A DNA stretch of 64,000 nucleotides from Escherichia phage ECO07P2, in the sequence record OP172785; one strand, 5' to 3'. Below the pieces are notes generated by a model, which was not told the DNA's origin, did not search any database, and worked only from the letters and a program-made list of their open reading frames with translations. How positions within the stretch are numbered: position 1 is the first letter of the stretch; the number at the start of each line of letters is the position of its first letter. This document shows, in pieces, positions 1 through 64,000 of the stretch. The translations under genes and the position numbers were made by a program.

Positions 1-508
1 ATTGCTTAACATTTGGATATTTGTGAAGTTGAGTAAAGTCACCATCCGATGAAATGATTAAAATCTTATGTCCTTCTAAAGAGAACTTTTTAACAAGAAC
101 AGCAATATGGTCATCTGCTTCATACTTATCAATATCCATAACAATGTATGGCATATAAGCTTTCAATTCATCTATAACTTTATGACTGGATTCAAAATAA
201 CCTTCCCAATCCCAAGTAGATTCTTCTCGTGCTTTTCCACGGTTTTTCTTATAATAATAAGCGAAATCACGACGCCAGTATCCAGATTTCGCATTATCGA
301 TACACAGTACAATTTTAGTGTATCCAAGAGTTTTTGCTTTTTTGACATTAAACTTAATTGAGTTCAATATCAAATGACGAACCATTGATAAGTTAATTTT
401 TTCTTTATCTGGGAAGTTTACTAGAGCAGTCGAAAGTGCAATTTGACTAAAGTCAATTAAGCAGATTCCTTCTTTGTAATCTTCATCCAACATCATTTCT
501 AAATCCAT
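1..508 (-). CDS. rnh: RNase H (5' flap endonuclease), N-terminal part; CDS runs off the window start
   Basis: Minus-strand ATG at 508 translates MDLEMMLDEDYKEGICLIDFSQIALSTALVNF..., matching remembered T4 RNase H; no stop before position 1. Confidence 0.85.
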   Translation of the reverse strand, partial: MDLEMMLDEDYKEGICLIDFSQIALSTALVNFPDKEKINLSMVRHLILNSIKFNVKKAKTLGYTKIVLCIDNAKSGYWRRDFAYYYKKNRGKAREESTWDWEGYFESSHKVIDELKAYMPYIVMDIDKYEADDHIAVLVKKFSLEGHKILIISSDGDFTQLHKYPNVKQ

Positions 509-570
509 ATGAACCTCGTTCAATTAGTGAGATTTCTATTATATACCATCCGAATCTTAAAGTAAACAAG

Positions 571-578
571 TATAAATA
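571..578 (+). promoter_or_regulatory. late promoter TATAAATA upstream of gene 34
   Basis: Exact TATAAATA about 35 nt upstream of the gene 34 ATG; T4 late promoters are defined by this octamer (gp55-dependent). Confidence 0.7.
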
Positions 579-612
579 CTTATTATTGAAAACACAATAG
601 GAGCCCGGGAGA

Positions 613-3600
613 ATGGCCGAGATTAAAAGAAAGTTCAGAGCAGAAGATGGTCTGGACGCAGGTGGTGATAAAATAATCAACGTAGCTTTAGCTGATCGTA
701 CCGTAGGAACTGACGGTGTTAACGTTGATTACTTAATTCAAGAAAATACAGTTCAACAATACGATCCAACTCGTGGATATTTAAAAGATTTTGTAATCAT
801 TTATGATAACCGCTTTTGGGCTGCTATAAATGATATTCCAAAACCGGCAGGAGCTTTTAATAGCGGACGCTGGAGAGCATTACGTACCGATGCTAACTGG
901 ATTACAGTCTCATCTGGTTCATATCAATTAAAATCCGGTGAAGCTATTTCGGTTAACACTGCAGCTGGTAATGATATTACGTTTACTTTACCATCTTCCC
1001 CAATTGACGGTGATACTATCGTTCTCCAAGATATTGGAGGAAAACCTGGAGTTAACCAAGTTTTAATTGTAGCTCCAGTGCAAAGTATTGTAAACTTCAG
1101 AGGCGAACAAGTACGTTCAGTACTAATGACTCATCCAAAGTCACAGCTAGTTTTAATTTTTAGTAATCGTCTGTGGCAAATGTATGTAGCTGATTATAGT
1201 AGAGAAGCTGTAGTTGTAACACCAGCGAATACTTATCAAGCGCAATCTAACGATTTTATCGTACGTAGATTTACTTCTGCTGCACCGATTAATATTAAAC
1301 TTCCGAGATTTGCTAATCACGGCGATATTATTAATTTCGTCGATTTGGACAAATTAAATCCACTTTATCATACAATTGTTACGACATACGATGAAACTAC
1401 TTCAATACAAGAAGATGGAACTCATTCTATTGAAGGCCGCACATCGATTGACGGTTTCTTGATGTATGATGATAATGAAAAATTGTGGAGATTGTTTGAC
1501 GGGGACAGTAAAGCACGTTTACGCATTATAACGACTAATTCAAATATTCGTCCAAATGAAGAAGTTATGGTATTTGGTGCGAATAACGGAATGACTCAAA
1601 CAATTGAACTTCAGCTTCCAACTAATATTTCTGTTGGTGATACTGTTAAAATTTCCATGAATTACATGAGAAAAGGACAAACAGTTAAAATCAAAGCTGC
1701 AGGTGAAGATAAAATTGCTTCTTCAGTTCAATTGCTGCAATTCCCAAAACGTTCAGAATATCCGCCTGAAGCTGAATGGGTGACTGTTCAAGAATTAGTT
1801 TTTAACGGTGAAACTAATTATGTTCCAGTTTTACAACTTGCTTATATAGAAGATTCTGACGGAAAATACTGGGTAGTACAGCAAAACGTTCCAACCGTAG
1901 AAAGAGTCGATTCGTTAAATGATTCTACTAGAGCAAGATTAGGCGTGATTGCTTTAGCTACACAAGCTCAAGCTAATGCCGATTTAGAAAATTCTCCACA
2001 AAAAGAATTAGCAATTACTCCAGAAACATTAGCTAACCGTACTGCTACAGAAACTCGTAGAGGTATCGCAAGAATAGCAACTACTGCTCAAGTGAATCAG
2101 AACACTACATTCTCTTTTGCTGACGATATTATCATCACTCCTAAAAAGCTGAATGAAAGAACTGCCACAGAAACTCGTAGAGGTGTTGCTGAAATTGCTA
2201 CGCAGCAGGAAACTAATGCAGGTACTGATGATACTACAATCATCACTCCTAAAAAGCTTCAAGCTCGTCAAGGTTCTGAATCATTATCTGGTATTGTAAC
2301 ATTTGTATCTACTGCAGGAGCTACTCCAGCTTCTAGTCGTGAATTAAATGGTACAAACGTTTATAATAAAAACACTAATAATTTAGTTGTTTCGCCTAAA
2401 GCTCTGGATCAGTATAAAGCTACTCCAACACAACAAGGCGCAGTAATTTTAGCAGTTGAAAGTGAAGTAATTGCTGGAAAAAGTCAAGAAGGATGGGCAA
2501 ATGCGGTTGTAACGCCAGAAACGTTACATAAAAAGACATCAACTGATGGAAGAATTGGTTTAATTGAAATTGCTACGCAAAGTGAAGTTAATACGGGAAC
2601 TGATTATACTCGTGCAGTCACTCCTAAAACTTTAAATGACCGTATAGCAACTGAAAGTTTAAGTGGTATAGCTGAAATTGCTACACAAGTTGAATTCGAC
2701 GCAGGCGTCGACGATACTCGTATCTCTACACCATTAAAAATTAAAACTAGATTTAATAGTACTGATCGTACTTCTGTTGTTGCTCTATCTGGATTAGTTG
2801 AATCAGGAACTCTCTGGGACCATTATACCCTTAATATTCTTGAAGCAAATGAGACACAGCGTGGTACACTTCGTGTAGCTACACAAGTTGAAGCTGCTGC
2901 AGGAACATTGGATAATGTTTTAATAACTCCTAAAAAGCTTTTAGGTACTAAATCTACTGAAGCACAGGAAGGTGTTATTAAAGTTGCAACTCAGTCTGAA
3001 ACTGTGACTGGAACGTCAGCAAATACTGCTGTATCTCCAAAAAATTTAAAATGGATTGTGCAGAGTGAACCTACTTGGGCAGCTACTACTGCGATAAGAG
3101 GTTTTGTTAAAATGTCTGAAGGCGCAATTACTTTTGTCGGTAATGCAACTGCAGGTTCGACCCAGGCTCTTGACCTGTACGAGAAAAATAGCTATGCTAT
3201 CTCTCCGTACGAGTTAAACAAAACTCTTGGTAACTTCCTGCCGCGTTTGGCTAAAGCAGCAGACTCGGATAAACTGGATAACCTGGATAGTACACAGTTT
3301 ATTCGTCGTGATGTAGCCCAGGATATTAATGCTACTATGACATTTAAACAGCCTGCAAGAATTGAAAGTACTTTAACCGCTACAGGTGTGGTTAATTTGA
3401 GTGGTTCTGTTACTTCAAATAATACCACATTAACCGGTGCTACTGCAATCAATAGCAATTCTACTGTAGGTGCTCAGAATTACATTGAGTTCACTTCACT
3501 TTCGCAAGGCTCGGGTACTTGGACCTCTCAACATGATAGCAATGTTAAAGCTCCTGTATTTTTAAATATAACTACTCTAGCTGGCGCATCTAGATACGTT

Positions 3601-4458
3601 CCTTTAATTAAGCAACGTTATAAAGATGGAACATTTACCTTTGGTACATTGACAAATGAACCTACCTCAAATGATGAAGGTGCTTTTATTCTTCATTATA
3701 TAGATGCAGTAAAAACCCAGCGCAAATGGTCCTTTAGACGGAACGGTGATTTAGAAATATCGGCAGGTAATTTCGTTCTTGGTAATGGGACTGCTGTAAT
3801 TAATGGCGGGCTTAATGTTACTAAAGCTTCAGGTATTACAACCACCAGTCTAGTTGCTAATAGCGAATCTAGATTCGAAGGTGCCGTTACTATTAACAAC
3901 TTCCTTACGGTAAGCAACAAAGCTACCATTAACAACGGCTTAGATGTTCAGAAATATGCAAGGGTTACAGGAGATAAGACTTCTGACATCTATAGCAGAA
4001 AACCTACAATGGATAATGTTGGTTTTTGGTCTATAGACATCAACGATTCAGCCACTTATAACCAGTTCCCAGGTTATTTTAAAATGGTTGAAAAAACTAA
4101 TGAAGTGACTGGACTTCCATACTTAGAACGTGGTGAAGAAGTTAAATCTCCTGGTACATTGACTCAGTTTGGTAACACACTTGATTCGCTTTACCAAGAT
4201 TGGATTACTTATCCAACGACTCCAGAAGCACGTACCACTCGCTGGACGCGTACATGGCAGAAAACCAAAAACTCTTGGTCGAGTTTTGTTCAGGTATTTG
4301 ATGGAGGTAACCCTCCTCAGCCGTCTGATATCGGTGCTTTACCATCTGATAATGCTACAATGGGGAATCTTACTATTCGTGATTTCTTACGAATTGGTAA
4401 TGTTCGCATTGTTCCTGACCCAGTGAATAAATCTGTTAAATTTGAATGGATTGAATAG
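613..4458 (+). CDS. 34: long tail fibre proximal subunit gp34
   Basis: 1281 aa ORF (T4 gp34 about 1289 aa), position after rnh, repeated fibre shaft motifs (TPKKL, ATQ..., RGVAEIATQ). Confidence 0.9.
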   Translation: MAEIKRKFRAEDGLDAGGDKIINVALADRTVGTDGVNVDYLIQENTVQQYDPTRGYLKDFVIIYDNRFWAAINDIPKPAGAFNSGRWRALRTDANWITVSSGSYQLKSGEAISVNTAAGNDITFTLPSSPIDGDTIVLQDIGGKPGVNQVLIVAPVQSIVNFRGEQVRSVLMTHPKSQLVLIFSNRLWQMYVADYSREAVVVTPANTYQAQSNDFIVRRFTSAAPINIKLPRFANHGDIINFVDLDKLNPLYHTIVTTYDETTSIQEDGTHSIEGRTSIDGFLMYDDNEKLWRLFDGDSKARLRIITTNSNIRPNEEVMVFGANNGMTQTIELQLPTNISVGDTVKISMNYMRKGQTVKIKAAGEDKIASSVQLLQFPKRSEYPPEAEWVTVQELVFNGETNYVPVLQLAYIEDSDGKYWVVQQNVPTVERVDSLNDSTRARLGVIALATQAQANADLENSPQKELAITPETLANRTATETRRGIARIATTAQVNQNTTFSFADDIIITPKKLNERTATETRRGVAEIATQQETNAGTDDTTIITPKKLQARQGSESLSGIVTFVSTAGATPASSRELNGTNVYNKNTNNLVVSPKALDQYKATPTQQGAVILAVESEVIAGKSQEGWANAVVTPETLHKKTSTDGRIGLIEIATQSEVNTGTDYTRAVTPKTLNDRIATESLSGIAEIATQVEFDAGVDDTRISTPLKIKTRFNSTDRTSVVALSGLVESGTLWDHYTLNILEANETQRGTLRVATQVEAAAGTLDNVLITPKKLLGTKSTEAQEGVIKVATQSETVTGTSANTAVSPKNLKWIVQSEPTWAATTAIRGFVKMSEGAITFVGNATAGSTQALDLYEKNSYAISPYELNKTLGNFLPRLAKAADSDKLDNLDSTQFIRRDVAQDINATMTFKQPARIESTLTATGVVNLSGSVTSNNTTLTGATAINSNSTVGAQNYIEFTSLSQGSGTWTSQHDSNVKAPVFLNITTLAGASRYVPLIKQRYKDGTFTFGTLTNEPTSNDEGAFILHYIDAVKTQRKWSFRRNGDLEISAGNFVLGNGTAVINGGLNVTKASGITTTSLVANSESRFEGAVTINNFLTVSNKATINNGLDVQKYARVTGDKTSDIYSRKPTMDNVGFWSIDINDSATYNQFPGYFKMVEKTNEVTGLPYLERGEEVKSPGTLTQFGNTLDSLYQDWITYPTTPEARTTRWTRTWQKTKNSWSSFVQVFDGGNPPQPSDIGALPSDNATMGNLTIRDFLRIGNVRIVPDPVNKSVKFEWIE

Positions 4459-4466
4459 GAGGTATT

Positions 4467-5582
4467 ATGGAAAAATTTATGGCAGAGTTTGGACAAGGAT
4501 ATGTCCAAACGCCATTTTTATCGGAAAGTAATTCAGTAAGATACAAAATAAGCATAGCGGGTTCTTGCCCGCTTTCTACAGCAGGACCGTATGTTAAATT
4601 TCAAGATAATCCTGTTGGAAGCCAAACATTTAGCGCAGGACTTCATTTAAGAGTTTTTGACCCTTCCACCGGAGCATTAGTTGATAGTAAGTCATATGCT
4701 TTTTCGACTTCAAATGACACTACATCAGCTGCCTTTGTTAGCTTCATGAATTCTTTGACGAATAATAGACTTGTTGCTATATTAACTAACGGAAAGGTTA
4801 ATTTTCCTCCTGAAGTAGTATCTTGGTTAAGAACCGCCGGAACGTCTGCTTTTCCATCTGACTCTATATTGTCAAGATTCGACGTATCATATGCTGCTTT
4901 TTATACTTCTTCTAAAAGAGCTATTGCATTAGAGCATGTTAAATTAAGTAATAGAAAAAGCACAGATGACTATCAAACTATTTTAGATGTTGTATTTGAT
5001 AGTTTAGAAGACGTTGGAGCTACGGGATTTCCTAAAAGAACATATGAAAGTGTCGAGCAATTCATGTCAGCGGTCGGTGGAACCAATAACGAAATTGCAC
5101 GTTTTCCAACTTCATCCGCGATAAGTAAACTCTCTGATTATAATTTAGTTCCTGGTGATGTTCTTTATCTTAAAGCTCAGTTATATGCTGATGCGGATTT
5201 ACTTGCGCTTGGAACCACAAATATATCCATCCGTTTTTATAATGCATCTAATGGATATATTTCTTCAACACAAGCTGAGTTCACCGGACAAGCTGGGTCT
5301 TGGGAATTAAAGGAAGATTATGTAGTTGTTCCAGAAAACGCTGTGGGATTTACGATATACGCACAAAGAACTGCACAAGCTGGTCAAGGTGGCATGAGAA
5401 ATTTAAGCTTTTCTGAAGTGTCAAGAAATGGAGGTATTTCGAAACCTGCTGAATTTGGCGTCAATGGCATTCGTGTTAATTATATCTGTGAATCTGCTTC
5501 ACCTCCGGATATAATGGTACTTCCTACACAAGCATCGTCTAAAACTGGTAAAGTGTTTGGGCAAGAATTTAGAGAAGTTTAA
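4467..5582 (+). CDS. 35: long tail fibre hinge connector gp35
   Basis: 371 aa, GGAGG RBS 8 nt upstream, synteny 34-35-36-37. Confidence 0.85.
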   Translation: MEKFMAEFGQGYVQTPFLSESNSVRYKISIAGSCPLSTAGPYVKFQDNPVGSQTFSAGLHLRVFDPSTGALVDSKSYAFSTSNDTTSAAFVSFMNSLTNNRLVAILTNGKVNFPPEVVSWLRTAGTSAFPSDSILSRFDVSYAAFYTSSKRAIALEHVKLSNRKSTDDYQTILDVVFDSLEDVGATGFPKRTYESVEQFMSAVGGTNNEIARFPTSSAISKLSDYNLVPGDVLYLKAQLYADADLLALGTTNISIRFYNASNGYISSTQAEFTGQAGSWELKEDYVVVPENAVGFTIYAQRTAQAGQGGMRNLSFSEVSRNGGISKPAEFGVNGIRVNYICESASPPDIMVLPTQASSKTGKVFGQEFREV

Positions 5583-5585
5583 ACT

Positions 5586-5612
5586 GAGGGAGCCTTCGGG
5601 TTCCCCTTTTCT
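5586..5612 (+). terminator. hairpin plus T-run after gene 35
   Basis: GGGAGCC-TTCG-GGTTCCC stem-loop followed by TTTTCTTT. Confidence 0.45.
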
Positions 5613-5613
5613 T

Positions 5614-5621
5614 TATAAATA
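5614..5621 (+). promoter_or_regulatory. late promoter TATAAATA upstream of gene 36
   Basis: Exact TATAAATA 24 nt upstream of the gene 36 ATG. Confidence 0.65.
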
Positions 5622-5644
5622 CTATTAAAATAAAGGGGCATACA

Positions 5645-6310
5645 ATGGCTGATTTAAAAGTAGGTTCAACAACTGGAGGCTCTGTTATTTGGCATCAAGG
5701 AAATTTTCCATTGAATCCAGCCGGTGACGATGTACTCTATAAATCATTTAAAATATATTCAGAATATAATAAACCACAAGCTGCAGATAACGATTTCGTT
5801 TCTAAAGCTAATGGTGGTACTTATGCATCAAAGGTAACATTTAACGGCGGTGTTCAAGTCCCATATGCTGTAAACAACACAAACCCATGCGGTATTTATC
5901 CAGGTAATGGTGATAATGCTACTTTTGCTGTAACAAATATCGATATTGTTTCGTGGAATGGTATTGGTTTTAAATCATCACAAGGTTCAGCAGACCGAAC
6001 TGTTGTAATTAATGCACGTAATGGTGATATTAGTACAAAAGGCATTGTGATAGCAGTAGGTCAAGTAAAAAGTAACGCAGCTGCTCCTATAGAAGCTCGT
6101 GATCTTACTAGAAAGGACTACGTCGATGGAGCAATAAATACTGTTACGGCAAATGCGAACTCTAGAGTGTTACGATCTGGCGACACTATGACAGGTAACT
6201 TAACTGCGCCAAACTTTTTCTCACAGAATCCCGCATCTCAACCTTCACATGTTCCACGATTTGACCAAATCGTAATTAAGGATTCTGTTCAAGATTTCGG
6301 CTATTATTAA
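5645..6310 (+). CDS. 36: long tail fibre distal connector gp36
   Basis: 221 aa (T4 gp36 221 aa), synteny. Confidence 0.85.
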
Positions 6311-6318
6311 GAGGACTT

Positions 6319-9300
6319 ATGGCTACTTTAAAACAAATACAATTTAAAAGAAGCAAAACCGCAGGTGCTCGTCCTGCTGCTTCAGTATTAGCCGAAGGTG
6401 AATTGGCTATAAACTTAAAAGATAGAACAATTTTTACTAAAGACGATTTAGGAAATATCATTGATCTGGGTTTTGCTAAAGGCGGGCAAGTTGATGGAAA
6501 TGTGACTATCAATGGTCTTTTGAAATTAAACGGCGATTATGTACAAACTGGTGGAATGACCGTAAATGGACCTATTGGTTCTACTGAAGGCATAACTGCA
6601 AAAGTTTTCAGATCTACACAAGGTTCATTTTATACAAGAGCCTCAAATGATACTTCCAATGCCCATCTTTGGTTTGAAAATGCCGATGGCATTGAACGAG
6701 GCGTTATATATGCTCGTCCTCAAACTACAACTGACGGTGAAATACGTCTTAGAGTTAGACAAGGAACCGGAAGCACTATTAATAGCGAATTCTATTTCCG
6801 TTCTATAAACGGCGGCGAATTTCAAGCCAACCGTATTTTAGCATCAGATTCGTTAGTAACTAAACGCATTGCGGTTGATACTGTTATTCACGATGCCAAA
6901 GCCTTTGGGCAATATGATTCTCAATCTTTGGTTAACTATGTTTATCCTGGAACCGGTGAAACAAACGGTATAAACTATCTTCGTAAAGTTCGCGCTAAAG
7001 CTGCCGGAACCATGTGGCATGAAATCTGTACAGCTCAGACTGGCCAAGCAGATGAAATGTCTTGGTGGACGGGTAATACTCCATCATCTAAACAATATGG
7101 TATTCGTAACGACGGCCGAATGGCTGGGCGTAATAGCCTTGCATTAGGTACATTCACTGCAGATTTCCCGTCTAGTGATTATGGTAACGTCGGTGTAATG
7201 GGCGATAAGTATCTTGTTCTCGGTGACACTGTAACTGGCTTGTCATACAAAAAAACTGGTGTATTTGATCTAGTTGGCGGTGGATATTCTGTTGCTTCTA
7301 TTACTCCTGATAGTTTCCGTAGTACTCGCAAAGGTTTATTTGGACGTTCAGAAGACCAAGGCGCTACATGGAACATGCCTGGAAACAACGCCGCGCTTTT
7401 ATCGGTTCAAACACAAGCTGATGGAAACACTGCTGGTGACGGTCAAACCCACATTGGATATAATTCTGGCGGTAAAATGAACCATTATTTCCGTGGTACA
7501 GGTCAGATGAATATCAATACCCAGCAAGGTACGGAAATTAACCCGGGTATTTTGAAATTAGTAACTGGCTCTAATAACGTACAATTTTATGCTGACGGCA
7601 CTATTTCTTCTATCCAACCTGTTAAATTAGACAACGAATTATTTTTAAATAATTCTAATAATACTGCGGGCATTAAATTTGGCGCCCCTAGCAAAGTTGA
7701 TGGCTCGAGAACTATCCAATGGAATGCCGGGACCCGTGCAGGACAAAATAAAAATTATCTGATTATGAAAGCTTGGGGTAATGCATTCGACTCCACTGCC
7801 GGTAATCGCGAAACTGTATTTGAATTATACGATGGTCAGGGCTATCATTTTTATTCTCAACGTTTAGCTCCAACGGGTTCTGAAACTGTCGGTGCTCTTC
7901 AATTTAGAATTTCCGGCGCTTTACGTGTGGGTGGTGGTATTATATCAGCTGGTTCTATTGTTAGTGAATCAAGTTTAGTTGCAAATAATGGATTGTCTAT
8001 AAACGGCCAAGCTAAATTCGGTGGAACTGCAGATGCATTGAGAATTTGGAATGCTGAATATGGTGCTATTTTCCGTCGTTCAGAAACAGCATTGCACATT
8101 ATTCCTACTCTTAAAGACCAAGGAGAAAATGGTGAAATAGGTAATCTTCGTCCATTGAGCATCGCACTTCATAACGGTATGGTGCAAATGCGTCATTCCG
8201 TCACGTTAGGTGATGATGGTGCAGGCGGTAATATGGTTACTGTTGATAATGATAGTAAACTTGTTGTTGTTACTAGTAATAGTCGCATTTCTCCTAATTA
8301 TAATATGCAATTAGGACAAAATGCTTATATAGATATTCAGGCTTCTGACGGCGTTCGTCCAGCAGGGTGTGGTTCATTTGCATCCCAGAATGACGTAAAC
8401 GTCAGAGCTCCAATTTATATGAATATAGAGCGTACTGCTACTTCTGAATACATTCCTATTATTAAACAACGGTATGTAAAGGGTGATAGCACTTATTCTA
8501 TTGGCACCTTAATTGCCCAAGGAGACTTCCGTGTCCATTATCACCAAGGTACTAGTACTACCGGAACCGATATAAGTTGGGAATTCCGTCGTACCGGTGA
8601 CTTCCGCTTACCTGGTAAAATTATTGTAGGCAACACAACTTTAGGAACTGATGGTAATATCACCGGTGGCTCTGGTAACTTTGCTAACTTAAACAGTACG
8701 ATTGAATCACTTAAAACTGATATTGTTTCAAGTTATCCTATTGGAGCTCCAATTCCATGGCCAACGGATACTCCTCCTGACGGTTACGCTATTATGGAAG
8801 GTCAGACTTTTGATAAGTCTGCATATCCTAAGCTCGCTATCGCATATCCTACAGGTACTATTCCTGATATGCGTGGACAAACTATCAAGGGTAAACCAAG
8901 TGGTCGTGCTGTTTTGAGCGCAGAAGCAGATGGTGTTAAGGCTCATAGTCATAGTGCAAGTGCATCAAGCACAGATTTAGGTACTAAAACCACATCAAGC
9001 TTTGACTATGGTACTAAGACGACAAGTAGTTTCGACTATGGTACTAAGACCAGTAATAATACTGGTGCTCATACGCATAGTTTGAGCGGTTCCACAAACA
9101 CCGCCGGTGCGCACAGCCACACAAGCGCTCTTTATGCGGGCGATAGAGACTCTCCTGGTGGTAGTTCTGCAAGAGGATCCGCCGGTGGTGGTAATACGCT
9201 TGGAACTTCTTCTTCTGGGGCACATTCGCACTCTATATCTGGTACTGCTGCAAGCGCAGGCGCTCACGCACATACTGTTGGTATTGGTGCTCATACCCAT

Positions 9301-9435
9301 ACAGTTGGTATTGGTGCCCATACTCACTCTGTTGCGATTGGTTCGCATGATCATACTATCACTGTAAATAGTACAGGTAATACAGAAAACACGGTTAAAA
9401 ACATTGCTTTTAACTATATCGTTCGTTTAGCATAA
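6319..9435 (+). CDS. 37: long tail fibre distal subunit gp37 (receptor-binding tip with His-box repeats)
   Basis: 1038 aa; C-terminus carries HxH repeats ([33 protein letters not shown]) and ends [11 protein letters not shown] as in T4 gp37. Confidence 0.9.
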
Positions 9436-9465
9436 GGAGAGGGGCTTCGGCCCCTTCTAAATATG
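9434..9465 (+). promoter_or_regulatory. structured translation initiation region of gene 38 (SD, UUCG hairpin, AUG)
   Basis: AAGGAG then GGGGC-TTCG-GCCCC hairpin then ATG; the hairpin shortens an otherwise roughly 22 nt SD-AUG distance. Confidence 0.5.
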
Positions 9466-10014
9466 AAAATATATCATTATTATTTTGACACTAAAGAATT
9501 TTACAAAGAAGAAAATTACAAACCGGTTAAAGGTCTTGGTCTTCCCGCTCATTCAACAATTAAAAAACCTTTAGAACCTAAAGAAGGATACGCAGTTGTA
9601 TTTGATGAACGTATTCAGGATTGGATTTATGAAGAAGACCATCGCGGTAAACGGGCTTGGACTTTTAATAAAGAAGAAATCTTAATAACTGACATAGGAA
9701 GCCCGGTTGGTATAACTTTTGATGAACCCGGCGAATTTGATATATGGACTGATGATGGTTGGAAAGAAGACGAAACATATAAACGCGTTTTAATTCGTAA
9801 TAGAAAAATTGAAGAATTATATAAAGAATTCCAAGTATTGAATAATATGATCGAAGCTTCAGTTGCAAATAAAAAGGAAAAATTCTATTATCAAAACCTT
9901 AAACGGTTCTTTGCTCTTTTAGAAAAGCATGAGCATTTAGGTGGTGAATTTCCTAAATGGCCTGAAAAAGAACGGAAGCCTTGGTATAAGCGTTTATTCA
10001 GGAATTACGTATAA
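9463..10014 (+). CDS. 38: tail fibre assembly chaperone gp38 (T4 type, not T2-type adhesin)
   Basis: 183 aa, MKIYHYYFDTKEFYKEENYKPVKGLGLPAHS... matches remembered T4 gp38. Confidence 0.85.
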   Translation: MKIYHYYFDTKEFYKEENYKPVKGLGLPAHSTIKKPLEPKEGYAVVFDERIQDWIYEEDHRGKRAWTFNKEEILITDIGSPVGITFDEPGEFDIWTDDGWKEDETYKRVLIRNRKIEELYKEFQVLNNMIEASVANKKEKFYYQNLKRFFALLEKHEHLGGEFPKWPEKERKPWYKRLFRNYV

Positions 10015-10017
10015 ATA
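10010..10017 (+). promoter_or_regulatory. late promoter TATAAATA upstream of holin t
   Basis: Exact TATAAATA 19 nt upstream of the t ATG, overlapping the 3' end of gene 38. Confidence 0.65.
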
Positions 10018-10035
10018 TCCTTAAAAGGAGGGTCT

Positions 10036-10692
10036 ATGGCAGCACCTAGAATATCATTTTCGCCCTCTGATATTCTGTTGGGTGTTCTAGATCGCTTGTT
10101 CAAAGATAACGCTACCGGGAAGGTTCTTGCTTCCCGGGTAGCTGTCGTAATTCTTTTATTTATGATGGCGATTGTTTGGTATAGGGGAGATAGTTTCTTT
10201 GAGTACTATAAGCAATCAAAGTATGAAACATACCGTGAAATTATTGAAAAGGAAAGAAATGCACGCTTTGAATCTGTCGCCCTGGAACAACTCCAGATAG
10301 TTCATATATCATCTGAGGCAGACTTTAGTGCGGTGTATTCTTTCCGCCCTAAAAACTTAAACTATTTTGTTGATATTATAGCATATGAAGGAAAATTACC
10401 TTCAACAATAAGTGAAAAATCACTTGGAGGATATCCTGTTGATAAAACTATGGATGAATATACAGTTCATTTAAATGGACGTCATTATTATTCCAACTCA
10501 AAATTTGCTTTTTTACCAACTAAAAAGCCTACTCCCGAAATAAATTACATGTACAGTTGTCCATATTTTAATTTGGATAACATCTATGCTGGAACAATAA
10601 CCATGTACTGGTATAGAAATGATCATATAAGTAATGACCGCCTTGAATCAATATGTTCTCAGGCGGCCAGAATATTAGGAAGGGCTAAATAA
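10036..10692 (+). CDS. t: holin T
   Basis: 218 aa, N-terminal TM segment VAVVILLFMMAIVWY, large C-terminal domain; length and position as T4 t. Confidence 0.9.
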   Translation: MAAPRISFSPSDILLGVLDRLFKDNATGKVLASRVAVVILLFMMAIVWYRGDSFFEYYKQSKYETYREIIEKERNARFESVALEQLQIVHISSEADFSAVYSFRPKNLNYFVDIIAYEGKLPSTISEKSLGGYPVDKTMDEYTVHLNGRHYYSNSKFAFLPTKKPTPEINYMYSCPYFNLDNIYAGTITMYWYRNDHISNDRLESICSQAARILGRAK

Positions 10693-10965
10693 TTATTTGT
10701 TCGTATACATCTCTAGATATCGATATACACTCTCAAAACCCTCGTTGAATTCGTCGATGAGGGTTTTCTTATCTTCTTGGGTTAATTCAGAAACAATTTT
10801 ACGGAATGAATTCTGATTTAACTTTCTACCTTCATGCGTTACTCCAATCTCATTCAGAAATGCAATAAAATTAGCACGATTCTCAACAATATCTTCTCTG
10901 GAAAATTTAATCAAAATAGACGCAACAGTAATAATTTCACGAACTGTATCAATGTTTTTATTCAT
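10693..10965 (-). CDS. asiA: anti-sigma70 factor AsiA
   Basis: 90 aa MNKNIDTVREIITVASILIKFSREDIVENRANFIAFLNEIGVTHEG... matches remembered T4 AsiA. Confidence 0.9.
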   Translation of the reverse strand: MNKNIDTVREIITVASILIKFSREDIVENRANFIAFLNEIGVTHEGRKLNQNSFRKIVSELTQEDKKTLIDEFNEGFESVYRYLEMYTNK

Positions 10966-10977
10966 TAACTATACCAC

Positions 10978-11130
10978 TCAATTAGTTGACTTTATTATAA
11001 TATCATCAGACGTTTGATTTGTAAAATGGTCTGTGTTATTTTCTTCAAAAATTTTTTCTACGAATTCCTTGAACGACTCACGTTCCTGAGCTACATTATG
11101 CTCGATTACCTTTTCAAGATTATGACTCAT
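10978..11130 (-). CDS. hypothetical small protein (50 aa)
   Basis: ATG overlaps arn stop (ATGA); below the ORF-track length cutoff; read by hand. Confidence 0.4.
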   Translation of the reverse strand: MSHNLEKVIEHNVAQERESFKEFVEKIFEENNTDHFTNQTSDDIIIKSTN

Positions 11131-11405
11131 TCGAAATAATCTTCAATTTCGTAATCATGGACGTAAATCATTATAGTTTTTAATACATCATCAATACTTT
11201 TTCCTGGAGCTGGAATTACGTAAAAATATCCTGCTTTTGAGAGGTCTTTATAAGTTCCAACCAAGAAATCATTATTCTCGAGATGTAGTTCTTCAACTAA
11301 TTCATCGACAATTGAGTGGTATAAATTTGGTAGAAACTTATATAGCTTTTCTAGAATATCAATTTTGATTGTGTATTGAACCACAGATTGAGAATCAATA
11401 ATCAT
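11127..11405 (-). CDS. arn: anti-restriction nuclease Arn
   Basis: 92 aa MIIDSQSVVQYT.KIDILEKLYKFLPNLYHS..., acidic, matches remembered T4 Arn. Confidence 0.85.
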   Translation of the reverse strand: MIIDSQSVVQYTIKIDILEKLYKFLPNLYHSIVDELVEELHLENNDFLVGTYKDLSKAGYFYVIPAPGKSIDDVLKTIMIYVHDYEIEDYFE

Positions 11406-11488
11406 AGACCTTCCCCTTATGTTTCTGTTTGCGATTAGATTCTTTAAACGCTTTCTTCTTATCTTTATGAACAGAAGCTTTATTAAAA

Positions 11489-11707
11489 TTATGTTTTGCG
11501 ACTAAATTGTTCATAGTGCTGAATCACCTCTCTTAAACATTCGCATGTGAATGAAAACTTTTTAGCTACACCACATTCAAATATATGTTCTCTTAAATCA
11601 CGTGTGTCAGTATATCCCATCTCAACGATAAAATGCCGTATTAGGTTTTTATCTTTATCATTGAGAGAATTAAAATAATCGGATTTTGAATTAATTTCCC
11701 TGGCCAA
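11489..11707 (-). CDS. hypothetical protein (72 aa, arn-motA spacer)
   Basis: ORF in early-gene orientation. Confidence 0.45.
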   Translation of the reverse strand: MAREINSKSDYFNSLNDKDKNLIRHFIVEMGYTDTRDLREHIFECGVAKKFSFTCECLREVIQHYEQFSRKT

Positions 11708-11987
11708 ATTGAATCACCTTCAGTTGACGTTTTAGCTCTTTTATCATCTCTTCGTTCATCGCGATATAAAGATCGCGTAAAGCAGGTTTTAGCATTCCAT
11801 TTATTGGGGAACTAAATGGACATACATAATCTTTTCCTACGAGCTTTTTAGTGAATTCCATATTACAGAACTGAAATGCCGGTTCATTGGCATAAATTCC
11901 CCATTTGGTTGACATCATTTTATTGGCATATTCCAGCGCCTTGATTTGATTCATAATTCCATCAATTTGAAACTTTTTAATATTCAT
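11691..11987 (-). CDS. hypothetical protein (98 aa)
   Basis: ORF in early-gene orientation, overlaps neighbours by a few nt. Confidence 0.5.
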   Translation of the reverse strand: MNIKKFQIDGIMNQIKALEYANKMMSTKWGIYANEPAFQFCNMEFTKKLVGKDYVCPFSSPINGMLKPALRDLYIAMNEEMIKELKRQLKVIQFGQGN

Positions 11988-12448
11988 TAGTAAAGGTCCT
12001 CAGAGTAAAGTTCTTTTTCACTACCACCGCGTTCAATACGTACTTGTCCAGCGTAAGTTGCAATAATCATTGCTTCTTCACGTGTCCAATAATTACTATA
12101 TTGGTCAATAAACCCTTGGTCATCATCACAAACTTGTTGAGTAACTAATTGAGGTTTAACTACATCTAAAACTGCTGCCATATCTTTAGAATAATGACGA
12201 GCACCCGGAATAACAAGAATTCGTCCATCTTTTAATTTAAAACGGTTGGCCGCGCAAACAATCCGTCGTTGGTACTTTTGATTTTCATCCCAATATGCGG
12301 TCTGCCAACAGATTTCAGGAACTTCTTTTAAAATATCTTCTTCTGTATATTCACCGCTGTAAGAAGCTAATTTAGCAGCCAGACTTTCTGGAGTCTCACG
12401 TGACAAAGCTTTATCTAACAGAGCTAAACGTTCTTTAAAAGTTTTCAT
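11987..12448 (-). CDS. hypothetical protein (153 aa)
   Basis: ORF; stop overlaps next start. Confidence 0.5.
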
Positions 12449-12774
12449 TTAAACCATCCTTTAATACGTTGCCACAAAGTTTTCTGTTGAGCTTTGTTAA
12501 CGCCAATTGAGCGAATAACTGGTTGAGATTCCTGAAATTCTTTATAATCAGCAAGGTAAATTTCGTAAGCTGCATCCGTAAAGGAACTTATCGCTGCCAT
12601 GAAATTATTGCGAATACCTACTGGAACATCTTTACTTTCACGAATAATCATGTATTTGCCAGTCTTAATCTTTACGATAGTTCCAAGATAAGCTCCATGG
12701 TACCAGATATCCCACCCCTCTTGAGTGGGTTCTGCACAACGACGAAGTTCATTGATAATTTCTAACTTGTTCAT
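12445..12774 (-). CDS. hypothetical protein (109 aa)
   Basis: ORF; ATGA overlap with upstream gene. Confidence 0.5.
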
Positions 12775-12784
12775 TATTTATTCC

Positions 12785-13420
12785 TCACAGTTCAGATGCT
12801 ACGGTGATTACTGCTTCAATGTTTTCTGCCGAGCGTTTAATGTCAAGATACACATTACCATTTTTAGCGATTTTGCATGACATACCGATGTCAGTAAATT
12901 TCTGAATATGATGTTCCATCATTTTGTATCCAAAAATTCGCATATTTCCATTGTTGTTAATTTCAAAATTACGAATTCCGTGAGTGCGTTTTTCTAAAAT
13001 AGCGAGATAGTTACTACGATAAGTTTCAACTTTTTTAAGAACAAATCCATTTTCATCTAAAAGTTTTAACATGAAATCTTTATCTTCTTCCATATCAGAA
13101 GTAATCTCGCGAGCTTTACGAGTTGCTCGTTTTTTCAGTAGTTCCGGAGCATTTTCCTGTGCGTATAAAGTTGCCGCGTTTGAAATAATATCCTGAGCTT
13201 CACCAGTAATGATTAATCCATCACCAGATTTCTCCACCAGGCCTTTTTTAATCAATACCCCAATATTACTATTAACTACTGCATTACCTAAATCTGGATG
13301 CACCTCACGAACTTCTGCAGCTGTAATGAAATCTTTCTTAGCAATGGTAATTAAAATCGCAGCAGTTTTTTCATTCAGAACATCGTTAGAAGCTTTGATG
13401 ATGTAAGTTACTTTAGACAT
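12785..13420 (-). CDS. motA: middle-promoter transcription activator MotA
   Basis: 211 aa MSKVTYIIKASNDVLNEKTA... matches remembered T4 MotA length and sequence. Confidence 0.9.
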   Translation of the reverse strand: MSKVTYIIKASNDVLNEKTAAILITIAKKDFITAAEVREVHPDLGNAVVNSNIGVLIKKGLVEKSGDGLIITGEAQDIISNAATLYAQENAPELLKKRATRKAREITSDMEEDKDFMLKLLDENGFVLKKVETYRSNYLAILEKRTHGIRNFEINNNGNMRIFGYKMMEHHIQKFTDIGMSCKIAKNGNVYLDIKRSAENIEAVITVASEL

Positions 13421-13449
13421 TTTCTAATCTCCGTAATTCTGTATCAGCA

Positions 13450-13495
13450 GTTGATAGTTGTATAGTACCACAGTATGCTTTGGTTGTAAACCGTT
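13450..13495 (-). promoter_or_regulatory. early promoter (GTTTAC -35, TACTAT -10) upstream of motA
   Basis: Minus strand GTTTAC (13486-13491) and TACTAT (13462-13467); carries the conserved 24-nt core AGTTGATAGTTGTATAGTACCAC. Confidence 0.6.
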
Positions 13496-13518
13496 TTGTG
13501 AAAAAAATTTTAAAATAA

Positions 13519-13545
13519 AAAGGGAGAGCCAAGGCTCTCCCTAAA
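13519..13545 (-). terminator. rho-independent terminator
   Basis: GGGAGAGCC-AAGG-CTCTCCC hairpin followed on the minus strand by a T-run. Confidence 0.55.
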
Positions 13546-13546
13546 A

Positions 13547-13696
13547 TTACTGCATGACTGTGATAACTGTCATGATAACACGTTGAATGCCGAACGCAAG
13601 AAGACCTCCTGCTACAGCTGGAACAACACCTAAACCCGCTAGTAAAATGCTACCAGATACTAATGCCGCGCTTGTAATACCTATGAATGGACTCAT
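13547..13696 (-). CDS. hypothetical small membrane protein (49 aa)
   Basis: ATG overlaps gene 52 stop; hydrophobic MSPFIGITSAALVSGSILLAGLGVVPAVAGGLLAFG; below ORF-track cutoff. Confidence 0.45.
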   Translation of the reverse strand: MSPFIGITSAALVSGSILLAGLGVVPAVAGGLLAFGIQRVIMTVITVMQ

Positions 13697-15021
13697 TTGA
13701 TTTCCTCTAAATCTTTAGTGTATTCTGTAACTACATCAGTAGTTTTCCAATATTCGTTTTCTTCTTTTTTAGCTTTAGCTTCTTCAGCAAGTTTCTTTGC
13801 TTCGTCGGAAGTCATATGAAAAATGTTCATTCCAACTAGTTTATCAACATAAGAAGAATACATATCAATTTTAGAAAGTTCTTCAGTCAGTTCTTTGCGA
13901 GTTTTACATTGTACAACAATTTCACCTGAAATCACTTTCTTAATGAAATGTGCCTTGGCAAAGGCTAAACGAAATGCTGATTCAGTTTCTTTGATTTTGT
14001 TATCAATTCGCTTTTGGACATAAGTTTTACGAACTTCAACGAAGTCTTTAATTAAATCAACTACGTTATCGTAAACTTGTAGTTTTCCTTTCTCATTAAT
14101 AACGGTAATATTCTGGGAACGACGCTCAATCAACCCGAAGTCTTTCATGATTTTTGCATGGCGTTCTTCTTCGTTATCGCTCAAAGAGTATTCTTTGCGG
14201 AATTTAATTTTAAAGCCAAAACCATGCTCACCACAAGCATCATCCCATGTAATGAAGCCTTTATCTTCAAGCGGGTCTAAGATTTTACTCACATAAGTTT
14301 CACGATCATACTTATACGGAATCTCAGTGATATTCATTTGAATTCGTGAAGTAAACTTGTACGTTCCACGAATTTCATATTGACCGTCAATTTCAACGAC
14401 TTCACCACGAAATTCTGGGAATTCTACCTTCGGTTTAGTTACTTTCTTTCCTTGAAGAGCTTGTAGTACAGCTTTCTTGACAGAAGAAACACTATGAGGA
14501 AGAATGTAAGTTGCATAACCAGTTGCAATACCGGAAACACCATTAAGAAGAACAGTAGGAATAATAGGCAAATAGAAAGCAGGCGGAATGTGTTCTTTAT
14601 CTTGATGTACCGGAGCATATTCAGTATCTTTATATACGTTATAGAAATTTTTACTTACGCGAGCAAAAATATAACGACTTGCCGCTGCTTTTTGAACGGT
14701 ACGAGAACCAAAGTTTCCTTGACCATCTAACAAAGGAAAGTTATTATTCCAAGTATTAGCCATCAAAGCCCCCGCGTCTTGCGCAGAGTTTTCGCCATGA
14801 TGATATCCAAGGTCCGCTACACCGCCTGCAATAGAAGCGAGTTTGTGAAACTTATCTTTATTTCCTCGTGCCAAATCAAGAGCTCGAGCGATAACAAATC
14901 GTTGAACTGGCTTAAATCCATCAATCATATTTGGGATAGCACGATTTTCAACGGTGTACATCGCATATGCTAAGGCTTCGTTATCAATAATACTTTTTAA
15001 ATCGCGATTATTCAGTTGCAT
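13693..15021 (-). CDS. 52: DNA topoisomerase II medium subunit gp52 (GyrA-like)
   Basis: 442 aa (T4 gp52 442 aa), GyrA-like N-terminal region. Confidence 0.9.
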   Translation of the reverse strand: MQLNNRDLKSIIDNEALAYAMYTVENRAIPNMIDGFKPVQRFVIARALDLARGNKDKFHKLASIAGGVADLGYHHGENSAQDAGALMANTWNNNFPLLDGQGNFGSRTVQKAAASRYIFARVSKNFYNVYKDTEYAPVHQDKEHIPPAFYLPIIPTVLLNGVSGIATGYATYILPHSVSSVKKAVLQALQGKKVTKPKVEFPEFRGEVVEIDGQYEIRGTYKFTSRIQMNITEIPYKYDRETYVSKILDPLEDKGFITWDDACGEHGFGFKIKFRKEYSLSDNEEERHAKIMKDFGLIERRSQNITVINEKGKLQVYDNVVDLIKDFVEVRKTYVQKRIDNKIKETESAFRLAFAKAHFIKKVISGEIVVQCKTRKELTEELSKIDMYSSYVDKLVGMNIFHMTSDEAKKLAEEAKAKKEENEYWKTTDVVTEYTKDLEEIK

Positions 15022-15025
15022 AAAT

Positions 15026-15166
15026 TTACCATACTAGTGAATGTAGTGCCATAATAACATCAGAAATGAAAAGCACGACTTGAATTAATCCGAACATTAC
15101 TCCATAATATAGTGCTACCAATAAAGTAGCAAGGGCTACTGAGTAGCCCAAGATTTTCTTAATCAT
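15026..15166 (-). CDS. hypothetical small membrane protein (46 aa, 52.1-like)
   Basis: Hand-translated MIKKILGYSVALATLLVALYYGVMFGLIQVVLFISDVIMALHSLVW. Confidence 0.4.
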   Translation of the reverse strand: MIKKILGYSVALATLLVALYYGVMFGLIQVVLFISDVIMALHSLVW

Positions 15167-15317
15167 TAGTAGATAACAACACAAATGTTAAATATGCACA
15201 CATACCCTGAGCTAAAGCTTGTGAAAACACGCTGCTGGCATCAATATAGATAGTTAAAACACATGCTACTATCCAACAAATAAATGAAATAACTCCTAAT
15301 AATTTTGCAATATTCAT
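15159..15317 (-). CDS. ac: acriflavine-resistance membrane protein Ac (52 aa)
   Basis: Hand-translated MNIAKLLGVISFICWIVACVLTIYIDASSVF...; size and position of T4 ac between ndd/stp and 52. Confidence 0.6.
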   Translation of the reverse strand: MNIAKLLGVISFICWIVACVLTIYIDASSVFSQALAQGMCAYLTFVLLSTND

Positions 15318-15324
15318 ATTTTCC

Positions 15325-15405
15325 TCACTGGCGTCCGAAGACGCCTTTAGTTTTAAGATTGTTACGATAGAACTGCATCACGTGTTCGTTATGGAAATTA
15401 CTCAT
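15325..15405 (-). CDS. stp: Stp peptide (26 aa; activator of the host PrrC anticodon nuclease)
   Basis: Hand-translated [26 protein letters not shown], matches remembered T4 Stp; ATG overlaps ndd stop (TAATG). Confidence 0.8.
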
Positions 15406-15863
15406 TAATACGCCTGCAAAACAAATTTAAAGTTATCAGCCAACATACGATTCATTTCTTCAAGTGTTTGATACTCAGAATGATGATTACGGGTAAACGC
15501 CAAAGCTAACTGACCTTTTCCAAACCCCGTCGTCAGAGGTTTCATCTTAGAAGCAGGTAGATAAAATACCGTGTATGGAACATTGTTATTTGCAATAGTA
15601 CGTGCAAGCTGAGACCGACGCTGACGAATATGACTTAGAACTGCACTGAATCCTTGCTTAGAACGCTGATTACCTACATAAAATCGTGCAGACACACATG
15701 GATTACTAAATAGACGACCATCTAATTTACTTACTAAAAAGTAAAATCCAGGTTTAGATAAAATATCTTTATGTGGAACTCCCAAAAACCATTCACCGTT
15801 CTTGATTGTACCAATAACGGTAGCGCCTGCATTGTTCAGATCAGTAACAGTCATATATTTCAT
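15405..15863 (-). CDS. ndd: nucleoid disruption protein Ndd
   Basis: Start placed at internal [18 protein letters not shown] (152 aa) preceded by GAGG RBS; the ORF-track N-terminal extension is probably not translated. Confidence 0.85.
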
Positions 15864-15923
15864 ATTAATTTCCTCTAAATTATTTTCTACTCCAAGGCCG
15901 CATGAATACACACGGCCATTAAA

Positions 15924-16139
15924 TTAATCATCGCAGTCGACGCTTAATTCCCAGAACTCTTCTACAGTATAAGTTTCAGTATCATTTTCAATACAGAAAC
16001 GTTCATTGCTGTTATTTGCTAAAGTAGCGTTAACTGTCATTTTCTCGCTAGTGCTTTTAAGAGGCGAAATACGAATTAACTGATCACCATTATCTAAGCA
16101 AAAAATTTCACCAACTTTTACATCTTTAAAGATTTTCAT
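15924..16139 (-). CDS. hypothetical protein (71 aa)
   Basis: ORF in early orientation. Confidence 0.5.
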   Translation of the reverse strand: MKIFKDVKVGEIFCLDNGDQLIRISPLKSTSEKMTVNATLANNSNERFCIENDTETYTVEEFWELSVDCDD

Positions 16140-16254
16140 AATTCACCTCAAGGAGTATAAAATCCAAATGCAGTTGTTGACCATCCCATCCAATATGGGA
16201 AATTTGCACCAATGTAAAACATAAGAATATAAAACCAAATGCTTAGTAAATTCA

Positions 16255-16473
16255 TTATTTTACACCATTCCAAATTGTTTCAACCACAGATTTTAAGCCA
16301 TTTTGGTGAATATCCATTCCGACAACTGCCATCAAATAGATTCCAACTACAACTGAACCTAAGGCAAAAATCAGCATGAAAATGAATAAAGCTGGAAAAA
16401 TATTATCGAAAAACCATTCAATAAATGTAAAAGCACTGCGTTTACGCTTCATATTTTCCTCACATAAATCCAA
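16255..16473 (-). CDS. hypothetical membrane protein (72 aa)
   Basis: Two hydrophobic segments. Confidence 0.45.
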   Translation of the reverse strand: MDLCEENMKRKRSAFTFIEWFFDNIFPALFIFMLIFALGSVVVGIYLMAVVGMDIHQNGLKSVVETIWNGVK

Positions 16474-16573
16474 AGTAAGCGTTTAATACATCAATCATTA
16501 AAACGATTGGGAATATACTCAAAACTACTAGTATTATAACTACATTCCATATAGCTTTAACAATCTTTTTCAT
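16460..16573 (-). CDS. hypothetical small membrane protein (37 aa)
   Basis: MKKIVKAIWNVVIILVVLSIFPIVLMIDVLNAYFGFM directly downstream of an early promoter; the ORF-track 82 aa version reads through the promoter. Confidence 0.4.
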   Translation of the reverse strand: MKKIVKAIWNVVIILVVLSIFPIVLMIDVLNAYFGFM

Positions 16574-16579
16574 TTTCTG

Positions 16580-16631
16580 TTCCTCCGTAGTTGATAGTTG
16601 TATAGTACCACAGAGGAACAGTCTTGTAAAC
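16580..16631 (-). promoter_or_regulatory. early promoter with flanking stem-loop (PeSL-like cassette)
   Basis: GTTTAC at 16626-16631, TACTAT at 16602-16607, inverted repeat GTTCCTC...GAGGAAC brackets the -10 region. Confidence 0.6.
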
Positions 16632-16816
16632 AACTTTTTTAAAAATATTCGTAATAAATGTGAATACCAACTACTACCGCTGAAACTTGTGCAACCCACC
16701 ACGCACAAGCAATAAGTACAGAATTCAAAATTTTCATAATAACCTCATCACAAAAGTAAATACTAAACAAATCAATGGAATACTAATTAACCAAACAAAA
16801 CACCACCACAATGAAC

Positions 16817-17089
16817 TCATAGTTCAATCTCAGCGATTTTCATTTCATTACTATTAATAGCCGCTTTAAGACTATCTGAAAGAATTACATCCCAGTGGTC
16901 ATTCATATGACCATTAACTAAGCGTGTAATTTCTTCAGGAGTTGAAAAATAAGGCGTATCAGACTCCCAGTGCGATAGTCCCAAGCGAGTATAAATCATA
17001 CCTTCATCATCGCTAGAATATTCAACTGACACAAACTCATCAGTTATTTTATGTTTAGCGTAATAAAATTTAAATTTCATTTTACTCAA
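16817..17089 (-). CDS. hypothetical protein (90 aa)
   Basis: ORF. Confidence 0.5.
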   Translation of the reverse strand: MSKMKFKFYYAKHKITDEFVSVEYSSDDEGMIYTRLGLSHWESDTPYFSTPEEITRLVNGHMNDHWDVILSDSLKAAINSNEMKIAEIEL

Positions 17090-17292
17090 TAATCCGCTAA
17101 AAGATCGACGATTGCATCACGAAGACACTTATTCGCAATACGCTTAAAAGCAATTTCAGTTTCTGGAGCATTTTGAATAATCATTGAATTCAATTCAGCC
17201 TCAGCAAACTGAAGTTCTTTAACTAATTCAGCTTTATATTTTCCTTGCCCTTTCTTAGCTTTTGCTCGTTTTAATTCAGCTGTAGTAAACAT
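17086..17292 (-). CDS. hypothetical protein (68 aa)
   Basis: Start moved to MFTTAELK downstream of the early promoter. Confidence 0.45.
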   Translation of the reverse strand: MFTTAELKRAKAKKGQGKYKAELVKELQFAEAELNSMIIQNAPETEIAFKRIANKCLRDAIVDLLADY

Positions 17293-17313
17293 TTTATTCT
17301 CCAAATCCGTATC

Positions 17314-17356
17314 AGTTGATAGTTGTATAGTACCACAGTCCTTGTGGTATGTAAAC
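17314..17356 (-). promoter_or_regulatory. early promoter (PeSL-like)
   Basis: GTTTAC 17351-17356, TACTAT 17327-17332, stem-loop TACCACA-gtcct-TGTGGTA. Confidence 0.6.
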
Positions 17357-17372
17357 CGTTTTGTGAAAATTT

Positions 17373-17930
17373 TTAAATGGAAAGATACCATCCGTTGTAG
17401 TTGCTTTTTCTTACAACTTTACGAAGGTCTTCTCTATCACCAATGAACTTCGGAGTGTACTGGATGACACCTGGATGAATTTCTTTAGTGTTGAATATAA
17501 TTATACAGTCAGCGACCTGATGATTCAGAATGGGCCCTAGATTTATTCCAGAACCGTATGGATACTCTCCGCTGCATCCTGTTGTTACAGAAATCCAACG
17601 TGAGTCAGTTTGGTGTGTTTTGACTTCTACACGAAGCCCGCAATATCTTGGATGAGCCAATACATCCCATGCATATGTATACGGGTCATTAACATCCTCT
17701 TGGCCTTTGTTAACATACCCGCTCAGCCAATCTGCTACAAAAAACTCTGCATACACAGCGATACGGCATCTTTCGATGACTTCTGCTTTATCCTGATTAG
17801 GATTTTGTTTTAAAGAGTATCTTGCTGTATCAGCAATTTTGACCTTCATTTCACTAGTCAAGTCATTGTTCGATAGGGTAAATGTCGGAATCTGAAATAG
17901 TCTCTGTAAACCCGGATTCGTTTTCTGCAT
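17373..17930 (-). CDS. denB: endonuclease IV DenB
   Basis: 185 aa, position between ndd cluster and rIIB as in T4. Confidence 0.8.
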   Translation of the reverse strand: MQKTNPGLQRLFQIPTFTLSNNDLTSEMKVKIADTARYSLKQNPNQDKAEVIERCRIAVYAEFFVADWLSGYVNKGQEDVNDPYTYAWDVLAHPRYCGLRVEVKTHQTDSRWISVTTGCSGEYPYGSGINLGPILNHQVADCIIIFNTKEIHPGVIQYTPKFIGDREDLRKVVRKSNYNGWYLSI

Positions 17931-17995
17931 TAAACTTTCCTTTTACGTCGGAATCACTGATATTCATACAATAAATCATAGTTTCCCTTAAAACA

Positions 17996-18013
17996 AAAGG
18001 GCCGAAGCCCTTT
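17996..18013 (-). terminator. GC tetraloop hairpin
   Basis: AAGGGCC-GAAG-CCCTT followed by T-runs on both strands. Confidence 0.45.
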
Positions 18014-18016
18014 ATT

Positions 18017-18211
18017 TTATTTGAACTGTGCAATTCTTTTCTCTAAACAATCTGCGTAAGATTTCATTGAGATAAACTGCGAAAGCAGTAATTCTTGCTC
18101 AACTGCATTAACCGTTGAAAACTTTTCACTTTCTAAAAATTTGCTCAGTGCATTAATTTTGAGCATTAATTGATCGTATTCTTCTTTTACTCGTGCTTGA
18201 TAACCTAACAT
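18017..18211 (-). CDS. hypothetical protein (64 aa)
   Basis: ORF between rIIB and denB. Confidence 0.5.
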   Translation of the reverse strand: MLGYQARVKEEYDQLMLKINALSKFLESEKFSTVNAVEQELLLSQFISMKSYADCLEKRIAQFK

Positions 18212-18225
18212 AATTTTCCTTAGTT

Positions 18226-18241
18226 AAGGGCCGAAGCCCTT
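18226..18241 (-). terminator. GC tetraloop hairpin at rIIB 3' end
   Basis: AAGGGCC-GAAG-CCCTT overlapping the rIIB stop codon. Confidence 0.45.
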
Positions 18242-19178
18242 ATTTAAATTGTTCAGTAACGTCTTCAACTACTTCGTATTGACAGGTACGCATTTTAGCA
18301 TCGTTGTAATCAATCGGAATTGATACTACATCACGAGGATGTACTTTAACTTTTACAACTCGGCTGGTTGAACTGCCAAAGTGACGAATATAAGATTTAG
18401 AACACACATGCAGACCACGAGAACAAGTTTGTGTATCATCGTCATTCACGCGAGTACGTGGCATTTTAACTACTTTACCAGGACTGTTATCAAAGGTATT
18501 TGAGTGACAGTCAAAGTAATTGCTGCGAACTACTTTCCAAGCATAGAAGTAACCGTCTTCTGTAATTTCAATATCGTTTGCTACCAAGAAATCAAAGAGT
18601 CGAGATACCGCTTTTTGGCTCGGGTTTTCCAACAGATTTTCCAAGAACGGAAAATAAAATTCAAAGTTTTCACCTTTTTCCATCGAATCGAGAATACGAT
18701 CAACTAAACCAGACCGCAATTCAATGTTTTGATAGAACAAGCTTCCACCTTCAATTCGAACATCACCGGAAATATATTTTTCAACAGCACGACGAACGTT
18801 AATTTTTTGCGCTGCTTCTTCCAATTTATCCGCAACAAGCAGATTAAGAATTTCTTGGAAGTTTGAATGAGTATTAGGAGTTGCGTTATAAGTTACACCA
18901 TCAACAGTAATTGAAATGAATTTTTTAGATGCATTCCAAATAATGTCAGATTTAGCAACTGGAGCAATAGCTGCATCACTCTTAACTTTAACTGTAATGT
19001 CACCGCTAATGGTAACTTTGGAGCGCTCAGCTTCTTCAGCATTTTTCAAAACACGACGGATTGTGTCCACCGATACACCTTGCCAATCAGCCAATTCCTG
19101 TTGGGTGTAATTACCACTTGAATACAGTTTGACAATTTCAGCTTGTTCGTTTTTGGTCAGGCATTTAATATTGTACAT
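18240..19178 (-). CDS. rIIB: rIIB protein
   Basis: 312 aa (T4 rIIB 312 aa), adjacent to rIIA. Confidence 0.9.
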   Translation of the reverse strand: MYNIKCLTKNEQAEIVKLYSSGNYTQQELADWQGVSVDTIRRVLKNAEEAERSKVTISGDITVKVKSDAAIAPVAKSDIIWNASKKFISITVDGVTYNATPNTHSNFQEILNLLVADKLEEAAQKINVRRAVEKYISGDVRIEGGSLFYQNIELRSGLVDRILDSMEKGENFEFYFPFLENLLENPSQKAVSRLFDFLVANDIEITEDGYFYAWKVVRSNYFDCHSNTFDNSPGKVVKMPRTRVNDDDTQTCSRGLHVCSKSYIRHFGSSTSRVVKVKVHPRDVVSIPIDYNDAKMRTCQYEVVEDVTEQFK

Positions 19179-19189
19179 AATTTTCCTTA

Positions 19190-21367
19190 TTAGGCCGCAA
19201 GGGCCTTCATAGTTTTAGCGATTTGGGAAACTTCATCATCACTTAAAGAGTTGCGATAACCGATGAAGTCGGAAACAATACGGAATTTCTTGGTAAACTC
19301 AGCAACCATTTTATCACTGTTTTTTGAAGCATTACGTGATAATTCATCAAAAAGATTAGTTACTGTCCAGATGTCATGACCAATGGTATCTTTTCCACCA
19401 TTAAAATATACACCCTGTAATGAACTAACCATATTAGCGAGTCGTGTATATTCTTCAGAAACTTCATCTACACTGAAGTACTTCATCATAAAATCTAGCT
19501 CAGGATACTTGATAATTTTATCAATATATCGTTTAGCTGAACTTGAATAACCTACATACTTATCATAATCTACATCATCAAAAGCATCTACATATAAATC
19601 ACGCAAAGCTTCAAAAATACATTGGCACTGACCGAGTTCTTTTACCTTTTTCTGCAAAAGCGGACGAATAACATAAAATTCATTAATGCCAATAAGATTA
19701 GCCATACGAATCAAAATATTCATAGATGGATGACAAAGCGATGTAGTACCATCCATAGAGAAAATATCAGAACGATGCATGTATGCTACATAACCAGTAA
19801 TTTCATCTGCTTCTGATGTGAGTGTAAACAGTTCCTCTTTTTCCCAGCGCCCGTCTTTAATTTCAAACTTAAATGCAGTAGCAGCTTTAGGACGAGGAGC
19901 TGTACTTTTTACTGCCTTTGGAATATAACTTTTAACTAAAGCTTCAATTTCTGACAAATAATGAATGTTAACTTCATCACTTTCAAACATTGCCATAATA
20001 TCAGGAAGCAAATCAATCTGCGATTCTACTTCCGGATTAATAAACAGAAGACGCTCATTGTGATGAATATTTAAGGTGTTATTAAATTCACTATCATCTA
20101 ACGCACGTGCTAATCCACGGACAATATTAACACGATTTTTAGTATTATCAATAACAATATTAATTTTTGTCGTATTAATACCAAACAGACGATAGCTTGA
20201 CGCAACGGCTGAAGTTTCATGGCTTTGCTTAATGCGTTTCAGTCGAGGGTCAAGATTTACTTCATACACAACCCCTGCATTGCATAACTTACTGTCAGGT
20301 TCAAACATGCTTTGCATCTTCTTATATGACAGATTTTTAGTCGTGAATTTGACCGAATTACTAATCATATAATCTCGAGCAGAATATCCCATCTTCATCA
20401 ATTCACGGTATGTATGACGAGGAGATGTAGATTCTTTAAATCGTTTTACATCTTCATTGAATGCCTTCTCACTAAGCTCTTTAACACGCTCAATAATATT
20501 TTTACGAGTACGATCATCCAGCGAAAGAGCCTCACGCGATGGAGCAATATCAAGTGAACCCATTGGAAACTTAATATAATTCACTTCATTGCGAATGCTT
20601 AACCAGTTACGTTCTCTAATAACACCTTCGATAGGATAAACAATGCCGCCATAGATAGCATACAATCCACCACGATCTGGCCAGTATCTTTCTGGATTTA
20701 CACCGTAATAGTCATCAAAATCCGGAAAATAATCAATTTCACGGTCAAGACCATTAATGATAGCCAAATCTTTGAATGGTCGCATGATATAAGAAACTTC
20801 ATAAGCAAAGTTTCTAAAGTCTTTTTCTTCAACTGGAACTACGATTTCAATACCAGTTTTATCATCTGGACCCATTTCTTTTACGAATGTAGGTTTAATC
20901 TGTGGACCATCACCATCCATGTAAGCTACATAACCACGAATTTCACCTTTATGATATGAAGTAATACTAAATGTATCAGTATAACTAAACGGAGATTTAG
21001 AACCTAAACCAAATCCACCAATGAAATCATTAGATTCAGCCTTAGATGAACTGAAGTATGAATTATACAACCCAGGAGAATTATCATCACCTTGAATATC
21101 AAAATCGCTCATACCTGGACCAAAATCTCGACAAACAAATCGCGGATCTAATCGTCCTGGAACTTGAATGATAAATTTTTCAGGATTTCCATTGAGAGCA
21201 TGGGCATCAATCATGTTGGTAATCAATTCACGGACTACTGCGCGAATCTTGTTTGTATACAAATCAGATGACAGAATTTTGAATACTTTAGGAGATGCTG
21301 TGATGCTAAATGCTTTTGATTTAGAACCATTGCCAAGAATTGTTTCTTTTTCAGTGGTGATAATCAT
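19190..21367 (-). CDS. rIIA: rIIA protein
   Basis: 725 aa (T4 rIIA 725 aa), N-terminal GHKL-type ATPase-like motifs. Confidence 0.9.
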
Positions 21368-21377
21368 AATTTCCTCA

Positions 21378-21581
21378 TTAATTCATATTGCGTTTAATAA
21401 CTTCAGCAACTTCTAGTAATTCATCTTTAGTTGCGGTGTCGGATTGAATTTTATCTCTAATATCCTTAAAGCGGTTTTTAAACTCTTCGGCTTCTCCCAT
21501 ATCGAAAAAGCGTTGAATGATTCTATATTCTCGATGAACTGCTTTATCAAAAAGTTCTAAATTTACTTTATATGATTTCAT
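21378..21581 (-). CDS. hypothetical protein (67 aa, rIIA.1-like)
   Basis: ORF between gene 39 and rIIA. Confidence 0.55.
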
Positions 21582-21606
21582 TTCAATATCCTCATTTGCC
21601 CAATTA

Positions 21607-21636
21607 ATTATACCACATCCTTGTGGTAAAGTAAAC
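21607..21636 (-). promoter_or_regulatory. early promoter
   Basis: GTTTAC 21631-21636, TATAAT 21607-21612, stem-loop TACCACA-tcct-TGTGGTA. Confidence 0.6.
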
Positions 21637-23456
21637 TACTGACTCATCCATTCTTTACGAAGGTCAGCATTATCTCCCATGAGCATTTCAAAAAGCTCTT
21701 TCCAGTTCTCAGGAAGTTTAACAACATCATATACTGGATTTTGAATCATCTCACGATATTCAGATTTTTCCAAAGAGCCAAGTCCCTTAATATAACGGAT
21801 GCTATGTTTAGGTAGAGCATCTTTAGCACTCTCATATTCAGCGACTGTATAAAACCATTCTTGTTTTTTACCGACCTGAGCGATGATTACAGGAGTTTTG
21901 ACAAAGCGAATTCTTCCTTGTTCAAACAGTTCTGGCCAATTACTGAAAAATCCGAGCAGAGAAGGATAAATGCTTCCTAGACCATCGTGGTCAGCGTCAG
22001 TCATAATAGCAATATTATGATAATTCAAGTTTTCGGCTTTTTCACCAAGAACTAATCCAGTGATTGCGCAAATATCAAACAGTTCTTTGTTTTTAAGCAT
22101 ATCAGCATATGACATACCCCAACTGTTGAGAACTTTACCACGTAATGGATAACCACCATGAAGTTCTTTATCACGAACATCAATAAGATATCCGATAGCG
22201 GAATCACCCTCAGTCAAGAAAAGAGTAGTGTCAGCATCTTTACCACAAAGATTCGCTTTAATATGTTTATGAACCTTAGCTTTAGAAGCCTTTTTAGCTG
22301 CTTTAGTTTCTGCTGCTTTTTCTGCCGCCAATTTACGAGCCAAGGCAGCTTCAATGATTGGCATTAAAATTGCTTCATTGTTTAAAATAGCGCGTGAAAT
22401 CTTTTTAGCATCAAGCTGAATATGACTACGAATTTCACCAAAAGGAGAAGTCAAACGCTCTTTAGTTTGAGAATCAAATCGCATGTTTTTCATATCACGA
22501 ACAAACATAACGATAGTCAAACATTCTTTAACACGTGCTTTAGTTACATCAATTTTAAATTTACGTTTGATTTGTGGAATAAGGTCTTCACAAATATCAT
22601 CCATAACACAGTCAATGTGATGACCACCATTCTTAGTATGAATGTTATTGACGTATGTTAATTGACGAAAACCATCCGGTGAACGACCAACCGCAATAGA
22701 GCAATTTTCCTGTTCTTGAACGATAGCATGCTCATCATACTGGCGTGCATACTTCTTAAAATTGCCCTGAACCTTTTTACCATTAAAGGTAAATTGAATA
22801 TCAGGATAAACTACTGCAAGTGTCTGGAGACGATCTAGTGTAATGTCAAGATAAACTTGGGACAGCTCATTAGTTTCAAATGACATAAAATCAGGAATGA
22901 AAGTAACGCGAGTTCCTTTCCATTTTCCAGGAATAGTTTCCCATGATTTATTTTCCATGCCGTTTGAACAACGAACTACAATATTATTTTGACCGTCGCC
23001 AGTTTCACCGACAAACATCACAGAAAAAATGTTAGTTAAACTAGAACCAACACCGTTCATACCGCCAGTGACGCGTTCTTTGTCATCACCGAAGTTACCA
23101 CCTGCTTTTGGAATAGTCCATGCAGCAACAGGACCAGGAATTTCTTCACCGGTAGGTGTTTTAACCATCGCCTGTGGAATACCACGACCGTTATCTTCAA
23201 CTGTTACTTGATTGTTTTTAATAGTAACATTAATTTTATTCGCGAATTTAAACTTAGTACGAATACCTTCATCTACTGAGTTATCGATAATTTCATCAAT
23301 AAGCTTAACAAGACCAGGTACATACTGAACACTTTCCCATTTACCAAACAGAAAGCGCTCATGCATTTCATTAGCAGAAGAGCCAATATACATGCCGCTA
23401 CGCTTTTTGATATGTTCAATATCGCTCAGAATTTTAATTTCATTCTTAATCATCAC
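21636..23456 (-). CDS. 39: DNA topoisomerase II large subunit gp39, unsplit (GyrB-like ATPase plus Toprim in one chain)
   Basis: 606 aa continuous ORF with GHKL ATPase N-terminus and Toprim region; in T4 this is split into gene 39 plus gene 60. Confidence 0.9.
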   Translation of the reverse strand: MMIKNEIKILSDIEHIKKRSGMYIGSSANEMHERFLFGKWESVQYVPGLVKLIDEIIDNSVDEGIRTKFKFANKINVTIKNNQVTVEDNGRGIPQAMVKTPTGEEIPGPVAAWTIPKAGGNFGDDKERVTGGMNGVGSSLTNIFSVMFVGETGDGQNNIVVRCSNGMENKSWETIPGKWKGTRVTFIPDFMSFETNELSQVYLDITLDRLQTLAVVYPDIQFTFNGKKVQGNFKKYARQYDEHAIVQEQENCSIAVGRSPDGFRQLTYVNNIHTKNGGHHIDCVMDDICEDLIPQIKRKFKIDVTKARVKECLTIVMFVRDMKNMRFDSQTKERLTSPFGEIRSHIQLDAKKISRAILNNEAILMPIIEAALARKLAAEKAAETKAAKKASKAKVHKHIKANLCGKDADTTLFLTEGDSAIGYLIDVRDKELHGGYPLRGKVLNSWGMSYADMLKNKELFDICAITGLVLGEKAENLNYHNIAIMTDADHDGLGSIYPSLLGFFSNWPELFEQGRIRFVKTPVIIAQVGKKQEWFYTVAEYESAKDALPKHSIRYIKGLGSLEKSEYREMIQNPVYDVVKLPENWKELFEMLMGDNADLRKEWMSQ

Positions 23457-23480
23457 TTATCCTCGTTTGGTTTCGGGAAT

Positions 23481-23505
23481 ATTATACTCCAGTAATCATA
23501 AAGCT
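23481..23505 (-). promoter_or_regulatory. candidate MotA-dependent middle promoter for gene 39
   Basis: Minus strand AGCTTTA (one mismatch to MotA box TGCTTTA), 12 nt, TATAAT; GAGGA RBS downstream. Confidence 0.4.
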
Positions 23506-23507
23506 AA

Positions 23508-23521
23508 AGGCCCGAAGGCCT
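23508..23521 (-). terminator. GC tetraloop hairpin
   Basis: AGGCC-CGAA-GGCCT followed by T-run. Confidence 0.4.
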
Positions 23522-23522
23522 T

Positions 23523-23783
23523 TTATTTAAAGCGGATAGTCGAATCCTTGAAGAATAGACCAGAACATACGGTTCCTTCTACTTTCTGCCCGGTAGGTCC
23601 AATAGCACGAAATCCAGTATGTTGGAAATCATTTTCAGAGCAACCGAACCAATTATATCCAGTGATTTCAATATTAGTAAAACCACTTGAAGACAAAACT
23701 TTGGTTGCATTATCAGCATCAGTACATCCTACTAAAGATACTGCTAATACTAATGCCGCGATAGAACGATTAACATATTTCAT
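23523..23783 (-). CDS. putative lipoprotein (86 aa)
   Basis: MKYVNRSIAALVLAVSLVGC signal peptide with lipobox LVGC. Confidence 0.55.
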   Translation of the reverse strand: MKYVNRSIAALVLAVSLVGCTDADNATKVLSSSGFTNIEITGYNWFGCSENDFQHTGFRAIGPTGQKVEGTVCSGLFFKDSTIRFK

Positions 23784-23787
23784 AATT

Positions 23788-24159
23788 TCACTCAAATTTA
23801 ATGGCTTGAAGGAGACTAATAATTCTCAAGCGACTTCTTTCATCTTTAACTGTAAAAGAAAGAGGGTCACCAGATTTCATAGTGATGGTGCATCCAAAAT
23901 CAAAATCTTCTGTAACTTCTTCGAATAGGTCAAACTCTTCATCATAAATTAGAACATTACTCTGAAAACTGTGAAGAATTTTTCCATCATTTCCAGATGC
24001 TGTACTAATCATTGTAACATTATTACCCTTCATATCTTCAACGATAAATTCGCTTGTAGATATTACATTACTAATAGAACCATTCCTATAAATAGCAGAA
24101 AATAGATATTTCTTTTCTTCGCCTTCGCGAATACGATACTTCTTACCGATTTTAAACAT
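23788..24159 (-). CDS. hypothetical protein (123 aa)
   Basis: ORF. Confidence 0.5.
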   Translation of the reverse strand: MFKIGKKYRIREGEEKKYLFSAIYRNGSISNVISTSEFIVEDMKGNNVTMISTASGNDGKILHSFQSNVLIYDEEFDLFEEVTEDFDFGCTITMKSGDPLSFTVKDERSRLRIISLLQAIKFE

Positions 24160-24161
24160 AA

Positions 24162-24338
24162 TTACCCTTTAAGTAAGTCGTAAAAACCGCCATTCACATG
24201 CTTAGGAGCAGAAGGCCGACGAATAGACAGACGATGACATTTAGGGCAAACATCATTTTCTCGTTCAGAAATCTTTTTAATTTTTTCATATTCATGCCCG
24301 CAATCTTCGGATTGGCATTTATAATCATACATTGGCAT
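24162..24338 (-). CDS. small zinc-ribbon protein (58 aa)
   Basis: Hand-translated MPMYDYKCQSEDCGHEYE...CPKCHRLS with two CxxC pairs; below ORF-track cutoff. Confidence 0.5.
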   Translation of the reverse strand: MPMYDYKCQSEDCGHEYEKIKKISERENDVCPKCHRLSIRRPSAPKHVNGGFYDLLKG

Positions 24339-24340
24339 AA

Positions 24341-24745
24341 TTATTCCTTAAAATGTGCTTTTAACATCTGATACAAGGACCATGCATGTTCATTATTTTC
24401 AATAGTAACTTTCATTACCGGGAATTCTGTGAAATCTTCTATCTGTTCTTGCTCTTCAGAAGCTTGGTATGGATTTTCCACTTCATCAAAGAACTCAGCT
24501 TCGTTAGTAGAGAGCCAAATAAAGTTTTCGTCAAGGATATCAGCGCCGGCACAACGTTTGAGTACACCTGTGGATGTCACAATTTTAGTAGGACGACTGA
24601 GATGGTCAACATCTAAAATTTTAAAAGGTTCCATACCTAAACGTCGTGCGTAGATTCCGTTATCAGTATGGTCTTTAATAAAAGCTTCTTGAGCTTGTTT
24701 ATTTTTAAATTGATACCATTTATTAACTTCAAATCTAATAGCCAT
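24341..24745 (-). CDS. hypothetical protein (134 aa)
   Basis: ORF, acidic C-terminus. Confidence 0.5.
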
Positions 24746-24960
24746 TAATAAATTTCCTTCCAGTAAGTTGTACCGTCTTCAGTGATTTCACGGAATACAC
24801 CATAAATCGGTTGTTTATCACCAACCTTTTCATACACATAAACCGAAGTCAAGTGAGTAAACTTGATGGTGTGTTCCTTTTGAACTACTACCAAATCTGG
24901 ATCGAATAATACATCTTCAAATTCGTCATTAGTGCAATTCTGAACAATTTTATGTTTCAT
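24745..24960 (-). CDS. hypothetical protein (71 aa)
   Basis: ORF. Confidence 0.45.
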
Positions 24961-24973
24961 TACAATTTCCTCA

Positions 24974-25255
24974 TTAATTGAACAGTGGAGCGATGCGTTT
25001 CAGAAGAGTAGCAGCACCTTTGGCAAATTTTACATCATGAAAAACAGTTTCTTCTTCCGTTACAACACGAACTTTAATGTTTTCACAATCCCAATTTTTG
25101 CGAACAATCTTCAAAAGCTGCAGTAAATCTTTACATTCAGCAATATCGATAACACATCCACGAGAATCTTCCATTATCGCACGATAACCATAAGCCATAC
25201 CATAATCGTTGAAAGATTGTTCGATGATAATTAAGTTTTCCATTTTATTCTCCAA
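24974..25255 (-). CDS. hypothetical protein (93 aa)
   Basis: ORF. Confidence 0.5.
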   Translation of the reverse strand: MENKMENLIIIEQSFNDYGMAYGYRAIMEDSRGCVIDIAECKDLLQLLKIVRKNWDCENIKVRVVTEEETVFHDVKFAKGAATLLKRIAPLFN

Positions 25256-25268
25256 GTTGTTTTCTGTA

Positions 25269-25309
25269 TCAGTAGTTGATAGTTGTATAGTACCATAATC
25301 AACTACTGA
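25269..25309 (-). promoter_or_regulatory. early promoter inside perfect 13-bp inverted repeat (PeSL-like)
   Basis: ATCAGTAGTTGAT ... ATCAACTACTGAT brackets TACTAT (25287-25292). Confidence 0.5.
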
Positions 25310-25339
25310 TGTATATAGTTTTATGAAAAAATTTAAACT

Positions 25340-25837
25340 TTATGCACAACGAGCTTTGCTGTAGTGTTTAATCCAACTTTCAGGAATGACTTTGTATGTT
25401 CCTAAAAATACCGCGTTGTACAGCTTAACACCATCTTCTACCCACTGATCGGTAATGTATGCGCACATAGCACGAGTACGGTGTTTTTGAACAACCCCTT
25501 CCTCATCTTCAGTAAATTCGAATTCATAAGGAGCAACGAACTTAATAGCTTGACCGAGTTTCCACTTAAAGTCTACACCTACATGCGAAGTATCAATCGT
25601 TTCAATTCCTTTAGCAGGAACAGCTTTCAAAAACGCAGATTCAAGAAATTTCGCACGAACATAGCCAAACTGGGGTTTAGACTTTCCATCTTTAGGAATG
25701 ATACGCACTTTTACTTCAGAATCTTCATCTTTAACGCCATGTTTAAGCTGAATGCTTACAATTTCGACCAATTTTCCTGCTGCTTTAGAACGGGATTTAT
25801 CAGATACACGAGCTAATTCACCAATATTAATAATCAT
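25340..25837 (-). CDS. hypothetical protein (165 aa), paralogous C-terminus with next gene
   Basis: C-terminal ITDQWVEDGVKLYNAVFLGTYKVIPESW resembles VTDQWIEDGVELLNVVHAGEYSVVPRSA of 25911..26345. Confidence 0.55.
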   Translation of the reverse strand: MIINIGELARVSDKSRSKAAGKLVEIVSIQLKHGVKDEDSEVKVRIIPKDGKSKPQFGYVRAKFLESAFLKAVPAKGIETIDTSHVGVDFKWKLGQAIKFVAPYEFEFTEDEEGVVQKHRTRAMCAYITDQWVEDGVKLYNAVFLGTYKVIPESWIKHYSKARCA

Positions 25838-25876
25838 AGTTATCTCTCACTTGTTAAAAAGATTTTATACTCCACA

Positions 25877-25911
25877 GGACCATTATACTCTGGTCCCAAG
25901 AGTTTGTAAAC
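25877..25911 (-). promoter_or_regulatory. early promoter with stem-loop
   Basis: GTTTAC 25906-25911, TATAAT 25883-25888, GGACC...GGTCC inverted repeat. Confidence 0.55.
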
Positions 25912-26345
25912 TAGCTTACACGAACATTAATCACTGCGCTGCGAGGAACTACAGAGTATTCTCCAGCATGAACTACATTAAGAAGTTCAACGCCATCTTC
26001 AATCCATTGGTCAGTTACCCAACCACCAATCGGATTCGCAAATGGACGACGAATGTAAACCGCCTTACACAACAAATCAGTCGGATCTTCAGGTTTTTCA
26101 ATTTCTGTCAATAGATTAAAATCTTCTTCATAGATGATAAATGATGATACTGTTCCATGATAGTTTCTAATTTCCATGTACACTGTACCAATAAGAATTC
26201 CGCTATTAACGCTAATAACAGTAAAAGGATACCCATAAGTTACACCAAGAAGGTCCCAAAACTTACCATAAGTCGTATTAGACATTGTTGATAAATCAAT
26301 TTTAGGGGATTTTTTCAATTTGTAAACAGTATTAATTTTAATCAT
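25911..26345 (-). CDS. hypothetical protein (144 aa), paralog of 25340..25837
   Basis: Shared C-terminal motif. Confidence 0.55.
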   Translation of the reverse strand: MIKINTVYKLKKSPKIDLSTMSNTTYGKFWDLLGVTYGYPFTVISVNSGILIGTVYMEIRNYHGTVSSFIIYEEDFNLLTEIEKPEDPTDLLCKAVYIRRPFANPIGGWVTDQWIEDGVELLNVVHAGEYSVVPRSAVINVRVS

Positions 26346-26355
26346 GATTTTCTCT

Positions 26356-26859
26356 TTAGTCTAAAGTAATAAAGCCTTTTAATTCAGCATGCGATTTACG
26401 GAACATTACTTGGTGTCCGCCAATTATAACTTCATCTTCAGGAACTTCGTATACAGCGAGATAAAATCCTTTAGAAGATAATTCTTCACGCTCTTCTCGA
26501 GTGAACCATCTCATCATATCATATTCACTAGCGAAAGCAAAATGATAAAGAGCTATAAACCATCCTGGAATATAGTGATCTACGCCTACATATTCCTCTT
26601 TCTCAAATTTAGTATTAATTGCTATATTAGCATTTTTAACTAATAATTTGTCTTCGCGCGGAAGAGGAATTCTTTTGTTATCATTACTATGATGTGTAAA
26701 ATTAGGTCTATCATAACCTACGTGTAATAACCACTCTTCGCTCCATGAATCTATTATACTCCTGTATGGAGTTATTTGAACACAAAGATTTCGACGTATT
26801 GTTATAGCATCTTCACAATTAAGAATACTAAACGATGATTCAACACGATAAATTTTCAT
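26356..26859 (-). CDS. hypothetical protein (167 aa)
   Basis: Start placed at MKIYRVE; ORF-track extension reads through the promoter. Confidence 0.5.
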   Translation of the reverse strand: MKIYRVESSFSILNCEDAITIRRNLCVQITPYRSIIDSWSEEWLLHVGYDRPNFTHHSNDNKRIPLPREDKLLVKNANIAINTKFEKEEYVGVDHYIPGWFIALYHFAFASEYDMMRWFTREEREELSSKGFYLAVYEVPEDEVIIGGHQVMFRKSHAELKGFITLD

Positions 26860-26869
26860 TTTATTATCC

Positions 26870-26916
26870 TCAGTAGCTATGGTGTTATAATACCACAACT
26901 AACCGAGGAAGTAAAC
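26870..26916 (-). promoter_or_regulatory. early promoter
   Basis: GTTTAC 26911-26916, TATTAT about 18 nt downstream. Confidence 0.5.
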
Positions 26917-26922
26917 AACTTT

Positions 26923-27606
26923 TTATCGTTTTGTTGGAAGGGATAGAGGATCGCAATCTTCCTCTGACGGAGCATCTTCAAGACCCATAGCATATCGTAA
27001 AGCATACTTCATCATCAGGATGTCTTTCGCACAGTCATGAATAGAATCATGTGCAACGAATCCATCTAAAGTTCCCTTTGGAAGAGGACACGTGGTCATA
27101 TCACGAACAAGAAGAAGTGCTTCAATTCTGGTACGAATATCACGCTGATTCCAGAATTTACATGGTTCTAACTTAAATGTGTCAAGTTCATTCTCAGAAA
27201 CGCCATTAAGACGTTGAATATCGCGAATGAGATCGACTAAAATTGGAAAATCAAACGACATTCCACGGCACCAGCCTTGAGATTTCCAAGGATCAATATT
27301 ATGTGCATTGATGTAATCATTAAATTTTGCAATACCATCGATAGTGCTTACATCTTCATCTGATGGTGCAATATTTTTTCGAGCTTCAGGAGACTGATTT
27401 TTCCACCATTCAATAGTGCTTTTAGTAAAAAGACGATGTCCTTTTTGGCTTTTTAAATCAAATTTGATTTTAATGCCGCGCGAAACTAATTCATCAAATG
27501 TTTCAACTACTTCTGGATTAGGGTCAAAGGCAATAACAGCCAAATCAATAACAGCTGCCTTTTCACCGCTTCCCATTGTTTCAAAATCTATAATAAAATC
27601 AAACAT
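26923..27606 (-). CDS. dexA: exonuclease A DexA (DEDD 3'-5' exonuclease)
   Basis: 227 aa (T4 DexA 227 aa), N-terminal DFETMG motif. Confidence 0.85.
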   Translation of the reverse strand: MFDFIIDFETMGSGEKAAVIDLAVIAFDPNPEVVETFDELVSRGIKIKFDLKSQKGHRLFTKSTIEWWKNQSPEARKNIAPSDEDVSTIDGIAKFNDYINAHNIDPWKSQGWCRGMSFDFPILVDLIRDIQRLNGVSENELDTFKLEPCKFWNQRDIRTRIEALLLVRDMTTCPLPKGTLDGFVAHDSIHDCAKDILMMKYALRYAMGLEDAPSEEDCDPLSLPTKR

Positions 27607-27848
27607 TAAATTTTCCTCGCTAAATCGCGAATTTGACCTACAGTATAATCTTGGATATAAACTTTATTAATGGGCTCATCAATAAATTTTGCCATAGATT
27701 CAATATCTTTTTGTATCTCTTCAAGACTGTATACTATCTTTGAAGCTTTTTCGCGAATAGTAACATTATCAGGTCCTGAATTTTCTTGAATGACAGCTTT
27801 AACACTTGCCATAAGAGATTTAAACTGGTGCAAACTTAATTCAATCAT
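27606..27848 (-). CDS. hypothetical protein (80 aa)
   Basis: ORF. Confidence 0.5.
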   Translation of the reverse strand: MIELSLHQFKSLMASVKAVIQENSGPDNVTIREKASKIVYSLEEIQKDIESMAKFIDEPINKVYIQDYTVGQIRDLARKI

Positions 27849-28086
27849 TAATAACCGCCTTATAAAGATGGCTAATTTCGCCTAAAACATAATCACTGAT
27901 TGTAACAGTTTTCACTTCACCGCAAAAGAATTCTAACGCAATCAAATCTCGTTCAATTTCTTCCAATTGAAGCATTAACTTGCCTGATTCAATTTTCACG
28001 TTTTTGCGATTTTTACTATAAGCTATTTCATAAATTTCGCTTACTTTATCTTGGAGCAGATAAAACTGATCTTTAGTTATTTCCAC
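27841..28086 (-). CDS. hypothetical protein (81 aa)
   Basis: ORF. Confidence 0.5.
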   Translation of the reverse strand: MEITKDQFYLLQDKVSEIYEIAYSKNRKNVKIESGKLMLQLEEIERDLIALEFFCGEVKTVTISDYVLGEISHLYKAVIND

Positions 28087-28107
28087 GAATAGATTCCTCG
28101 AATTTAA

Positions 28108-29427
28108 TCATACGTAAAACACATCATAACGACCACGTGTTACACCAACATAAAGAAGCTGCTGAGCTAGTTCAGCATCTGCATAATGAATACAAGGCGT
28201 ATAGATAAAAGCACGGTCTACAGACATGCCCTGAGCTTTGTGGAATGTTGATGCAGGAAGTGCTTTCACTTTACTAAACTGCGATTTAGCATCCCAAAAA
28301 TCACTCCATGGAGCTTTTCCACCTTTATTCCAATTTTTATAAGTTTCTGCCGTTTTACCTAAAAATAAGTTAAACTTATACAGCTCTTCATCAGATGAAA
28401 TTATTTTAATCTTTTCACGATAATATTCATCATCGCCGTAAGTTTCTACTGTTAAATCCCAATGACGAATTAGATATTCTCCAGGAACACCACGAGCTTT
28501 AACAAATGTTGATGTATACTCTGCTTCTATAATACGAACTAATTGTCCGTTATTAAAAATAATTTCTGACACAGGCTTTCCATCAATTTTATATGTTTTA
28601 ATTAATGGTTCCTGCATTACAATAATTTCACCAACGATAAAATCTTTATCAGTTTCAAAAATCTTTTTGCGAATAATGCTATTTAACTTGTCAACAGATT
28701 TATTCGTAAATGCCATTACGCGATTTTCAAACAAATCATCTAGTGATTTTACGATTGAAAAATAATTTACCATAAAATCGCGTAAAGCGGTATCACCAGT
28801 AAATCCACGTACTCCATGCCCGTCAACAATTTTATCATAAATCCACTTACCATTACGAACATCAGTAGCTACATCAATAATAGGAGCATTACTGCGTTTA
28901 ACTTCAGTGAGTTCACACTGATAAAAATCTTTATGTGTAAAGAATGGACTGATATAAGCAGTGTTTTCTCCTGGGTCAACAGGTCTAATTTGCTTATTAT
29001 CACCTATTCCAATTATAGTACACCATGGTGGAATAGTTGAAAGCAAAATTTTAAATAGCTTTCTATCATACATTGACACTTCGTCGCAGATTAATACTCT
29101 GCATTTAGCCAAATCCGGTACTTCTTTTTGCTCAAAAAGAACGTTTTCTTCATATGTTACTGGGTTAATTTTGAGAATACTGTGAATAGTACTCGCTTCT
29201 TTCCCTGACAGTTTTGAAAGAATCTTTTTAGCTGCATGAGTAGGAGCTGCTAAAATAATGCCAGTTTCGCCAGTAGATATTAAGGCTTCAATGATGAACT
29301 TAGTAAGAGTAGTCTTACCAGTACCAGCAGGTCCATTAATAGTTACATGATGTTTCTTTTCTTTGATAGCCCTCATAACGATGTTAAAGGCATTTTTCTG
29401 GCCTTCAGTCAAATCATCAAATGTCAT
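28108..29427 (-). CDS. dda: Dda DNA helicase (SF1)
   Basis: 439 aa (T4 Dda 439 aa), Walker A GPAGTGKTT. Confidence 0.9.
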   Translation of the reverse strand: MTFDDLTEGQKNAFNIVMRAIKEKKHHVTINGPAGTGKTTLTKFIIEALISTGETGIILAAPTHAAKKILSKLSGKEASTIHSILKINPVTYEENVLFEQKEVPDLAKCRVLICDEVSMYDRKLFKILLSTIPPWCTIIGIGDNKQIRPVDPGENTAYISPFFTHKDFYQCELTEVKRSNAPIIDVATDVRNGKWIYDKIVDGHGVRGFTGDTALRDFMVNYFSIVKSLDDLFENRVMAFTNKSVDKLNSIIRKKIFETDKDFIVGEIIVMQEPLIKTYKIDGKPVSEIIFNNGQLVRIIEAEYTSTFVKARGVPGEYLIRHWDLTVETYGDDEYYREKIKIISSDEELYKFNLFLGKTAETYKNWNKGGKAPWSDFWDAKSQFSKVKALPASTFHKAQGMSVDRAFIYTPCIHYADAELAQQLLYVGVTRGRYDVFYV

Positions 29428-29735
29428 CGTAAATTCCCTGCAATTGGTATACTAACAATACGCCCAGTATCTAAAATTCGCCGATATAATCTTTGCGTGT
29501 CTACATCAGGCTTAACGTGTTTAACTTCTATTTTATTAAACCAAAACTTGCGTGGAGTCTCAACTAATCTCGGAATTCCCATACCTAAAGCTAGTCGATA
29601 CTGCTCTTTAAGAGTTGTAAAAACTTTATCAGCAATCTCCCTTTCAAAAAATACAGCAGGACGATGTTCATCAAGCGGAACAGGCACCGCAAATCCATCT
29701 TTATCTCTATACACTATCGCATATACATAAAACAT
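29424..29735 (-). CDS. hypothetical protein (103 aa)
   Basis: ORF; ATGA overlap with dda. Confidence 0.5.
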   Translation of the reverse strand: MFYVYAIVYRDKDGFAVPVPLDEHRPAVFFEREIADKVFTTLKEQYRLALGMGIPRLVETPRKFWFNKIEVKHVKPDVDTQRLYRRILDTGRIVSIPIAGNLR

Positions 29736-29736
29736 A

Positions 29737-30483
29737 TTATCCTCGGATAAGTTTAAAAATTGAACAATTTAGCGGGTATCCTCTTTTCAGTTTAAGTTTA
29801 TCAATAAAAGACAAGTTTTGATACCGCTCTACACCTTGAATAATTTTATCACACATATCATATTGCATTTCTGCTTCTGACAACTTTTTCACGGTTTTCC
29901 AATCCGAGCCTTTAAGAAGAACGTTCAATTTAACAACTTCAGCGCCTTCTGCTATACGAGAACCATCAATACGAGCTTTGAGTGCTATAATCGTTAGCTT
30001 AACGTCAGAAGTTTGTTTTGATTTAGAAAGCTGAGAAATGTGCTCAATTCGGTTTTCACGTTTTTTCTGTATAGCTTTAATTTGATTATAAGTCTTTTTG
30101 ATTTTAGCCCATTTCTTTTCATCTAAATTTAGTTTATGAACTTTTTTCGCAGATGAACGACCAATTCGCAAAGCAAATAAATCACGCTTTTCAATCAACT
30201 CTTCTAAAGTATAATCAGAACGAAATGTATTATACTTTTTCTTTACTGCAATAACATTCCCTTTAATGTATCCAACGTTATTATCAAAACGTTCTAATGA
30301 TAATTTCTCTCCTTCAATACGATTATCAAAAGGTTCTCCTGAGTAAGCGCAAACTTTCTGATCTAAAATGTTCTTAATGTAATTGAAGTCTAAGTTAAAA
30401 TCTTTAGAACGTCTTTTGGCAGATGCCTGAGTGTGCTCTAGACGACGTGTAATTTTACGAATTTGATTATTAGACAGTTTCAT
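29737..30483 (-). CDS. srd: Srd, sigma-like early protein
   Basis: 248 aa basic protein between dda and modA as in T4. Confidence 0.7.
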   Translation of the reverse strand: MKLSNNQIRKITRRLEHTQASAKRRSKDFNLDFNYIKNILDQKVCAYSGEPFDNRIEGEKLSLERFDNNVGYIKGNVIAVKKKYNTFRSDYTLEELIEKRDLFALRIGRSSAKKVHKLNLDEKKWAKIKKTYNQIKAIQKKRENRIEHISQLSKSKQTSDVKLTIIALKARIDGSRIAEGAEVVKLNVLLKGSDWKTVKKLSEAEMQYDMCDKIIQGVERYQNLSFIDKLKLKRGYPLNCSIFKLIRG

Positions 30484-30512
30484 ATTTTTCTCACGGACGG
30501 TTAACTACTTAT

Positions 30513-30542
30513 ACTATAACATTTTTACTTCAGCTTGTAAAC
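30513..30542 (-). promoter_or_regulatory. early promoter upstream of srd
   Basis: GTTTAC 30537-30542, TATAGT 30513-30518. Confidence 0.55.
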
Positions 30543-30556
30543 AACTTTATGAAAAA

Positions 30557-30581
30557 TGCTTTAAAACTTTCATGGTATAAT
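30557..30581 (+). promoter_or_regulatory. MotA-box middle-promoter-like element on the plus strand, antisense to modA/modB
   Basis: Plus strand TGCTTTA (30557-30563), 12 nt, TATAAT (30576-30581); perfect match to middle-promoter architecture but opposite to all neighbouring genes. Confidence 0.4.
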
Positions 30582-30598
30582 GAATCTAAGTCCTTCCA

Positions 30599-31201
30599 TT
30601 ATAGATTAAATCCTTCAAAATCAAGAGTATAGATAGTGTATGTTGAATACTTTTTATACTCGTATCTATCAGCAATTCTAAATACACTTCCAGCTGGTAT
30701 CATTACTTCTTGTTCATCTGAAACTAATTCCATATTACGATAACGGTGGCTATCTGGAAACTTAAAACTTGGACTATATTCTTTACAACGTAAAGCTTTT
30801 ATAGCATACTCCTGGAAATTAAACACCATAGGAGCTTTGAATTCAAAAATAACTTGCGTGTTGTATTCTAATCCAGAAGCAAAATGTAGAGCTATATTTT
30901 TATCATATGAAGCTGATACTACTTTATCAAATGTAATAATATCAATTCCTTGATTTAACACCTGCTTAGTCTCAACTGGAACACCTCTCCAAAGAGGTTT
31001 ATCGTTTGGAACCAAACGAGATTTGATTATTTCATTTAACCAAGAATGATCGTCTGGCTTATTAGTAATACAATGAATTAAAAGTTCAATTTCGGATAAA
31101 TTAAATCCTTCAGAAAGTAATTCTTCACGAATAGAAGCACGCACAGATGCATCCATTGATTTGATTTTAAAATCTTTTAATTGCATTGCTGAATATTTCA
31201 T
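30599..31201 (-). CDS. modA: ADP-ribosyltransferase ModA
   Basis: 200 aa (T4 ModA 200 aa), paralog of adjacent ModB. Confidence 0.8.
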   Translation of the reverse strand: MKYSAMQLKDFKIKSMDASVRASIREELLSEGFNLSEIELLIHCITNKPDDHSWLNEIIKSRLVPNDKPLWRGVPVETKQVLNQGIDIITFDKVVSASYDKNIALHFASGLEYNTQVIFEFKAPMVFNFQEYAIKALRCKEYSPSFKFPDSHRYRNMELVSDEQEVMIPAGSVFRIADRYEYKKYSTYTIYTLDFEGFNL

Positions 31202-31821
31202 TCAACTACCTCAATATCATACACTTTAAATGTTCCAAATGAATCGTGTAATTTTTCTTTTGAAATAGAAGTTATTTTATACTTTCCAATTGGAATCATC
31301 CATTCTTGTTCACGTACAATCATCATTAAGTTATCAGTACGTTCTGAATCTAATCCATCAGTATCTTCATATGTATACTTAAACTCAGTATTAGGAGAAG
31401 AAAGTATAATATCGCTGATATGGTCAGAGTAATTAAAAGCTTTATCAGTTTTTAAGCGAAGTATTGTGTCAGTGAAATATTCGGCATAAGAAAAAGAACA
31501 CGCTGTATGCAAACTAGTAGTAAATGAATCTACTCTGTTCGTTGAAAACACTTCTCCGACTTGTAAATCTTTAATGAGTTCTTTTGTCGATTTTGATATA
31601 CCACGATATAGCTGATAAGGCGATTTAGTTAAATGCTTTTTAACGATTTTATTCAACTGCTGATGAAGAGCTTCATTCTTTTTGGCTTCCATACATTGCC
31701 AAAGAACTGACTGTTCAAAGTCAGTAAATTTTTCACAGACCTTTTTATACATATCATATTGAAAATCGACACTTTCAGCTTTTATAGATAACTGTTCAAC
31801 ATCTGCAAGATTAATAATCAT
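31198..31821 (-). CDS. modB: ADP-ribosyltransferase ModB
   Basis: 207 aa (T4 ModB 207 aa), ATGA overlap with modA. Confidence 0.8.
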   Translation of the reverse strand: MIINLADVEQLSIKAESVDFQYDMYKKVCEKFTDFEQSVLWQCMEAKKNEALHQQLNKIVKKHLTKSPYQLYRGISKSTKELIKDLQVGEVFSTNRVDSFTTSLHTACSFSYAEYFTDTILRLKTDKAFNYSDHISDIILSSPNTEFKYTYEDTDGLDSERTDNLMMIVREQEWMIPIGKYKITSISKEKLHDSFGTFKVYDIEVVE

Positions 31822-31847
31822 GATAGCCTCCGTATACTTCAGAAGCT

Positions 31848-31877
31848 ATCATATCATTGTTAGGAAGGAAAGTAAAC
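31848..31877 (-). promoter_or_regulatory. early promoter upstream of modB
   Basis: GTTTAC 31872-31877, TATGAT 31848-31853. Confidence 0.5.
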
Positions 31878-31888
31878 AACTTTTTGAA

Positions 31889-32071
31889 TTATTTTGCCCA
31901 GGGAGCCCAGGGCGGAGGGTCAAGATGGTATGAAGCTAGTTCTTCTAGAAGAGCATCTGGGGCTTCAATTCCATAATTCTGTAATACTATACGGTACTCT
32001 TTCTTATAATCACTAGAATCATTCTGGATATTCGTAGAATGATTATCTTCTAACATCTCAAATAAATCCAT
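31889..32071 (-). CDS. hypothetical protein (60 aa)
   Basis: ORF. Confidence 0.4.
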   Translation of the reverse strand: MDLFEMLEDNHSTNIQNDSSDYKKEYRIVLQNYGIEAPDALLEELASYHLDPPPWAPWAK

Positions 32072-32079
32072 ATTAATTC

Positions 32080-32550
32080 CTAGCGATAAAAACCAAAATA
32101 ACGATTAGCTTCAATAATTTTTCTTTCTTCTTCGGACATTCTCCAGCGCAGTCCAACATCAAAATGAGCCCAGACCATCTTAACAAATGCATTTATATCT
32201 TTAATATCTTCAATAATGAATGTTTTACTTTTAGAAGGTTGACTCGCTAATTTAACTTTATCATCTTCAAACAGGTCAAAAAGACCATATTCATGAGCTC
32301 TTTTATAGCCTTTAATAGTTAAAGCTTCAGAAGAAGAAAATGGTGAATCAGTATTCTGCAAAATATCTTCAGTATGCTTTATAATTAGAATAACATTTTC
32401 TGGATATTTTCTTTCTTTTATATCTTTAATTAAAATATCCGGATTTTCTGCTAAAGGAATAATTAATGAGCACTTTTTGTCAAGTGTATTTACCGATTTA
32501 CCTTCTTTAGACATAAATTCTATTGAATAATGTTTTGCTACTTCAATCAT
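32080..32550 (-). CDS. hypothetical protein (156 aa)
   Basis: ORF. Confidence 0.5.
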
Positions 32551-32695
32551 GTGATTTCCTCTTGCCTACTAATGGGCCGTCAGGAATTTTGTTTTCCTGG
32601 ATATATTTCTCATTTTCTTCCATCATTTTACTACCGACTTTAAGAAGCAAATCTAGTGCTTCATTTGCTTTAGCTTTAGCCTCTTCTAACGTCAT
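32543..32695 (-). CDS. hypothetical small protein (50 aa)
   Basis: Hand-translated [31 protein letters not shown]...; below ORF-track cutoff. Confidence 0.35.
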
Positions 32696-32703
32696 ATCTC
32701 TGT

Positions 32704-32907
32704 TCACGATTTATCCCCATAGATGTCTCTCATCAATTTAAGCGCTGAGCGTTCTAATTTCTTTTCTTTCTCAGCACTAATCATTGATTTCATCCATTCT
32801 TCTGATTCGTTTTGCATTTCTTTATTTGCCTGTTCAACCCAACCATCGTCAATGTACATTGAGTTTGGTCTACTGAACCATTCAAGCATTTTCTTCAGAA
32901 CTTTCAT
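32704..32907 (-). CDS. hypothetical protein (67 aa)
   Basis: ORF, charged. Confidence 0.4.
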
Positions 32908-33367
32908 TTGTTTTACCTAAAACAACAGTAGGAGCATCGTCAAATTTATGAATTTTTAGCAATTTTGGATTTAAATTATTCCATACATAATAAATGAAGT
33001 ATGATAAAGCATCTTCACTCGCAATTATAAATTTATTTCCTTTATCTATTTTCCAGTCATATACTGAATCGTACGAATAAAAAGATAAAGGGTTATCATT
33101 ATATTGTTCTGCGCTAACATTGATGTATTCGGATTTAGTAAATGCTTCAATTGCTCTAAACGGACTATTTGGCACAGTTTCAATAATTCCGATCTTTTTA
33201 AGTTTTATTTCAGCATCTTCTGGAACTGGCATTGAAACAAAATTTTCTACGAGATACATTGGGTCACAATAACCCTTATCAATCATTACTGCTACGGTAA
33301 TTGGAACGTCTTTAGCAAACGACATACTATTACTGCTAATATACATTTCAAACAAAATCGCTTCCAT
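32882..33367 (-). CDS. hypothetical protein (161 aa from MEAILF), possibly Mrh
   Basis: Length and position match T4 mrh; sequence identity not verified. Confidence 0.4.
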
Positions 33368-33375
33368 AATTTTCC

Positions 33376-33717
33376 TCAATCACAAGATGTAGATGAACAA
33401 CTAGAATCGCAAGAACTTCCACACGAATCGCCCGTCCATACATGAACAGGAACATTAGTGTCATATGAATCAGAACTAGACTGTGTATTCTGTGTATTAG
33501 ATGATGCAGTAGGTGTTGACCAGCGCCAAGGATTTTTATAATATTCTTGGGCTTCTTCATAAGTCATAGTAACTGCTTCTACTGTTCCATCTCCCATATA
33601 AACATATTCAACTACAGTTAAAGGAAGGTAGTCATTTGAAATAGGAACTACACCTTCTCCAGGAGCTGTAGAGAAAAAATCCGTAAAGAAACTTTTAAAC
33701 CAATTAAAGATAAACAT
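33376..33717 (-). CDS. hypothetical protein with Cys/Ser-rich C-terminal tail (113 aa)
   Basis: C-terminus [20 protein letters not shown]. Confidence 0.5.
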
Positions 33718-33923
33718 TACAAAAAGCCTCTTTTGAATTCAACTTGCTTCTCGCCATAATCATATCGAATCTCTGCATTAAATTCGACAGAACCATCTGC
33801 GTACATCATAAATGAATGCACAACAACTTCTGTAGACCATGGCTGTAATTCATATTTCTTCATTACATGCCGTGAAATGATAATATCTAAATCTTCATTT
33901 GGTTTAATCCAACGATTTAACAT
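33717..33923 (-). CDS. hypothetical protein (68 aa)
   Basis: ORF downstream of early promoter. Confidence 0.5.
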   Translation of the reverse strand: MLNRWIKPNEDLDIIISRHVMKKYELQPWSTEVVVHSFMMYADGSVEFNAEIRYDYGEKQVEFKRGFL

Positions 33924-33949
33924 AGTGCTCTCCTCTATAAGATAATTTT

Positions 33950-33979
33950 ATTATACCATACTCATTTTGGAAAGTAAAC
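33950..33979 (-). promoter_or_regulatory. early promoter
   Basis: GTTTAC 33974-33979, TATAAT 33950-33955. Confidence 0.55.
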
Positions 33980-33994
33980 CAGTAAAATGAAAAA

Positions 33995-34014
33995 AGGACT
34001 CCCGGAGGAGTCCT
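33995..34014 (-). terminator. terminator hairpin after soc
   Basis: AGGACTCC-CGGA-GGAGTCCT directly 3' of the soc stop. Confidence 0.5.
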
Positions 34015-34021
34015 TGAATTA

Positions 34022-34258
34022 TTAACCACCTATTTGTGTAGGCGTAAACATTGCAGCATTCTTAGTTTTCCAATCAGCTGCATCAGAAACTACAGTAGAA
34101 TATGCTGCCTTTTCTGACGGAAAGATTTGATAATGAGAATCTGCGATACGATGCTCGTTAGAATAAATTTCAAACGGAACAGAAACTTCCATACCTTTAA
34201 CTTCTTTGCCTTCACCTGCTGGATGAGTAAAGGTCTTGATGTTAACGAAACCACCCAT
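34022..34258 (-). CDS. soc: small outer capsid protein Soc
   Basis: 78 aa, YVNIKTF...HYQ.FPSEKAAYSTV resembles T4 Soc; own late promoter. Confidence 0.85.
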   Translation of the reverse strand: MGGFVNIKTFTHPAGEGKEVKGMEVSVPFEIYSNEHRIADSHYQIFPSEKAAYSTVVSDAADWKTKNAAMFTPTQIGG

Positions 34259-34289
34259 AATAAACTCCTTTATTGTTTAATTACAGGTG

Positions 34290-34297
34290 TATTTATA
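34290..34297 (-). promoter_or_regulatory. late promoter TATAAATA for soc
   Basis: Minus-strand TATAAATA about 32 nt upstream of the soc ATG. Confidence 0.65.
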
Positions 34298-34467
34298 TCA
34301 GTTTTCAATGAAAACTTGTGCCATGAATTCATGTTCATCTTGAATTTGTTTATATAAAGCCATTACAGCATTTATATTAGAGCTATCTACTTTAAGTTGA
34401 TAAGCATACAGCTCATGTAAATTAATTAAAGCTTTTTGACGTTTAATAAATTCTTCTTTGGATATTT

Positions 34468-34671
34468 TCATTTTGAATGCTCTATAATTAATTTTAAGGC
34501 TTCTTCGCTGACAAAAATTTCATCAGGACCTTCTTCTACAACCCAATCAGCCATACGAAGCTGATTAGATAAGAGCTCACATACGAGCTCCTTATCATAA
34601 TTTTTAAATAGCTGGTCAATACGTTTCTTGCGGGCTTTCTTAAGCTGGCGTTTATTTAAACGAGCCATCAA
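34468..34671 (-). CDS. hypothetical protein (67 aa)
   Basis: Basic N-terminus; sits where T4 carries segF. Confidence 0.45.
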   Translation of the reverse strand: MMARLNKRQLKKARKKRIDQLFKNYDKELVCELLSNQLRMADWVVEEGPDEIFVSEEALKLIIEHSK

Positions 34672-35186
34672 TAACCTCGGTCTTGACGAGCGAAGTTTTC
34701 AGCATTTTTCAGATAATAAAGTTTAAAGATTTCTTCAGCCGTAAGACCAAGACCTTGGAACATGTTCAGAACGAAATGAAGAATATCAATCATTTCGAAT
34801 TTAATTTCCAACTGATCTTGCGGAGACAAATCAGTAATTAGAGTTTCACGGCGTTCACCATGTTGAGCTTTCCAAGGCTTCCATACAGCAGATGCATCTT
34901 TTTCACCATTGCTCATGCCGCCAAGAGAAGTCAGAAGTTCACGGAATTCATCGTCAATATAATCTTTTTGATTACGCAGCCAATCAACAACTTCGCCTGC
35001 AGTAGCCAAATCATCAGGATGACGGTTATATTCAGGTTTATCTTTAGCTAAACGAACCTGCAAAGATTTCTGCATATCAAGCATAACCTGTAGTGGGTCT
35101 TTTTCATCACCGAGAATATCCCAGTATTCATTTTGAGCTTTATCAGCGCCTTCGATCAGTTGTGAACATTCATTAAAGTATGCCAT
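34668..35186 (-). CDS. 56: dCTPase/dCDPase gp56 (MazG-like)
   Basis: Start placed at MAYFNECSQLIEGADKAQNEYWDILGDEKDP (172 aa) with AAGGA RBS; the ORF-track upstream extension begins at GTG. Confidence 0.85.
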   Translation of the reverse strand: MAYFNECSQLIEGADKAQNEYWDILGDEKDPLQVMLDMQKSLQVRLAKDKPEYNRHPDDLATAGEVVDWLRNQKDYIDDEFRELLTSLGGMSNGEKDASAVWKPWKAQHGERRETLITDLSPQDQLEIKFEMIDILHFVLNMFQGLGLTAEEIFKLYYLKNAENFARQDRGY

Positions 35187-35220
35187 TATTTTTCCTTTCA
35201 ATTCATGGGTTAGTAGATTA

Positions 35221-35244
35221 ATTATACAATAAATATATAAAGCA
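35221..35244 (-). promoter_or_regulatory. MotA-dependent middle promoter for gene 56
   Basis: Minus strand TGCTTTA (35238-35244), 11 nt, TATAAT (35221-35226). Confidence 0.6.
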
Positions 35245-35257
35245 ATAAGGAGGACAT

Positions 35258-35458
35258 ATGGTACAAAAATTAATGGCACTTGTTAATGCCATAAAAGGTA
35301 ATAAAAAACGTATAGCTTTTACTATTTCTGCTATGGTAGGAATTTTACTTTGGAATTTTGTTTTATCGCCAATTGCTATTGCTCATGGCGTTAATATTCC
35401 AGTAATTACTCTTGATACATTCGTAGATTTAGCATTTGCTTTAGTTGGGTTAATTTAA
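35258..35458 (+). CDS. hypothetical two-TM membrane protein (66 aa) on the opposite strand
   Basis: TAAGGAGGA RBS 4 nt before ATG; two hydrophobic segments; fills the 56-61 intergenic space. Confidence 0.4.
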   Translation: MVQKLMALVNAIKGNKKRIAFTISAMVGILLWNFVLSPIAIAHGVNIPVITLDTFVDLAFALVGLI

Positions 35459-36483
35459 ATCTTAGCATATTTAGATAGCCGCATTTTAGCCATCAACCCC
35501 TGCGCAATATTATTTTTCATATATTCCATAATTTGTTCAGGGGTTGCACCTTCCTTTCTAATCATATCATTAACATCTTTTGATTTCCAGGGAGATTTGT
35601 CCCAAAACATAACCCTTTCTCCTGCATCAACCAATTTAGTCATTCGTTTAATAGTGTCAGGATGACGAGGTTCATTATCTAAAACCCATACACGTCTATC
35701 TTTAAATGGAACAATTTCTAGGTCTAATTGACCACCTGTAATAGCTATACCATTTTCAATAAAAAGTGAATCTATAGGTCCTTCTAGAACATATACATCA
35801 CCATCTTTGACCCGTTCAACGCCATAGATTTTTGTTGCCTCAGGATAAGCTTTGATGGTGATATATTTTTGGGGAGCATCTTTCTTTAACGCACGTCCTT
35901 GAAAAGACTCAGCTTTTCCATTAGCATTATAAATTGGAATAACAAGACGAGGCTCAGGTATTTCCTTTTTGTATGTTCCTGGTGCTATACTATTAACTAA
36001 TTTAGGCCATTCGGTTGTAAACCAAAGATATTTCCATTTGTCCTTTGGAATACAACGAGCTTTTACGTATTTTATAATTGGATGGTCTTCCGCCAGTTTA
36101 TCTAATCTAACACATGACGGAAGAGATTTAATTATTTTCTTCTCAGGTTGTTTAGGAAGTTCTTTAGGTTTTTCTACTGGACGACTTTTACCTTTTTCTT
36201 TTCTTATTTCAAAGATATACTCACGATATAAATCGGGTTCAAACTCCTTTAAATATATTCCGATTGGTGCATGATAGTTACAGTTATAACAATGAATATT
36301 TCCTTCATTATTATCGCCATAATACCATCCACGAGCTTTATTTTGGTCGGTTTTTGAATCTCCACAAACAGGGCATCTAAACCGCAATTTAAAAGTTGAA
36401 CTATTATTTACTTGTGTAAATTTAGGTAAATGAGCTAATGCACGATATGCAAACTCATTATCAATCCAAGGTATTGATGACAT
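35455..36483 (-). CDS. 61: DNA primase gp61
   Basis: 342 aa (T4 gp61 342 aa), N-terminal zinc ribbon CPVCGDS...CYNC, Toprim-like core. Confidence 0.9.
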   Translation of the reverse strand: MSSIPWIDNEFAYRALAHLPKFTQVNNSSTFKLRFRCPVCGDSKTDQNKARGWYYGDNNEGNIHCYNCNYHAPIGIYLKEFEPDLYREYIFEIRKEKGKSRPVEKPKELPKQPEKKIIKSLPSCVRLDKLAEDHPIIKYVKARCIPKDKWKYLWFTTEWPKLVNSIAPGTYKKEIPEPRLVIPIYNANGKAESFQGRALKKDAPQKYITIKAYPEATKIYGVERVKDGDVYVLEGPIDSLFIENGIAITGGQLDLEIVPFKDRRVWVLDNEPRHPDTIKRMTKLVDAGERVMFWDKSPWKSKDVNDMIRKEGATPEQIMEYMKNNIAQGLMAKMRLSKYAKI

Positions 36484-36485
36484 TT

Positions 36486-36650
36486 TTACTCTTCTTTTTC
36501 TTTAGATTCCTCTTTTTTCTTTTTAGGAATCTGTTCAGGGCCTTTATTTACTACAGCGCCTGACGTTGTTCCAGTAGAGATATTTTCAGGATTACTACCC
36601 GAATCTCCAGCTACCATATCTTCTTTGATAAATTCTTTATATGTTTTCAT
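36486..36650 (-). CDS. hypothetical small protein (54 aa)
   Basis: Hand-translated MKTYKEFIKEDMVAGDSGSNPENI...; below ORF-track cutoff. Confidence 0.35.
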   Translation of the reverse strand: MKTYKEFIKEDMVAGDSGSNPENISTGTTSGAVVNKGPEQIPKKKKEESKEKEE

Positions 36651-36651
36651 A

Positions 36652-37008
36652 TTAACCTCTATTCATAAAAGCATTAAAAATTTGGTCATCAATCGATGGA
36701 ACAGCAACCTTTTCTACATCATTTAGCAAATCATTAATTTCATCAGATAGCATAACACATGTACCTTTATTTCCTGTAATTGTTACTGCACAATTACGAA
36801 CGTTTTCTTTATCAAATTTTAGGTTAATATTTTCGTAGTGAAAATCCTTTAATGCCGAATATATCTTTAAAATGAAATTGTCTTTTACTACAATAAACCC
36901 AACCTCACTATTAAAACGCGGTTCATGGAAACTGTAATAAACCTTTTCATCTATAAAATCGTATGAAATTTTTTCCATTTTTAAATATGAAAATTCAGAA
37001 CTATACAT
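36652..37008 (-). CDS. hypothetical protein (118 aa) sharing C-terminal tail with next gene
   Basis: Ends SIDDQIFNAFMNRG; its 3' about 45 nt are duplicated at the end of 37010..37642. Confidence 0.55.
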   Translation of the reverse strand: MYSSEFSYLKMEKISYDFIDEKVYYSFHEPRFNSEVGFIVVKDNFILKIYSALKDFHYENINLKFDKENVRNCAVTITGNKGTCVMLSDEINDLLNDVEKVAVPSIDDQIFNAFMNRG

Positions 37009-37009
37009 A

Positions 37010-37642
37010 TTAACCTTTATTCATAAAAGCATTAAAAATTTGATCGTCAATAGAAACTTTTACTTTAGGCTGTTCTTCAAACGGTAATTCATATCCACAT
37101 ATTACAATTTTGTGATCGATACCAAAATACACAGAAGCAATATTATTAATATTATTTTCAGTGAAATCTAAATCAACATCAATATCTTTTTGACTAACGC
37201 TCAAAGGATAATTAATACGAATAATTCGATTATCTTTAACAAAGATTCCACCGACATACTCTGTGCTGCGTTTAAAGTTTACACGTTTCCTAAATGAAAA
37301 ATATTCAGGTTCTTTATGGGCTCGACTCATAGGGCTTAAAGTGTATTCCGAATATGAAATATCAAATCCTACACCTTCAATATGAGCCAAAGTATCATGA
37401 TTAAACCAATTATAATCGTATGCCAAATCCATTAAATTGTAATATGTGAAAGGCACCGGATTAACATCATATGTTGTACCTTTAAAATCTGCCCAGGCAA
37501 CGATTTCGTTATCTTTAACAATTACAAAAATTGTGCCAATAAGATATCCACGGTTATTTTCATTAGGTGTTATATTATAACATTGTGCATCAGGAAATTT
37601 ACCGTATTTAAACGGTGGATTTTTGTGCATATAATAAATCAT
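37010..37642 (-). CDS. hypothetical protein (210 aa), 61.2-position gene
   Basis: Ends SIDDQIFNAFMNKG; occupies the 61.x region between primase and sp. Confidence 0.55.
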   Translation of the reverse strand: MIYYMHKNPPFKYGKFPDAQCYNITPNENNRGYLIGTIFVIVKDNEIVAWADFKGTTYDVNPVPFTYYNLMDLAYDYNWFNHDTLAHIEGVGFDISYSEYTLSPMSRAHKEPEYFSFRKRVNFKRSTEYVGGIFVKDNRIIRINYPLSVSQKDIDVDLDFTENNINNIASVYFGIDHKIVICGYELPFEEQPKVKVSIDDQIFNAFMNKG

Positions 37643-37643
37643 A

Positions 37644-37937
37644 TTATTCGCCTGTGATTTCGGTTACGATATTTTTATTATTAAAGTTTTTATCGCAATA
37701 CAGAACATAATTATACTGCATTACACCACCAGACTTAAGTTGTTTTTGCACTTCAGCTTTCATTTCAGGACGATCACGCTCAACGATATTCATAATATCG
37801 GCTTCAATCTGAGTTTCAACCTCAGTCTGATCTGCAGTCATAGACCACTCACACAAATCTTTGTCATAACCCGCCATAGCAGGCTGAGCAGCGCAAGAAG
37901 ATAAAGCAAAAATTGCAGCAAAGATAAATTTTTTCAT
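37644..37937 (-). CDS. sp: Spackle periplasmic protein Sp
   Basis: 97 aa with signal peptide MKKFIFAAIFALSSCAAQPAMA; T4 Sp is 97 aa at this position. Confidence 0.8.
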   Translation of the reverse strand: MKKFIFAAIFALSSCAAQPAMAGYDKDLCEWSMTADQTEVETQIEADIMNIVERDRPEMKAEVQKQLKSGGVMQYNYVLYCDKNFNNKNIVTEITGE

Positions 37938-37963
37938 GATAATCTCCTCAGTAGTTTATGTTT

Positions 37964-37993
37964 ATAGTATCTCAATTTTCAACAAAAGTAAAC
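37964..37993 (-). promoter_or_regulatory. early promoter upstream of sp
   Basis: GTTTAC 37988-37993, TACTAT 37964-37969. Confidence 0.55.
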
Positions 37994-38040
37994 ACTAGTA
38001 GAAGCAAACAGACAAATTACAATAATTGGTGATTTCAGTT

Positions 38041-38232
38041 TCATTCTTCTCCTCCATGTTGATGAACATATTCTTTTTCAAGTCTAGAGCACAAGTTTTC
38101 ATATTCAACTAATAAAAATGAATCAAGTGCGTTATTTCTATGCTGACACCGTTCTTGTAAAGAATCCATCTCTGAACGTTGTTCTTGTGTTAATAATTGA
38201 TAACCTGATACTTTAGACATTTTATTCTCCAT
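38041..38232 (-). CDS. hypothetical protein (63 aa)
   Basis: ORF. Confidence 0.45.
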   Translation of the reverse strand: MENKMSKVSGYQLLTQEQRSEMDSLQERCQHRNNALDSFLLVEYENLCSRLEKEYVHQHGGEE

Positions 38233-38284
38233 TTACTCGTTTGTTTTGATAGGTCTATAATAACATGTTTAAAACAAAAGTAAA

Positions 38285-38539
38285 CTATTTTATTTCCTCA
38301 AGTTCGTTAATCAATAAAAGTTCTCTGACGCTAAAAACAAAGAAAAATGTGTTCCCATCAACCAGAGCATGACCGCTAATAGAACACCCTCTGCGGAATT
38401 TAGAAACTTCACAATCTAGAACTGTAAAGGGTTTTAATCCTATGACTTTAACTGTGCGTCTATTCAGTTCACAACCACTCGCGAATTTTTCCAAATCTTC
38501 TTCTGATTTAAACTGATATTCTCTATTAACTAGCATCAT
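38285..38539 (-). CDS. hypothetical protein (84 aa)
   Basis: ORF. Confidence 0.5.
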   Translation of the reverse strand: MMLVNREYQFKSEEDLEKFASGCELNRRTVKVIGLKPFTVLDCEVSKFRRGCSISGHALVDGNTFFFVFSVRELLLINELEEIK

Positions 38540-38558
38540 TTTCTTTTCTCCGCGATTA

Positions 38559-38600
38559 GCTGATAGAATTACTATAACACAACTCTATCAGCTTGTAAAC
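38559..38600 (-). promoter_or_regulatory. early promoter with stem-loop
   Basis: GTTTAC 38595-38600, TATAGT 38571-38576, inverted repeat AGCTGATAG...CTATCAGCT. Confidence 0.55.
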
Positions 38601-38602
38601 TA

Positions 38603-38902
38603 CTATTTTAAAACTTCTGTATAATCACATGTTACAAACTGTTTCTCTAACTTGACGATTTTACGAAAGTATCTTTTGCATTGGCGAATCTGCCGCTTTG
38701 TAGGGCGCACAGCAAACTTAATAAATTCCACTCGACCAAATGGAGGGCTTTCTTCTGCTGGAATATCTAATACCAATTCCCACGTATCTGCGATAAGTGC
38801 TTTGAATTGAGTATTTTTCCTTACGTTATACGGAGTAGGTTTAAATAAAACAATATGCATATTATCCTCGGCAATCCACTTCGCATACTTTCTTGTCATC
38901 AA
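38603..38902 (-). CDS. hypothetical protein (99 aa)
   Basis: ORF. Confidence 0.5.
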   Translation of the reverse strand: MMTRKYAKWIAEDNMHIVLFKPTPYNVRKNTQFKALIADTWELVLDIPAEESPPFGRVEFIKFAVRPTKRQIRQCKRYFRKIVKLEKQFVTCDYTEVLK

Positions 38903-39044
38903 TGAAAGCTTTAACTAGCGCTTTATTAACTTCAGCATATTGAGTAGTAGCCCATTGAACGTCATCTTTCATCATTGTGATTTCTTTAGTAAACATGCTT
39001 TCATTCTTAAACCACCCCATAAAAACTACCTTTACCAATTCCAT
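38862..39044 (-). CDS. dmd: Dmd, discriminator of mRNA degradation (antitoxin against host RnlA/LsoA)
   Basis: 60 aa MELVKVVFMGWFKNESMFTKEITMMKDD..., matches remembered T4 Dmd; directly downstream of gene 41. Confidence 0.8.
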   Translation of the reverse strand: MELVKVVFMGWFKNESMFTKEITMMKDDVQWATTQYAEVNKALVKAFIDDKKVCEVDCRG

Positions 39045-39062
39045 AAAAATCTCCTCATTTAA

Positions 39063-39103
39063 CCGACAAGACTACTATACCATAGTCTTGTCGGCTTGTA
39101 AAC
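39063..39103 (-). promoter_or_regulatory. early promoter with 12-bp stem-loop
   Basis: GTTTAC 39098-39103, TATAGT 39074-39079, inverted repeat CCGACAAGACTA...TAGTCTTGTCGG. Confidence 0.55.
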
Positions 39104-40530
39104 TAAAATTTTAATTCATTTGCCAAAGCATCTAACTGAGCTCGAGCGGATTCGTTTCTTTGATAGCGATTCTGTTCAGCCTGAATCTGCTGTGAACCTG
39201 CTACTTCGTTCACTTCAGTTGGAGTAGAATCTTGTTCAATTTCTACCCATTTCTGATTTCCTTTTTGAACACCCATCAAAAACTTATTCCATTTATTCTT
39301 ATCACCGTATCGTGATTTGATTTGCTTAATGAGTTGTTGTTCAGCAGCTGCTAACTCCTCAGTTTCAATGACCGCAAGCATAAAATCGGCTGTTGCTGGA
39401 AGACCGGCAGATTCTGCAATATCGCTCATGTTAACATCAGAAGAATCCCAAGCTTGCTTACCAACCTGTGCTGCAGTCCAAAGAACAGTTTCGGTTTCAA
39501 CAGCCAGAGCACGCAATTCTTCTGCGATGGCTTTAACAGTTGTGTAACTATTTTCTGAGTAAACTCTGATGCGGCAAGATTTACAAATACCTAGATAGTC
39601 GACAATAATGATTGTTGGAACAAAATTCTTCTTGAGCTTTAATTCATTTAAAAGCGACCGAAATGTATTAGCGTCTGCTCCACCAGTAGGATACTGTTTA
39701 ACGATTAAACGACCGAGAGTAGATTTCTCACGCCATTTTTCCATTTTTCCTTTATACTCAGCGTAAGAAATATGCCCATCATCAATGTCATCAAGAGAAA
39801 CATCAAGCATATTAGCGTCAATACGCTTAGCACAGACTTCTTCTGCCATTTCCATGGAAATGTAAAGAACATTATGTCCGAGCTGCAAATAATCTGCTGC
39901 CAATGAACATAGACCTAATGACTTACCAACGTTAACACCAGCCATTAAAACGTTCAGTGTTCCAGTCTCAGCTCCGCCTTTAGTAATTTTATTTAGAATT
40001 TTGAGTTTAAATGGAACCTTACGAGCTTTATTCATATAAGATAGCCAACGTGCTTCGTAGTCATCCATCCAATCATGGCCAACGTAGCTATCAAATGAAA
40101 TTGATAATGCTTGGCGCATGATGTCAGGAATAGCACCTACATCTGGCATTTTCTTATTTCGTTTTTCTGGAGGAAGCTCAGCATTAGTTTGAATTTCAAT
40201 TATTTTAGATGTGGCGTTAAACATCGCCCTTTGCTGAACGTATTTTTCTGTTTCTTTTACTAACCAGCTATGGTCTTCTGGAGAATCGGTTAGTTTCGAA
40301 ATAAGTGTTTTTACACCAGAATATTCTGTTTCAGTAAATGAACTATTTTCTAATGCAACATTTAACGCATTAATAGATGGAACGCTATGGTACTCATTGA
40401 CATGAGATTTAATTAATTTGAATGTATTTTTAGCTGGACCACTTTCAAAATATTCTGAATCCATATATGGCCAAACTTTTGAAAAATAAGCTTGATCAAA
40501 TATGAGATGAGAAAGAATAATTTCTACCAC
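39103..40530 (-). CDS. 41: replicative DNA helicase gp41 (DnaB-like)
   Basis: 475 aa (T4 gp41 475 aa), Walker A GVNVGKS. Confidence 0.9.
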   Translation of the reverse strand: MVEIILSHLIFDQAYFSKVWPYMDSEYFESGPAKNTFKLIKSHVNEYHSVPSINALNVALENSSFTETEYSGVKTLISKLTDSPEDHSWLVKETEKYVQQRAMFNATSKIIEIQTNAELPPEKRNKKMPDVGAIPDIMRQALSISFDSYVGHDWMDDYEARWLSYMNKARKVPFKLKILNKITKGGAETGTLNVLMAGVNVGKSLGLCSLAADYLQLGHNVLYISMEMAEEVCAKRIDANMLDVSLDDIDDGHISYAEYKGKMEKWREKSTLGRLIVKQYPTGGADANTFRSLLNELKLKKNFVPTIIIVDYLGICKSCRIRVYSENSYTTVKAIAEELRALAVETETVLWTAAQVGKQAWDSSDVNMSDIAESAGLPATADFMLAVIETEELAAAEQQLIKQIKSRYGDKNKWNKFLMGVQKGNQKWVEIEQDSTPTEVNEVAGSQQIQAEQNRYQRNESARAQLDALANELKF

Positions 40531-40539
40531 ACTTACTCC

Positions 40540-40902
40540 TTAAAAGAATTTAAATTTTTTCTTTGACCTTTTATTAAATGCATCTTGTAGTTGCATTGTA
40601 ATACATTTTTCTACATGAGGAGCTAACTCAGCTTTTCTTTCTTGGTCAAGAATAGCAAAGTCCATTACGACTTTTCCATCAACCCAATCTAATTTTGTCA
40701 CATACACAATGTGTGTAGAACCGTCTTCTAGTTTAATGACAATCTCCTGGATAACATTTTCCATAGCAGATTTAATTATCTTAAGAGATTCATTAAAAAG
40801 ACGTTCTTTTCTTTCTTCTTCCCCCTCCGAAGAGGGGGATTCATCGATAATTTCTAGATCTAAATCTAAATCATCTTTATTCATTAAATTCTTCCATATC
40901 AC
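40540..40902 (-). CDS. 40: gp40 head vertex assembly chaperone
   Basis: About 120 aa ORF between 41 and uvsX; precise start uncertain. Confidence 0.65.
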   Translation of the reverse strand: MIWKNLMNKDDLDLDLEIIDESPSSEGEEERKERLFNESLKIIKSAMENVIQEIVIKLEDGSTHIVYVTKLDWVDGKVVMDFAILDQERKAELAPHVEKCITMQLQDAFNKRSKKKFKFF

Positions 40903-42058
40903 TTAACTGGTCTAGGTCAGTTTCTAAATCAGCTGCTGATTTACTTTTACTTTCTGGAGATTTAAATTTTTCAACCTTTGAGTTAATCAATTCGTCAACT
41001 TCAGCTTCAACAATTTCATTACTATCAATAGCACCTAACTGATAAGCGCGTTTAATAGCATCTCGGAATGGTTGATGCTTAAATAAAGGACCCCAGAATG
41101 TAGTACAGTTGGTATCTTTTGCACGCCAAGATTTTTCTTCGCGAATCATCTCGCCAGTTTCTTCATCAAGAAATTCACGAGCATACCAACCGTTTTTAGG
41201 TTTTACTACAAATCCTAATTCAAGAGCCATATCTAACAATCCAGAATAAGGATCGATGCCACCGTCAAATTTAACATCAATGAAGAATTTACTTTTTTCT
41301 TTAACGGTACGAGATTTTTCTACATTTAGAACAAATTGATACCCCTGAAGATCAGAACCATCTTTAATCTGGCGCTTACCGATAATGAATACAGTATCAG
41401 CCGAATACATTACGCCTGTACCACCTGTCATCACGGTTTTACTAAACATCTCAATTGTTTCAATTGTATGGTTAACCGCAACACATGGAATGTTTTTAAT
41501 ACTAAAATAAGGAGTAACAATACGGAATAATGACTTCAGCGATTTAGCACGAGTCATATCTGCCACAGATTTTTCATTCAAGGCATCTTCCGTTTCTTTC
41601 TTAGAAGCCATATTACCGATTGAGTCGATGAATACAATAACTTTTTCACCGCGCTCAATAGCTTCAAGCTGATTCACCATATCAATTTTCAGTTGTTCAA
41701 CTGACTGGATTGGTGTATGAATTACTCGTTCCGGGTCAACTCCCATAGATCGCAAATAAGCTGGAGTGATACCAAATTCGCTATCATAGAATAAACAAAC
41801 CGCATCAGGATATTTGTTCAAATACGCCGCAACCATAGTCAAAGACATATTTGATTTAAAGTGTTTAGAAGGACCTGCAAAAATAGTTAAACCAGACTGC
41901 ATACCACCGTCAATCGCACCTGAAATAGCGATATTAAGCATTGGGATTTTTGTACGGATTACATCCTTTTCATTAAAGAATTTAGATGTAGTCAGTTCAG
42001 CAGTCATTTTAGAAGTGGAAGCTTTAATCAAACGGGATTTTAAATCTGCAATAGACAT
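40877..42058 (-). CDS. uvsX: UvsX recombinase (RecA-like)
   Basis: 393 aa (T4 UvsX about 391 aa), RecA-fold ATPase, acidic C-terminus. Confidence 0.9.
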   Translation of the reverse strand: MSIADLKSRLIKASTSKMTAELTTSKFFNEKDVIRTKIPMLNIAISGAIDGGMQSGLTIFAGPSKHFKSNMSLTMVAAYLNKYPDAVCLFYDSEFGITPAYLRSMGVDPERVIHTPIQSVEQLKIDMVNQLEAIERGEKVIVFIDSIGNMASKKETEDALNEKSVADMTRAKSLKSLFRIVTPYFSIKNIPCVAVNHTIETIEMFSKTVMTGGTGVMYSADTVFIIGKRQIKDGSDLQGYQFVLNVEKSRTVKEKSKFFIDVKFDGGIDPYSGLLDMALELGFVVKPKNGWYAREFLDEETGEMIREEKSWRAKDTNCTTFWGPLFKHQPFRDAIKRAYQLGAIDSNEIVEAEVDELINSKVEKFKSPESKSKSAADLETDLDQLSDMEEFNE

Positions 42059-42135
42059 TCATTTTTTCCATAGGCATCATTATATTTTCCTCACTGGTTA
42101 AAGATAGAGTAATTATAACACAATAAATTTAGGCA

Positions 42136-42984
42136 TTAATCAACTGCTATTGGATGAATAGCATTAAACTTATGAAATGCTTCTGACTTTTCTTTGCGCG
42201 AAACACACATGCGAAGAACCTTTAATGGCTCGTCTTCTTCACCCAACGATTTTCGTTTTTCAATATTAGAAGTTTTCCAACGAGCTTGCTCTGGAAACTC
42301 TCTATTGATTTGCTCAAGCGCTCTATTATGTTTAGAATTACTACGAATTGAACTGCACCCGCCAGGAGCTTGTGCTTTTCCAGATACAACCAGATATTTG
42401 AACAAGGCCAAATGCGGATAACCTTGATTAATTAAATTGAGAAATGCATACATATCTTCGCACAAATCAATTTTTCCATACCCAATTTGTTCTGTCGTAA
42501 GTTTTCCAAGGTCATACCATGTATTCGTGAATCCATATGAATTTTCACGATAATTACCCCAAGATGAAGTAATTTTAAAAATTGGTAGGCGAGCATGGCC
42601 GTGATAATACCCGCAATCCATGGCATCTTCCACGTATTGAATCAATTCATAGAACTGTTCACGAGTTAATTGATTAATTTTATCTACACAGCGACGATCA
42701 TCTTTCTTTCGCATTGAACTCATACGAATAGTAGTATCATCATCAATCATCCAGATTCGTTGACCTGCATACATATCAGTAATTGCTTTACGAGTACCAG
42801 CAATTCCATTAACATCATCAGGAATAGTTATAATTTTAGCTCTAGACCCGTAAGCGTCATAATAAGCTTTTTCTTCGTGTTCACGTACTACAATATGAGG
42901 TTCATAATCAGTCGGAAACATATCAAGGGCAGAAACTGCCCCTACGCGTTGATAGCTTGGAATTACGAATTGAATCATTTCCAC
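42136..42984 (-). CDS. putative DNA glycosyltransferase, GT-A-like with DXD motif, at the beta-gt locus
   Basis: 282 aa; N-terminal QFVIPSYQR and WMIDDDT motif typical of GT-A folds; not the 351 aa T4 beta-gt. Confidence 0.6.
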   Translation of the reverse strand: MEMIQFVIPSYQRVGAVSALDMFPTDYEPHIVVREHEEKAYYDAYGSRAKIITIPDDVNGIAGTRKAITDMYAGQRIWMIDDDTTIRMSSMRKKDDRRCVDKINQLTREQFYELIQYVEDAMDCGYYHGHARLPIFKITSSWGNYRENSYGFTNTWYDLGKLTTEQIGYGKIDLCEDMYAFLNLINQGYPHLALFKYLVVSGKAQAPGGCSSIRSNSKHNRALEQINREFPEQARWKTSNIEKRKSLGEEDEPLKVLRMCVSRKEKSEAFHKFNAIHPIAVD

Positions 42985-43715
42985 TCACCGTTATAATCTT
43001 TTTTCGCAATATGAGTTTCGCCAGTTTTCCACCAATGGTCAACCAAATAAAAATGACGGGAATACACATGAAGGCTCCCGACATTCCATATAATGGAACC
43101 TGCTTTATACTGACGAGTTGAATCACCTGCATTCAAATCAGATACTAATTTATCTAGTACGTATTTTTGCCATGCATAATCATTACGGAATCCGAAGACC
43201 ACGTCATTTGAACGCATGTTAACCACTGCATTGACTTTCTTATCACGAATCAGGTACTGCACTGTATTCGTACACATGAAATCTGACATGCCATCTTTAT
43301 TGTAGTCAAACTGCATGGATGGACGAGTATAAATCATGATACCGCGGCGAGAATCAGGATTTTGACCAAGTTCAGCTAAACACATATCATACTGGGCATA
43401 GTTATCTTCTGACCAGATGGCCCAACCATAATTCGAGTTAATTTCGCCTTTAGAAGATGCTACCTGCTGCCAAATCTTCGGCGTTTCACCTGGAATATCT
43501 TTAACAAACAGACTTTGAGACTTATACCATTCAAGTTCACGCTGAATGTATTCATCATTAAGAGCGCCAAAAATAAAAGGTTCATCTGCTACAAATGATG
43601 CACCAATAATTTCAATAGTTTTAGCCCCGGTTTTATCAATTACGAAATCTTTTTCCTTTAATGCAAGACCCAAATCAAGACGGATTTCTTCAACTGTCAT
43701 ATAATCGTTAATCAT
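42975..43715 (-). CDS. 42: dCMP hydroxymethylase gp42
   Basis: 246 aa (T4 gp42 246 aa), thymidylate-synthase-like. Confidence 0.85.
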   Translation of the reverse strand: MINDYMTVEEIRLDLGLALKEKDFVIDKTGAKTIEIIGASFVADEPFIFGALNDEYIQRELEWYKSQSLFVKDIPGETPKIWQQVASSKGEINSNYGWAIWSEDNYAQYDMCLAELGQNPDSRRGIMIYTRPSMQFDYNKDGMSDFMCTNTVQYLIRDKKVNAVVNMRSNDVVFGFRNDYAWQKYVLDKLVSDLNAGDSTRQYKAGSIIWNVGSLHVYSRHFYLVDHWWKTGETHIAKKDYNGEWK

Positions 43716-43868
43716 TTAAACCTCAATTGATGCATTCATATTTAACTTGTAACAGTAATAAACTCCACCCTATAATAAGCGTTGGAATCATACAAGGAAC
43801 TGCTACGCTATAGTATATACTTATTATAATCATCAAGATTAAAAGCAATACTGCTAAAATTTTGCTTT

Positions 43869-44120
43869 TCATTCCTTCTCTCTGATGATAATTACTTGAT
43901 TTTGCTGTACAGATTTTTTAGTTTCACCTGCAATTGACCAAATAAATGTAATAAACCAACCAATGATTGACCAGTTAAACAGTAAAGATGTGAAAAAGAT
44001 TCCTACTGTCGATTTTGACCCACGCATCAAGGCGATGAACCATGGAAGCATGTATATAATAATAGCCAACACGCCTGAAACTAAAACCATAAAAATTGAA
44101 CCTGCTACTAAAGTTTCCAT
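43869..44120 (-). CDS. imm: superinfection immunity protein Imm
   Basis: 83 aa, two TM segments, T4 Imm length and position. Confidence 0.8.
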   Translation of the reverse strand: METLVAGSIFMVLVSGVLAIIIYMLPWFIALMRGSKSTVGIFFTSLLFNWSIIGWFITFIWSIAGETKKSVQQNQVIIIREKE

Positions 44121-44127
44121 GTTTTCC

Positions 44128-44508
44128 TCACTTAGTCAAATTTTTTACACATGAATTATAAGAATTCACTACATACTCCATCGGAGCATTTTTACCAGTA
44201 CGCCATTGGTAATTATTAGCCCAATTAGCCCAAAGCTCAGCGCAGTAGTTTTCAATTTTTTCTTCGCGTGTAATCACATCTGAATTACGATATGCTTGTG
44301 CAGATTCATCTGGACGAATAGCTTCGTCAAAATTCGCCTGCATTTGTTCTACTGTCTGTTTTGGAGCTTCTTTATAACACTTAACATTAGGATTATAAAA
44401 TTTGCTTGAACAGTTTACAATTTTTCCTACATCAGACTGATTTACTACCGGTCCTTGAGCTACACAACCAGTAAGACCCAATGCAATAACCAAAATAGCG
44501 ATTTTCAT
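44128..44508 (-). CDS. putative lipoprotein (126 aa)
   Basis: Signal peptide MKIAILVIALGLTGC with lipobox LTGC. Confidence 0.55.
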   Translation of the reverse strand: MKIAILVIALGLTGCVAQGPVVNQSDVGKIVNCSSKFYNPNVKCYKEAPKQTVEQMQANFDEAIRPDESAQAYRNSDVITREEKIENYCAELWANWANNYQWRTGKNAPMEYVVNSYNSCVKNLTK

Positions 44509-44520
44509 AATAATTTCCTC

Positions 44521-44772
44521 TTAAAACTTAACAAATAACTTTAAAGCATCTTCAGTTTTAATTCCTTTTCTTACACCCATAACAGAAATTGGCTGTGACT
44601 GAAATTTTCCTTTACCATTATAAATTTCCAATCCTGTCACCATTCCATTTTGTTCTATAATACCGTAAGTATTACCTTCATTTTCAAATTCTTTAACTTT
44701 AAAGAGTTTATTAGCTTTTTCTGCATTAACAACTTTTAAATTTTGAATAAAATTAGTTTGAATATTTTTCAT
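44521..44772 (-). CDS. hypothetical protein (83 aa)
   Basis: Start placed at MKNIQTNF downstream of the early promoter. Confidence 0.5.
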   Translation of the reverse strand: MKNIQTNFIQNLKVVNAEKANKLFKVKEFENEGNTYGIIEQNGMVTGLEIYNGKGKFQSQPISVMGVRKGIKTEDALKLFVKF

Positions 44773-44779
44773 TTTGTGT

Positions 44780-44830
44780 TCCTCCGTAGTTGATAGTTGT
44801 ATAGTACCATGGAAGAACAGGGATGTAAAC
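44780..44830 (-). promoter_or_regulatory. early promoter (PeSL-like, near-identical to 16580..16631)
   Basis: GTTTAC 44825-44830, TACTAT 44801-44806; about 50 nt nearly identical to the copy at 16570-16620, including RBS and start codon. Confidence 0.6.
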
Positions 44831-44918
44831 AGTTTTGTGAAAAAATTTTTAATGAATTCCAGAGGTCCAGAATCATCTATTTTTCCTAAGTATAGATTTA
44901 TATTACTTGTATGAAAAA

Positions 44919-44934
44919 GGGACCCGGAGGTCCC
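44919..44934 (-). terminator. hairpin after gene 43
   Basis: GGGACC-CGGA-GGTCCC. Confidence 0.45.
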
Positions 44935-44947
44935 CAGATTTATTCTA

Positions 44948-47644
44948 TCAGCCAAACAGGAAGTCTAACGAAGCTTTTTCCTCATAGTCCATACCTGCCG
45001 ATTCACACATACCCGCAAGCGGTTTAACAAACGATTTTTGGAACAAAGTTGAGTAGTCAATCCAAGCCAGTACATCAGAACGAATTTCTTTTGGAAGTTC
45101 CGTACCCGATGGCCAAGCAATGCACTTGTCACCAAATGGATTTCCCTCACGTAACGGAAGAACCATTACCTTATTTCCATCCAAAATTGGAGCTACACCT
45201 AAACCACTAACAGCTCGACGATAAGTTAGCACACCGCGAATGTGGAACGGGCATTTAAATCCTGGCCAACCTTTATCATCATATTTCGCTATATCATTCG
45301 CAGTTTTTACTTCAGCAATAACTTTATAGTCAAGTTGACGATATTCTTTCTCAAAGTTCTTGTAGTATTCTTGGACAGACTCTTCGCCTTCCTGAAGAAT
45401 GCGACGAATACTTTCTTCGAGAGCTTCTTGTACTGCTTTTGGTGTTGAACTCTGCTGAGTTTCCATACCCATGATTTTTAGATGTGGTTCAGCAAATCGC
45501 TTATCTTCCATATCATAAACGTTCAGAGCATAACGTTTTTTCGCTTTCCAAAATCCACCAACACCCTTTGAACCAAGTGGAGGGCAAGAAATAGCTTCAC
45601 GGTCCATATGCATCAGATGCTCGCGGTTATTCATATAATCACATAACTCACGATATGCAACATCAATCATAGGTTCCATCTTTTTCTTACCGAACTGATT
45701 CATGAATTCAACTAAATCGTTCTGCTCTTTGAATCGGTCAAGACCTACTTTTTCAATTACTTTATCTACACAAACATATACAGAATCAGTGTCACCCGCT
45801 GCGATGAAATCTTCACCATCAGTTCCACACACTTTATTTAGATATTCATTAATTTTACGAGCAATCCACTGAATACCAACTTGTCCAAAAATCGTGATAG
45901 CAGTAGCATTTCGCAAATCATAGTAGCGGAAATGAATATTACCAAGAGCACCATAAAGACTGTTGATAAGAATTTTACGGTTCAGCTGATTTGTGTTAGC
46001 AAGTGTAGCTGCTTTTTCACATTCTTCGATCAGACTATTAAGAACAGATTCAGTGTAATTCGATAATTCATTTAAGAAATCATCGCTGAACTTAACATAT
46101 CGTTCAACTTCTGGTTTAGTTGAGCAAGACCCTGCACCTTTCATAATAATCTTTTTAATAGCTTCGGCATTCATTTCTTCGGCGAACATTTTCTTTTTCC
46201 AATCTTTACGCTGGAAAAATACTTTAGCGATTTCCTTTGGAATGATACCTTCTTGATGCTTATCATACATCCATCCATTCGGAGAACAAGAATATTCATC
46301 ACTTGGCTTAGGAGCTGTTCCTGCGATATATTCATGAATTGGATGAACTTTAAACTGTCCACGAATAGTCTCAGGACTAATGTTAACCTGACGAATAATG
46401 CTAGGATACAGAGACGTCAAGTCAAAACTCATAATGTATCGACGAGCAATAGGTTTAGGTTCAAACACAAATGCACCTGGAAAACTTTGTTTAACGTGCG
46501 AACCTTGCTGAGGAATAACCTTATGTTCACTTTTCAACGAGTTAAAAATAATAGCATCCCAAGTTTTAATAGGACTCATTACACCAGAAAAAGGCATTTT
46601 AGCATAATAAGACATACTTAAAACTAGATCGATAAACCCACGAATTTTATCAATTGCTTGAACTGATTCTACGTCAATGATGTTATAACTAATGTATCGT
46701 TGATGATTAGTCTCACGAAGTTTATTAATAGGACCATCGTACGGTAATTTACCCTTTTTGGTTTCATGCTGAGCAACTGATTCCAAAGAGAATGATGGCA
46801 AATTAGTAAATGCGAACTTCTTGTACAAATCTAAATAATCAAGAATAGATACGCCATCAATAGAATAAATTTCTTTGCTACCGTACATATTTTGAATTAG
46901 TTTAGATTTTACTCGACCGATTGGAGAGAAGCGTTTCATACTGCGTTCGCCCAGAACCATTTTAACACGATTCATGATATACGGAACGTCAAATCCCTCA
47001 ATATTCCAACCGGTAAAAATAGCAGGTCGTTTCTGTTCCCAGAGATTAATATATTCCATGAGCATATCACGCTCATTATCAAATGGCATATAAATTACTC
47101 GGTCAAGAATTTCTTGAGGAACTTCATCACCACCTTCACAGTCAAGCTTAGCAGCTAACTTTGCATCCCATTTTGATACTGAACCGTACATTGAATTCAA
47201 CAAATCAAAGACGTAAAAACGGTCGTCAATTGAATCATAATGAGTGATAGCATCAATTTCATATTCTGCTTTCATTGGGTCAGGAAATTTATCGCCAGTA
47301 ACCTCAATGTCACAGTTAGCTACACGAACAAATTTTCGGTCATAAACAATTTCTGAACCATATGTATCACTGATATAAGCGAGTTTAAAATCGTTCATAC
47401 CGAGAGCTTCGAGACCGATGTCTTCCATTCGTTTCATCCAATCTCGGGCATCTTTCATTGATGGAAATTTTTGAGGAGCACAGTTTTTACCATAAATGTC
47501 TTTGTATTTTGACTCTTCCTTACAATGCCTAAACATAGTCGGAAGATATTCTACTTCGCGAGTACGTTCCTTTCCGTTTTCATCAATATAACGTTCAACA
47601 ATGCTATTTCCGACTGTTTCAATAGAGATATAAAATTCTTTCAT
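44948..47644 (-). CDS. 43: DNA polymerase gp43 (family B)
   Basis: 898 aa (T4 gp43 898 aa), exonuclease and polymerase motifs including GDTDS. Confidence 0.95.
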   Translation of the reverse strand: MKEFYISIETVGNSIVERYIDENGKERTREVEYLPTMFRHCKEESKYKDIYGKNCAPQKFPSMKDARDWMKRMEDIGLEALGMNDFKLAYISDTYGSEIVYDRKFVRVANCDIEVTGDKFPDPMKAEYEIDAITHYDSIDDRFYVFDLLNSMYGSVSKWDAKLAAKLDCEGGDEVPQEILDRVIYMPFDNERDMLMEYINLWEQKRPAIFTGWNIEGFDVPYIMNRVKMVLGERSMKRFSPIGRVKSKLIQNMYGSKEIYSIDGVSILDYLDLYKKFAFTNLPSFSLESVAQHETKKGKLPYDGPINKLRETNHQRYISYNIIDVESVQAIDKIRGFIDLVLSMSYYAKMPFSGVMSPIKTWDAIIFNSLKSEHKVIPQQGSHVKQSFPGAFVFEPKPIARRYIMSFDLTSLYPSIIRQVNISPETIRGQFKVHPIHEYIAGTAPKPSDEYSCSPNGWMYDKHQEGIIPKEIAKVFFQRKDWKKKMFAEEMNAEAIKKIIMKGAGSCSTKPEVERYVKFSDDFLNELSNYTESVLNSLIEECEKAATLANTNQLNRKILINSLYGALGNIHFRYYDLRNATAITIFGQVGIQWIARKINEYLNKVCGTDGEDFIAAGDTDSVYVCVDKVIEKVGLDRFKEQNDLVEFMNQFGKKKMEPMIDVAYRELCDYMNNREHLMHMDREAISCPPLGSKGVGGFWKAKKRYALNVYDMEDKRFAEPHLKIMGMETQQSSTPKAVQEALEESIRRILQEGEESVQEYYKNFEKEYRQLDYKVIAEVKTANDIAKYDDKGWPGFKCPFHIRGVLTYRRAVSGLGVAPILDGNKVMVLPLREGNPFGDKCIAWPSGTELPKEIRSDVLAWIDYSTLFQKSFVKPLAGMCESAGMDYEEKASLDFLFG

Positions 47645-47650
47645 AGATAT

Positions 47651-47685
47651 TCCTTAGTTTATAGCCCGAGTTATTAGGCTCTTGA
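47651..47685 (-). promoter_or_regulatory. candidate gp43 translational operator (hairpin next to SD)
   Basis: AGCC-loop-GGCU hairpin immediately 5' of the AAGGA RBS of gene 43; T4 gp43 autoregulates via such a site. Confidence 0.4.
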
Positions 47686-47702
47686 TATATTATACTCCAA
47701 AT

Positions 47703-47720
47703 AAGGGGCCGAAGCCCCTT
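47703..47720 (-). terminator. GC tetraloop hairpin
   Basis: AAGGGGCC-GAAG-CCCCTT. Confidence 0.45.
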
Positions 47721-47722
47721 GC

Positions 47723-47944
47723 TTAAATTAATACCATTTGTCGGTGAAAAATTGTCAATCCATCTGCATTAATTGACTTAACCACTGCGGTAAAGTGTTT
47801 TTGTTCTGGGTGAACTAATTTTTGAAATTCTACCTGAAATTTTAGTTGGAGATTTTCTGGTAAATCAAAAAGTGTTTCTGTTGCAGAAAGATTATATTTT
47901 TCTTTAAGAGACACCATGTATTCTTGCGGGGTTATAGCAGTCAT
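47723..47944 (-). CDS. hypothetical protein (73 aa) translationally coupled to regA
   Basis: ATG 1 nt after regA stop; MTAITPQEYMVSLKEKYNLSATE... Confidence 0.45.
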   Translation of the reverse strand: MTAITPQEYMVSLKEKYNLSATETLFDLPENLQLKFQVEFQKLVHPEQKHFTAVVKSINADGLTIFHRQMVLI

Positions 47945-47945
47945 A

Positions 47946-48314
47946 TTAATTACCAATCGTATATTTTGGAACGAGTTTCCATTCATGTTTTTGTTTAAAA
48001 GAAATAACTCGGAAGTTATTGGTTAAATCTTTCATAAAAGTTCTTTGACCAGGAACGATTTCAATCAGCCCCCAATCTTCTAACAGCCATGCAATCGAAT
48101 CACGACGAACTTCATCTTCTTCTGTCATTTCAACCTGGCGACCATCCATACGAAGCATTTCTTTAAAATGAACGATATAGTATAGTCCTTTTTTCTGAAG
48201 AATATGACAGGACTGATACAGAACTTTATCTTTATTATTAGCAATTCCCATGCGAGTCAAAGTTTCTTTTACTTTCAGAAAATCTTCAGGTTTTTTAAGA
48301 GTAATTTCAATCAT
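47946..48314 (-). CDS. regA: translational repressor RegA
   Basis: 122 aa (T4 RegA 122 aa), position between 62 and 43. Confidence 0.85.
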   Translation of the reverse strand: MIEITLKKPEDFLKVKETLTRMGIANNKDKVLYQSCHILQKKGLYYIVHFKEMLRMDGRQVEMTEEDEVRRDSIAWLLEDWGLIEIVPGQRTFMKDLTNNFRVISFKQKHEWKLVPKYTIGN

Positions 48315-48315
48315 T

Positions 48316-48879
48316 TTACCATTCCAATGCTAGTTTTTTGAGTTGTTTCTGTTCTTTTACGTTCTTAGTCACTTCTTTCAAAAAATCATCCGTGACTAAA
48401 CCTTTTAGTTCTTTTAATACTAAAGGAAGTTTTCCATTTTTAGTAAGAATTGATTTATAGTTAATTGCATCATTTGTATTAACTTGATACCGCTTAGCAA
48501 GTAACTTAATAATCAATACTTCAGTAGAATCTTCGACCAGTTTTGCCCATTTACCATATCTTTTACCCCGAGGAACAGCAGCCATCAGGTAATTAAAATG
48601 GGCTTCATCGCTTAAACCTGATCCAATTAAATTCATAGCATATACAGCTGGCATGCATTCAGGAAATTGTGATAATGCATTCTCAACCATGTATTTTGAA
48701 TAATCTTTTTGAGCAATAGAGCATTTAGTTTTATTATTAATAGCTCCAATTATTTCAAAAAATTCATTTTCAGCTTTTTCTTTAAAAGAATCAGCAGCAG
48801 ATTGGACAGCTGTCCAATCTTTTGAATACCAAGCAACTTGATGCTCGTTTAATTGAATATCATCTTCAAATAAGCTCAT
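48316..48879 (-). CDS. 62: clamp loader small subunit gp62
   Basis: Start placed at [22 protein letters not shown] (187 aa), 1 nt after gp44 stop. Confidence 0.85.
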
Positions 48880-48880
48880 A

Positions 48881-49855
48881 TCACTTCCACTGCATTTCAC
48901 ATGCCAATTGAATGAAAAGATATGCTAAATGTAATTCAGTATTAGCCGCAATTCCATGATACTGGTTATTTTCACCAACAATTTCATACATACGAATAAT
49001 ACTTTGCGGAGTTACGCGTGTATAGATTTCTTCGACAAGTTTACCAACGAACCACGAATAATCAGCCGCATATTTTGGTGCTAAAGCTCTGAGTTGTTTA
49101 ACATCTTTATTTTTGAGAGACTCAAGAACATCATCAATAGCACCACGATCGTTAGTAACCAGTGATAAAATACCAGCATCCAAAACACCTTTAGATGAAT
49201 AACTATCGAGCTCACCAATAGTTTTACGAAAATCAGGAAAATTCTTTTTAACCAAAGCTGCTACAACTTTCATATCAGCTATAGCAATTCCTTCATGCTT
49301 ACAGATTTCAGTCAATCGACGAATCATCTGCTTCATCATTTCAATTTTATCTTCATCGGTCGGTTGACCGAACGTAATAACTCGGCAGCGTGACTGAAGC
49401 GGTTTAATAATACCATCAATATTGTTAGCAGTAATAATAATACTACAGTTTGAACTATAAGCTTCCATAAAGGAACGAAGATGTCGCTGAGACTCTGCTA
49501 ACCCTGAACGGTCAAATTCATCAATAACAATTACTTTTTGACGACCATCAAATGAAGCTGCACTAGCAAAATTAGTCAAAGGACCACGAACGAAATCAAT
49601 TTTACAATCTGACCCATTCACAAACATCATATCAGCATTTACATCATGACACAATGCTTTTGCTACAGTTGTTTTACCTGTTCCTGGAGAAGGAGAATGA
49701 AGAATAATATGTGGAATCTTACCTTTACTTGTAATAGATTTAAAGGTTTCTTTATCAAAGGCGGGAAGAATACATTCATCGATAGTAGATGGACGATATT
49801 TCTGTTCAAGAATGTGTTCTTTTTCATTTACAGTAATCATAATTTCCTCATTCAA
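48881..49855 (-). CDS. 44: clamp loader large subunit gp44 (AAA+)
   Basis: 324 aa, Walker [11 protein letters not shown]. Confidence 0.9.
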
Positions 49856-49874
49856 GTTTTAGTGTAAATTATAA

Positions 49875-49888
49875 AGGGCCGAAGCCCT
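49875..49888 (-). terminator. hairpin between genes 45 and 44
   Basis: AGGGCC-GAAG-CCCT just 3' of the gp45 stop. Confidence 0.4.
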
Positions 49889-49891
49889 CTA

Positions 49892-50578
49892 TTAAAAATC
49901 GTGGGTAGAATCAGCTTCAAGAGCTACTACATAATTCGCATGTTCACCTTCAAATTTAGCAGCGCCTTGTTTACCTTTTGCCCAGAGAAGAAGTTTATAA
50001 TTTCCTGGTTGCATTTTCATATTTGCCATATTGATAATGAAATTAAATGTATTTTCACCATCATAATCACCAAGAGTCAAAGAATATTTAACACGGGTCA
50101 AAGCAGAATCTTCTACTTTGTTAAAACCGTTAATTACAATTTTACCTTCTTTTACTGTGATAGCAATTGTATCAATCTGCAGACCGCGAGATACACGCAA
50201 CAGCTGTTGAAGGTCTTCAGCTTTAATTTCAGTAACAACAGATGCTACCGGGAATGGAATTGGTTTATTAGGAGCAACTACTGTACTCGGATCGGCTGCT
50301 GGCCAAAAAATTGTTGAACGGGCATCAGCAATTTTAATATTTCCATCTTCTGACTGGGAAATTTCTGCATCGTCATTAACTAGAGACAGAATACCGAGAA
50401 AACCGTTCAAATCGTAAATCGCTACATCAAAATCAATAGTGTCAGAAATATTTGCTTCTGCATAAGTTGTACCATTAACCGCGCGAGTCATAATAAATTG
50501 ACCGGATTTAAGCATAATACCGGAGTTAATAGTAGCGAAATTTTTAAGCAGAGCAGTAGTATCTTTAGACAGTTTCAT
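49892..50578 (-). CDS. 45: sliding clamp gp45
   Basis: 228 aa (T4 gp45 228 aa). Confidence 0.9.
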   Translation of the reverse strand: MKLSKDTTALLKNFATINSGIMLKSGQFIMTRAVNGTTYAEANISDTIDFDVAIYDLNGFLGILSLVNDDAEISQSEDGNIKIADARSTIFWPAADPSTVVAPNKPIPFPVASVVTEIKAEDLQQLLRVSRGLQIDTIAITVKEGKIVINGFNKVEDSALTRVKYSLTLGDYDGENTFNFIINMANMKMQPGNYKLLLWAKGKQGAAKFEGEHANYVVALEADSTHDF

Positions 50579-50633
50579 GTAATTTCCTTCAATTCAAATG
50601 AGATTTAATTTTATAACTAATTTAATAAAGCAA

Positions 50634-51023
50634 TTAACGATTAAAATCAGCAGCAATTGTTTCCGCAACAATTTGAGCAGCAACAATTAGACGTTCATCT
50701 GCATTACCGCAATAATCATCTTCAAGGCGTTCACCGCATGAAGTCATAATAAATTTAGCACCAGCATTTAGAGATTCTGTCGTATGTTTGCGCATTAGTT
50801 CAATCCATTTATCACTCACTTCACGATCGATAGCTTCATAATACGCATGACGAGCAGGTGCAGATTTAATTTTATTCTGAATAACTTCCATTGCGTTATC
50901 AGAAAGAGACAAAACCCATGCTCGACGAATTTTATTTTGGTTTTGCGGATTTGATTCAGAACGCACATGTTTTGGCTGAATATCTTTTACATCAACAGTA
51001 TAATTCACAGTAATTTTAGTCAT
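50634..51023 (-). CDS. rpbA: RNA polymerase-binding protein RpbA
   Basis: 129 aa (T4 RpbA 129 aa) adjacent to gene 45. Confidence 0.75.
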
Positions 51024-51032
51024 AATACACCT

Positions 51033-51221
51033 TTAGTCATAATAATCAGTAACAGTCCAAGCTTCATTCCTGTTGGACATTATTTTCGTATATTCTGATT
51101 TAAATGCATTCTTAAGCATAGATTCAGTAACTATATGCTCTTCATTAGAAAAATTATTTCTCAGAATATATCGTTTTATTTCAGGAATAGTTAATAGATG
51201 CTGTCCAGTTGAATATTCCAT
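51033..51221 (-). CDS. hypothetical protein (62 aa)
   Basis: ORF. Confidence 0.45.
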   Translation of the reverse strand: MEYSTGQHLLTIPEIKRYILRNNFSNEEHIVTESMLKNAFKSEYTKIMSNRNEAWTVTDYYD

Positions 51222-51276
51222 GTTTTTCCTCCATAGAGATTATACTCTAATAAATTAAAGCATAATCTCTTATAAA

Positions 51277-52959
51277 TTAAACCATTACAGTAAACCGACC
51301 AACTTTCTTCATTTGGAGATGCTGACCATATGTTTGTGGGTCATGGTCTCTATGCGAAATAACAAAAACGTTAGTATTTTTTAAACTATCTAAAATAGTT
51401 GAAATAGCTTTTACACCTTCAACATCAGTTGCTGAATCAAAAACTTCATCGAGAATTAGTGTGTTTATTTTAACACCTGAAACTTTTTCAGCAATATCAC
51501 GCCAAGTAAATAAAAGAGCAATATCAATTCGTGCTTTTTCACCTTGACTAAATGAAGCATAACTAAAATCTTCACGACCACGGGATTTAATTGTTTCATT
51601 AAATTCTTCATCTAATGTAAACACATAATCCGCTTCCATTATTTTAAGATAATGGTTAATCTGCTTATTAAATAATGGAATGTACTTTTTAATAATAGCA
51701 CCTTTAATACCAGAATCTTTGAGCATATCAGTCAAAATTCCTCTGTGGTATTTTTCCATTACTAAATTAGTTTTTGTCTTAACAATTTTATCAAGTTCTT
51801 CTTGAAGCAGTGCTATTTCATCAGCATGGTCAATAAACTCAGATGATGCTTTTTCTATAGCTGCTTTAACTTTTTTAGCTTTATCTACAGTCGTGATTAG
51901 AGATTGCTTTTTATTGCGAATATCATTTGCCAACGTCTGCTGGGTTTTAATATTATCTCGGTATTCATCAACAAGAACTTTTAAATTATCACGATGTGTT
52001 GAAAGCTGTTCAAACGAATGCGTGCATTCAGAAACTTTATCTTTAATTTTAGAAACAACTTTATCACCGGAACTTAATTGTGACAAACAGGTTGGACATA
52101 ATCCACCTTCGTGATACATATTAATGACTTTATTATACGAGTCAATTTTTGATTTAATTAAAAATGCTTCTTGACCGATTTTATTAAATGCATCAGTCGG
52201 GTCTTCATCCAAAACAATATTAACTAATCTTTCATTAGCTTCTTCTATTTCCGATTTTAACGTTCTAGCTTCTTTTGCCAAATCATCATACATGTTCTGC
52301 AGACGAGTAAGGTTATCACCAGTTAATTTTTTCTGGCGTTCAACGTTATCATTATATATTTTAATTTGTTGGATAATACTATCTTTTTTAACATCAAGCA
52401 CTTGGTTTTGTGAATTTAATTCACGTATTAGTGCTTTATTAAGCTTATCCATTTCAGCTAATGTTCCTACCTCGAGCAGGTCTTCCACAAGCTTTCTTCG
52501 CGCAGGGGTCGACAAACCCATGAAAGGGGTATACCCTGCTGTACCAAGGACAACAATCTGCTTGAAACTGGCATATGACATTCCGATAAGCTGTTCAAAT
52601 TCTGCTTGGAAATCTTTACTGCTGGCAGATTCATTAAGACGTGTACCGTTAACGGTGATTTCGAAAACGTTTGGTTTTTGTCCTCTTTTGATATAGTACT
52701 TTTTCTCATCATATTCCATCCACAGTTCAACTAAAAGTTCTTTCTTATTTGTGCTGTTTATTAATTGACCTTTCTTTACATCACGAAATGGCTTGCCAAA
52801 AAGCCCAAATGTGATGGCTTCTAACATAGTAGACTTACCACCACCATTTCGCCCAGTAATAAGAGTTTTTTGAACCTTATCTAGTTGAATGTCAATAGGA
52901 TTTCCACCTACTGACATTATATTTTGATACCTAACTCGGTTTAGTTTAAAATTCTTCAC
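51277..52959 (-). CDS. 46: recombination endonuclease subunit gp46 (Rad50/SbcC-like)
   Basis: 560 aa (T4 gp46 560 aa), Walker A GRNGGGKST, coiled coils. Confidence 0.9.
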   Translation of the reverse strand: MKNFKLNRVRYQNIMSVGGNPIDIQLDKVQKTLITGRNGGGKSTMLEAITFGLFGKPFRDVKKGQLINSTNKKELLVELWMEYDEKKYYIKRGQKPNVFEITVNGTRLNESASSKDFQAEFEQLIGMSYASFKQIVVLGTAGYTPFMGLSTPARRKLVEDLLEVGTLAEMDKLNKALIRELNSQNQVLDVKKDSIIQQIKIYNDNVERQKKLTGDNLTRLQNMYDDLAKEARTLKSEIEEANERLVNIVLDEDPTDAFNKIGQEAFLIKSKIDSYNKVINMYHEGGLCPTCLSQLSSGDKVVSKIKDKVSECTHSFEQLSTHRDNLKVLVDEYRDNIKTQQTLANDIRNKKQSLITTVDKAKKVKAAIEKASSEFIDHADEIALLQEELDKIVKTKTNLVMEKYHRGILTDMLKDSGIKGAIIKKYIPLFNKQINHYLKIMEADYVFTLDEEFNETIKSRGREDFSYASFSQGEKARIDIALLFTWRDIAEKVSGVKINTLILDEVFDSATDVEGVKAISTILDSLKNTNVFVISHRDHDPQTYGQHLQMKKVGRFTVMV

Positions 52960-53219
52960 AAAAGATTCCTTTTAATGTATCTTTTAGACCATTCTATCAT
53001 ATCATCATAATCTAAAAAGTATTCATCAAATTCAGCCATGCAAACAACACCTTGTGCTGCTTTTGATGTGATATAAATTATTCCAACATATCTAGAATCT
53101 TCTTCGGTGTAATCAATATTTGCTATGAATTCATCGTTAATGTCAAATGTCGAAAACTTCACAATATGCATCCTTAATACAAGATACAGCCATATCTTGT
53201 AATGATTTAGGTGTGTCAT
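52956..53219 (-). CDS. hypothetical protein (87 aa)
   Basis: ORF between 46 and 47. Confidence 0.5.
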   Translation of the reverse strand: MTHLNHYKIWLYLVLRMHIVKFSTFDINDEFIANIDYTEEDSRYVGIIYITSKAAQGVVCMAEFDEYFLDYDDMIEWSKRYIKRNLL

Positions 53220-53406
53220 TATCTAAAATGTTGAAGTTAAAAGATACAGCCCAGTCAGTGCAGACCGTGACCTTTTTAATACAATTATCTTCAACCTCTA
53301 GTGGTTCAAACCAGTATTCAATAATTTCTTTATGGCCAATATCATCTTTTACTTCGCATTCAAAATGCTGACTCATCATAACATTTTTAAATTCATCAAA
53401 AGTCAT
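53143..53406 (-). CDS. hypothetical protein (87 aa)
   Basis: ORF between 46 and 47; start may be internal. Confidence 0.5.
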   Translation of the reverse strand: MTFDEFKNVMMSQHFECEVKDDIGHKEIIEYWFEPLEVEDNCIKKVTVCTDWAVSFNFNILDNDTPKSLQDMAVSCIKDAYCEVFDI

Positions 53407-54422
53407 TGTGTTGCCTCTACATATAACTGATTTGCATATTGAATAAGTGCTTCACGGTCAGAATCAGTGATGTCTGGAATTGCATTAATGTATTCTTCCA
53501 TCAACGTCTGAAGAGATTGAACTTCAACTTCTTCACTATCATCTGACTCGACAGAGTTATCAATCTTTGATACAACTCGTAATGAATGCACAACTTTTTC
53601 TAGTTCAGATTCGAACTTCGTTAGATTTTTGTCTACCTCAGTTACTATAACACGTACTGATAGATTTGTAAAATCTTTATAGTCAATTTTTCCCTTAAAT
53701 GGATATTGAATTCGACGATGCCAGGTAGTGTTGTTTGGAATAAATTCCATTCGTTCTGTTTCTGTATCAAACATCCAGAACCCACGAGGGTCATTCTCGT
53801 CACCTGCAGTTAGTGTCCATGGTGTCCCAATATATCTGACGTTAGCAGCCTCAGAGATAGTATGGAAGTGACCAGACCACACTTCTTTATAAGTCTTAAG
53901 GAAATCAGGTTCAAGACCGTGAGATTTCATTCCTTTATAAAAATAAAATCCATTCAGTTCCCAGTGACCAACACAAAAAGAAGCAGATGAAGTTTTGATA
54001 TGTTCAAGAATTTCACCAGTATTTTCTTCGCACATCCAAGGAATTAAATCAATCAAACATCCGTCAAAATCTACTGTAGTAGGCTTATCATATACTTTAA
54101 CATTAGGATATTTAGCCAAAAGCTCAGTAGAAGCATTTGGAGTTAAAGTATTTTTAAAGTGCATATCATGGTTTCCTACAACAGTATGCAGGGTAATACC
54201 AGCATCATCAAGCATTTGAACTATTTCACGAGCGAACTCCATAGTTTTATGCGTGATTGCTTTTCGCACATCAAAAATATCGCCGTATTGAATCCATGTA
54301 GTAATTCCATTTTTCTTAGAATATTCTATTGCTTGTTTAATTCCATCCAACTGAATGGATTGAATCCACTCATCATCGGCTTTAACACCTAAATGCCAAT
54401 CACCTAAATTTAAAATTTTCAT
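53403..54422 (-). CDS. 47: recombination nuclease subunit gp47 (Mre11/SbcD-like)
   Basis: 339 aa (T4 gp47 339 aa), phosphoesterase motifs LGDWHLG, GNHD. Confidence 0.9.
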   Translation of the reverse strand: MKILNLGDWHLGVKADDEWIQSIQLDGIKQAIEYSKKNGITTWIQYGDIFDVRKAITHKTMEFAREIVQMLDDAGITLHTVVGNHDMHFKNTLTPNASTELLAKYPNVKVYDKPTTVDFDGCLIDLIPWMCEENTGEILEHIKTSSASFCVGHWELNGFYFYKGMKSHGLEPDFLKTYKEVWSGHFHTISEAANVRYIGTPWTLTAGDENDPRGFWMFDTETERMEFIPNNTTWHRRIQYPFKGKIDYKDFTNLSVRVIVTEVDKNLTKFESELEKVVHSLRVVSKIDNSVESDDSEEVEVQSLQTLMEEYINAIPDITDSDREALIQYANQLYVEATQ

Positions 54423-54557
54423 ATATCAAGAACCGTCATTGAAATGCAAAATAAAATTATTGAAATAAATCCATCTGGAGTGCTAAAGAACCCAATCCAA
54501 CACGCTCTAGTGAATAGATAAAACGCTAGAAAAAGTATCACATATCCAAGAAATATC

Positions 54558-54582
54558 ATTATATCAAACTCCGTATAAAGCT
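54558..54582 (-). promoter_or_regulatory. candidate MotA-type middle promoter (same module as 23481..23505)
   Basis: Minus strand AGCTTTA, 12 nt, TATAAT; followed upstream by the GGGCCGAAGCCC hairpin. Confidence 0.4.
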
Positions 54583-54600
54583 AAAGGGCCGAAGCCCTTT
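54583..54600 (-). terminator. GC tetraloop hairpin at a-gt 3' end
   Basis: AAAGGGCC-GAAG-CCCTTT overlapping the a-gt stop. Confidence 0.45.
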
Positions 54601-55801
54601 ATTTTGTAATAATGTCAAACTGTTCTTTAAAGCAGAAGCTTGAATCTTGATGCTGATACAAAAATTCATAAGCTTTTTCGCGTTCACGGTCATAAAGAGC
54701 TCGGTCAGATGACAGTTCTTTAATACGCTCAAATGTTGATTCCATGTCATTTTCATCAAACCAAACGATACCGCTATCATGAGAAATTAACGGAGTATTA
54801 TCAACACGGAATTTTAAATTTTCACCAGTAGATTTCCAAAATACTGGAATTGTTCCGCATGCACCAAGCTCGAGATGAGTGTATTCTAAAGAACGTTGTA
54901 GATATTTTTTATCTAATTTACTCAGCTGATAACCAAATCCGGATTTACTCATACGTTCAAGCATTTCGCTATTTACATAACGGTCGAGAATTTGCGTTGG
55001 CAAATTAGGAGCAATTTTAATTTGGTCTACCTGATGAAGACGATAATACTCGTATGGAATTCCTTTTTCTTTAATAGGAATGAATGCTGGAGAACGTTCC
55101 AGACCTTCCATAATAGTACTTAGTCCTGCAGGTTTAAGATGTTTTTCATGAAAATCAAACATCTGATAAAAGCCTTTCCATGTAGTAGTACGACCAATCC
55201 AACGGTTGATATTCATGTTAATTTCAGAAACATCTTTCCAGTAGGTTGATCGAACCTTCGCAATATCCATAGGAGGCTGAAAGTTGTATACGGTCGGTGC
55301 TTCTTCAATATCATCAAACAGAGAAACTGTTTCTGGATACCATTCTTTCATCAGAACTTTATTAAAGTCACCATTATCAGAATGGCTAAAAATAACATCA
55401 GCTCGACGAACAGTTTCTTCTAATCCCAAATTTCGGCGTAAAGAAAGAGAAGAATGGTCATGCTGGTAAACTACAACACGAACCGAAGGTTTAATGTTAT
55501 CAATAATTTTTTTATAGTTATTAATGGTGTCTTCTTCTACTGAAGTAGCAGGAACTGAATTGATAATTAGAATATCACAATCATTTACCAGCTTAAGGGT
55601 TTTATCGTATTCTTTTGCCAATAAAACCGGAATTGAAAATGATTTATAATCATGCGCGCAATTACGAGTAAATGATTTATCTTTAGCATAAACCAAAGTT
55701 ACTTCATGACCATTTTTAATAAACCAATCACGTTGCTCAAGAGAAAATTTAGTTACGCCACAACCTTCAAGACCTCGAGCCATAAAAATGCATACTTTCA
55801 T
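54599..55801 (-). CDS. a-gt: alpha-glucosyltransferase (hmC DNA alpha-glucosylation)
   Basis: 400 aa (T4 alpha-gt 400 aa), N-terminus MKVCIFMARGLEGCGVTKFSLEQRDWF resembles remembered T4 alpha-gt. Confidence 0.85.
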   Translation of the reverse strand: MKVCIFMARGLEGCGVTKFSLEQRDWFIKNGHEVTLVYAKDKSFTRNCAHDYKSFSIPVLLAKEYDKTLKLVNDCDILIINSVPATSVEEDTINNYKKIIDNIKPSVRVVVYQHDHSSLSLRRNLGLEETVRRADVIFSHSDNGDFNKVLMKEWYPETVSLFDDIEEAPTVYNFQPPMDIAKVRSTYWKDVSEINMNINRWIGRTTTWKGFYQMFDFHEKHLKPAGLSTIMEGLERSPAFIPIKEKGIPYEYYRLHQVDQIKIAPNLPTQILDRYVNSEMLERMSKSGFGYQLSKLDKKYLQRSLEYTHLELGACGTIPVFWKSTGENLKFRVDNTPLISHDSGIVWFDENDMESTFERIKELSSDRALYDREREKAYEFLYQHQDSSFCFKEQFDIITK

Positions 55802-55851
55802 TTAATATCCTCATTGTTTTGGTTTATTTTACCAAAAATTTATAAAGCAAT

Positions 55852-55871
55852 ATAGGAGCCGAAGCTCCTAT
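55852..55871 (-). terminator. hairpin
   Basis: ATAGGAGCC-GAAG-CTCCTAT. Confidence 0.4.
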
Positions 55872-56040
55872 CCGCATAATACACCATACAGAGGCTCATT
55901 AGAGCTTCTAAATTTTATACGTTTATATGTTATAGTTCCTTCTGCTTTAGCTTTATCATGAGACTCTTTAAAGCGCCTCATCATTTCTACTTTAGAGGAA
56001 CGAATTTTATTATAATCTATTTCAGAAGTCTGGGTGTTCA
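55871..56040 (-). CDS. hypothetical small protein (57 aa)
   Basis: Hand-translated MNTQTSEIDYNKIRSSKVEMMRRFKESHDKAKAEG...; ends at the hairpin. Confidence 0.35.
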
Positions 56041-56216
56041 TCTTTCACAGTTGCCACCATTTTTTGACTTGATAAGAATCAACCAACACTTTCATATTAG
56101 GGTCTGCTCTTACAATAGGAGGATTAACTTCTTTAATTGAACTATCATGGTATTCTTTTTCAGAAATTTTCACACAAAGATGACCGTTCAAAGATTCAGT
56201 AAATCCTGCATTAATT

Positions 56217-56534
56217 TTAAGACGCTTGAATTTTACGCGTGTAAGCATCAATCATATCCTCAATCTGCGATCTAGTAGTCTTCCAAAGAATACTAATAAG
56301 TTCATCGTTATATGGCTGTTTTAGAATATCCCGACTTTTCTTGATAGCATATTCGTATTGAGCAAAATTATTGTTTTCAGCTGCAATCTGAGCGTGTTTA
56401 TAAAGACGGTTCAGTTCGCGTTTGTTTTTAGACAATAACTTATTTGCTTTTCTTTCTGCTTCAAGACGGTTCTTTTCTTCAATAGAAGAAATAAGCTTTT
56501 CCACTTCATCATTAATTTCGGGTTTATCAGTCAT
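56217..56534 (-). CDS. hypothetical protein (105 aa)
   Basis: ORF, coiled-coil-like. Confidence 0.5.
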   Translation of the reverse strand: MTDKPEINDEVEKLISSIEEKNRLEAERKANKLLSKNKRELNRLYKHAQIAAENNNFAQYEYAIKKSRDILKQPYNDELISILWKTTRSQIEDMIDAYTRKIQAS

Positions 56535-56535
56535 A

Positions 56536-56754
56536 TTATTTCTCTAATATAAAATAAAAATCATCATCTGTTAAATGATACCGATAGTTTAATTCTACAC
56601 CATTAGATTTAAAAGCGGTATCATACGGATTTTCTGGATCAATATCAATGTCAAGAGCTAAAACTTCCCTGAGATACATTTTAAGTAAATAGGGAATAGC
56701 TTCAACTTCAGGTATTTCTTCCAAGAATCCGGAGAGGTTAATCGTTAGCCTCAT
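56536..56754 (-). CDS. hypothetical protein (72 aa)
   Basis: ORF downstream of gene 55. Confidence 0.5.
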
Positions 56755-57301
56755 ATAAAAAATCCAAACTAGGAGAATCGTCTACAACACTTTTCTTTTC
56801 AGCCCCCGGTGTTCTATAGGTTGATTCTTCGTAATGCGTCATTTTATCGTAGATGTCTTGAATAAAAGTTTCATCTACTAACGCAACCATATCGTCGTCA
56901 CGACTGTCATAGACATTGTGAACGAAGTAACTATATTTCTTTGCAACTTCCTTACGTTCTTTTTTAATACGTTGGACGAATGCATTAAAACAAGCTTGAG
57001 TTATATATGCATGTGGGTTTTTATATTTCGTTTCGTCAAAATTATGAAGCCCCTTAATAGAAGCTTCTATACCATCTGCAATCATTTCTTGTTTCCAGGA
57101 TTGGGTGTATCCTGAAAAGTTGAAACGTTTAGATAAGCCTTCTGCAATAAGCATAATGGCTAATCCGATAGTATCATTCTGACGAACTACTTTATTTGGG
57201 TCTTTATTATTTGCTAATTCTGTTTTCCAATCAATAATAGCTTGTAAAAGCTCTTTATTGTTTACGTAATTATATTTAGGCTTAGTTTCTGACATTTTCA
57301 C
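56738..57301 (-). CDS. 55: late sigma factor gp55
   Basis: 187 aa (T4 gp55 185 aa), position between a-gt and nrd genes. Confidence 0.85.
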
Positions 57302-57373
57302 CTCTTAGCTCAATTCATAGATCTATTATATCATAATATTTGAAGATCTATCTTAAAGCATAGAGGATATCAG

Positions 57374-57643
57374 TTATCTAAGTAAGCAGTATGCTTGGAA
57401 TACTTTCTCCATCATCTTTTTAAATTCATGAATATCTATGTAATGACTAGTTAAATCAGCATGATATAAAAAGTCTAAAAACTTTTCATGTGTGCTAACA
57501 TATTCGCTTTCATTTAATTCAGAAACATGGCTTTCCCAATATCCAACACCAGTCTTATTTGGGAAAAATGAAATTTTCATGTATTGGTCAACATAGAAAA
57601 TTCCATAATTTTCAATAGTAATAGAAATATTAATAAATTTCAT
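57374..57643 (-). CDS. hypothetical protein (89 aa)
   Basis: ORF. Confidence 0.45.
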   Translation of the reverse strand: MKFINISITIENYGIFYVDQYMKISFFPNKTGVGYWESHVSELNESEYVSTHEKFLDFLYHADLTSHYIDIHEFKKMMEKVFQAYCLLR

Positions 57644-57855
57644 GCATTCATCAACTTAGCCGCTTCAAGAGCTGCATCTAGTGAATCAAACTGGTCAACA
57701 TATTCAATCAGTTTACCGTAATTGGCATATAACCACCATTGGCTAAATTCATACTCAAGGATGAATCCGTTTCCTTCAATTTGAGTTAAACCAATGCCGT
57801 TTGTATTTACTTCATATCCGGCAAGACGTAAATCGTTAATAAGAGCTTCGTTCAT
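57640..57855 (-). CDS. hypothetical protein (71 aa)
   Basis: ORF, ATGA overlap. Confidence 0.45.
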   Translation of the reverse strand: MNEALINDLRLAGYEVNTNGIGLTQIEGNGFILEYEFSQWWLYANYGKLIEYVDQFDSLDAALEAAKLMNA

Positions 57856-57857
57856 AA

Positions 57858-58184
57858 TTATGCCTTAGTAATTTTCAGGTCAGCAAATTTTTTCTTGCGT
57901 TGATTTTTCATACGACGAATAGTTTTATCAGAAATTTCATGCTTTTGATAAGCTTTAGATTCTACACCAAAAGCTTTAACATCAAATTCTGACAGGATAT
58001 ATTGAACCAACAATTCACGGATAGTATTTCGTCCAATTTTTTGATCATTCTGTTTCATCGTCTGATGAAGCTCTTTTTCCCATTTATCCAAAATTTGAGG
58101 AGTAACAATATCGCCTTTTTCTAGCAGAGAAACTACTTTATCATATGCATAAGAATTGATGGCGTTTTTAATTTGAATAGTCAT
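57858..58184 (-). CDS. hypothetical protein (108 aa)
   Basis: ORF. Confidence 0.5.
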   Translation of the reverse strand: MTIQIKNAINSYAYDKVVSLLEKGDIVTPQILDKWEKELHQTMKQNDQKIGRNTIRELLVQYILSEFDVKAFGVESKAYQKHEISDKTIRRMKNQRKKKFADLKITKA

Positions 58185-58222
58185 ACATTATCCTCAATTA
58201 CATTAAAATTTTATTATCCAAA

Positions 58223-58238
58223 AAGGGCCGAAGCCCTT
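58223..58238 (-). terminator. GC tetraloop hairpin
   Basis: AAGGGCC-GAAG-CCCTT. Confidence 0.4.
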
Positions 58239-58437
58239 AGCTAAACTTTTTGGCACCCTTCCAGCCTTCGTACATCATTGCAGCTGATATTAATATTGCT
58301 CCTGCGCATTTTGAATATTTGTGATTCCAAAACCAGTTCAGAAAAACTTCGTCATCAATACCTTGGGCTATCATATTTTCAAAGAACTGACGACGAGCTT
58401 CGGCAATTCGTTGTGATAATTTAGATTCAGGATTCAT
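58237..58437 (-). CDS. hypothetical protein (66 aa)
   Basis: ORF. Confidence 0.45.
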   Translation of the reverse strand: MNPESKLSQRIAEARRQFFENMIAQGIDDEVFLNWFWNHKYSKCAGAILISAAMMYEGWKGAKKFS

Positions 58438-58576
58438 TTAAATTTTCCAGTTACCGTTTTCATCAATGAATTTAATCCAGTCATTTACTGACCACTTGGT
58501 CGTATCGCCTTTTGGAGCAATATTTAAAGTGTATAATCCTTGTTTAAAAAGCATGCGTTTAATATTCATATTTTCC

Positions 58577-58915
58577 TCAGCTGTAACGATAGCACTCGTT
58601 TGATTTACGCTTAGCAACTCGTTGAGAAGTATTATAATCAAAATCGTCATCAATGTAAACTGATTTTTTCAACTTTCTTACTTCACTACGTAATTGACGA
58701 TTTAACTCATCTTTAACTTCTGAATCAATGCCTTTCATTCTACGCCATTTATCAGAGCGAAAAATGTTTTCAACCATATCTTTATGACTTACGCCATCAG
58801 GAGCTTTACGCTTTCCGAAATAGTCATAATCACGTACTTTTAAATCTTTACGACGATACGTTTTACCCATGGAGTTTAATTTCCTTAGCAACTGAACTAA
58901 ATACAGCACGATCAC
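58577..58915 (-). CDS. hypothetical basic protein (start uncertain)
   Basis: Lys/Arg-rich ORF. Confidence 0.45.
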   Translation of the reverse strand: MIVLYLVQLLRKLNSMGKTYRRKDLKVRDYDYFGKRKAPDGVSHKDMVENIFRSDKWRRMKGIDSEVKDELNRQLRSEVRKLKKSVYIDDDFDYNTSQRVAKRKSNECYRYS

Positions 58916-59045
58916 AAATCATCTGTTTATGTAACTTGAGTATAAGATAATAAACTTCAAAACCGTTTACATAAGTAACACGAACAACATTACCATTAAT
59001 AAAATAATATTGCCCCTTTTTAATTTCTTTATCAACCACAACCAT
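58863..59045 (-). CDS. hypothetical protein (60 aa)
   Basis: ORF. Confidence 0.4.
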   Translation of the reverse strand: MVVVDKEIKKGQYYFINGNVVRVTYVNGFEVYYLILKLHKQMICDRAVFSSVAKEIKLHG

Positions 59046-59186
59046 ATCAAATCCTCAAAGGCAATTCATATGTTAATAATACCACAGTTTGAACTTCTTG
59101 TAAACAACTTTGTGAAAATTATTTTAGGGAACGATAAGAAGGGAACGATAGCTTAGAATGGTAATATACAGAATGTGAGAAAGAAA

Positions 59187-59199
59187 GGCCCAGAGGGCC
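59187..59199 (-). terminator. hairpin
   Basis: GGCCC-AGA-GGGCC just 3' of the redoxin ORF. Confidence 0.4.
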
Positions 59200-59203
59200 C
59201 GTC

Positions 59204-59527
59204 TTAGTCTTCTATGATATCTCTATCATATCCAAGTGAAATGAGAGTTTCTTTGAAGTGTTTAATGTTCTTTTGTCTAGAATCATTAATGAAAATGACT
59301 GGATAACGAATGTTAAGAGATGTGAATCCAGCGCGTTTAGCAAGAGATACAATCAATGGACGATCATACTCGATCTTACCATTATTTGTAAGAACTTTAT
59401 AGAAAGTAAAAGGAGCATTGAGCTCCTTTAGAAGTTTTGTAACTGATTGACATCCAGGACAACGACCTACTTCATCTGGAATTCCATAGACTTCAATCTT
59501 ATTCTTTAAGTTCGAGTTTTGTTCCAC
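59204..59527 (-). CDS. glutaredoxin/thioredoxin-fold redoxin (NrdH-like), start uncertain (possibly GTG)
   Basis: CPGC active-site motif in KIEVYGIPDEVGRCPGCQS; adjacent to nrdG/nrdD. Confidence 0.5.
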   Translation of the reverse strand: MEQNSNLKNKIEVYGIPDEVGRCPGCQSVTKLLKELNAPFTFYKVLTNNGKIEYDRPLIVSLAKRAGFTSLNIRYPVIFINDSRQKNIKHFKETLISLGYDRDIIED

Positions 59528-59810
59528 GAGAAATAATTCCTTGATAAGCCCAATATGGCGGGTTAACAGAATCCTCACCAGAGTTTTCTTCAGGAAAATA
59601 AACCTGGATAACAAATCCAGATGCATCAAAGGTAAAATAAACCGTAGGCAGTTCACCTAACAATTCGGCACGAGCATTAATTTCTTCGAGATCTCGTTCA
59701 CGTCCAGCCCAAAAACTAGGATTTAGATTACATTCGTAAAAATAATAGTCATTACCGAACATATCAAACCCCTTCCAACTCTCTACCACATACCGCTCAA
59801 AACTAATCAT
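59499..59810 (-). CDS. hypothetical protein (103 aa)
   Basis: ORF. Confidence 0.5.
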   Translation of the reverse strand: MISFERYVVESWKGFDMFGNDYYFYECNLNPSFWAGRERDLEEINARAELLGELPTVYFTFDASGFVIQVYFPEENSGEDSVNPPYWAYQGIISRGTKLELKE

Positions 59811-59812
59811 AA

Positions 59813-60052
59813 TTAAGCCTTTTTATCAAGAACATCATTCAGTTTGTTAGTAATTTTATCCAGACGCTCATTGAATTCGCTAGAAGATAAGCCTTTTTCT
59901 GGAGAAATTAAGCTAATCACGAAAAATATAGCAATAAAAGGAATAAGGAAAATAGCTCCAACTGCCATAAACAAAAAGAACGTTACAGTTGTAAGAAAAT
60001 CAGCTAAACCTTTACGAAATTTATACATATTTACCCTTAATTGATTAACCAA
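59813..60052 (-). CDS. hypothetical membrane protein (79 aa)
   Basis: TM segment FLTTVTFFLFMAVGAIFLIPFIAIFFVISLI. Confidence 0.5.
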   Translation of the reverse strand: MVNQLRVNMYKFRKGLADFLTTVTFFLFMAVGAIFLIPFIAIFFVISLISPEKGLSSSEFNERLDKITNKLNDVLDKKA

Positions 60053-60142
60053 GCATTGATAAGTACTAAACTATACTGCGAATAAAATTCTGGACCAAAA
60101 TGAAAAATCATATCATTTATAGTATCAATAATATAATTCAAT

Positions 60143-60613
60143 TTAATCATGTTTCCACACCCCATCGGTATTTGACCAAAGTCGCTGATTATCTGAACCT
60201 CGCCACAGCTTTTTGGTCGGAAGATTTTTCTCATACTTCCCATCAATAATAACATCAACATATTTAAGCATTTCTAGTTGTTTAATATCTTCAAACTTAT
60301 ATCCTGTCCACAACCAAATGCTTTTATTCGGATAAAGATTTTTTACTGTTTGAACAATGCAATGAATAACATCTCGGTTATCAGGATAAAGAGGGTCACC
60401 TCCAGTTATAGTTAATCCTTCTATATAATCATTATTCAAACATTCAATTAATTGTTCCAGTGTTTCACCAGTGAATGGAACGCCATTTCTAGCATTCCAT
60501 GTTGATTTATTATAACAACCTTCGCATTTATGCAAACAACCTGTAACGAAAAGAACGACCCTGCAACCAGGGCCATTCACAAAATCACAGGGATAAAATC
60601 TATCGTAATTCAT
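60143..60613 (-). CDS. nrdG: anaerobic ribonucleotide reductase activating protein NrdG (radical SAM)
   Basis: 156 aa, CxxxCxxC cluster in GCLHKCEGCYN. Confidence 0.9.
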   Translation of the reverse strand: MNYDRFYPCDFVNGPGCRVVLFVTGCLHKCEGCYNKSTWNARNGVPFTGETLEQLIECLNNDYIEGLTITGGDPLYPDNRDVIHCIVQTVKNLYPNKSIWLWTGYKFEDIKQLEMLKYVDVIIDGKYEKNLPTKKLWRGSDNQRLWSNTDGVWKHD

Positions 60614-62427
60614 TGGTGTTTAACCCTATGCATAATTTCTTTATTTTTGCCGAGATTAAATCCGCGTTCATTCGGATTTCCCAAATAACCACAAGTTCTT
60701 CTTATTGTGTTCATCTTTTTAGGATCAGTTTCTCCACAAATAGAACAAACAAATCCGTTTTCAGTAGGAGTCATTTCATGGGTACTTCCACACGTAAAAC
60801 ATTTATCTACTGGCATGTTAACACCAAAATAATCTAAATGTTGTGCAGCATAATCCCATACAGCCTCAAGACCTTTTAGGTTATTTTTCATATCAGGAAG
60901 TTCAACATAAGAAATGTGACCACCTGTCGCAATGAAATGATATGGGGCTTCTCGAGAAATCTTTTCAAACGGAGTGATATTTTCTTCTACTGAAACGTGG
61001 AAACTATTAGTGTACCATCCTTTATCAGTAACATCCTTTACACTTCCATATTTCTCGGTATCAAGTTTACAGAAGCGATAACAAAGGTTTTCAGCAGGTG
61101 TAGAATACAAGCTAAAAGCAAAACCAGTTCTTTCAGTCCACTGCTTAAGACGAGCATTCATTTTAGTTAAAATTTCCTGTCCAATATCACGACCGACAAG
61201 AATATTCAATTCGTGAATACCGATGTATCCTAGGGACACTGAACTTCTACCATTTTTAAATAACTCAATTATGTCATCATCAGGTTTAAGACGAACCCCG
61301 AATGCACCTTCTTGGTAAAGAATAGGAGCAACAGTCGCTTTAACTCCTTTTAAGGAACTAATTCTACACATCAAAGCTTCAAAACACAAATCCATTCGTT
61401 CATTGAACAATTCGGCAAATTTCTGTTCATTGAACTGTGTTCCAATATAAGAATCTAACGCAATACGAGGAAGATTCAGTGTTACAACACCAAGATTATT
61501 ACGTCCATCAAGAATTTCATTACCAGTCGAATCTTTCCATACGCCCAAGAAACTACGACAACCCATTGGAGAAACAGGAATAGATGAACCTGTGATAGCT
61601 TTATTATTCTTAACTGAAATAATATCAGGATACATTCTTTTACTTGCACACTCTAGAGCAAGCAGCTTAATATCATAGTTCGGATCGTCTTTATAAAGAT
61701 TAACACCTTCTTCAACGAACATAACAAGTTTAGGGAAAATAGGAGTTATCCCATCACGACCGAGACCTTTAATACGATTTTTCAGAATTGCTTTCTGAAT
61801 CATTCGTTCAGTCCAGTCAGTTCCCGTGCCAAATGTAATTGTTACAAAAGGCGTTTGTCCGTTTGAACTAAAGAGAGTATTTACTTCATACTCATAAGCT
61901 TGGAATGCATCGTATACGTCTTTTTCTGTTTTAGATTGGGCATAATTCAACGCATCAGTGATTTGCCATTTTTCCGCGTCCTCAATATGTTTTGCGTAGG
62001 TGCGTTTAACATAAGGAGAAAGTACTTTATCTACATTCGCAAAAGTCGTTCCGCCATATTGATGAGAAGCAACCTGCGCAGTAATTTGTGCCATAATTGC
62101 AGTAGCAACACCGATTGATTTAGGAGTTTCAATCTGTGCATTACCGAGCTTAAATCCATTCTCAAGCATTCCTTTTAAATCTACTAAACAGCAATTAGTA
62201 AATGGAAGAGCAGGAGAATAATCAATATCATGGAAATGGATAATTCCGCTTTCATGTGCTTTCATAATAAAAGACGGGACCATATTTTTGGCAATGTGTT
62301 TAGACACAATACCAGCCATAAGGTCCCGTTGAGTTGGAAAAACACGAGAATCTTTATTAGCATTCTCGTTTAAAAGGTCTTTATTAGTTTTATGAATTAA
62401 TCCTTCAATTTCTTTTTCAATTGTCAT
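60610..62427 (-). CDS. nrdD: anaerobic ribonucleoside-triphosphate reductase NrdD, intronless
   Basis: 605 aa continuous ORF, C-terminal glycyl-radical motif RTCGYLG and Zn-ribbon cysteines. Confidence 0.9.
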   Translation of the reverse strand: MTIEKEIEGLIHKTNKDLLNENANKDSRVFPTQRDLMAGIVSKHIAKNMVPSFIMKAHESGIIHFHDIDYSPALPFTNCCLVDLKGMLENGFKLGNAQIETPKSIGVATAIMAQITAQVASHQYGGTTFANVDKVLSPYVKRTYAKHIEDAEKWQITDALNYAQSKTEKDVYDAFQAYEYEVNTLFSSNGQTPFVTITFGTGTDWTERMIQKAILKNRIKGLGRDGITPIFPKLVMFVEEGVNLYKDDPNYDIKLLALECASKRMYPDIISVKNNKAITGSSIPVSPMGCRSFLGVWKDSTGNEILDGRNNLGVVTLNLPRIALDSYIGTQFNEQKFAELFNERMDLCFEALMCRISSLKGVKATVAPILYQEGAFGVRLKPDDDIIELFKNGRSSVSLGYIGIHELNILVGRDIGQEILTKMNARLKQWTERTGFAFSLYSTPAENLCYRFCKLDTEKYGSVKDVTDKGWYTNSFHVSVEENITPFEKISREAPYHFIATGGHISYVELPDMKNNLKGLEAVWDYAAQHLDYFGVNMPVDKCFTCGSTHEMTPTENGFVCSICGETDPKKMNTIRRTCGYLGNPNERGFNLGKNKEIMHRVKHQ

Positions 62428-62897
62428 TTTAAACTCTTTCTAAGCTGCTTCTTAAATGAAGCTATTAATTGTGTTTTAGTGTCAGATTCATTATATTCAA
62501 ATCCTCTTTGAAGCATCTCAGCCATCATTTCCTCTTTTCCTAAACGAGAAAATTCCTTTGATTTATCTCCAACGAAGTTAGGGTGAATATTATTTTGGGT
62601 GTAATCGGATTTTAAATAAGTAAGTAAATTTTCTAGCCATTCAAGATAATCAACACCTTGTCCCTTTAAGCCAGAACGATTGAATTTATGCTTCATTTGA
62701 CCTTCTGCAGCATTACAGAGATTACATAGCAACCCACGTACCTTTCCTGCTTTTGGTCCATTTAATTCATGGTCATGGTCAAGGTGATTAGCTTGAACAT
62801 CAGGATTTAGTTCTCGTTGGCAAATTAAGCATTTACCGTTTTGTGCATTATAAAATTTCTGTTTTTCTTCTTTGTACAATTTGCCAGTCAATAACAT
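62424..62897 (-). CDS. 49: endonuclease VII (Holliday junction resolvase) gp49
   Basis: 157 aa MLLTGKLYKEEKQKFYNAQNGKCLICQRELNPDVQANHLDHDHELNG..., matches remembered T4 endo VII. Confidence 0.9.
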   Translation of the reverse strand: MLLTGKLYKEEKQKFYNAQNGKCLICQRELNPDVQANHLDHDHELNGPKAGKVRGLLCNLCNAAEGQMKHKFNRSGLKGQGVDYLEWLENLLTYLKSDYTQNNIHPNFVGDKSKEFSRLGKEEMMAEMLQRGFEYNESDTKTQLIASFKKQLRKSLK

Positions 62898-62939
62898 AAT
62901 AAAACCCTTACCTTGAATAGATAAGGGTATTTATTATTT

Positions 62940-63425
62940 TCATGTATTGTAAAACATTTGATTCAATCGCTTATATTGCCGAATCTTTTGGTCAGAAAAA
63001 GAAATTTGAGTTTCAAGCCATTCAATATATTCTGCTGCAGCTTGCATCAAATTTCCTTCATAGCCATCGTTATTTTCTTGTGCAGCTAATTTAGCTAATG
63101 CATATGAAATACGTTCACCCTGAAAAGCGGCTTTAGGTTTATGAATAGCTTGATCAACTCGTTCTACAACTTCTTCAATTTCGCCATTTTCTACTGATTC
63201 AGTATTCCACAAGCACCAATACGTAATTGGCTTATCATAGATGTTAATAACCTTTCCATCAGAAAGTTCAATTTCAATAATTCCAGTATCAGGTTCTATA
63301 TCATCTTCACATTCTTCTGCAAGTTCACGAACTTTAAAGACAGTACCTGCACTAAGTTCCGGCCAGTAATTACACAGCCCTTTATCAGCACGATTAATTC
63401 TAAACCACTTATCTACTGTAATCAT
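62940..63425 (-). CDS. pin: Pin-like protein (inhibitor of host Lon protease), 161 aa from MITVDKW
   Basis: Length and position after gene 49 match T4 pin; sequence identity not verified. Confidence 0.55.
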   Translation of the reverse strand: MITVDKWFRINRADKGLCNYWPELSAGTVFKVRELAEECEDDIEPDTGIIEIELSDGKVINIYDKPITYWCLWNTESVENGEIEEVVERVDQAIHKPKAAFQGERISYALAKLAAQENNDGYEGNLMQAAAEYIEWLETQISFSDQKIRQYKRLNQMFYNT

Positions 63426-63548
63426 GTCCCATCTCCATATCAATTATGTCATTTATTGTAGGTTCATTATATACTGTTTCTTCATCAGTGTAAACCGGTT
63501 CTTCCGGCTCTGGCTCTACTGTTTCCCATCTAGCCGCCCACCAAGGTT

Positions 63549-63869
63549 TTATAGCGTAATCCATTCTCGTATTGTCTGAGTTACTACACGTTCACGGGGC
63601 TCGACTAGTTCAACAGTCGGAACTGCATAATACCAGTCAGAATGGTAAGAACCTGAGCGAGATTCATTTACAGACACATGTACGTTATGTTTTGGACTAA
63701 AATAAACGCACTGCCGATATTGGCATTTGCCATCTTGTACCCAATCTTCTATTTCGACAGGTTTAAGATAATCCGAAAAATCGAAATCATAATTTTCTGA
63801 AAATGCATCATGGTCTTCGATGATTTCACTCAGAACTGCATCAACATCTAATTTATTTTCAATAGTCAT
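63549..63869 (-). CDS. hypothetical protein (106 aa)
   Basis: ORF. Confidence 0.5.
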   Translation of the reverse strand: MTIENKLDVDAVLSEIIEDHDAFSENYDFDFSDYLKPVEIEDWVQDGKCQYRQCVYFSPKHNVHVSVNESRSGSYHSDWYYAVPTVELVEPRERVVTQTIREWITL

Positions 63870-63881
63870 TTGTCACCACTT

Positions 63882-64000
63882 AATTTCGCAATTTATTAAG
63901 TTCTTCATAATCAATCCAGGATTCTAATCCTGATGGCAAATCAGATTCAATTTCCCAAAGAAGCTCTTCAATTTTCTGAAGACGATCTAATTCTTCAGCT
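63882..64000 (-). CDS. hypothetical protein, C-terminal part only (gene starts beyond window end)
   Basis: Minus-strand frame open to the window edge, ends ...IDYEELNKLRN at stop 63882-63884. Confidence 0.4.

Follow-up and report, generated by a model that had tools for sequence, protein, structure and literature searches.

ORF118 and ORF210, two adjacent genes of a T4-like (Tequatrovirus) genome, probably represent two members of the AdfA family that end in a family-invariant C-terminal motif under selection as a peptide, and the DNA encoding this motif would serve at the same time as a promoter, a ribosome-binding site and a recombination patch. The window, i.e., the whole stretch of 64,000 nucleotides that was analyzed, contains both reading frames as initially annotated. 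Both are encoded on the minus strand, an orientation that the initial annotation had not recorded (Table 1). It had been recognized correctly that the genes lie in an anti-defence islet, which is bordered by primase (gene 61) and helicase (gene 41) and contains both sp and dmd, and the slot for AdfA-family genes, after sp and before 61.1/61, is occupied in the window, in T4 and in T2. Both proteins terminate in SIDDQIFNAFMN(R/K)G, as had been noticed, and the approximately 45 nt of near-identity described across the stop codons proved to be a repeat of 49 nt (45/49 identical; longest exact run 25 nt) made up of 14 codons, the stop TAA, a T and the next ATG. When up to three mismatches were allowed, the 25-mer of the repeat was found at exactly two sites in the window, the expectation from shuffled sequences being 0.

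Table 1. Features of the sp-61 slot in the window
Feature	Coordinates	Strand	Remarks or basis
sp (spackle), left border of slot	37644..37937	(-)	Pfam T4_Spackle and synteny
adfA (T4 gene 61.2 homologue; ORF210)	37010..37642	(-)	210 aa, two-domain anti-DarT factor A
49-nt repeat, copy 2	37006..37054
Tail copy 2, 14 codons SIDDQIFNAFMNKG, end of adfA	37013..37054	(-)	Predicted helix 198-207 after disordered linker
MotA-box-like TAATGCTTTT, copy 2, in adfA tail	37025..37034	(-)
AAAGGT (codons K-G), doubling as weaker Shine-Dalgarno (AAGG) for ORF118	37013..37018	(-)
-10 TAATAT, copy 2 (adfA stop + T + AT of ORF118 ATG)	37007..37012	(-)	Identity with P61
ORF118, short single-domain AdfA-family paralogue	36652..37008	(-)	118 aa, phrog_4122
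49-nt repeat, copy 1	36648..36696
Tail copy 1, 14 codons SIDDQIFNAFMNRG, end of ORF118	36655..36696	(-)	Predicted helix 106-115 after disordered linker
MotA-box-like TAATGCTTTT, copy 1, in F-N-A-F codons of ORF118 tail	36667..36676	(-)	Consensus, spacing, P61 geometry
AGAGGT (codons R-G), doubling as Shine-Dalgarno (GAGG) for 61.1	36655..36660	(-)	Sequence
-10 TAATAT, copy 1 (ORF118 stop TAA + T + AT of 61.1 ATG)	36649..36654	(-)
Gene 61.1, right slot border in Tequatrovirus	36486..36650	(-)	54 aa; phrog_1823; T4 and T2 annotation
Gene 61 (DNA primase), served by promoter P61	35455..36483	(-)	ORF and annotation; P61 in Table 1 of PMC2988021

On its match to Pfam PF23813 AdfA (460.5 bits, model positions ~1–210 of 211), ORF210 is full-length AdfA, the product of T4 gene 61.2, and the initial suspicion that the 210-aa gene might encode an anti-toxin factor was borne out to the extent that AdfA is an anti-DarT factor (PMC11257639). 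ORF118 scored 34.4 bits over model positions 113–211 only, which is above the curated cut-off of 27 bits, and the precomputed Pfam assignment of the ORF118 clusters is likewise PF23813; in PHROG, ORF210 belongs to phrog_3781 and ORF118 forms its own group, phrog_4122. The initial annotation had considered the two proteins unrelated outside the shared ending. However, residues 4–118 of ORF118 align with residues 98–210 of ORF210 (36% identity, BLASTP E=1e-11), and when the 14-residue tail was removed from both the similarity persisted in BLASTP (E=2e-4) and in Smith-Waterman alignment (z=6.0, a score reached by 0 of 2000 shuffles), demonstrating that the bodies are homologous. To judge from these alignments, ORF118 consists of one domain, is paralogous to the C-terminal half of AdfA and diverged from it long ago.

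The AF2 models correspond with this relationship. ORF210 (pLDDT 74) has the two-domain architecture of AdfA (~208–219 aa), with two β5-α modules, whereas ORF118 (pLDDT 83), at 118 aa, contains a single β5-α module plus the tail. The order of secondary-structure elements is identical in ORF118 and in each AdfA half, and AdfA looks like a tandem of two such modules. Homology of the N- and C-terminal halves of AdfA at the sequence level was set aside since their similarity is weak (Smith-Waterman z=2.4), all support for the tandem coming from the secondary-structure order. In both models the tail appears as a short helix after a linker with pLDDT <50; the pLDDT of the tail is low (51–71), hence the helix itself is only a prediction. 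An amphipathic character of this helix was considered and dropped, as its hydrophobic moment was no higher than that of shuffled sequences.

The tail DNA coincides with a mapped transcription signal, an overlap that had not been mentioned in the initial annotation. Middle promoters of T4, which depend on sigma appropriation by MotA/AsiA, consist of a MotA box, (a/t)(a/t)(a/t)TGCTTtA, and a -10 element, TAtaaT, at 12±1 bp downstream, and one of them, P61, starts at position 19122 of T4 (Hinton 2010, PMC2988021, Table 1), 8 nt inside 61.1. We confirmed the geometry of P61 on T4 NC_000866 and on both window copies: TAATGCTTTT matches 9 of 10 consensus positions in each copy (the final A is T) and is followed after a 12-bp spacer by TAATAT, and across all three elements (MotA box, spacer and -10) the T4 sequence does not differ from window copy 1. 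Since the tail block carries P61 and two tails are present, the window differs from T4 in having two putative promoter copies, the second of them ahead of ORF118. The predicted +1 is 36642 for copy 1, 8 nt inside 61.1, and 37000 for copy 2, which falls within ORF118 past its start codon. By analogy with T4, in which alone the promoter was mapped, both copies may be active, and in the annotation of phage Lutter promoters are marked on both tails. The literature surveyed does not remark that P61 lies entirely in the coding sequence of the conserved adfA tail.

As the mapped start site directly follows the adfA tail in T4, constraint on the DNA could be the primary one, so that P61, the ribosome-binding site and the stop/start junction are what is conserved and the peptide is a passenger. 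A MotA-like box matching 8–9 of 9 positions is indeed present in all 17 distinct tail DNA variants, the -10 TAnnnT is kept in most of them, nearly all lineages retain the GGT-TAA-T-ATG junction irrespective of the next gene, and the tails ahead of 61.1 are all nucleotide-identical. However, synonymous changes occur in the core of the MotA box (GCT to GCC or GCA; AAT to AAC) and the -10 varies (TAA to TGA or TAG; TAAAGA in locus L022), yet despite these changes there is no amino acid change in DDQIFNAFM. Furthermore, the part of the tail that precedes the MotA box (its 5' half, S-I/V-D-D-Q-I-F) is equally invariant as a peptide and equally variable at synonymous positions. Across genera, almost all tail codons show synonymous variants, and tail dS (0.15–1.6) is as high as body dS, while tail dN is 0–0.08; dN/dS of the bodies is 0.2–0.4. 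The tail is thus the most strongly selected part of these proteins and the motif is maintained by selection acting on the peptide, and we regard it as unlikely that the peptide is only carried along by its DNA.

The invariance of the motif, (S)(I/V)DDQIFNAFM(N/K)(R/K)(G/D), extends well beyond the two window proteins. All 17 tail DNA variants encode it, and D107 and Q109–M115 (ORF118 numbering) are invariant in an alignment of 23 sequences in which the bodies are 19–49% identical. The same peptide forms the C-terminus of AdfA, of the 118-aa form, of a 146-aa form and of two rarer forms, i.e., five body types in four phage genera; the two rarer proteins (P0068 and P0071) have bodies only 24–31% identical to ORF118 and tails that are identical, DDQIFNAFMNRG.

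The initial annotation also proposed a recombination scar. Taken as a recent gene conversion or duplication in which one tail was copied onto the other and which has no functional meaning, this proposal draws on the 25-nt exact repeat, its two copies at a distance of 358 nt, in genes whose bodies are ~30% identical, and on the fact that recombination does happen within the tail. The latter is evidenced by a natural recombinant, L036, whose sequence resembles T4 as far as the D-D codons and is 100% identical to the window from the 25-nt run on; the term recombination was therefore partly right, as the parents switch exactly inside the tail, but a mere scar is at odds with the tail being the part under strongest selection. 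The chimeric tails of 210-aa AdfA alleles in AdfA-only genomes (L023–L026) were uninformative, the entire 3' part being T4-like. Codons are identical between the two window tails at 9 of 12 comparable positions against 6.3 expected from codon bias (P=0.09), and identical peptides together with T4 codon bias suffice to explain the nucleotide identity, which needs no special explanation. In the current data the tail nucleotide variants cluster by position: the variant goes with the gene that follows it rather than with the body in front, a 118-aa gene lies downstream of the K variant in every locus examined, and internal and 61.1-proximal tails form distinct variants that are stable over many phages, so the tails are not being homogenized. 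On account of the codon comparison and these position-specific variants, a recent conversion was rejected, and the presence of one peptide in all four genera and on all five body types makes such a scar very improbable.

The other proposal of the initial annotation, a portable tag at the C-terminus that has been grafted onto otherwise unrelated proteins, would fit a tail that is far more conserved than the bodies and that is placed on a flexible linker in the models. It is already contradicted for ORF118 by the tail-less alignments to AdfA. For the 146-aa form of Dhakaviruses, which Pfam misses, tail-less hhalign against AdfA was not significant (E 0.05–0.19, from shallow profiles of Neff ~1.4), and the case for homology outside the tail is made by a MAFFT alignment on the same motifs and by a Foldseek match (E=1.2e-4) that includes the tail. 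We found no carrier outside this family and slot in searches of phage genomes, viral contigs, metagenomes and 1.84 billion proteins, the last of which contained 10 representative family clusters and no more. Of the 62 family clusters at 90% identity, all those with a named source belong to T4-like coliphages (two apparent mislabels aside), the remainder being unnamed metagenome proteins, and a metagenome scan with back-translated DDQIFNAFM recovered 16 tails on 12 contigs, all on known body types and with sp or known downstream genes wherever the flanking sequence allowed. The family, whose single-domain forms comprise the 118-aa, the 146-aa Dhakavirus, the P0068 and the P0071 types, occurs in T4-like coliphages only, each genome having one member or two; six locus arrangements were seen, and wherever upstream sequence was available the family gene was directly 3' of sp. 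Within Tequatrovirus, AdfA only, the short form only, and both together are about equally common (186, 141 and 157 records). All carriers hence belong to one family in one genomic slot, and a graft onto unrelated proteins is scarcely credible; the search for the tail elsewhere, which had been recommended initially, showed it to be conserved across T4-like phages and so not restricted to the window.

Practically negligible is the probability that ORF118 is a decaying, non-expressed partial duplicate of adfA, a remnant for which one might cite its half-size, its absence from about one third of Tequatrovirus genomes and a P61-like promoter copy that would start downstream of its ATG, as the gene occurs in 336 phage records, is preserved intact with ≥80% identity in ~294 of them, is the sole family member in T2-like phages, has orthologues at 45–48% identity in other genera, shows a body dN/dS of 0.25–0.39, retains its own Shine-Dalgarno sequence, start codon and conserved N-terminus, and is predicted to adopt a compact, confident fold.

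Returning to two AdfA-family genes with a common motif, ORF118 would descend as an old single-domain paralogue of the C-terminal domain of AdfA, and the motif would be the constant working part of the family, presented as a short predicted helix on a flexible linker. The initial suggestion that the tail serves for interaction or targeting is plausible. The most likely role of the tail would be that of a contact helix on an invariant surface of a DarT-type toxin, in the way that type II antitoxin tails fold onto toxins; alternatively, it may bind a constant partner. The variable body, including the helix with specificity residue 164, would set which toxin allele is recognized; what we infer is a contact helix that stays constant while the bodies that carry it vary in specificity. 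ORF118 may itself have anti-toxin activity. The same 49 nt would add a MotA-dependent P61 for the primase gene and, for the gene that follows, the Shine-Dalgarno sequence and the stop/start junction. As the block is present in every family member, it could provide the homology for exchanges of bodies and downstream genes, and a tandem pair of members would give rise to a duplicated promoter.

A further step, which we put forward tentatively and consider possible rather than likely, is to regard the family as a modular anti-toxin arsenal, with the invariant helix as 'warhead' or docking peptide on interchangeable bodies and with either an invariant pocket of DarT-type ADP-ribosyltransferases or a constant partner at the replication fork, such as the gp45 clamp, as what is bound. 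If so, the single-domain forms would neutralize toxins not neutralized by two-domain AdfA, be they variants of DarT or others, and phages would exchange bodies via a crossover in the tail, which also bears the primase promoter. AdfA was described recently as a counter-defence protein, with a mechanism known only as 'binds DarT1'; we add a half-size paralogue, so far unrecognized, in ~300 sequenced Tequatroviruses including T2, as well as a third AdfA-family form, invisible to Pfam, in Dhakaviruses. The 12–14-residue C-terminal motif, being the one invariant element of the family, offers a precise target for mutagenesis directed at the mechanism. One stretch of DNA encodes the peptide and contains a mapped primase middle promoter and a ribosome-binding site, and as a consequence of these layers an adfA deletion or allele swap can alter gene 61 expression, a caveat for phage engineering and for the reading of adfA knock-outs. 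The locus is also a natural example of a coding repeat used as the crossover point at which anti-defence cassettes are exchanged.

With respect to known systems, the tail block resembles PeSL cassettes in that accessory genes of a hyperplastic region are flanked by a short regulatory repeat, which is also a crossover site for cassette gain, loss and exchange. PeSLs, however, are intergenic and comprise a sigma-70 early promoter and a terminator stem-loop, whereas the tail block is coding and has a MotA-type middle promoter; a PeSL-type cassette was excluded by this coding nature and by the lack of sigma-70-type sites on the tails and of terminator-like sites (0 in 36400..38100) or a stem-loop. 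The gp45 clamp-binding C-termini of T4 gp43 and gp55 (SLDFLF/Y) are likewise acidic and aromatic C-terminal peptides starting with S-[IL]-D, and in the window gp43, which ends in ASLDFLFG, carries SLDFLF and gp55 carries SLDFLY. The AdfA tail (S-I-D-D-Q-I-F-N-A-F-M-N-R-G) is in another register with four residues after the aromatics, and as SIDDQIFNAFMNRG does not contain SLDFL[FY] at or near the extreme C-terminus, the resemblance is a loose one and the clamp-binding motif was rejected. In type II antitoxins (Phd, CcdA, MazE, RelB), C-terminal tails bind the toxin. AdfA shares with them a flexible C-terminal segment, a predicted helix, on a protein that neutralizes its toxin by direct binding, but it has no sequence or fold relation to them and its known specificity residue (164) is located in the body.

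The closest known system is AdfA itself (T4/RB69 gene 61.2; PF23813; LeRoux lab, PMC11257639 and PMC11825919), of which ORF210 is a full-length member. Work on RB69 showed that the R164H variant of AdfA binds and neutralizes DarT1; DarT1 binding and phage rescue on DarTG1 are known only for RB69 AdfA(R164H) and ectopic T4 AdfA, and deletion of adfA from T4 had no phenotype on DarTG1 (PMC11257639). In two-hybrid experiments AdfA with a C-terminal T18 fusion (pUT18 construct) still bound DarT1, hence a free tail end is not required for binding (PMC11257639). Active alleles possess the His at position 164 (RB69 numbering) that enables DarT1 binding and neutralization, as in T4, and the inactive RB69 allele has Arg164; His is found in 13 of 15 other AdfA alleles and Arg in the RB69 type. 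The window AdfA has neither, its residue at this position being Asn (N167), which is also present in the AdfA of P0006 and L004 and at the aligned position of ORF118. Like AdfA, ORF118 lies in the slot behind sp, ends in the invariant tail and contains the C-terminal domain as well as the conserved 'ENxxNxA' helix on which the specificity residue is located. It differs in being single-domain, 118 aa in place of ~210, and in a separate PHROG; T2, described as being without adfA, carries this short 118-aa form only.

The phage is a T4-like Tequatrovirus whose best match is Escherichia phage GEP001 (99.8%), and all genes of its sp-61-41 region lie on the minus strand. The locus had been proposed to be an anti-defence islet, which was borne out. 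With 460 bits against Pfam PF23813, ORF210 is a full-length AdfA, the anti-DarT factor encoded by T4 gene 61.2. Compared with T4 (sp, 61.4, dmd), two extra small genes are located between sp and the 61.4 homologue. The 61.1 protein aligned solely with the C-terminal 46 residues of the 156-aa PHROG phrog_2086, and RB69-like phages encode a 164-aa protein with the same ending, ...GTTTGAVVNKGPEQIPSKKRK (phage locus L015, 3052..3546). Together they constitute a second short/long pair with a common C-terminus, adjoining the AdfA pair just upstream of primase.

Coordinates of genes, small ORFs and putative P61-type promoter copies in the window
Feature	Coordinates	Strand	Remarks
113-aa ORF	33376..33717	-	C-terminus rich in Cys/Ser
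66-aa ORF	35258..35458	+	hydrophobic; opposite strand, just past gene 61 3' end; CDS in phage Lutter annotation, gene call in several metagenome contigs
gene 61 (primase)	35455..36483	-	
61.1	36486..36650	-	54 aa
ORF118	36652..37008	-	
ORF210	37010..37642	-	
sp	37644..37937	-	97 aa
three small genes	between sp and dmd	-	
63-aa ORF	38041..38232	-	first of the two extra genes; phrog_37915, unknown function
84-aa ORF	38285..38539	-	second of the two extra genes; matches 'goF mRNA metabolism modulator', phrog_2980, E=5e-20
dmd	38862..39044	-	
gene 41	39103..40530	-	
P61-type copy 1	box 36667..36676; -10 36649..36654; predicted +1 36642	-	
P61-type copy 2	box 37025..37034; -10 37007..37012; predicted +1 37000	-	

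A BLASTP comparison aligned residues 4-118 of ORF118 with residues 98-210 of ORF210 (36% identity, E=1e-11). The initial annotation considered the proteins unrelated outside their shared 14-residue tail; this is contradicted by the match remaining after removal of both tails (E=2e-4), by a Smith-Waterman shuffle test of the tail-less sequences (z=6.0; 0 of 2000 shuffles reached the score), and by the score of ORF118 against PF23813, which at 34.4 bits exceeds the curated cut-off of 27 and is limited to model positions 113-211. The PHROG families of the two proteins also cross-matched each other. AlphaFold predicted a confident compact fold for ORF118 (pLDDT 83), in the order five strands, helix, strand, helix, disordered linker and C-terminal helix; in the AdfA model (pLDDT 74), two rounds of "five strands then helix" precede a disordered linker and the tail helix. 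Based on this order of secondary structure in the models, ORF118 appears to correspond to one module and AdfA to two in tandem. The duplication within AdfA that we infer from it was only weakly visible in sequence (z=2.4), and no solved structures or known folds matching either model were found.

The near-identity of the nucleotides across both stop codons is real. ORF118 ends in SIDDQIFNAFMNRG and ORF210 in SIDDQIFNAFMNKG, and the repeat spans 49 nt (14 codons, TAA, a T and the following gene's ATG), 45 of which are identical, including an exact run of 25 nt; this 25-mer occurs exactly twice in the window with up to three mismatches allowed, against 0 expected. Recent gene conversion between the tails is unnecessary as an explanation, since their nucleotide identity is no higher than would follow from identical peptides and codon bias (9 of 12 codons the same, 6.3 expected, P=0.09).

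The tail is conserved beyond this phage. Across related phages, the one or two genes that immediately follow sp all end with the tail motif, and six arrangements of the slot were found: (i) sp, AdfA (208 aa), 61.1 in the T4 type, (ii) sp, 118-aa form, 61.1 in the T2 type, (iii) sp, AdfA (210 aa), 118-aa form, 61.1 in the window type, (iv) sp, a ~146-aa form and a 117/119-aa form in the VR20/VR25 type, (v) sp, 146-aa form in the Dhakavirus type (JS10, Bp7, WG01), and (vi) sp, AdfA (216-219 aa) in the RB69 type. Two yet more divergent single-domain forms, P0068 (125 aa) and P0071 (120 aa), likewise lie directly after sp and have the same ending, DDQIFNAFMNRG. In an alignment of 23 sequences with bodies 19-49% identical to ORF118, D107 and Q109-M115 were invariant. 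The family comprises 62 clusters at 90% identity; all source-named ones are from T4-like coliphages, bar two apparent mislabels, and the others are metagenome proteins. It is very narrow, with just 10 representative clusters among 1.84 billion proteins searched. A metagenome scan with the back-translated core peptide yielded 16 tails on 12 contigs, all on known body types. Because the carriers found have related bodies and occupy one slot after sp, the tail is the conserved C-terminus of the AdfA family and not, as first suggested, a portable module moving between unrelated proteins. The least secure link is homology of the 146-aa body, for which shared motifs in the alignment and a Foldseek match (E=1.2e-4) were obtained; comparison of its shallow profile with that of AdfA was not significant.

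ORF118 is not a remnant, a possibility raised earlier: ~294 phage records (336 including distant relatives) have an intact copy with 80% identity or more, and, like ORF210, it is under purifying selection. It is the sole family member in T2-like phages, T2 being described in the literature searched as devoid of adfA; single-domain AdfA forms are undescribed there. In the T2 RefSeq record (NC_054931, 2194..2472) and LC348380, the annotated sp product has 92 aa and the C-terminus ...NNKNNHR, compared with 97 aa and ...NIVTEITGE or ...NIIAEVVGE in the window and T4. Here other T2 records depart by a single base (140-nt versus 141-nt match at 99.3%), apparently a 1-nt indel that reflects either a true frameshift or an error in sequencing. 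In a Dhakavirus-like contig (IMGVR_UViG_2974741249_000001, 3185..3715) primase gene 61 is apparently split, its fragments (84 and 135 aa) being immediately preceded by a 176-aa ORF (MGSGGPLSRAKEKYGLENFEREILEFF...), suggesting a homing-endonuclease-type insertion. In the phage with the P0071 form (L019, 1871..2491), an inserted HNH endonuclease gene separates gene 41 from the dmd region.

Among 17 distinct tail DNA variants, synonymous alternatives occur at nearly every codon (GAT/GAC, CAA/CAG, ATT/ATA, AAT/AAC, GCT/GCC/GCA, TTT/TTC, AGA/CGA), and DDQIFNAFM is unchanged. Pairwise tail dN was 0-0.08 and dS 0.15-1.6, the latter comparable to that of the bodies (dN/dS 0.2-0.4); these values argue that selection acts on the tail peptide.

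The same DNA reads TAATGCTTTT, 12 bp, TAATAT. The MotA-box consensus is (a/t)(a/t)(a/t)TGCTTtA, 12±1 bp from a -10 TAtaaT, and P61, the T4 middle promoter serving gene 61, starts at 19122 (PMC2988021, Table 1). In NC_000866, the last base of 61.2 (adfA) is 19132 and the first of 61.1 is 19130; TAATAT at 19134..19129 joins the stop codon of adfA, a T and the AT of the 61.1 ATG, and 19122 is an A 8 nt within 61.1. By these coordinates, the P61 MotA box falls on the codons for N-A-F in the AdfA tail. The window has two P61-type copies, which judging from identity with T4 are probably active in this phage, and the phage Lutter annotation has 27-nt promoter features on both tails. The predicted start of copy 2 falls within ORF118, beyond its ATG. 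The last two tail codons, AGA-GGT or AAA-GGT, double as the Shine-Dalgarno sequence of the next gene. We rank the peptide as a deeper constraint than the promoter, since other genera retain an intact peptide despite partial degradation of the MotA-box core and -10.

The tail variant tracks the downstream gene, not the body: all tails preceding 61.1, whether on T4-type AdfA, 210-aa AdfA or the 118-aa form, read ...GATGACCAA...AGAGGT, and all those preceding the 118-aa gene end in AAAGGT. In metagenome contig L036, adfA is T4-like up to the D-D codons (28-30/30 nt per block), and from the start of the 25-nt run it is 100% window-like; the crossover is inside the tail. The proposal of a recombination scar thus holds insofar as recombination occurs in the tail, and fails for the peptide itself, which is kept by selection. 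Junction-specific searches of Tequatrovirus records gave 186 with AdfA followed by 61.1, 141 with sp followed by the 118-aa gene and 157 with AdfA followed by the 118-aa gene, suggesting that the three states are about equally common. Metagenome contigs L023-L026 (adfA at 1501..2133) carry mosaic 210-aa alleles from AdfA-only genomes, 5' window-like and 3' T4-like, indicating recombination within the adfA body also. Between sp and the 118-aa gene of T2 (L001, 2473..2503) lies TTAGAGGTTAGTATG, closely like the tail 3' end (ATAGAGGTTAATATG), possibly left over from an adfA tail that was deleted, or else just a ribosome-binding site that arose by convergence.

AdfA neutralises DarT1 through direct binding, with specificity depending on residue 164, His being active and the Arg of RB69 inactive (PMC11257639). 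This residue is in the helix following the second sheet, which is conserved in ORF118 ("ENVRNCA" vs "NNINNIA"). Window AdfA has Asn at the specificity position (residue 167), where T4 and most alleles have His and RB69 has Arg; cluster P0006 (94 member sequences) and phage locus L004 share the Asn allele. An unchanging helix, predicted to follow a flexible linker and attached to fast-evolving bodies, would best fit a constant contact element for an invariant surface, and the bodies would set allele specificity. Against this reading, AlphaFold confidence in the tail was low, the helix was not notably amphipathic, C-terminal fusion of AdfA did not prevent DarT1 binding, and adfA deletion in T4 caused no DarTG1 phenotype (PMC11257639).

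ORF118 and ORF210 are ordinary paralogues. Their conserved motif, which carries three overlapping signals, is unusually informative. The tail block is not a PeSL, an intergenic regulatory cassette with a sigma-70 promoter and a terminator, whereas the block has neither and is coding. The clamp-binding SLDFLF/Y at the ends of window gp43 and gp55 resembles the AdfA-family tail only loosely. Type II antitoxin tails bind the toxin, and by analogy the invariant surface contacted by the AdfA-family tail would most plausibly be on the toxin, or alternatively on a constant partner.

Follow-up and report, generated by a model that had tools for sequence, protein, structure and literature searches.

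The gene between uvsX and gene 42 of Escherichia phage ECO07P2 is very probably a T2/T6-type beta-glucosyl-HMC-alpha-glucosyltransferase

Introduction

The ba-gt genes of phages T2 and T6 were reportedly cloned by Winkler and Rueger (Nucleic Acids Res 1993). Studies have shown that their products (UniProt entries Q06717 and Q06718; PMC6024577) add a beta-1,6-linked glucose onto alpha-glucosyl-hydroxymethylcytosine (hmC), which gives gentiobiosyl-hmC (PMC6024577, PMC13216743). Homologs of T2 ba-gt in 12 RB phages and others were tabulated by Thomas et al. in 2018 (PMC6024577). In a 2026 Nucleic Acids Research paper, the T6 protein was modelled and assigned to the GT-A superfamily as a sister to GT2; in the same study, an alpha-GT or a beta-GT was found together with a TET-associated glycosyltransferase (TAGT) in most phages, and the T4-like combination of alpha-GT and beta-GT in only 6 of 753 (PMC13216743). 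In a paper of the same year in Applied and Environmental Microbiology, the TAGT was described as syntenic with T4 beta-GT, and LC-MS measurements on Tequatrovirus phages showed gentiobiosyl-hmC (PMC13390438). The pair alpha-gt and ba-gt is the common arrangement in Tequatrovirus, and T4 is the exception.

The sugar on hmC decides which host defences see the phage DNA. The Brig1 glycosylase, for example, removes alpha-glucosyl-hmC, whereas gentiobiosyl-hmC is resistant to it; deletion of ba-gt from T6 leaves only alpha-glucosyl-hmC and increases the sensitivity to Brig1 (PMC11078745). BapA is unable to remove glucose from gentiobiosyl-hmC, and the DNA of the T6 ba-gt deletion mutant becomes a BapA substrate (bioRxiv 10.64898/2026.02.25.707755). 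GmrSD-type enzymes still target gentiobiosyl-hmC (PMC13216743).

In this study, we analysed the gene that occupies the T4 beta-gt position in Escherichia phage ECO07P2 (record OP172785). The window is the whole stretch of DNA that was analysed, 64 kb in length, and our statements on the content of sugar-modifying genes cover those 64 kb. Earlier papers already describe this gene together with its product, fold and distribution, and no new biology is claimed for them. One point is mildly new, namely the His that T2 carries at a family-invariant Arg, and it concerns T2 rather than the phage studied here.

Results and Discussion

Gene Call and Locus

The ORF list of the window contains a GTG-started ORF of 282 aa at 42136..42984 on the minus strand, between uvsX (40877..42058) and gene 42 (42975..43715), as the initial annotation had reported, and the motifs QFVIPSYQR and WMIDDDT that it had named are both present in the translation. 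An ATG at 42978 lies two codons downstream of the in-frame GTG at 42984 and overlaps the TGA stop codon of gene 42 as ATGA. In the records of T2, GEP001 and QOTSP, an 843-nt CDS (280 aa) is annotated from the position equivalent to this ATG. Because of the overlap and of these 280-aa annotations, we believed that the ATG at 42978 is a likelier start than the GTG at 42984, so that the reported length of 282 aa is amended to 280 aa and the CDS of ba-gt (also g-gt or TAGT; beta-glucosyl-HMC-alpha-glucosyltransferase) extends over 42136..42978 on the minus strand.

Gene 42, also on the minus strand, encodes dCMP hydroxymethylase; its product matched the solved T4 enzyme (PDB 1b49) with an E-value of 1.6e-163, and the gene had 93% DNA identity to T4 gene 42. 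The order gene 42, ba-gt and uvsX is common to T2, T6, GEP001 and QOTSP; T2 and T6 also share the ATGA overlap of ba-gt with gene 42 and have gp42 and alpha-gt as partner enzymes. When 41900-44200 was scanned for promoters and terminators, the number of sites was 10, versus 10.0 expected from shuffled sequence, with no evidence of a promoter of ba-gt's own in that region. This result is compatible with co-transcription of gene 42 and ba-gt, and the ATGA overlap suggests that the two genes may be both co-transcribed and translationally coupled. The scan also returned one terminator-like hairpin within the 5' end of the ba-gt ORF.

Sequence Identity and Distribution

In end-to-end alignments (280 aa) with its counterparts between gene 42 and uvsX, the ba-gt product of the window was 99% identical to that of T2 (AP018813) and 98% identical to that of T6 (AP018814). 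It was also 99% identical to the QOTSP protein, with three conservative differences (D24N, K92R and I101V), all of them outside the invariant positions described below; only K92 and I101 distinguish the window protein from those of T2, T6 and QOTSP, which have R and V at these positions. A protein with 100% identity was found by tblastn in three records, those of ZCEC15, phiC600P9 and Shigella phage pSs-1 (NC_025829), and the RefSeq name of the pSs-1 copy is beta-glucosyl-HMC-alpha-glucosyltransferase.

In the profile searches, ba-gt matched PHROG 842 (E = 1.9e-89) and Pfam PF20691, the TAGT family, at 38.8 bits (E = 1.2e-9) over profile positions 2-205 of 205, which is above the curated gathering threshold of 27.5 bits. 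NCBIfam had no model for the ba-gt protein and none for the alpha-gt protein. A megablast search with the ORF as query matched 479 of 50,697 phage records, 474 of them at a coverage of at least 80% and 470 at 95-99% DNA identity, and many of the matched records carry the annotation beta-glucosyl-HMC-alpha-glucosyltransferase. The occurrence of the ORF at this coverage in 474 phage records is far beyond chance.

On the basis of the identity with the T2/T6 enzyme, the locus, the fold, the conservation of the motifs and the presence of the partner enzymes, we are confident that the gene is the beta-glucosyl-HMC-alpha-glucosyltransferase gene of T2/T6-type Tequatrovirus phages. A gentiobiosyl-type transferase as in T2 and T6 had been the first option named in the initial annotation, and the comparison with these two enzymes bears it out.

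Predicted Fold and Conserved Motifs

Two search rounds collected 51 family members, nearly all of which carry PF20691, and an exhaustive search of representatives placed 337 clusters in the wider PF20691-type family at E <= 0.001. In an alignment of 46 sequences with identity down to approximately 13%, residues I6, R11, R63, D79, D80 and D81 were invariant. Two of these, I6 and R11, lie in the QFVIPSYQR motif (residues 3-11; 42946..42972, minus strand), and D79-D81 form the DDD of a DXD-type motif (42736..42744, minus strand).

The structure model of ba-gt was confident. The predicted protein is a single Rossmann-like alpha/beta/alpha domain that could be superimposed on solved GT-A enzymes, the fold comparison listing AvpGT (9jma), GnT-I, TarP, TarS, cellulose and hyaluronan synthases and SpsA, and in the model the DDD directly follows strand E74-78, the fourth strand. 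A direct protein search of the PDB gave only chance matches (E >= 0.78) and no family member with a solved structure. With the family profile, 9jma was matched weakly and in the N-terminal part (E = 0.028); in this alignment, IPSYkR was paired with IPTYNR, R63 with R, and DDD with DDD. The superimposable model and this motif-for-motif alignment together support a predicted GT-A fold with a DXD-type motif, so the GT-A-like, DXD-bearing glycosyltransferase that had been proposed held up in the structure and profile comparison.

Judged from the model and the weak profile match, IPSYQR, as the nucleotide-sugar motif of GT2-type GT-A enzymes, and R63 would hold the nucleotide sugar, and the DDD would coordinate a divalent metal and the diphosphate of UDP. 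The DXD motif thus suggests catalysis that depends on a divalent metal, and a possible candidate for the catalytic base is D175 in a conserved "ED". Sequence identity to GT2-type inverting GT-A enzymes, such as the beta-1,3-glucosyltransferase AvpGT (9jma), TarP (6h1j) and SpsA (1h7l), was only 8-16%. The acceptors of the GT2-type enzymes are a lipid-linked glycan or teichoic acid, whereas that of ba-gt is glucosylated DNA, and ba-gt has an extra Lys/Arg-rich C-terminal region (approximately residues 200-280) in comparison with 9jma, TarP and SpsA. Although ba-gt matches the TAGT profile over its full length, the family is named after members that adjoin TET/JBP dioxygenases; here, hmC derives from the thymidylate-synthase-like gp42 and not from a TET enzyme, and the acceptor of ba-gt is a sugar that is already on the DNA.

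Replacement of the T4 segA and beta-gt Segment

In blastn of window positions 40800-43800 against T4, the DNA homology stopped at 42046, in the 5' end of uvsX, and restarted at 42993, in the 3' end of gene 42. The cassette that differs from T4 (42047..42992) is 946 nt long and stands in place of approximately 1.9 kb in T4, where a 351-aa beta-gt and the homing endonuclease segA are annotated in the interval between uvsX and gene 42. BLASTP detected no similarity between the ba-gt protein and T4 beta-gt (best E = 3.4), in agreement with the earlier description of an unrelated protein at this position, which had left segA unmentioned. By tblastn, no remnants of T4 beta-gt or segA were found anywhere in the 64-kb window (best E = 1.3-1.4; 1.4 for beta-gt), and a decayed beta-gt was rejected for this reason.

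The two enzymes are alike in that both sit in the slot between gene 42 and uvsX, use UDP-glucose as the donor and form a beta linkage on modified phage DNA (PMC13390438). However, T4 beta-gt has a GT-B fold (PDB 1JG7, cited in PMC13216743), which belongs to a different fold superfamily from the GT-A fold of ba-gt, and its acceptor is the hydroxyl of hmC, whereas ba-gt uses the first glucose. Relative to T4 beta-gt, ba-gt is a non-homologous replacement and not a diverged ortholog.

Partner Enzymes and Proposed Pathway

The T4-like alpha-glucosyltransferase that had been placed at 54599..55801 (minus strand) was confirmed; it matched the solved T4 enzyme (PDB 1xv5) at E = 5e-257 and PHROG 2888 at E = 3.8e-222. 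Its identity was 99% to the T2 protein, 91% to T4 and 92% to T6, so that it represents the T2-type allele. Two alpha-gt alleles, approximately 9% apart in protein, were seen among phage records, a T2-type (419 records at 99% identity or more to the window) and a T4/T6-type (62 records at 90-95%). In T6, ba-gt occurs together with the T4-type alpha-gt, and the window has the T2-type.

Both enzymes that make the acceptor for ba-gt, the gp42 hydroxymethylase and alpha-gt, are therefore encoded in the window. In the proposed pathway, gp42 would make hydroxymethyl-dCMP, which would be incorporated into phage DNA; alpha-gt would then attach a glucose to the hmC of this DNA in alpha linkage; and ba-gt would move a glucose from UDP-glucose to the 6-OH of this first glucose in beta-1,6 linkage, giving gentiobiosyl-hmC. 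Since the donor UDP-glucose is alpha-linked and the product is beta-linked, ba-gt would be an inverting enzyme, and this matches its GT2-like relatives. We consider it very probable that ba-gt of this phage carries out the same beta-1,6 glucosyl transfer to alpha-glucosyl-hmC as in T2, T6 and QOTSP.

The DNA of QOTSP is approximately one third hmC and two thirds gentiobiosyl-hmC by LC-MS (PMC13390438), and we believed that QOTSP is the best available proxy for the modification of the DNA studied here, which is thus probably largely gentiobiosylated. The presence of alpha-gt and ba-gt in this phage therefore predicts a T6-like profile of sensitivity to host defences, and such a prediction is useful for host-range prediction and for the choice of phages in therapy.

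Extent of the Second Glucosylation and Choice of Sugar

An enzyme that is present but weak, as apparently in T2, would leave the DNA mostly as mono-alpha-glucosyl-hmC with a few percent of gentiobiosyl-hmC. The T2 protein is 99% identical to that of the window, yet gentiobiosyl-hmC amounts to approximately 5% in T2 (PMC6024577), and the alpha-gt of the window is the same 99%-identical T2-type allele. However, the window protein has Arg11 and Pro251, as have T6 and QOTSP, and the combination of His11 and Ser251 occurs in T2 alone. With a 57-nt probe for the T2 allele at codon 11, a full-length match of 100% was found only in seven T2 records and in the T2 clone SV76 among 443 records. In addition, QOTSP has a T2-type alpha-gt that is 99.5% identical to that of the window and still carries approximately two thirds gentiobiosyl-hmC (PMC13390438). 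We therefore regard a weak enzyme as unlikely in this phage. The same comparison led us to reject the idea that the T2-type alpha-gt allele limits the second glucosylation, as QOTSP shares the allele and is highly gentiobiosylated (PMC13390438).

As for the T2 copy itself, codon 11 encodes His (CAT) in the two T2 records examined, AP018813 (positions 4283-5125 of extract L002) and LC348380 (2295-3137 of extract L006), in place of the Arg that is invariant in the 46-sequence family alignment; the codon corresponds to window positions 42946..42948. T2 also has Ser251, at a largely conserved Pro that is present in T6, QOTSP and the window. The T2 and QOTSP proteins differ only at H11, D24 and S251, and both phages have a T2-type alpha-gt, with 5% gentiobiosyl-hmC reported for T2 (PMC6024577) versus approximately two thirds for QOTSP. 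For T2 and T6, whose enzymes share 98% identity, the reported levels of gentiobiosyl-hmC are 5% and 72%, and the extent of the second glucosylation is thus not readable from sequence. One possibility, which we hold only tentatively, is that H11 and S251 make ba-gt hypomorphic in the T2 laboratory lineage and so explain this difference. We met no statement of this idea in the papers that we consulted, without a dedicated search for it. If it is true, Arg11 and Pro251 would place the phage studied here with T6, and its DNA would be heavily gentiobiosylated.

Two T6 records also deserve a comment. In MH550421 (positions 2138-2980 of extract L005), codon 10 of ba-gt is the amber codon TAG in place of CAG, and a 'ggt' CDS of 261 aa is annotated from Met20; T6 record AP018814 has CAG at this codon, so that the amber is either a nonsense mutation in the stock or a sequencing error. 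In AP018814 (4135-4974 of extract L003), ba-gt encodes 279 aa, and one Asp of the DDD is missing (WMI-DDT). T6 is reported at 72% gentiobiosyl-hmC despite the DD of this record, and the window has the full DDD.

Transfer of another sugar, or action on unglucosylated hmC, which would give a DNA modification other than gentiobiosyl-hmC, is highly unlikely. The PF20691 family is diverse, as its 337 clusters indicate, and a solitary member without alpha- or beta-gt is found in 288 of 753 phages (PMC13216743), so that other specificities within the family are probable. The window protein, however, is 98-100% identical to the enzymes of phages such as T2, T6 and QOTSP, in whose DNA gentiobiosyl-hmC has been measured (PMC13390438), and its three substitutions relative to QOTSP are conservative. 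The suggestion of another sugar in the initial annotation did not survive this comparison, and an arabinosyl-type or other-sugar transferase was rejected on the same identity. An arabinosyltransferase of the RB69/Mosigvirus type, which goes with a 5-hydroxy-dC precursor pathway, is moot in any case, given this identity to glucosyl-transferring enzymes and the T4-type dCMP hydroxymethylase in the window; searches that started from T2 ba-gt found no RB69 homolog (PMC6024577).

We found no point in support of a chance reading frame, or of a decaying pseudogene that fills the gap left by loss of beta-gt, and this explanation is practically negligible in view of an intact 280-codon frame in 474 phage records, distant homologs that keep invariant residues of catalytic type, a confident model, a start coupled to gene 42 and the lack of a beta-gt remnant. 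A functional ba-gt of the T2/T6 type is the reading that we prefer.

Neighbouring Small ORFs and Record Annotation

A strongly hydrophobic ORF of 49 aa (43723..43872, minus strand) occupies all of the space from imm to gene 42 and matched PHROG 3610, of unknown function, at E = 4.4e-25. Its ATG overlaps the stop codon of imm as ATGA and lies just after AAGGA. T4, T2, T6 and GEP001 all keep this frame open, and most of the changes in it are conservative. QOTSP carries an annotation for it (QOTSP_277), whereas the T4 RefSeq, T2, T6 and GEP001 records have none. A second ORF of 83 aa (44521..44772, minus strand), between imm.1 and the 3' end of gene 43, matched PHROG 18567, also of unknown function, at E = 7.4e-52. 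In this slot, T2 annotates an equally long ORF (252 nt) under the wrong label 'tail tape measure protein', and T4 and T6 annotate nothing, which indicates a variable slot for small genes.

The automated annotation of AP018813 and AP018814 is badly mislabelled. For example, the gp41 helicase is named 'major capsid protein' and gp40 'baseplate hub subunit', alpha-gt is labelled 'N-acetylmuramoyl-L-alanine amidase', and ba-gt appears as 'hypothetical protein'.

Follow-up and report, generated by a model that had tools for sequence, protein, structure and literature searches.

In this work, we identified the open reading frame (ORF) at positions 44128-44508 of the Escherichia phage ECO07P2 DNA (OP172785; the whole stretch analysed, of 64,000 nucleotides, is hereafter referred to as the window) as imm.1, an ordinary T-even early gene already known from a decades-old T4 annotation, and we found that this gene stays beside imm, the gene for superinfection immunity, in all the related phage groups that we examined. 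As its most likely role we tentatively propose that of a periplasmic partner or functional associate of Imm, which would contribute to blocking the entry of superinfecting T-even genomes. The DNA-entry block exerted by Imm is mechanistically unexplained, and the linkage of imm.1 offers a partner hypothesis that can be tested in a model phage.

The source genome corresponds to a T-even phage of the genus Tequatrovirus, and positions 43700-45000 of the window are 96-97% identical to T2, RB27, RB51 and similar phages. The genes and signals of this region are the following, listed in the direction of transcription:

44948-47644, minus strand: gene 43, DNA polymerase.
44918-44935, minus strand: intrinsic terminator, a GC-rich hairpin followed by a T-run (terminator scan), conserved in T4.
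44801-44829, minus strand: early promoter of the T4 sigma-70-like type, TTTACA-17-TACTAT with a TG extension (promoter scan), conserved with T4.
44521-44772, minus strand: ORF of 83 aa with no signal peptide (phrog_18567, 7.4e-52).
44516-44520, minus strand: Shine-Dalgarno sequence of imm.1, GAGGA, 7 nt before the ATG and abutting the TAA of the 83-aa ORF (44521-44523).
44128-44508, minus strand: imm.1 coding sequence, ATG start, 126 codons (126 aa), precursor of a mature protein of ~112 aa (predicted periplasmic lipoprotein).
44121-44131, minus strand: Shine-Dalgarno sequence of imm, mRNA GTGAGGAAAAC followed by ATG, overlapping the TGA stop codon of imm.1 (44128-44130).
43869-44120, minus strand: imm, superinfection-immunity inner-membrane protein of 83 aa (Pfam PF14373 Imm_superinfect, 7.8e-16).
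43723-43872, minus strand: 42.1, hydrophobic ORF of 49 aa (phrog_3610, 4.4e-25), annotated as 42.1 in RB51 and VR26.
42975-43715, minus strand: gene 42, dCMP hydroxymethylase.

When the imm region of T4 was checked for conservation, as the initial annotation had proposed, the ORF was found there as imm.1 (T4p046, NP_049661, UniProt P18057) in an unchanged position, directly preceding imm in the transcript, in the interval between gene 43 and gene 42, and sharing the early promoter, with 124 of 125 residues identical to those of the window protein (99%). The T4 copy (NC_000866, 26636-27013) lies in the same place between genes 43 and imm, and the annotations of T2, RB51 and T4 all carry imm.1 at the corresponding position. 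The window and T4 proteins differ in the lipobox, which is LAGC in T4 and LTGC here (A13T), and the window protein has one extra C-terminal Lys. Consequently, the earlier impression that the ORF represents one gene more than T4 has does not hold, since T4 has it as imm.1 and the real extra gene is the 83-aa ORF. The initial annotation had also named, as an outcome that would speak against its exclusion proposal, a direct homologue of T4 imm.1 devoid of an exclusion phenotype; of this, the homology half is what the 99% identity and the syntenic position establish.

Profile searches support the same identity. The window protein matched Pfam DUF5481 (PF17578) with 239.2 bits against a cut-off of 27 (E 5.4e-72), covering the complete model (positions 1-103 of 103), and it also matched the phrog_1754 profile (5e-44, profile positions 2-148). 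No match to the Imm_superinfect domain (PF14373) was obtained for imm.1 in the Pfam scan, and the mature protein is hydrophilic (GRAVY -0.80), whereas two hydrophobic membrane segments would be expected of a member of the Imm family. With 656 phage records carrying an imm.1 of the T4/Mosigvirus type, a chance ORF is ruled out. Further, pairwise comparisons among T-even phages revealed 7-11 codons with synonymous and 0-4 with non-synonymous differences in imm.1, which points to purifying selection, and among all Tequatrovirus records the identity of the protein is 95% or higher. As for database labels, many imm.1 records are designated 'immunity protein', apparently copied from the gene name, for which we found no experimental basis, and the RefSeq label 'iduronate sulfatase' given to T4 imm.1 is spurious.

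Regarding gene expression, the terminator that follows gene 43 keeps the polymerase transcript apart from the imm.1-imm unit, and the early promoter, as judged by its location, is positioned to drive the 83-aa ORF, imm.1, imm and 42.1. Since the ribosome-binding site of imm overlaps the stop codon of imm.1, and the stop codon of imm overlaps the start of 42.1 (ATGA), imm.1, imm and 42.1 look translationally coupled within a single early transcription unit. The window Imm is 96% identical to T4 Imm, and Imm has a conserved C-terminal tail (QVIIIREKE). ORF 42.1 exists in T4 too, where it is unannotated; it is also found after imm in L011. In published omics data, T4 imm.1 falls in the early class at both the RNA and the protein level (PMC9697503, supplements). 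The length of 126 aa, the signal peptide, the LTGC lipobox and the place beside imm described in the initial annotation were all borne out from the sequence; its wording that the ORF lies directly downstream of imm was right as to adjacency (the gap is 7 nt) and wrong as to direction, given that imm.1 and imm share the minus strand and imm.1 is immediately upstream in the transcript.

Two segments of the imm.1 product are relevant for its localization and architecture:

44464-44508, minus strand: signal peptide and lipobox L-T-G-C, codons 1-15, with Cys15 as the predicted lipidation site.
44128-44268, minus strand: helical hairpin, codons 81-126 (helices 81-104 and 110-125), carrying C89 and C120 (AlphaFold2).

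Lipoboxes were recognized by the rule [LVI][ASTVI][GAS]C preceded by a positive n-region and a hydrophobic h-region, the Cys lying between residues 15 and 35. The N-terminus of Imm.1, MKIAILVIALGLTGC, fits this PROSITE PS51257-type rule with K2, an uncharged h-region, L-T-G-C and Cys15, and its match to Pfam LPAM_1 is weak (E = 0.44), which alone is not significant. From these features we infer export of the precursor and attachment of a lipid to Cys15. Given that the residue at +2 after Cys15 is Val and not Asp, there is no Lol-avoidance signal, and sorting of the lipoprotein to the outer membrane is predicted by the E. coli +2 rule. The same combination, a lipobox lacking Asp at +2, was present in all eight lipobox-bearing lineages, that is, the window type and seven others (Mosigvirus, P0007, P0008, Jiaodavirus, Gelderlandvirus, Dhakavirus and Gaprivervirus). 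Two uncultured lineages, P0005 and P0009, display a cleavable signal of the signal-peptidase-I type ending in AHA, with no lipid anchor; as they keep a plain signal peptide, the periplasmic location is conserved in the family and the lipid anchor is not.

The AlphaFold2 model of Imm.1, built from seven sequences, has an overall pLDDT of 66 and is confident only at residues 80-126 (88-95); an earlier model from three sequences had reached 58.6. In the modelled hairpin the invariant cysteines C89 and C120 are brought together, and they probably form a disulfide. The first ~35 residues of the mature protein, which bear the conserved motifs GxVVxxSxVGK and YNPxVKxY, were modelled at low confidence. 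In divergent members of the family (27-47% identity), the invariant positions in the window numbering are Y38, N39, P40, K43, Y45, V53, Y73, R74, S76, E82, C89 and C120. Overall, the mature protein of ~112 residues would comprise, in the periplasm, a flexible and conserved N-terminal stretch followed by a disulfide-stabilised hairpin. Foldseek searches with this model gave no match in the PDB at E < 3, and only members of its own family in BFVD. An assignment of function from the fold was rejected, as the model is confident in the C-terminal hairpin only and has no informative structural neighbours; for these same reasons, no binding surface can be argued for Imm.1.

The association between imm.1 and imm extends well beyond the T4-like phages. 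The order 43>imm.1>imm>42 is shared by T4, T2 and RB51 and by the metagenomic lineages L008, L009 and L012. In Mosigvirus (RB69-like phages), the pair has been relocated to another genome region, where both genes remain neighbours beside spackle, between genes 41 and 61 (dmd>x>imm.1>imm>sp), and in L011 the order is frd.3-like>imm.1>imm>42.1. A lipoprotein of 147-148 aa occupies the equivalent place in Jiaodavirus (Klebsiella phages) and Gelderlandvirus (Salmonella phages), as 43>lipoprotein>imm>42, and in Dhakavirus and Gaprivervirus the order is reversed, as 43>imm>(42.1)>lipoprotein, the latter being 166-167 aa long. The longer proteins of these four genera are homologues of Imm.1, since all four gave full-length matches to phrog_1754 (E 2e-15 to 2e-52); when they were compared with DUF5481 by hhalign, only the N-terminal 30-42 columns were aligned, which is weak alone. 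Therefore, imm.1 homologues adjoin imm in six genera of Tevenvirinae and in several uncultured lineages, across at least three rearrangements.

Record counts agree with this linkage. We found 657 records of imm at least 60% identical to that of the window, compared with 656 records of T4/Mosigvirus-type imm.1; adding 148 of the Jiaodavirus type and 132 of the Dhakavirus, Gaprivervirus and Gelderlandvirus types, a phrog_1754 member is present in ~936 of 1010 imm-carrying phage records (~93%). The strict DUF5481 family is very small, with only 6 clusters retrieved in a profile search over 1.84 billion representative proteins; word-index sequence searches for relatives returned 3, 3 and 8 clusters, and an IMG/VR search returned 7 loci, all belonging to known types. 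A sequence search of the PDB gave no match to imm.1, and the NCBIfam and PADLOC searches gave noise only. No neighbouring lipoprotein was found for the Imm-domain genes of unrelated small siphoviruses. An anecdotal exception is Salmonella phage Akira, in which a secreted protein of 97 aa, lacking a lipobox, is encoded upstream of an Imm-domain gene.

The imm.1-imm cassette is hypervariable inside a conserved backbone constituted by genes 42 and 43. Between lineages, the imm.1 products are 27-47% identical and those of imm 38-82%, whereas gene 43 retains 83-89% and gene 42 80-93% identity. The clearest case is L009, whose gene 42 is 92.7% identical to that of the window, compared with 38% for imm and 40% for imm.1. 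Fast divergence between types together with conservation within types is the pattern one would expect of genes engaged in phage-phage competition.

Taken together, the adjacency across six genera, the co-transcription, the apparent coupling and the joint divergence of both genes support, at the sequence level, a functional tie between imm.1 and imm; being kept beside imm while rapidly diverging jointly with it, imm.1 is a concrete candidate for a partner of Imm. In the mechanism that we propose, Imm, in the inner membrane, would have Imm.1 as its periplasmic partner, and both would act together in the first minutes of infection, so that a superinfecting T-even phage could not bring its tail-tube tip or its DNA across the periplasm and the inner membrane. 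To this end, Imm.1 might attach to some conserved portion of the injection apparatus of the incoming phage, or it might contact Imm on its periplasmic face. This would fit a review in which Imm alone is described as insufficient for full immunity, needing another membrane protein (PMC9952470). That Imm.1 is this long-postulated second component of Imm, that with Imm, and perhaps 42.1, it would constitute an envelope-spanning block, and that the cassette would set which T-even types are excluded, is an extension of the proposal that we regard as doubtful. If the partner role is correct, a classic phenomenon would be explained, and this could also account for exclusion being type-specific among T-even lineages, as when RB69 excludes T4.

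Several considerations temper the proposed partnership with Imm. Lu and Henning are said to have reported in 1989 that cloned imm alone gives substantial immunity, in which case imm.1 would be at most an enhancer. The adjacency of both genes is partly inherited synteny, genes in an early operon need not share a function, and the small membrane ORF 42.1 is as well placed as imm.1 to be the partner of Imm. No function or exclusion phenotype for imm.1 was found in the literature, and in a transcriptome-wide knock-down screen of T4 the gene was listed as of unknown function and 'Not Fit', with no fitness effect (PMC11879866, supplement). This indicates that imm.1 is dispensable in the laboratory; a single-phage assay would not reveal exclusion, nor does its result support it.

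These observations must be weighed against other readings, among which it is possible, if somewhat doubtful, that Imm.1 is an accessory envelope protein whose job is unrelated to Imm, both genes being neighbours as small early genes that share a variable slot. Such a protein might make the envelope more resistant to lysis from without, participate in lysis-inhibition sensing, or counter a host envelope-based defence. The dispensability of imm.1 and its having no known phenotype are compatible with such a job, T-even early units do mix unrelated small genes (the inserted 83-aa ORF being an example), the two lineages devoid of a lipid anchor indicate that a fixed outer-membrane position is unnecessary, and imm.1 resembles no known exclusion protein in sequence or fold. 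However, a mere sharing of a slot fits poorly with a pair that survives at least three independent rearrangements, including the relocation in Mosigvirus and the order reversal in Dhakavirus and Gaprivervirus, and with the ~93% of imm-carrying records that have a phrog_1754 member; likewise, the translational-coupling signals bind imm.1 closely to imm, and both genes diverge jointly and far faster than their flanks. The strictness of this linkage also bears on a distinct proposal, which we consider unlikely, namely that Imm.1 is an exclusion factor independent of Imm that binds a conserved tail-tip component (gp27, gp5, gp5.4 or the gp29 tape measure), in the manner of T4 Spackle (Sp), which inhibits the tail lysozyme gp5 in the periplasm. 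Spackle is a small, early, secreted, helical protein with cysteines that resides in the periplasm, as predicted for Imm.1, and therefore compartment, timing and a small disulfide-containing helical character are alike; furthermore, Mosigvirus groups imm.1 with imm and sp in one block, the rapid divergence of imm.1 would fit an arms race against a phage target, and its conservation despite differing receptors points to a target common to all T-even phages. Nevertheless, a homology to Spackle was rejected, since the hhalign comparison (probability 27%) covers 16 columns of the signal peptide only; a target and a phenotype have been demonstrated for Spackle but not for Imm.1, the gene to which imm.1 is strictly linked is imm and not sp, and, to our knowledge, classical genetics turned up no exclusion loci other than imm and sp.

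A third reading, suggested in the initial annotation, is that the lipoprotein blocks a receptor, as do the outer-membrane lipoproteins Llp (T5) and Cor (T1 and phi80), whose target is the receptor FhuA; by binding the receptor of its own phage from the periplasmic side, Imm.1 would prevent later adsorption or the loss of progeny on debris. We consider this highly improbable. The resemblance resides in the products being small early phage lipoproteins, for which a location in the inner leaflet of the outer membrane is predicted, and Llp has been described in a published account (PMC9586334). Nonetheless, the T2 and T4 proteins are within 1-2 residues of that of the window and T6 appears among the close Tequatrovirus matches (the direct protein comparison being limited to T2 and T4). 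The receptors of these phages differ, being FadL/OmpF for T2, OmpC/LPS for T4 and Tsx for T6, and a protein that binds one specific receptor should change when the receptor changes, whereas Imm.1 is nearly constant throughout Tequatrovirus and, by the listing of T6, across the three specificities; for this reason receptor masking is unlikely. In addition, superinfecting T-even phages do adsorb and eject, and their DNA ends in the periplasm (summarised in PMC10002423), so that exclusion does not occur at adsorption; the family members of P0005 and P0009 are not lipid-anchored, and no similarity of Imm.1 to Llp or Cor-type proteins was found, as the Pfam scan at E <= 1 returned DUF5481 and noise and the Foldseek search against the PDB was empty at E < 3.

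Regarding the partnership of Imm.1 with Imm, the arrangement of both genes also recalls the two-component spanins (Rz/Rz1), in which adjacent genes likewise encode an inner-membrane protein, here Imm, and an outer-membrane lipoprotein, as predicted for Imm.1. By analogy, the Imm and Imm.1 pair could in principle bridge the periplasm in a spanin-like manner. However, spanins are late genes and imm.1-imm are early, there is no sequence similarity between them, and Imm does not have a long periplasmic domain.

Finally, alignment with T4 showed that the true additional gene of the window resides in a clean insertion of ~265 nt that separates imm.1 from the shared early promoter and carries the 83-aa ORF and its own ribosome-binding site; in T4 imm.1 directly follows the early promoter, whereas in the window the 83-aa ORF intervenes. 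A longer version of this ORF, of 144 aa and starting with TTG (44521-44955), was rejected because both the promoter and the terminator would fall inside it. The 83-aa ORF is present in only 37 phage records, and it is annotated as T2_046 in T2 and as RB51ncORF048c in RB51.

The divergence of imm.1 and imm, which encode a predicted lipoprotein and the inner-membrane superinfection-immunity protein, was assessed by comparing window positions 43869-44508 with four metagenomic lineages (L008, L009, L011 and L012) and a further lineage (L005). Between lineages in which the flanking genes 42 and 43 (dCMP hydroxymethylase and DNA polymerase) are 80-93% identical, identity falls to 27-47% for imm.1 and to 38-82% for imm, and the variation in Imm lies in its membrane segments, with a nearly constant C-terminal tail (QVIIIREKE). 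imm.1 and imm together thus form a hypervariable cassette. Two ORFs adjoin the pair in the window, and one of them is also located in T4:

Window 43723-43872 (-): 42.1, 49-aa hydrophobic ORF, phrog_3610; its start and the imm stop share nucleotides (ATGA)
T4 locus L003 4228-4377 (-): 42.1, an ORF unannotated in the T4 reference record
Window 44521-44772 (-): 83-aa ORF, phrog_18567

The position of 42.1 after imm is conserved in RB51, in Gaprivervirus and in L011, a metagenomic contig, and its product is another candidate for a membrane partner of Imm. On the other side, the 83-aa ORF represents the real indel relative to T4, being carried by a clean insertion of ~265 nt that separates imm.1 from the conserved early promoter. 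Neither a signal peptide nor a Pfam match was found for it, and matches were obtained in only 37 phage records, 30 of them from Tequatrovirus (including T2, RB27, RB51 and RB68); the other seven, among them Dhakavirus-group phages, match at 53-54% identity. The name "tail tape measure protein", given to this ORF in one T2 record, is clearly wrong.

Two names attached to imm.1 are database artefacts, no supporting evidence being found for "iduronate sulfatase", the RefSeq name of T4 imm.1 (NC_000866, L003 4637-5014), or for "immunity protein", used in many records. Protein P0006, which joins a DNA polymerase I fragment (PF00476) to the C-terminal 28 residues of imm.1 from a Mosigvirus (RB69-like phage), has the appearance of an assembly chimera.

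When the 64-kb window was scanned for the lipobox pattern, matches were obtained at five loci:

44128-44508 (-): imm.1
37644-37937 (-): Spackle-like ORF, 97 aa, L-S-S-C; MKKFIFAAIFALSSC/AAQPAMAG...
23523-23783 (-): predicted lipoprotein, 86 aa, phrog_902, without a Pfam match; MKYVNRSIAALVLAVSLVGC...
15159-15317: membrane-like ORF, 52 aa
8995-9354: low-complexity ORF, implausible

Spackle has been described as soluble and periplasmic, in contrast to the lipobox fit of the Spackle-like ORF, where Cys15 would be the putative lipidation site.

In Salmonella phage Akira, an unrelated small siphovirus, the following gene lies directly upstream of an Imm-domain gene:

L020 1142-1435 (+): 97-aa product, phrog_2315; cleavable signal peptide

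It displays neither a lipobox nor similarity to imm.1, and may represent an independent instance of Imm being paired with a secreted protein, on the strength of a single anecdotal case.

The DNA glucosylation genes of the window include the following:

42136-42984 (-): 282-aa glycosyltransferase, Pfam TAGT (1.2e-09)

This gene occupies the locus of beta-gt in T4, and its counterparts in T2 and RB51 carry either the annotation beta-glucosyl-HMC-alpha-glucosyltransferase or a note of similarity to that enzyme; the homing-endonuclease gene segA, located between uvsX and beta-gt in T4, is absent from the window. The replacement of beta-gt, the T2/RB51 equivalents and the absence of segA indicate that the window is T2/T6-like in its DNA glucosylation genes.
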